This document shows positions 1-27,738 of a stretch of DNA of 27,738 nt, in pieces (within the stretch, counting starts at the first letter, position 1; each line of letters begins with the position of its first letter). The position numbers and the translations under genes are program-made. The notes under the pieces are model-generated. The model did no database searches. It had not been told where the DNA came from and saw only the letters and a program-made list of their open reading frames with translations. The stretch covers positions 1-27,738 of the forward strand of contig NIVC01002840.1 of NCBI GenBank assembly GCA_002269645.1, written 5' to 3'. Source of the DNA: Macrostomum lignano. Lineage: Eukaryota.

Positions 1-128
1 GGCGGGTCCGCTTGGCCTGGCTGAAGGCCTCCACGTAGAGCAGGTCGCGGTTGGGCCAGCTGGTGCCCGGCGAGGACACAGCTCCAGGTTGAGCTCCAGG
101 CTGCATTTGTAGCGCTGCTGCCTGACAT
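1..128 (-). CDS. 5' part of a SPATA6-like gene (partial, runs off the window start; two apparent 1-nt deletions)
   Basis: Minus strand from ATG at 128, restoring one G in each of two short G runs, reads MSGQQRYKCSLELNLEAVSSPGTSWPNRDLLYVEAFSQAKRTR. This resembles the SPATA6 N-terminal domain pattern CxLxLxIxxVxxPG...D/ExxY...FxQxK+T, recalled from memory. Codon usage is GC-rich like the other host genes. Confidence 0.5.
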   Translation of the reverse strand, partial: MSGSSATNAAWSSTWSCVLAGHQLAQPRPALRGGLQPGQADP

Positions 129-1282
129 TTGCGCTGCTAAGTCAGCTGCACTGAAGATTTTATTTGGGAAGTGGTTATTTTTGGGGAAATGGGAGTTTAC
201 TAAAGACATTTTTTCAGGTGCAACAACTTTCTGGTACATAAAAATATTGCAGCCACCCTAAAAACTGTGGTAGAGTAGGTGAAAAAAGTTAAGAATAAAT
301 CGTTTTATTTTTTTCTTAAAAGGAATATCTAGAACTAAGTTTTTTTATCAAACCATCATGTCATTTGTAAAATTGGCACACTTATAGAATCTGGAGTCTC
401 TTTACTATCTAATAGAAACATTCTTTTACAAACAATGAATGACATAAAACACATAATTCAATCCAAACAATTTCATAACAATATTATGTTGCCAAGGCAT
501 TTCTACTGTTTGCAACTGTTTTCTACTGTTGTCTCTTAAGCAACAATAAAATAATTTTCAATAATATATTACCCAGATCTGTGTATTTCTATCCTATCTA
601 TATGAAATTTTTAAATAAATAAATATCTAAAAGTATTAAAAAACCGAAACCAAAATAAAGGCAAAATCGTTTATTTCTTAAGCCACATCAGTTGATATTC
701 TTTTTAGCTTATCATGATGGTTTTTCAAATAGCTCTCAACACCTGGAAGTTAAATCTTTTCGCAAACTAAAAATCGAGCAAAAAATGCAACAGTGTTACA
801 TGATTTAACCCAGTACCCAGAATGCTTTTACAACCAAACCGATTCTCACGAAAGACAAAGTAGCATAAATAAATAAAGTCATCCAAATCAGCACCCACTT
901 TTTGTAGAAATTATAGTTCGATTCGGATTTTTTTACTTTAGTTGAGGTCTATTATGGGCAATTAAAAGAAAAGATTGATTTTTATAGTAAACTTCAAACT
1001 TGTTTACTAATTTTTCACGAAAATTCAAAATACAATTCATGCAATAAATTAACCGAGTTTCCATGGCGCATTCATACTTTTCAAAAGCTTTGTGCAGAAA
1101 GTTATATTTTTTAACTAATTATTATTTCATAATTATTTTTTTGATAAAGTACGATGGTTGCATTACCGCTGTAATTGATTTTGTTTTACTCAACAAGCCG
1201 TGCATTAAACGAAAAATAAATGTATTTCTGCAACCTTGAGCAATTCCCTGCCCAATGTCTTTAAACCCGCATTGCCATAGTG

Positions 1283-1670
<388 letters not shown>

Positions 1671-3347
1671 ACTGGTAATAAAGTTGGGCTCAGGCGAATA
1701 GCCTATTTGGCCAAAAAAGTCAATGTTTAATAATTAATTTAATAATAATTCGAAAAGGAGCTATATAGGGCTATATAGGGTACTTTTACATGATAAATAC
1801 GATTTTTAGCTCGTCACTATTGTACATGTATGAGTGACTTTTAATTTATGGCCGCAGGCCGGGGAGCATTACGCTCATAATACCGCAGTACTTTAATTAT
1901 TTTATGAAGGATCAAAGAGAAAGAAATTCGCAAGGGGATACCGTTTTAGCTTTGCATAAAAAAGAAATGTGTGGAGGGACAATACATATAAATGCGGAAA
2001 GGAGTTTTTAATATAACCGTAAGGTCATCATACTCATGTTTGCATACATTTACAGTACAATTAGCGCATTTAATGCAGAAAGAGACCATCTAATTTACAG
2101 TCGAAACAAGCTTTTAACCAGCATAAGCGTAACTTTTACAATGATCCGATCGTATTAAAATTCAAGTGGGTCAGTTTCATGCCACGCGTAATTCATGTAC
2201 ATGTAGACTTATATAATACAATTTTCAAATGACTGAATTTAAAATAATAAATGAAACTAATGCGACCGAAGCTGTCGAAGTTAATGACCTCCACGCCATA
2301 AGTAGTGTAATTGTACCGTAAATGTTTTCGCTCTTGTATTGTAATTTTGTTAACGTCTTTGTTGTGGGATTTTAGAATAAAATATTTAGTATATAGGATG
2401 TTTAATCCTTATAGCATTGACAAATTTCTTAGCAACGACATATACATGTACATAGGAGTAGTACATGTACAGTGTACGTCACGGTCACGGGATATTTCTG
2501 CTGATCGAACGGTGCAAGTATTTAAAAAATCGATTGAGCCGTTTTTTCTGAAATCAATCAAAGACATGGATGGAAAAGAACAATTTTTGTACGGTGCAAG
2601 CATCCGGTACGATCGAACATTCCCGCGAATCCCTAATATTAGCAAATTTCGCAGGTCACTTATCAATTAACTTGCTGAGTCAAGTGGTCCGGAGCGAGGT
2701 TAAGTCAAACTTTCTCCAGGAATTAAAAATAACTATGCAATTTATTGAACCATATAGGTTACTAATTGACACAAAGGTTAATTGCATTCGGTTGAGTAAA
2801 CAGATAAAAAAATTTGCCAATCCTACTTCCCTAACCCTTCACAGGCATGAGCTAGCTAGGTTGGCGGCTGCAATTGTCCATGGCCAGAAAAATAATTCAC
2901 GTATCGCTGATGTAGGTGCGAGGTGAGAATGCCCGAGCACTGACTCAATTAATTCCAGTATTAAAAAATATTGTACACGCAATTTCAACATGCTGATGCA
3001 GATGCAGATGAAGTCAACAACAGATAGGCCAGAATATTCATTAGCTAATCATTAACGCAGCCACCAGGTCTTGCCGTCTATGTATGCAGGCAAATATATA
3101 TTTTATGGTAAACGAATTCTCATGGGCAAAAACAAAAACTTTATGTAAGAATTCCTAATGTCAAGTTTGATGTGCTCTGATACAATAAAACGGTGTTATT
3201 TTCTTGGTTTTAGAGAATAGAGGACAAAGAGTTGAAGATAGTTGATGTTTGCACGCTCCTATTCTCAAAATTTAGCATTTAACACGAATGACCAAAGCCT
3301 CAAAACAGCAGAAAAATGGCGATTTCTTGTTAATTGTAGTCTCAAAG

Positions 3348-4470
3348 TCAGCGCAGAAGGCCGAAGAAGCTGCGGAGCTCAGCTTCCGTCATCGTGTCGT
3401 TCATGATGGCCACCGCCTGCACCGTGCCCTTCAGCATTCGCAGGTCGCCAGGTCGAAATCCCAAGCGGATGCAGTTGCATGTCGACACGGCAGAGTTACG
3501 CTGAGAACCAGTGTTCACAGCAGACCGCGGCACGAACCCGGAGTTAGAGAAGAAGTCGCGGCTTGACGGAGACGCAGAAGTAACGCCGACCTCAACGAAT
3601 CCATTCGGGTCAAACGAGTTCGTGGCAGAAGGCGTGAAGTACTCAAAGTAAGATAAAGCCACCCTAAAGAAGTACAGGCCCCATCTGCCAGTCCAGCCGT
3701 CCCAAAACGCCGCGCCCCGATCCCCTGGGGAGTCGCAGTTGTAGGATTCGAGCAGCGGTGCCTCCACTCGGACAGTGCGCTTGAGCCTGACCAACCACGT
3801 GAGTCCCTGCTGCACGCTCGCGAACTCCACGTTCTCCAGCCACATCTTGGACGACACTCCGTCGAGCTTGGCTCCCTCGCTGCTCCACTCCACATTCTCC
3901 GACATCCACTGCTGCGTCTGGCCGCACACCAAGTTGCTCCTGCTGGCGTCCGCATCGTCGCTCATCACCCAGACGGCCCTCAGCTTCGAGCCCACACCCA
4001 GCATGAGTTTCCTGCTCAAGGTGAGGAACTTGGCGGCTCTGTCATCGGCGAATGCAGCACAGCGGCGAGACTGCGAGCTCTCTGCAGCAGCGAGTCCATC
4101 GATGAGGTGGCATACTGCGGTGTACTGGAAGAGCGAGCACTGGCGAGTGTTCGAGTCGAACTGGGCCACCAGCAGTTTGCTCGAGGCGCCGTAATCGAGG
4201 CACTCGATGATGCCTCTCTGAATCTGGGTCGCCCGCACTGCCAGATTCTCAGGCAGGCACTGCGGGCTACTCAGACGGTGCCAGAGGCCCGGCGGGCTTC
4301 CGGAATGGACCAGCTGGGCCAGGCTTAGAAGTGAAAACAGCAGAATCGGACCTGAAAGTCATGAAAAGGAACAACACAGAACTGGTTTGGCTGCAAGCCT
4401 CCTACGATGAAGTGTTTCCATTCGACAAGATCTTACCGAATAGTCTTCGCTCCGAGATTCGAGGCGACAT
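3348..4470 (-). CDS. Secreted protein with PAN/apple-like N-terminal module and LamG/concanavalin A-like jelly-roll domain, copy 1 (2 exons: 4470-4437, 4351-3348; 345 aa)
   Basis: Exon 1 is MSPRISERRLF-G with donor G|GTAAGA at 4436. The acceptor TTTCAG| precedes 4351 and the phase-1 junction restores the frame. Hydrophobic leader PILLFSLLSLAQLVHS; Cys-spaced module (ECLDY...F...QCSLF); C-terminal LKGTVQAVAIMNDTMTEAEL resembles the LamG_3 end motif G.i.ev.iyn.als..ei. The domain names are by motif resemblance only. Confidence 0.7.
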
Positions 4471-4570
4471 GGCTGCAGCTGTCCGGTCACTTTATTCAGG
4501 AATAACTCAGCTGAGTCGATGTGACTTCGGCTTATGACTTAGCGTGCTGAATTTATCTGAGCATTCTAGG

Positions 4571-4650
4571 CAAGGACCACTAGAAGTTACCGTTGTATCA
4601 GGACGCAACACTCGTAAATATTGCAAAATTATTTGAAGGCCCGCTTGTTT
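4571..4650 (+). repeat. P-element left terminal inverted repeat (80 bp)
   Basis: Reverse complement of 10993-11072 with a single mismatch (ATTGCAAAATT vs ATTGTAAAATT). Confidence 0.96.
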
Positions 4651-6376
4651 GCATTGCAGCTTAACTTTAAATGCTCATAACTCCGGACTGGTTGCACTTT
4701 GAAAGATAATTTTTTCGCCAGGTTGCTCGAAATTTTGTTCTCTTAAACATATAACAAACTTTAGCGCTATATCTACATGTAGGAGCGGCGGGCGTACAGT
4801 AAAGTAACGGCAATACACAATATTTCATTGCATACAAAATGAATAAAGTTTCAGTTACTTCAATTATTGCCTCCTAGTCTCGATAAAGTAGCAGACCATA
4901 CAACATACTCTGTAGTTGGAAGCTTTATAAAGCGGATAATCTGTACAGAGTTCAGTGGGCTGCAAAGGCGTCACTTCACTATCAAAAACCAGTATTATAA
5001 AAATCAGAAAGGCGCAGTATTTTTTAAATCTTGGCACACCTGCCCAACAAGAACTCCAACATTCATAATCTTTCTTTTGCTGTTCAAATGAACAGTAGGA
5101 GTCAAATAAAACTTGTACAGTAGCACAACTTTATTTGTATTTAAGTTCAATTTCGATATAAAAACCTCTAATTTCATAAAGAATACATGCGAAATAAGAA
5201 AACAAAGTCAAAAAGCAACAATAAGCCAATGTATTTTAAACTTAAACTTTCATACCAATCAAGTCATTCTGTCTAAAAAATCTCTTAAAATCACAAAGCA
5301 TAATGAATCACAGTACTTCACCATGTTAGCTCAGCAGACATTGATGGATGAACATCTAGATTGGATGATTTGGCACACCTGAAATGAAACCAATTTGGGA
5401 TTAATAAATACCTGCTTTGCAATGAACAACAAAACAAGCCTTGTTTTGAGTAAATGAATACATTTTCTCTATAACCTAATATGTATGAAACAAAGCTTAA
5501 ACCATCAAATCACAGCTGGTTTAACTAACATGAAACTGACAAACTAACAAATTAAAGTACATTGAATATGGATATAAAGGTAATGATAATAAGAAACTGT
5601 AGTTAAACTAAACAAACATCTCAACCGTCAATCTGCAACATTTGTAAACAATATGGTTCATAAAATAATTGTAATGACAAGACTAACAACCTACTTATTG
5701 CACTGATGAAAAACAAGATAAGGTTTACAATCTTGTATAAAGATAGTTAGAACAATAGCTTTAGATAAGTCTATAAATGGTATACATCCGGCTATACAGA
5801 ATTGTCTTAGGCCTAATAAATAAGGAAAGAGAATTATACACATTTAGACTTCAAAGTATATTCAATTGTGAATTTATATACTCTAATATATTGCTGTATT
5901 GACAACAAAAAACTATAACAAACTATAAGCCATGTTGCTAGGAATGCTAGTTAAACAAACAAATAAATCTTACACATTGTTTACACATTGTCTATAACAC
6001 TGTGTAAAACTATATTTGTCTTTAGACTAAAATGTTTTTTTCCTATTTGTCATTCTAATGTATAGTAAAAAATAGTACTCCTTTACCCTTGACTTCAGTT
6101 TTGAACATATAACTTCAGCTTAGTGAAATGATATAATTAATCTAATCCAAATCAAATCTAATCTAATTCTATAATTCTATTCAGTATAGCAAAAATGAGT
6201 GTCTTGTTCTAAAGTGGTATTGGTAAATGATTTACTTAAACAGCATAGCTCAACCAATTTTGAAGCATTTAACTTCACTTAGCTATAAAATCAACAATCA
6301 GGTAACTAGAATACAAAAAAATAATCAACAGACTTATTAATGACTTTTAAAAACAATTTTTGCATGTAAAGGGTAA

Positions 6377-6695
6377 TAGATGCCTACAAAATTATAAACA
6401 AAACTGTACATTTGACAAAACTGTCAACAATTTTCTAACAAACAGTAGAATGTTAGCCTGTAAGTAATTAAATAGATGCCTACAAAAATATGAACAAAAC
6501 TGTACATTTGACAAAACTGTCAACAACTTTCTAACAAACAGTAGAATGTTAGCCTGTAAGTAATTAAATAGATGCCTACAAAAATATGAACAAAACTGTA
6601 CATTTGACAAAACTGTCAACAACTTTCTAACAAACAGTAGAATGTTATCCTGTAAGTAATTAAATAGATGCCTCCAAAAATATGAACAAAACTGT
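6377..6695. repeat. 96-bp tandem repeat, ~3.3 copies, inside the P element
   Basis: TAGATGCC unit starts recur at 6377, 6473, 6569 and 6665. Confidence 0.93.
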
Positions 6696-6870
6696 TCAAA
6701 CTTTTTAATAGACTCAACTAACTTAAGCAAACTTAAATTGATACAAAAGCTTGCAATAAATTATAGCTATCCCCAAAGTATATAAAAAATTCATGGGCTT
6801 CAAGAAATACATCTGAGTATGCCAGCAATTGGTCAACTAGCCAGAGTGTGATAATAAAGAATGTAGCAAA

Positions 6871-9797
6871 TCATTCATGTTGTAGTTTACGTAGTCTACG
6901 TCCATTGGCATTGAAAGTATGCCGAGGTATCTCTGATGACTTACGCACTAGGCCTTTGAAAAAAGTATTTGCAAGCCGGCGAGCAATAGATGATAGTTGA
7001 TCCTTTTGAATATCAAAGTCAACAAGTGACTCAAAAGTATATAGAAAAAGGCGAATTGTATGGCTGGCACACTTCAGTGACATCATACCAAAGAGTGAGT
7101 AGCACATTGATGCATAGACAATTAGCCATTCAGGAGGATGTTGCAATTTTCCTCTAGATAAAAGGTTAGTAAACTCACTATCTGGTGCCTGTACAGTTTG
7201 AGCAGGAAATACTTCAGGCACTTCTAAGGACTCCTTCATTGAAATATAGCCGCAGATATAATACAGAGTTACTCTTTCATCCAGTGATACCTCTTCAATT
7301 TGGCCTGGCAAATTATCAATTAACTCAATCTCTTCAAATGACATTGTGCCAGTACAACAGCTGTCTTGTGCTTGGCAGTTCATAGATGGTGCATCAATTT
7401 GCAGGTCTGCATACAGTTGCATTCTTCGTAGGCGGGCTGAGAGCATTATCTGCTCAACTGATATATAATAGCAGCCCCCATGTCCTTGTCTGTAAATAGA
7501 AAATTCTCCTTCAAGTCTGTCTGATTGAAGCTCACCTAGAGAATGTGTATAAATAAAAATTAAATGACTCACTTACTTTGAAAAGGTACTTTTATCTAAA
7601 TCAACTTTCACTACTTACTGGTATACACTTATTCTTACCTAATAACACATAGGAAAATTTACAGTCTTTTAGTAAATATCTGCTCAGTTCAACCAGCCCT
7701 TTTGATGTCTGTATAGCAGCCTTGCGAGTTTCCGAAGTAAGCGATCGTAAACGTCCAGGTCCTCGACCTCCAGGCATCCGTTCTAATACTTCGGCAAACA
7801 TACTTAGTAACTTAAGATTGCTTGACTCTTCAGAGAAAATTGGACTACGTGTATCATCATGCAGCTGCATATGAGATGTTGTTGATTTTACATTAACCAC
7901 TTTCCAAAACTTAAGGATAAAATCTATAAAAGTGGCTGTACCATAAAACCCATGAAGTTGAAGAGCAGCAATTGTCTTTTCATTAAAAACTTGAAGAACT
8001 AAAGATACCTTCTGACGTTCCAATGGAGATGGATGGCATGATTGTGGACTAAGTGTTATAGGTTGAACAACATGAAGCTGTGATTTCTGCTCAATATCTA
8101 TAATATCATTCCAATTAGCTTGACAAATAGGCCCTTCTGGTAAAAGTTGAAAGTCAATAATCTTTGAGCCTTGAGTATACCAATTATTGCGAATGTTTTT
8201 CAATAGATGAACTGTGTCATATAATAGAAACAAAGGTAGGCTTTGATCTACTGGGTTAATTGCCTTCCAGGGTGCATCCATGTTGTCAAACTGAAACTTC
8301 TGGTAGCAGATACGGTTGATGAAATGATTGTCACAAATAAGACTTACAACCTGCCCATTGCATTGATGAATAACCCTAATTAGTTTTACAATTTGTTGGA
8401 ACAAGAAGTTGGGTTTTAAACTATAAACAGGAATCAGCCTAGCCACAAATGATTGGGCTCCATGAATGGTTTTATCATTAAGGCTAGGATAGTACGAGCC
8501 AATTGTGTTGGTACATCCTCAGCATAGCCAACTGTATGTCCACCTCGGAAACGAGCTGATGGTAAAACGTATACTTCATCAAAAATAACAGTACACAACT
8601 TCTGTGACGGAGTCAGTTGGCCAAAATGTGTGCTCACAATGGTCTTACAATCTAAGTCTGTTCCAACATTACCAAGACCACCAAGATGACGCTTTAGAGT
8701 TGTAGCATGCGGTAGAGTCATAAGGTGCCTTGCTGACCGATAAGCATTAGTGCCAGATAGGAAGATCTTCATGGCTGTTAAAATGTCTGATGAATTATAA
8801 TAGTGCCCATTTGATGATAAGGACAATTCCAGTTGACGAAGAAGAAACAGTTGCTTGGAGCTACATGGTAACTTTCGAATGGTTGCCACACTAGACTTGA
8901 TCTCATCACTAATTGTCAATGGGGCCTGTTTGACCCTATTGACAATAGCTTCAAGTTGACTAAAGCGTTCTAGTTTCCATTGAAATCCTAGGAGGTCAGT
9001 TACCTTGACAACACTGTTCTGTCGATAGGCTTCAACAGTGAAGTCACTATTAACACAGATATAGAATTCAACTGCACGTTCAAATATGGTCAAGAACAAA
9101 ACATTCGAATCCGAAACTTGCACAAGCCAGCCAACTAAGAAGGGAAGAGCTAAAGCAGCAACTTGGAAAGCATTCCACGAACAGATTCAATCGGCTTTGT
9201 TAAATGCAGGCATTTGATCTGGTTCTTGACCACGCTGTGACAGGGAAATGCCTCTTTTAACAGCCTGCCTTGACTTCTCTAAAAATATTTTTGAATTACA
9301 AACAACAACACATTATAAAAGGCAATCCAACTTTACCTGAGCTATAGGTTATATAACATGCTATATGATAGGGCATATTGTTAACTTACTTGGATATGTT
9401 TGGCGCATATCACTTTTCTTAGCAAATTGAAAAATAGAAGGTGGGTCCCTAGGTCTTGTGAACCGCTTGACTTTTACCATGGGGGCATCATCTTCCCAAT
9501 GCTTTCGGCAAATGCCCATGAACTTAGAGACATTCTACAATTTATATATAAACTTTAGAAAGTTAATTATTTTTACTATACATTTTAATTATTCAAAAAT
9601 TATATTGATCTCAATTATTTACTTTTAAAGAATAAAGTAACTCATTAAAAGGTCATTTTATTCACCTTAATAGACGATGGCAATGCATTAATCCATCGGC
9701 AATGCTCAGCCTCATCTTTAGGAAAGCCAAATATAGCTACCTTCTCTTCATTGCGATAGTTACTTCTACAAGATGGTATGCAACATTTCATGGGCAT
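6871..9797 (-). CDS. THAP-domain P-element transposase, 4 exons (9797-9666, 9534-9390, 9278-7639, 7535-6871); one in-frame stop (9189-9187) and one 1-nt frameshift (~8460)
   Basis: The C2CH THAP domain is split by intron 1 (MKCCIPSC...FGFP...W | ...ICRKHW...PPSIF). P-type catalytic motifs: IFDEVYV, LICDN, YDTVHLLKNIRNNW (DxxH) and GELQSDRLEGEFSIYRQGHGG. All three introns are GT-AG with consistent phases (0,1,1). Confidence 0.92.
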
Positions 9798-10992
9798 GGT
9801 TTGATAATTTTTTGTGAGTACACTGAAATTGTTAGATTTATAAACCAAAAAATTGAAACATTTCAGTTATCTCACTTTACATTTTAAAATATTAGACCCA
9901 AAACATAAACTATGAAAAAACAAATGAAAGCCAAAAAGGGTTTTAATAAGTGAATAACTGTGTATTATATTAATGCACAGATTTGAAAGTGAACACAAAC
10001 TGGTAATAAAAGAAAAACAAATAAAAAAGTAGCAGAAATATTTTTTCTTCTAAAAAAACACCAATATTAATAAATAAAGGCCTTTTAAAAAATTGTACCT
10101 AACACAATTGAAAAGCTGCTATTTGACATTAAAAATAGGTGCTGCAAATGTCTTCAAGACAGTAATACATTACAATATTATTACACTGATAAAAATTGGA
10201 AAAAATAGTGTTTTCAACACAAAAATAAATAGGCCTAAAGAAATTGAAAAGCCAGTATAATAAACTTTAGCCTTGTTGTTTCTAGTGGGAAACCAACTTT
10301 TAATATGCTAAAATATGTCTGCTACAAAAGGACAAAAGAATAAAAAGCATAGGTTAGTCAGCTAAAGCAACATCTTATTGGTTGGATACATTAAAAACAA
10401 ATAAACTATCATTTAACTTGTCTGATACTAACATCAAGCATGAGTACATGAATTAGTCCTAGTCTTCAGTAATAATAATAATAGGCCTAGGCCTAATAAT
10501 AATATTAATAATAATAATAACTAGGCCTAATAATCATGGTAGGCCTAGGCATAGGCCTAGTAGCTGTTGGAGTTTCAGTATGATAGGCCTAATGTCATAT
10601 GATAGCCTGTCATAGCTAGCTAAAGTGTAAAGGCTAAGCTTATAAGTTATAAAATAATATAGACCTACTGGTTAAATTACTTTCTGGTTGATAGTAAGTT
10701 AGTTAGAAGCCCTTCTGATCCTTTGACCTTTTCTCAAGCTTTGTTGAATTCTCAGTACTATGACTAGCAGTATCTGCTGTCTGCATAAAACCTTAGGGGG
10801 CCTAGGAAATATTAAAACGAGTTGCATTTAATGATATAATTACTCAAAATATCTAGATTACAGCCTAAATAAACTATAAATACACATATTATATGAAGCT
10901 TCTGAGGCTCAAATGTAGTGTATGCTTCTTTAAAACAGTCGACTTAAGTCGAGTAGATGCTTTTTTGAAGGCAAGTACCGATAAATACACGT

Positions 10993-11072
10993 AAACAAGC
11001 GGGCCTTCAAATAATTTTACAATATTTACGAGTGTTGCGTCCTGATACAACGGTAACTTCTAGTGGTCCTTG
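10993..11072 (-). repeat. P-element right terminal inverted repeat (80 bp)
   Basis: Reverse complement of 4571-4650, followed immediately by TSD ATTCTAGG. Confidence 0.96.
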
Positions 11073-12980
11073 ATTCTAGGACGCTGGAAATTCCTCTTCA
11101 TCATGCTGCAATTTGATTGGCTGTTCAGGGGTGGCGAATGCTTTCTGGAGCTTTCAGTGTGGCTTGATTGGAACTGGTGCGATCGAAACTGCATTGCAGA
11201 CACCCCAGTCACCGCTGACACCAAATGTCGCGTCCACCCCTGTTTATCGGATCAAGTGTCGATCCAATGCATTAGTGGCGGTGCTCACTGGATTTTGGAG
11301 TCAATTTCTACTTTTTAAAACAAACAATTTTGAGCAAGCGATTCTGTAACTAATTTCCCAGCTACGAGCTACTTCTCCGGTGCAAAGTTTCTAAAACAAG
11401 TAATGAAGACCACATAGCGATCCAAGCGCATCTGATGGTGTTTTATCCTATTCATCATCCATGAAGCATTAAGCGTCAGTTTTTGTTTACCCATTTTTAT
11501 CTGCAAATGTTTCTAAATTATTTGAATAGGCATCATGGCTGATCCAGCCATGCAGCTTCTTCAATCACTCAAGCCAGAATCAGCCTGCAGGCGTTTTTGC
11601 CGGTTCCGAGATGATGCCTGTTGTGTTACCCTGGCGTGCTGACTTTGTTAAACTCACGAGCTGGAGAAATAACTGATCGAGCTCACTACTCAAAGCACGC
11701 AACTCAACGGCCTCTAGAAAGCTTTGCAACAATCTTTACTCTTAGTAGTAGTTAAAGGTGTTTACATCTGAAGTCACCATTCACTTCATACTTCCTTACC
11801 AGGTTAGACACTTCTAAAGAGTTCTGCGCATGTATGCAAAAAATGAAGCTGATAAACAAAATCCTGACGTGTCGTTACCGATTGATCAATCCTGATTAGC
11901 TTGGCCTTCTAAACAGTCACAGTCAAATTGAATTGATAATCCGATATCTCTCAAAAATACAACAGCTGCAAATTAGCCTACGCAAAGCAAAGGCATCCGA
12001 TTTCAATTTTCGTGTTTGGGGAGGGGAGGCGGAACCCCAGAAACAATTCCCGCTAGTCCGGGCTCGTGTACGCACCCAATGCTGCGGTCACGTCACAGCA
12101 GAGTCAGCTGGGGCCAAACTACTCGAGTAGTTCCGAATGTCTCTGCACGCATACCATGCTGTGCCAATTGAGATCAGACGGGCGTACGACGCTCCGAATC
12201 CCAGCTGGGCCCTAAAACAGTCAAACCCAACTAAAGACGAAACAACAAACGTCTTACGTGGTACAGCAGCGATGAAACTAGGTCGTATAGGGAGAGTCGT
12301 ATATTTCTGACAGATTCGAGCTGAGAGCGCAGACGGACCGGATCACAGACAGGGGCAACGCAATCGCATAAGCGGCCCATAGGGGAGTTCTCAATAAATA
12401 GAGCTTGCAGACTTGAACACACGGGGAGGGGAGACAGAAAAGGGGGGTAGAAAACTGGGACTTAGGCAGCTAAAAAACGGTTCAGCCAATCAAAGCGAGC
12501 GAGATAACAAAAGGACAGAAGGGTCGATCGCGCCTCAACCCTGGGACAGCCAATCGCGCGCGAGACGGCCGGGTTAGAAAAGGTGACGCCAACACAACCA
12601 GTGACTGCAGCATGCATTAAAAGGGGAGCTGAGAAACAGACAAATTAATAAATACACAAATAGAATTAAAGCCTTAACCAACAGGCGTCTCAAAGAAAGA
12701 AGAGCAAGAGAGGGTAACCCCATGCTGTCAGTACAGTGCAATTGAGCAATGAGCACAGGTATGTCAATACAATAGACAAAGTCGGAGTGACTGAATAAGT
12801 ACTACAAGTGCAGGAGAATTCATCACAAAAGAAGGGTTCTCTTTTAATAAATCTTCACATGCAGCCATAGAACAACGAAAGTAACTTAGTACGTTAGTAT
12901 AGTCTGCGATGCGCGTAAGGCCAAAATATTGAATTAAAGATTAATCACACAGAATCATTTCGTAACAAAGCATCGGTGTT

Positions 12981-13017
<37 letters not shown>

Positions 13018-13023
13018 CTCTCT

Positions 13024-13054
<31 letters not shown>
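12981..13054. repeat. Compound dinucleotide microsatellite (TC)n(TA)n(TC)n(TG)n
   Basis: Read directly from the sequence. Confidence 0.95.
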
Positions 13055-13058
<4 letters not shown>

Positions 13059-13090
13059 GTTGAATTGCACGGACCGAGCTGCTTGCTGAG

Positions 13091-14197
13091 TCAAAGGACC
13101 AGACCAAAGAAGCTGCGAATCTCAGCCTCCGTCATCGTGTCGTTCATGATGGCCACCGCCTGCACCGTGCCCTTCAGCATTCGCGGTCGCCAGGTCGAAA
13201 TCCCAAGCGGATGCAGCGGCATGTCGACACGGCAGAGTTACGCTGAGGACCAGTGTTCACAGCAGACCGCGGCACGAACCCGGAGTTGGAGAAGAAGTCG
13301 CGGCCTGACGGAGACGCCGAGGTGACGCCGACCTCAACGAATCCATTCGGGTCAAACGAGTTCGTGGCAGAAGGTGTGAAGTACTCAAAGTAAGATGAAG
13401 CCACCCTGAAGAAGTACAGGCCCCATCCGCCAGTCCAGCCGTCCCAAAACGCCGCGCCCCGATCCCCCGTGGAGTTGCAGTTGTAGGATTCGAGCAGCGT
13501 TGCCTCCACTCGGGCATCCCGCTTGAGCCTGACCAGCCACGTGAGTCCCTGCTGCACGCTCGCGAGCTCCACGTTCTCCAGCCACATCTTGGACGACACT
13601 CCGTCGAGTTTGGCTCCCTCGCTGCTCCACTCCACATTCTCCGACATCCACTGCTGCGTCTGGCCGCACACCAAGTTGCTCCTGCTGGCGTCCGCATCGT
13701 CGCTCATCACCCAGGCGGCCCTCAGCTTCGAGCCCACACCCAGCATGAGTTTCCTGCTCAAGGTGAGGAACTTGGCGGCTCTGGCATTGGCAAATGCGGC
13801 ACAGCGGCGGGACTGCGAGCTCTCTGCAGCAGCGAGTCCATCGATGAGGTGGCACACTGCGGTGTATTGGAAGAGCGAGCACTGGCGAGTGTCCGAGTCG
13901 AACTGGGCAACCAGCAGTTTGCTCGAGGCGCCGTAATCGAGGCACTCGATGATGCCTCTCTGAATCTGGGTCGCCCGCACTGCTGGATTCTCAGGCAGGC
14001 ACTGCGGGCTGCTCAGACGATGCCACATTTCAGCAGATATATCGCAGCAGCTCAGATGAATACAGAGAAACAGAACAAGCAGCGAACTACCTGAAGTACA
14101 CAGTGACATTGGTAGGTTTTTATCTTCAGGAAGTGCAATAATTAGTAAGTCTTACCGATGCTCAGAGTGCTGAAAAACTCCTGAAATTGAGCTGCAT
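13091..14197 (-). CDS. Secreted PAN-like/LamG-like protein, copy 2 (exon 2 14090-13091 with 1-nt deletion at ~13185; putative exon 1 14197-14156)
   Basis: About 15 differences from copy 1 over 265 aligned residues. Same phase-1 acceptor (TTCAG|GT) before a hydrophobic leader. CATTCGCGGT vs CATTCGCAGGT in copy 1 causes the premature end at 13174; restoring the base gives ...TEAEIRSFFGLVL* at 13091. Putative exon 1 (donor G|GTAAGA at 14155) also needs one extra base in a 5-nt homopolymer. Confidence 0.68.
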
Positions 14198-14765
14198 GGT
14201 ATCTGCCCCTCTTTTCTATTGTTGCAGTCAAAACACTGTCGCTTTGAAGCGCTTTAGTCCTGGGAGAAGTCCGGGTGAGTCAATCTGGAGCTGTTAGATA
14301 AATAGACGATAAAATTTGTTTGAAGTCAGCCGCATCCGTGAAAGTCTGGAATGATTGGATGGCAGAGGAGCTAAGCTCAAATCGCGGCAACTTGCACTGA
14401 CTCCATCAGACCAAAGTTGGTAGCAGGCATCACAGGTTTATTGCTCTGGATGTTCAACTAAAAGTTAAATGTCAATACAAAGCAGAGACTGGAATGATTT
14501 CTTGCAAAATTGCTTGATGCCTTACTATTTGCACCAATAAATCCTGCCTGATTGCTTGGGGCGCCATGACTGTGTGCTTTCGTAAACACGCTGCTTTTAG
14601 GGGCAATAGCGCTATTTGGCACAAACACGCGAATTCGCTTCAGTCAACGTGTGATTTGAATCCCTCGACTGAGCACCCGACTGAGTTTGCTTTTGCGCTG
14701 GTTCTTGTTTAGAAATAAACCATATGCTACCATGCAGTAGTAAGGTGCTACTTCTGCAGGAATCA

Positions 14766-14787
14766 TGTGTGTGTGTGTGTGTGTGTG
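14766..14787. repeat. (TG)n microsatellite
   Basis: Read directly from the sequence. Confidence 0.9.
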
Positions 14788-15288
14788 CACCCTAATTATG
14801 TTCCTTTAATTTTATGTTCCTTTCGAGATGTGTTACAGCGATGCAGATGGCAGGCATCTGAGCAATGGCAGCTGGATACTGTAGGCAATTTTAGGGTCAA
14901 TTTTGAGTTATTGGTTACTGAAAGAAGTAATGTTGCAATTTAAATTTAGACAGCTGAGGTCCTCTCATCAGGGCCAGTCCCAAAAGGCACAGGGGACGCA
15001 TCCGTGTGCTTGAGCATGTTCAGGGGTCCTTAGCTGCCAGCGTCCATGCTACCGGGTCAACTCGTGTCGCCTTGACTGCGGCAGTGTCCGAAGCGTAATC
15101 AAGGAGCTGAGAACAGCCTGTGCTCGACTTCATCATTTGTTGAGTCGCGTCGCCAAGGCAAAGCGTAAAACGACATGACAGTATTTTTTGTTTTAAAAAA
15201 ATTAGCAGCTCGAACTTGCTACATCATAGCAATAAACAAGATAATCCCGGCACATGAAGAATAATATACGAGGGCTGATTCAAAAGTA

Positions 15289-15590
15289 GGGGGTTGTAGC
15301 CTAGTGGTTAGAGCGTCGGACTCACGACTTGAAGGTCGGGGGTTCGATTCCCGATCCCACTAGAACAATTTGTGTCATGTGAGCAAGACACTTATCTCTC
15401 TCTGCATTGCTTCAGTTCACCCAGCTGTAAAATGGGTGCCAGCATTAGCTGAGGTAATTGAGGGTGTGGCGACCCCAGCAGTCCTTGGACTGAACAGCCG
15501 TACGCAGCTTTCAGATGCGCTGCGCAATAGCTGCGGCTGAGCTGTCGGTGCACATCTGGCCCTAATGGGACAGGTGTAATCAATTGAAAC
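15289..15590 (+). mobile_element. tRNA-derived SINE with CORE-like central domain (3' end approximate)
   Basis: tRNA-like head 15290-15359 with A box TAGCCTAGTGG and B box GGTTCGATTCCC but an imperfect anticodon stem. It is followed by TGTGTCATGTGAGCAAGACACTTATCTCTCTCTG...CTTCAGTTCACCCAGCTGTAAAATGGG, which resembles the CORE consensus TGTGTGACCTTGGGCAAGTCACTTAACCTCTCTG...CCTCAGTTTCCTCATCTGTAAAATGGG. Confidence 0.8.
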
Positions 15591-15675
15591 AACTCCAGTT
15601 ACCGAACTTTTCAATAATTCTACTGAAGTGCGAGCTCGCAACACTGATGATTCAGTTAGCGAAGCTGGCGACATC

Positions 15676-15800
15676 TTAGGGTGACCGCATTAAGCTGAAG
15701 AAGCGGCTGATCTCAGCCTCCGTCATCGCGTCGTTGATGATGGCCACCGCTTGCACTGTGTCCTTGAGCATTCGCGGATGCAGCCGCATACAGCGAGTCA
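15676..15800 (-). pseudogene. 3' fragment of a third PAN/LamG-like gene copy
   Basis: Encodes RMLKDTVQAVAIINDAMTEAEISRFFSLMRSP*, homologous to the C-terminus of copy 1. TGCATCCG is joined directly to CGAATG, deleting the LGFRPGDL segment. No upstream homology is seen. Confidence 0.8.
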
Positions 15801-16253
15801 TAAGAAGCTTCTGACTCACCCTAAAATGTCTAATAATATCCTCCATGGAGAAAATCGAAATGCAATTAACACCTGTAAGCACCACAGAAATCTCTTCAGG
15901 GGGCCTTTCTTCTCCCAAGAGTCTGCAGAAAGCCCAAAATAGAAATTCAGAGCTCTAAACTCATTTGATTGAAATCTATCGATTGCTAAGCTGGCTGCCA
16001 ATAACCCTGACAAGAGTGGAGCCGATTCCCCAACCTGCACTCTTTGAGCACAGGAAGAGTTTCATTGCTGGGCCTGGGAAGGCTTTTCCTGGGCAGGCGA
16101 TGCAACACAGAGAAATAAAAATTGTTTGCAAGTCAGCAATAAAACTGCAGAGTTTAAATGAGGGCTGATTGCTAGTCATAAAAACTATTCTTTGATCAAG
16201 GAGGCCGACAACTGGAGTCCGTAGCGCCAAAGCATTCCCTAACCCTCAAATTC

Positions 16254-16716
16254 TGGTGCTAAAGCCCCTTGGTGCTAAAGCCCCTTGGTGCTAAAGCCCC
16301 TTGGTGCTAAAGCCCCTTGGTGCTAAAGCCCCTTGGTGCTAAAGCCCCTTGGTGCTAAAGCCCCTTGGTGCTAAAGCCCCTTGGTGCTAAAGCCCCTTGG
16401 TGCTAAAGCCCCTTGGTGCTAAAGCCCCTTGGTGCTAAAGCCCCTTGGTGCTAAAGCCCCTTGGTGCTAAAGCCCCTTGGTGCTAAAGCCCCTTGGTGCT
16501 AAAGCCCCTTGGTGCTAAAGCCCCTTGGTGCTAAAGCCCCTTGGTGCTAAAGCCCCTTGGTGCTAAAGCCCCTTGGTGCTAAAGCCCCTTGGTGCTAAAG
16601 CCCCTTGGTGCTAAAGCCCCTTGGTGCTAAAGCCCCTTGGTGCTAAAGCCCCTTGGTGCTAAAGCCCCTTGGTGCTAAAGCCCCTTGGTGCTAAAGCCCC
16701 TTGGTGCTAAAGCCCT
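16254..16716. repeat. 16-bp minisatellite (GGTGCTAAAGCCCCTT), ~29 identical copies
   Basis: Perfect head-to-tail units with no spacers. Confidence 0.97.
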
Positions 16717-17589
16717 AAGTTCTGGCGTACTGCAGTTTAGTGATAACAAGTTATCAAAAAAATTTTGTCAAATATACTTTTTGAGCTTGTGGTAAAGCTG
16801 AAAAATCTCCGAATCTGGTTTATAATACTTTTTTGATGCCTGGCTAAAATCTTTATAAATTTTACTTTGCAATATTCTGTGGAAACCTGCTCATTTCCGA
16901 TCGCATATTTAGAATCGTATGACTCTCAGTCCAGACTCTCGCTCCAGGCGTCCTTGGCTTTGATAAAGCGTCACTTGGCATTCAGCAATAAAAGCAATTG
17001 CTGGCGCGCTGCAGCTGGGTGTGCCGGATCCCGCCCTGGCATTCCTCCCAGCTACTGGGGTCTCTCAGCTACCAGCCGTTCTCCCCCGCTCCTTTCTTTC
17101 TGCTATTTGCTCAGCGCCCAGCGGTGTCGGGAGTTCCTACTGAAACCCGGCGGGTCCGGCAGCAGAAACAGAATTCTCTCCCTCCCCCCGCGTCTCCCTA
17201 TCTGCCTCACTCGTCTCGATCTCGGCTCTCTTATCCGACGACTATTGAGGGGGGAGGGACCGTTTCTATGGCAACTGGGCGAAGCGAGAACACCGGGCAG
17301 GTGAAGAGGGAGAGCCGCTGAGATAGGCAGGGGTGGCCTGGGCCTGGCATATTCTCTCTTTCGCTTTTGTTTCCTCGGCGGTGGCGCCAATCAAGCCGCA
17401 GCTGCAGCTCAGCTCACTCAGTTCTCACCGGAGGGGTCGCGGAGGGAGGGGGAGGCGGGCCTGCGAGCAACAGCTCCCCCCTGCCCCTGCAGCTTACTTG
17501 ATCGGCATTCCACAGCTGACCGAAATTTCCTGCCGCGCCAGGTTGCTCACCTCGCCAGCCGAGTCCGAAACTCAGGATCGCACCACGCC

Positions 17590-18189
17590 ATGAGCTCAGC
17601 CACCAAGCAGCATCAGCAGCAGCACCAGTCCGCGGCCAAGTCGGCAGCAAAGGCTTCTCACAAGACACCGGAGGATGCGGCCTCAACGTCTGCAGCCGCC
17701 GCCGCTGCTACTGCGTCCTCGGCGGCGCCTTCGCCTGCGAAGCAGCCGAGCCTCGCCACGCTGATGATGCTGAAGCGGCGCATCGGCGACCTGCGCGCCC
17801 GGCACCGCCGGAACCGGCCGGTGCGCCGGCAGGAGAACAGCTACCGGCTGGGCCCGGAGCCAGCCGCCAGGTACCCGGCCGCCGAGGTGCGCCGCATCGC
17901 CGAGAACAGCCTGAAGTTCTTCCTGGCCGAGTCGCGCTACGACGCCAAGGCGACGCCCAAGCTGGCCAAGATGGTCACCGAGGACGTGAAGCGCCGAATG
18001 AAGAACAACTTCAGCTGCCCGCGCTACAAGATCGTTGTCATGGTGACGGTGACGCAGCGAGCGCAGCAGCACCTCATGATGGCGTCGAGAACTGCGGGCG
18101 ACTCGGAGCTGGACGACTTCGTCACCTGCACGCTGGAGAGGCCGAGCTTTCTGGCCTCGGCGGCAGTGTTCTGGTTCTACTGCGAGTGA
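17590..18189 (+). CDS. Tctex-1 domain dynein light chain (TCTEX1D1/DYNLT5-like), intronless, 199 aa
   Basis: Low-complexity Ala/Ser N-terminus, then ENSYRLGP...EVRRIAENSL...Y....LAKMVTEDVKRRMK...PRYKIVVMVTV.Q...Q.LMMASR...D...D.F......SFLASAAVFWFYCE, the Tctex-1 family pattern. Confidence 0.88.
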   Translation: MSSATKQHQQQHQSAAKSAAKASHKTPEDAASTSAAAAAATASSAAPSPAKQPSLATLMMLKRRIGDLRARHRRNRPVRRQENSYRLGPEPAARYPAAEVRRIAENSLKFFLAESRYDAKATPKLAKMVTEDVKRRMKNNFSCPRYKIVVMVTVTQRAQQHLMMASRTAGDSELDDFVTCTLERPSFLASAAVFWFYCE

Positions 18190-18209
18190 CCGAGTCACGT
18201 GACGGCCAA

Positions 18210-18480
18210 AGTAGTATATAAAAAGACGCTTCTAGACCCAGAGCACTTTTTTAATGACCGTTTTAAGGGTCTAGAGGGGGGACACGGGGGGTAAATAAAA
18301 AAACACATCTAAACACCATTAATACATCTAATCACCCATAATCACCCCTAACAATAAAAATCACTTCCAAACACTTCCAAACACTCCCCAACACCCCCCT
18401 CGCGTCCCCCCTCTTAAGACCTTACAAACGGCCATTAAAATAAGGTCTGATCTAGAGGCGTCTTTTTATATACTACTACT
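18210..18480. repeat. Terminal fold-back: imperfect inverted arms 18210-18292 and 18393-18480 around a C/A-rich spacer
   Basis: AGTAGTATATAAAAAGACGC at 18210 is repeated exactly in inverted orientation (ending at 18477, with one extra AGT unit to 18480). Similarity continues with mismatches for ~83 bp. The spacer has short repeats TAATCACCC x2 and CACTTCCAAA x2. Confidence 0.9.
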
Positions 18481-18534
18481 CTATAACCCCTTGCCCGCGC
18501 CGCAGGCGCGAAGGGTCTTTTTCTGTTACTAAAA

Positions 18535-18849
18535 ATGACCCGAGTTTACACCTTTTCTGTTAGTGATACTTTTGAGACTGTTGCTAAAAATGCAGAGATA
18601 ATAAAACAACATATTTTGAATGGAATAATTGATGAAGTTTATTTAAAATATGACGACAAGCACGACCTAAAACTTTATCCATTAGAGCTAGATGAGATGT
18701 ATGATTTAGAACAAGAGGGTGAGTTAATATTTCAACTTGGAGATTATTTAAATTCGGATGATTGGGAGGTTAGATCAACAGATTCCGAATCAACAAATAG
18801 TTCATATGAAACCAGTGATTCAGAGAATGAAAGTGAAATTTTTATGTGA
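18535..18849 (+). CDS. Polinton hypothetical acidic protein, 104 aa
   Basis: AAAA-ATG context as in the other viral genes; Asp/Glu/Ser-rich; no recognised domain. Confidence 0.65.
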   Translation: MTRVYTFSVSDTFETVAKNAEIIKQHILNGIIDEVYLKYDDKHDLKLYPLELDEMYDLEQEGELIFQLGDYLNSDDWEVRSTDSESTNSSYETSDSENESEIFM

Positions 18850-18865
18850 AAAAAATATTTAAAAA

Positions 18866-19090
18866 ATGAACTATTATTCTATAACAGAAACGACATTTAT
18901 TGTGAAAAATATATATAAAAAAATGAAGGTAAACTATTCCTACATCGGAAATGTTCCAATTAATGAACTTAATGAAAATTTAAGTTTGATAACAGTTGAA
19001 CAAATGTCAATAATAATATTAGTAACAATTATTGTAATAATATTGTTTTTGTTTGTTATAAAAAATTTACTACCATGTTGTCTTAAGTAA
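18866..19090 (+). CDS. Small single-pass membrane protein, 74 aa
   Basis: AAAA-ATG context; C-terminal hydrophobic run SIIILVTIIVIILFLFVI followed by KNLLPCCLK*. Confidence 0.55.
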   Translation: MNYYSITETTFIVKNIYKKMKVNYSYIGNVPINELNENLSLITVEQMSIIILVTIIVIILFLFVIKNLLPCCLK

Positions 19091-19100
19091 CTGATCGAAC

Positions 19101-20703
19101 TTAGTTTGCAGATAATATCTGATTCTCATAAAAAGAACCCAATATTTCTTCACCGTCCTTATCAGCAATTATATAGGTTGTAGGATTGGTATTTAAAACT
19201 TTACTGATAGTAAATTTCTCACTTATCTTCCAATATCCTTTTCTTCCTTTTTCAAACTTATCTTTCCATTTATAGATATAAACAGAATCACCAACTTTAA
19301 AATCTTTAGTTTTCTTTTTTTCAAATTTTCCAAAAGTAACCCTAACATTTTCAGGATTGTTATAAGCTTGTTGAGGAGTCATCTTTATAGCTGAATGATA
19401 TGAATTGTTATAATCTTTCACTACGTCTGGTAATATTTTTACCCATTTTTGGTTACCATTAAGACTAAACTGAAACCATAATTTCTTACCTAAAGTTCTA
19501 TTAAATCTTTCTATTAATGCGTTTTTACTCTCTCCATAAATAGAATAAATTTTATTAATATACTCCCCATTCGCGTCCTTTTTCCTTTCTTGTCCTTTTT
19601 CAAAATGATATAATTTATACATATGAGGATTGTAAAATTCTTTTCCTTCGTCAACACACAAACGTTCGCTTTTTTCTCCAAGACTTCTAAAAGCAGCAGC
19701 AACATCCTCTCCTTTTTTGGATTTCAAAGGAACAGCCCACGCGTATCGAGTAAAACCATCTAATATGGTTAAGATATATTTATATCCTCTTTCGTTCGGC
19801 ATAGACATTAAATCAGCATACCAAATTTCGTTCTTTTTGAAGTTCATGATTTTTCTATAAAATTTAGGTTTTCGATATTCTTTATGAAGAATCTTTGCCT
19901 CATCAGAACTTAACCCACCGCCACTTAACAACAAACACTCAACACAATTATTTCCATGTTGATTATAATTAATTCCCAAACCAAATTTAACTTTAGACTG
20001 CAAAATCTTTTTAACCATCCACCTAGTTAATCTCTGACCTACTGATAATCCCTGCAAGTTATCTAATCCTTGAATCATTTTTTGATCGGCTTCATGTTTT
20101 AATCTTAATGCTTCCTCGGGTGAGTTCTTATCAGCATCTCTGTATGCTAAGTCATGATAGTATGCTAACCAATCAATACCGTTAATGGGAATTGAATCGG
20201 CTTTTGGAGTATTATCAGGATTTAATCGGAGATCGAGTCGAGTCAACCCGGCCTTTATACCTTTGCTTTCACAAAGGAGTAGACTGTGTCTTAAGCTATC
20301 ATAAGGATTGACTAAGTCCTTCAAGCCCACCAGCGTACAGTCGTTGCATCTCAACCATACTCAAGTCATATGAGGTTAGGTTTTCGATTCACTCTTGCCC
20401 ATATATTTATCTTCAAGCTTGTTACCGTTGGGAAGAGGAGTTACCTCTGTTCCTTTGTAATCTTTCGAAAACAAAGTGGTACTTGAAGCTTTAGGGGATT
20501 GAGTGAGCGGCTGGTGTTGCCACTAATAGTGACTAGCAGTAGCTTTGCATCTACCACTCGGGCACAGCTCGAGCTCCACCCGCGAAGTTGTAAGATGGGA
20601 TGTGTAATTCATTTGTATACCTTCCAGTAGTAAAGATTGGTGGTAAGATTGTTAATCCTTTTTGAACATCTAACAATCCTCCTTCAAACACTATTTGGCT
20701 CAT
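19101..20703 (-). CDS. Parvovirus-type phospholipase A2 (PLA2X) - retroviral-type (rve) integrase fusion, split by a group I intron (exon 1 20703-20578; exon 2 ~20252-19101)
   Basis: Exon 1 MSQIVF...ELHIPSYNFAG gives the first half of the PLA2 Ca2+ loop. Exon 2 gives TRLDLRLNPDNTPK..S.PINGIDWLAYYHDLAY...ADQKM...KVKFGLG (HD catalytic dyad). The frame continues without a stop into integrase: WYADL (D), LCVDEGKEFYN (D), NALIERFNRTL (E) and the C-terminal FKVGDSV...GSFYENQI. Confidence 0.88.
20253..20577 (-). ncRNA. Group I self-splicing intron, IC1-like, ~325 nt, no internal ORF
   Basis: Manual fold. P1: exon CGGGU with IGS GCCCG (20563-20559), U.G at the splice site. P2 and P2.1 hairpins. P3: CACCAGC (20516-20510)/GCUGGUG (20334-20328). 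P4: UCACUC/GAGUGA. P5abc with GAAA L5b. Receptor-like CCUAA/UAUGG in P6. P7: A-C(bulge)-GACUG (20344-20338)/CAGUCU (20286-20281). J8/7 AAGACA. P9: CCUUUGU-GAAA-GCAAAGG. Ends in G. Confidence 0.9.

Positions 20704-27738: not shown

What the first reader, a model, noticed from the sequence alone, without database searches (positions are those of the whole stretch)
20253..20577. Group I self-splicing intron inside a protein gene of an animal-integrated Polinton
Seen: a ~325-nt insert splits the PLA2 motif ELHIPSYNFAG | ...TRLDLRL. It folds by eye into a full IC1-like core: P1 with U.G, P2, P2.1, 7-bp P3, 6-bp P4, P5abc (A-rich bulge, GAAA L5b, P5c), a CCUAA/UAUGG receptor-like motif in P6, J8/7 AAGACA, P8, a GAAA-capped P9 and a terminal G. 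P7 shows the expected G-binding-site covariation (A-U pair with bulged C, CGA triplet). Known: nuclear IC1 introns occur in rDNA of fungi and protists; group I introns also occur in phages and some algal viruses; in animals they are known from mitochondria of early-branching lineages. Inference: a ribozyme in an mRNA gene in animal nuclear DNA, carried by a virus-like element, probably acquired from a protist or fungal source or a co-infecting large DNA virus. I know of no description of this arrangement, but could not check the literature.
Basis: partly seen in the sequence, partly recalled or inferred. Interest (0 to 1): 0.96.

Follow-up and report, generated by a model that had tools for sequence, protein, structure and literature searches.

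The report
Self-splicing intron in a virus-like element's integrase
A 325-base ribozyme intron of the group I kind interrupts the integrase gene of a Polinton-like viral element that lies next to a flatworm-like animal gene, with a phage-type cutting enzyme gene just upstream; such introns were so far reported only in related elements of protists.

Summary
On the minus strand, 20577..20253 matches Rfam RF00028 over the whole model (42.9 bits, E 1.3e-9). That is below Rfam's cut-off of 50, and the hit appears only when under 1 kb is scanned. A hand model gives P1-P10 with 99/99 standard pairs, three GNRA loops, a receptor-like motif in P6, the G-site pair in P7 and a terminal G. The two flanking exons align head to tail onto continuous sequence of relatives up to 71% identical, so intron-less alleles exist.

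The gene is not a plain PLA2 gene. It is a parvovirus-type PLA2 domain fused to an rve integrase.

New: the ORF immediately upstream, overlapping the gene's start, is a phage-type HNH endonuclease. An ORF-less intron beside a free-standing endonuclease is the "collaborative homing" layout known from phages.

The host is probably an animal. The adjacent Tctex gene is closest to Macrostomum lignano (41% identity, single exon, same GC3 bias). This is not proven.

The novelty is smaller than claimed: RF00028 introns were reported in 2025 in polinton-like viruses of protists.

DNA of relatives was not fetched because of the bars, so covariation and the intron/HNH distribution remain untested.

The parts
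20253..20577 (-). Group I intron, 325 nt, with no ORF of its own. The 5' end is G 20577 and the terminal (omega) G is 20253. GC is 0.44 against 0.32-0.37 in the exons.
   Evidence: RF00028 42.9 bits, E 1.3e-9, full model; hand model 99/99 standard pairs; MFE fold recovers most helices.
20559..20582 (-). P1 hairpin. The last five exon bases (20582-20578) pair with the internal guide (20563-20559), with U.G at the 5' splice site. A 4-pair extension and a UCGA loop follow.
   Evidence: Read from sequence and checked by script.
20281..20344 (-). Catalytic core: P7 (20344-20337 with 20287-20281; G-C guanosine-site pair preceded by a bulged C), the P3 3' strand, P8 and J8/7.
   Evidence: Best-conserved block in the cmscan alignment; pairs checked.
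20395..20506 (-). P4-P5-P5abc domain: P4, P5, P5a with an A-rich bulge (20422-20418), P5b with a GAAA loop (20466-20463), P5c.
20348..20388 (-). P6 with a tetraloop-receptor-like motif (CCUAAC 20380-20375 / UAUGG 20359-20355). It matches 10 of the 11 positions of the classical receptor.
   Evidence: comparison with the classical 11-nt receptor is from my own knowledge.
20578..20703 (-). Exon 1 of the PLA2-integrase gene (42 aa, ATG 20703). If unspliced, the frame stops 8 codons into the intron.
   Evidence: 67-69% identical to the N-termini of P0001/P0273.
19101..20252 (-). Exon 2 (383 aa plus stop): the rest of the PLA2-like domain (HD motif), the rve integrase core with D, D, E residues, and a chromo/SH3-like tail.
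   Evidence: PF00665 E 9e-8 and PF08398 16.6 bits for profile positions 21-68 only; 128 homologues.
20684..21301 (-). Free-standing HNH-type endonuclease gene (205 aa from the first ATG). Its end overlaps the start of the intron-bearing gene by 20 nt.
   Evidence: phrog_1035 'endonuclease VII' E 8e-12, phrog_2255 'HNH endonuclease' 3e-8, and two more endonuclease families. Full-length tblastn hits in 38 phage records, best E 1e-13. CxxC..CxxC, HxDH, N and DN..K are conserved in the alignment with two annotated phage proteins.
23540..24335 (+). A32-like packaging ATPase gene, broken: it reads in two frames (one frame change; no stop counted).
   Evidence: Pox_A32 PF04665 matched in two parts, profile 10-58 and 96-170, both below Pfam's cut-off; weak terminase hit.
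25815..27407 (+). Fibre-like protein: 19-aa tandem repeats followed by an F5/8 type C (discoidin) domain.
   Evidence: PF00754 E 8e-12; 57-nt repeats; PHROG tail and tail-fibre families.
18210..27738 (.). AT-rich virus-like element (GC about 0.28-0.39; GC3 of its genes 0.15-0.25). It runs off the right end of the window. Its left boundary lies somewhere between 18190 and 18535.
17590..18189 (+). Neighbouring host gene: single-exon Tctex-1/DYNLT2B-like protein, GC 0.65, GC3 0.88.
   Evidence: PF03645 E 1.5e-17. Best of 1.84 billion representatives is Macrostomum lignano PAA70432.1, 41% over 162 aa. That gene is also single-exon and GC-rich.

Best explanation
An ORF-less group I ribozyme intron of Tetrahymena-like (IC1-like) build sits in phase 0 inside the calcium-loop codons of the PLA2-like domain. 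That domain heads the rve integrase of a Polinton/polinton-like viral element. The element lies beside a flatworm-like host gene.

How it would work (inferred from the anatomy, not observed):
- The minus strand is transcribed. Unspliced message would stop 8 codons into the insert.
- The RNA folds. P1 presents the U.G pair at 20578. A free guanosine bound at the G-C pair of P7 attacks there.
- The terminal G (20253) then takes that site and the exons are joined. This gives one open frame of 425 codons for a PLA2-integrase.
- The resulting loop is one residue longer than in all relatives.

The gene directly upstream encodes a phage-type HNH endonuclease. I propose that it and the intron form a collaborative-homing pair: the enzyme cuts intron-less copies of the integrase gene in co-replicating elements, and repair copies in the intron, with or without the enzyme gene.

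My estimates for the separate claims: group I intron 0.93; animal host 0.75; still splices with these bounds 0.55; HNH is its mobility partner 0.45. The confidence given for this explanation (0.6) is for the core claim: a true group I intron in the PLA2-integrase gene of a Polinton-like element in animal DNA.
For: - Intron: full-length RF00028 match, E 1.3e-9, with negative controls.
- Structure: 99/99 standard pairs over P1-P10 and all expected loops and junctions; MFE agreement.
- Exons: they flank continuous sequence in relatives such as P0001, P0273, P0275, P0004, P0005 and others. In relatives PF08398 spans the junction, while exon 2 alone holds only profile positions 21-68.
- Need for splicing: the unspliced frame is closed.
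- HNH. The intron site is only 126 nt into the next gene.
- Same site in relatives: P0003 and P0022, from different clusters, begin with the same 13 unrelated residues and then continue exactly from the junction. P0043 does the same with 4 residues. Their close kin P0275 and P0004 are continuous. This fits an insert at the same site in some relatives.
- Host.
- Collaborative homing as a known pathway: PMC3984707 and PMC11296320.
Against: - The score is under Rfam's gathering cut-off (42.9 against 50), and there is only one sequence, so no covariation.
- With the terminal G at 20253 the loop is one residue longer than in every relative. With the neighbouring G (20252) as terminal G the exons are out of frame, and the gene would then count one frameshift. 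P10 is only 2 pairs.
- The copy is not pristine: the ATPase gene has one frame change.
- No expression data.
- The target of the HNH enzyme is unknown. Free-standing HNH genes are common in such elements without any intron (PMC12220804). Pfam, NCBIfam and PDB sequence searches did not recognise the ORF.
- The host call rests on one gene at 41% identity.
Confidence: 0.6

Rival explanations
1. Relic. It is a true group I intron, but in a dead, silent copy. The element is decaying, the gene is no longer expressed or no longer gives a working integrase, and the open frame under one splice model is a leftover.
For: The ATPase gene of the same copy has one frame change. The junction differs in length from all relatives, and the alternative terminal G puts the exons out of frame. 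The element's composition is far from the host's and there are no expression data.
Against: There is no mismatch in any of the 99 modelled pairs. Exon 2 is open over 383 codons with the D, D, E and HD motifs in place. The HNH ORF is full length against its phage homologues. The unameliorated GC3 of 0.15-0.25 against 0.88 in the host gene points to a recent arrival.
Confidence: 0.25
2. Not an animal element. The contig is chimeric, a contaminant, or from a non-animal host. The intron would then be one more case of the group I introns already reported in polinton-like viruses of protists.
For: The relatives of the integrase come almost only from metagenome assemblies (ENA, JGI, Logan) with no organism names. 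Discoidin fibre proteins and RF00028 introns are reported for PLVs of the rhizarian Paulinella micropora (PMC12220804). The host evidence is a single gene. Tctex-2B-like proteins also occur in protists; one jakobid is among the top hits.
Against: The host gene and the element are contiguous in one window. The best hit of an exhaustive search is a flatworm protein, with E 2e-17 against 2e-12 for the next. The similarity extends outside the domain, the gene has the same single-exon build and the same extreme GC3, and 99 nt are 73% identical at DNA level. The other named top hits are molluscs, an annelid and a hemichordate.
Confidence: 0.2
3. The insert is a spliceosomal GT-AG intron or another insertion, and its likeness to group I introns is chance.
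For: In-frame GT-AG pairs exist around the insert, for example exon 1 ending at 20580 with exon 2 starting at 20260.
Against: The E-value of 1.3e-9 over the whole covariance model and the complete set of group I helices and tertiary motifs. Every GT-AG pairing adds two or more residues beyond the group I model, moving further from the relatives.
Confidence: 0.03

Closest known systems
Group I introns (RF00028) in polinton-like viruses integrated in protist genomes (Paulinella micropora, Rhodomonas lacustris, Desmodesmus armatus; PMC12220804, 2025)
   Same: The same RNA family in the same broad class of virus-like element, integrated in a nuclear genome. The size is similar (309-376 bp reported there). 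Free-standing HNH and GIY-YIG endonuclease genes and discoidin fibre proteins are also described in those elements.
   Different: The hosts there are protists; here the neighbouring gene is animal-like. In R. lacustris the intron lies in a roughly 50-aa gene upstream of the capsid gene; here it lies in the PLA2 domain of the integrase. Those introns passed a routine Rfam scan, whereas this one is below the cut-off. No intron/endonuclease pairing was described there. I could not compare sequences.
Tetrahymena-type (IC1) nuclear rDNA group I introns
   Same: P2/P2.1, P5abc with an A-rich bulge, a GAAA L5b facing a receptor motif in P6, a GNRA L9, a bulged nucleotide before the G-C guanosine site in P7, U.G at the 5' splice site and a terminal G (the comparison is from my own knowledge).
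   Different: This one sits in a protein-coding gene, not in rDNA. It has no P9.1/P9.2, and the receptor differs at one of 11 positions. Subgroup membership was not tested with subgroup models.
Collaborative (trans) homing in phages: an ORF-less intron plus an adjacent free-standing endonuclease, e.g. cyanophage psbA (PMC3984707; PMC11296320)
   Same: [quoted passage not shown]
   Different: A eukaryotic virus-like element, not a phage. That the enzyme cuts the intron insertion site is not shown.
Group I introns in protein genes of large DNA viruses (chloroviruses, mimivirus relatives; e.g. the RNA polymerase gene of an integrated giant virus, PMC10675990)
   Same: A self-splicing intron in an mRNA gene of a eukaryotic DNA virus.
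   Different: Those viruses are giant, often with intron-encoded endonucleases, and have protist or algal hosts.
PLA2X of adintoviruses and PLA2 genes of Polintons (PMC8502044; PMC3671162)
   Same: A parvovirus VP1-type PLA2 domain in an animal Polinton-like virus.
   Different: There the domain is a separate virion protein with a pX-like tail. Here, and in 37 of the 120 listed relatives, it is fused to the N-terminus of the integrase.

Membership tests
Group I intron (Rfam RF00028) | Significant match to the family covariance model | tested here: inconclusive
   42.9 bits over model positions 1-253/253, E 1.3e-9, but below the curated gathering score of 50, and filtered out in larger scans. 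I read this as a true but divergent member. The large P5abc insert is unmodelled.
Group I intron (Rfam RF00028) | Core helices P3-P9 with the P3/P7 pseudoknot | tested here: met
   P3 7 pairs, P4 6, P5 5, P6 11, P7 7, P8 8, P9 7 pairs, all standard. This is a single sequence, so there is no covariation test.
Group I intron (Rfam RF00028) | U.G pair at the 5' splice site in P1, and a terminal G at the 3' end | tested here: met
   U 20578 pairs with G 20563 inside a 5-pair P1. G 20253 is followed by an in-frame exon. A second G (20252) is an out-of-frame alternative.
Group I intron (Rfam RF00028) | Guanosine-binding G-C pair in P7 with the adjacent bulge | tested here: met
   G-C at intron positions 236/296, preceded by bulged C 235 and the A-U pair 234/297.
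Group I intron (Rfam RF00028) | Guanosine-dependent self-splicing | not testable with these tools
   No expression or biochemical data are at hand.
Subgroup IC1 | P2 + P2.1, extended P5abc, L5b/P6 and L9/P5 contacts; match to a subgroup model | tested here: inconclusive
   The architecture is present by reading. No subgroup covariance models are in the tools.
Polinton / Maverick | Retroviral-type (rve) integrase | tested here: met
   PF00665 E 9e-8, at the cut-off. Relatives include chromodomain- and protease-fused Polinton-type integrases.
Polinton / Maverick | [quoted passage not shown] | tested here: inconclusive
   None in the 9.5 kb of the element held in the window. The element runs off the window.
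Polinton / Maverick | A32/FtsK-type packaging ATPase, protease, major and minor capsid proteins | tested here: inconclusive
   An ATPase is present but weak (PF04665 E 0.005 and 0.009) and broken once. The protease and capsid genes were not recognised in the window. The 250-aa ORF has no homologues.
Polinton / Maverick | Terminal inverted repeats and a 5-6 bp target duplication | not testable with these tools
   Only one end of the element is in the window.
Parvovirus-type PLA2 domain (PF08398) | Ca-loop (xGxG) and HD catalytic dyad; Pfam score above the cut-off | tested here: inconclusive
   Relatives score 33-44 bits against a cut-off of 23.9, across the junction. Exon 2 alone scores 16.6 bits over profile positions 21-68. 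The loop is split between the exons and the HD motif is present. The joined product was not searched (rule).
HNH (beta-beta-alpha-Me) endonuclease | HNH motif residues and zinc-binding cysteines; match to family profiles | tested here: met
   Four PHROG endonuclease families, E 8e-12 to 2e-6. Full-length phage homologues. Conserved CxxC..CxxC, HxDH, N and DN..K. Pfam HNH models gave no hit. The AF2 model was unusable.
Collaborative homing pair | ORF-less intron, an adjacent free-standing endonuclease gene, and intron-less alleles in the population | tested here: met
   and 13/40 (alleles seen at protein level only).
Collaborative homing pair | The endonuclease cuts the intron-less allele at the intron insertion site; intron and enzyme gene co-occur | not tested
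   This needs DNA of relatives.

The most novel reading that the evidence does not exclude
Polinton-like viruses of animals carry an active mobile cassette: a phage-type HNH endonuclease plus an ORF-less IC1-like group I intron. The cassette homes into the integrase gene. An animal nucleus would then hold, and on expression would process, an mRNA spliced by a ribozyme rather than by the spliceosome. These viruses would also be a route by which group I introns and homing endonucleases pass between protists and animals.
Probability: 0.3. Interest if true: 0.88.

Novelty: new variant of a known kind. Interest (0 to 1): 0.72.

Why it matters
In eukaryotic nuclei, group I introns are known almost only from rDNA of protists, fungi and algae. 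In animals they are known only from mitochondria of a few early-branching groups (PMC3984707, PMC5360047). In 2025 they were found in polinton-like viruses inside protist genomes.

This case extends that in three ways:
- The element sits in what looks like flatworm chromosomal DNA.
- The target is the integrase, a core gene of the element.
- The layout is intron plus neighbouring endonuclease, so far described for phages.

It makes testable whether Polinton-like viruses move ribozymes and homing endonucleases across eukaryotic supergroups, and whether an animal cell processes such an mRNA.

There is also a practical point. The intron is invisible to a routine Rfam scan, because it is below the cut-off and is filtered out above about 1 kb. 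Published counts are therefore likely to be too low.

Tried and rejected
Searches that gave nothing:
- Rfam at gathering threshold, and lax scans of 27.7 kb and 3.2 kb, show no group I hit. This is a filter effect, not absence.
- Lax scans of 21950-22800 and 25100-25900 for a second intron: none.
- The weak mir-1992 hit in exon 1 (E 0.04) and the MIR8643 hit on the foldback: taken as chance.
- The full-length Tctex ORF in the word-indexed protein search: no hit. This was my error: low-complexity N-terminus and the length window. The exhaustive search with the domain worked.
- The 250-aa ORF 22736-23488: no homologues.
- Intron against the phage collection with blastn: no match.
- HNH ORF against Pfam, NCBIfam and PDB sequences: nothing.
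- AlphaFold2 on the HNH ORF without an alignment gave pLDDT 46.6, so no fold search was run on it.
- The GC-rich repeated ORF against the PDB, and it and the ORFs of the 6.5-kb element against Pfam and PHROGs: nothing useful.
- The supplement of PMC12220804 held no intron table that I could search.

Ideas rejected:
- A protist (Paulinella) host was my working idea after the literature search. It was set back by the flatworm-like neighbour gene.
- The GT-AG model is less parsimonious than the group I model.

Steps left out on purpose:
- Joining the two exons for any search or fold. All searches were exon by exon, by reference.
- Any look-up, pattern scan or protein-guided scan that would fetch DNA of relatives of the element.

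Slips I have to declare:
- In my reasoning I worked out where a frame change would lie under the alternative 3' splice site, and how the odd N-terminus of one relative relates to its kin by frame.
Full report
**1. The observation**

- Exon 1: read on the minus strand, an ORF starts at ATG 20703 and runs 42 codons to GGU at 20580-20578.
- Insert: it begins at G 20577 and ends at G 20253.
- Exon 2: from 20252 a frame of 383 codons runs to the stop at 19103-19101.
- Unspliced frame: the exon 1 frame stops 8 codons into the insert.

Rfam evidence:
- A scan of 20100-20750 gives RF00028 (group I catalytic intron) on the minus strand at 20561..20260. It covers the whole model (1-253), at 42.9 bits and E 1.3e-9.
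- The score is under Rfam's gathering score of 50. The hit is absent from the gathering scan.
- It is filtered out when 3.2 kb or the whole window is scanned in the lax mode.
- Two other 0.8-kb stretches of the element, scanned in the same lax mode, gave no hit. They serve as negative controls.

**2. Anatomy of the RNA**

A hand model checked by script gives these parts:
- P1: five pairs between the last exon bases and the internal guide, with U.G at the splice site, plus a 4-pair extension.
- P2 with a GCAA loop, then P2.1.
- P3 (7 pairs), P4 (6 pairs) and P5.
- P5a with a 5-nt A-rich bulge on its 3' strand.
- P5b capped by GAAA, and P5c.
- P6 with CCUAAC/UAUGG, which matches 10 of the 11 positions of the classical tetraloop receptor. 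That comparison is from my own knowledge.
- P7: 7 pairs with a bulged C before the G-C pair that should bind guanosine.
- P8 and the J8/7 junction.
- P9 capped by GAAA.
- A 7-nt tail ending in G.

All 99 modelled pairs are standard pairs. The unsupervised minimum-energy fold finds P2, P2.1, P3, P4, P5, P5a, P5b, P5c and P9 by itself. The best-conserved stretches in the cmscan alignment are the P7 strands and J8/7.

The build is that of Tetrahymena-type IC1 introns. I could not test subgroup membership because no subgroup models are available. With a single sequence there is no covariation test.

**3. The gene**

The interrupted gene is not a stand-alone PLA2 gene.
- Exon 2 carries an rve integrase core (PF00665, E 9e-8). 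It also holds the second part of a parvovirus-type PLA2 domain (PF08398, profile positions 21-68, 16.6 bits, below the cut-off).
- Its 128 homologues include 37, among the 120 listed, that carry both domains.
- Aligned as two separate rows, exon 1 and exon 2 fall head to tail on continuous sequence of these relatives. P0001/P0273 are about 70% identical; P0275, P0004, P0005, P0007, P0011, P0012, P0025 and P0026 also show this.
- In the relatives PF08398 runs across the junction at 33-44 bits.

So intron-less alleles exist, and the insert lies in phase 0 inside the calcium-loop codons.

Two neighbouring G residues could be the terminal G:
- With 20253 the exons are in frame. The loop is then one residue longer than in every relative. 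Two P10 pairs can form.
- With 20252 the exons are out of frame, and the gene would count one frameshift.

In-frame GT-AG pairs also exist, but each adds two or more residues beyond the group I model.

All searches were exon by exon, by reference.

**4. Signs of the same insert in relatives (protein level only)**

- P0003 and P0022 belong to different clusters and come from different sources. Both begin with the same 13 unrelated residues and then continue exactly from the junction.
- P0043 does the same with 4 residues.
- Their close kin P0275 and P0004 are continuous.

This is what a gene caller would give if an insert sat at the same site. It can be checked only on the contig DNA, which I did not fetch (section 9).

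**5. The neighbour: an endonuclease**

The ORF just upstream on the same strand is 21301..20684, 205 aa from the first ATG. It overlaps the start of the integrase gene by 20 nt.
- It matches four PHROG endonuclease families: 'endonuclease VII' at E 8e-12, 'HNH endonuclease' at 3e-8, and two others.
- tblastn finds full-length homologues in 38 phage records, with best E 1e-13 and 26-34% identity in the records listed. They are annotated endonuclease VII or HNH endonuclease.
- In an alignment with two annotated phage proteins the two CxxC pairs, HxDH, the N and the DN..K are conserved. Lengths agree at 203-205 aa.
- Pfam, NCBIfam and PDB sequence searches were blind to it. A single-sequence AlphaFold model was unusable.

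An ORF-less intron beside a free-standing endonuclease, with intron-less alleles in the population, is the layout of collaborative (trans) homing described for phages (PMC3984707; PMC11296320). The intron site is 126 nt into the next gene. Whether this enzyme cuts that site is inference only.

**6. The element**

- From about 18.2-18.5 kb to the end of the window the DNA is AT-rich, with GC 0.28-0.39. The GC3 of its genes is 0.15-0.25.
- Besides the HNH and PLA2-integrase genes it holds an A32-like packaging ATPase at 23540-24335. The Pfam matches are weak, and the gene is broken by one frame change.
- It holds a 530-aa fibre-like protein with 19-aa repeats and a discoidin domain.
- It holds several ORFs without any hit.
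- The polymerase, protease, capsid genes and second terminus are not in the window. 'Polinton or polinton-like virus' is therefore as far as the evidence goes.

Breaks counted in the window part of the element: ATPase, one frameshift; integrase, none under the 20253 model and one frameshift under the 20252 model; HNH, none.

**7. The host**

Twenty bases before the AT-rich block ends a single-exon, GC-rich gene for a Tctex-1/DYNLT2B-like protein (GC 0.65, GC3 0.88; PF03645, E 1.5e-17).
- An exhaustive search of 1.84 billion representatives gives as best hit a Macrostomum lignano (flatworm) protein, at E 2e-17 against 2e-12 for the next.
- The similarity runs 162 residues at 41%, beyond the domain.
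- The flatworm gene is also single-exon and GC-rich, with GC3 0.80. The two genes share 73% identity over 99 nt of DNA.
- The other named hits are molluscs, an annelid, a hemichordate and one jakobid, at 30-36%.

I take the host for an animal, probably a flatworm not in the protein collections, with probability about 0.75. I therefore treated the element as a virus-like element of animals.

**8. What is known**

- In the library I found no report of a group I intron in an animal Polinton, Maverick or adintovirus.
- A 2025 paper reports RF00028 introns in polinton-like viruses integrated in protist genomes. The counts are Paulinella micropora 53, Rhodomonas lacustris 44 and Desmodesmus 2. In R. 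lacustris the intron sits in a roughly 50-aa gene upstream of the capsid gene. The same paper describes free-standing HNH and GIY-YIG genes and discoidin proteins in such elements (PMC12220804).
- PLA2 domains in Polintons and adintoviruses are known, as separate virion proteins (PMC3671162, PMC8502044).
[quoted passage not shown] Nuclear group I introns are typically in rDNA (PMC3984707).

The finding is therefore a new variant of a known kind, not a new kind. What is new is the probable animal host, the integrase as target, and the pairing with a neighbouring endonuclease.

**9. Limits, steps left out, and slips**

- I did not fetch contig DNA of the relatives. I also ran no pattern or protein-guided scans of the public viral, metagenome or genome collections for the intron or the element. 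I could not tell whether those relatives are viruses of animals, so the bar applies. These steps are listed as referred steps.
- As a result, covariation, the intron's kinship and the intron/HNH co-distribution are untested.
- The joined exons were never searched.
- One count in notebook entry 6 ('about 45' relatives with both domains) is wrong. The table gives 37.

**10. Verdict**

| Claim | Verdict |
|---|---|
| Observation | confirmed |
| Group I intron | 0.93 |
| Animal host | about 0.75 |
| Splicing-competent with the stated bounds | about 0.55 |
| HNH as mobility partner | about 0.45 |
| Interest | 0.72 |

Noticed in passing
window 19101-20703 (-), and relatives P0001-P0099: A parvovirus-type PLA2 domain fused to the N-terminus of an rve integrase is a whole family: 37 of the 120 listed relatives carry both Pfam domains. 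In the literature I read, the PLA2 of Polintons and adintoviruses is a separate virion protein. The fusion suggests that the integrase travels in the particle.
   Followed up: partly
window 25815-27407 (+): A 530-aa ORF with tandem 57-nt (19-aa) repeats at 25904-26416, followed by an F5/8 type C (discoidin) domain. It hits PHROG tail and tail-fibre families. It is probably the attachment fibre of the element.
   Followed up: partly
window 18210-18477: A 268-bp foldback with 27-nt terminal inverted repeats (96% complementary) and a long imperfect inner hairpin. It lies between the host gene's stop codon and the first AT-rich ORF. It may be the element's terminal structure or a separate small inverted-repeat element.
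   Followed up: partly
window 4571-11072: A 6.5-kb AT-rich block bounded by 80-nt inverted repeats (99% complementary), with three consecutive minus-strand ORFs (6871-9123) that hit no family. It is probably another DNA transposon of unknown type.
   Followed up: partly
window 3346-4238, 13089-14109, 15680-15775: A GC-rich ORF family in three copies (82-95% identical stretches). It has no Pfam or PDB hit and only one weak PHROG hit to a family of unknown function (E 0.004).
   Followed up: partly
window 15290-15359 (+): A tRNA-like sequence: Rfam tRNA 34.3 bits (above the cut-off) with a shortened T arm. ARAGORN does not call it. It may be a tRNA-derived repeat or a pseudogene.
   Followed up: no
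window 16142-16829 and 1288-1680: A perfect 16-nt tandem array of about 43 units, and a long (TAG)n tract.
   Followed up: no
window 20253-20577: Method point: the RF00028 hit appears only when less than about 1 kb is scanned with lax filters, and it is under the gathering score. Routine Rfam annotation of genomes would miss introns of this type.
   Followed up: yes
proteins P0003, P0022, P0043 (relatives): Their predicted N-termini start with unrelated residues (13, 13 and 4) and then continue exactly from the intron insertion site. Close kin are continuous. This may be the same insert at the same site in other lineages.
   Followed up: partly
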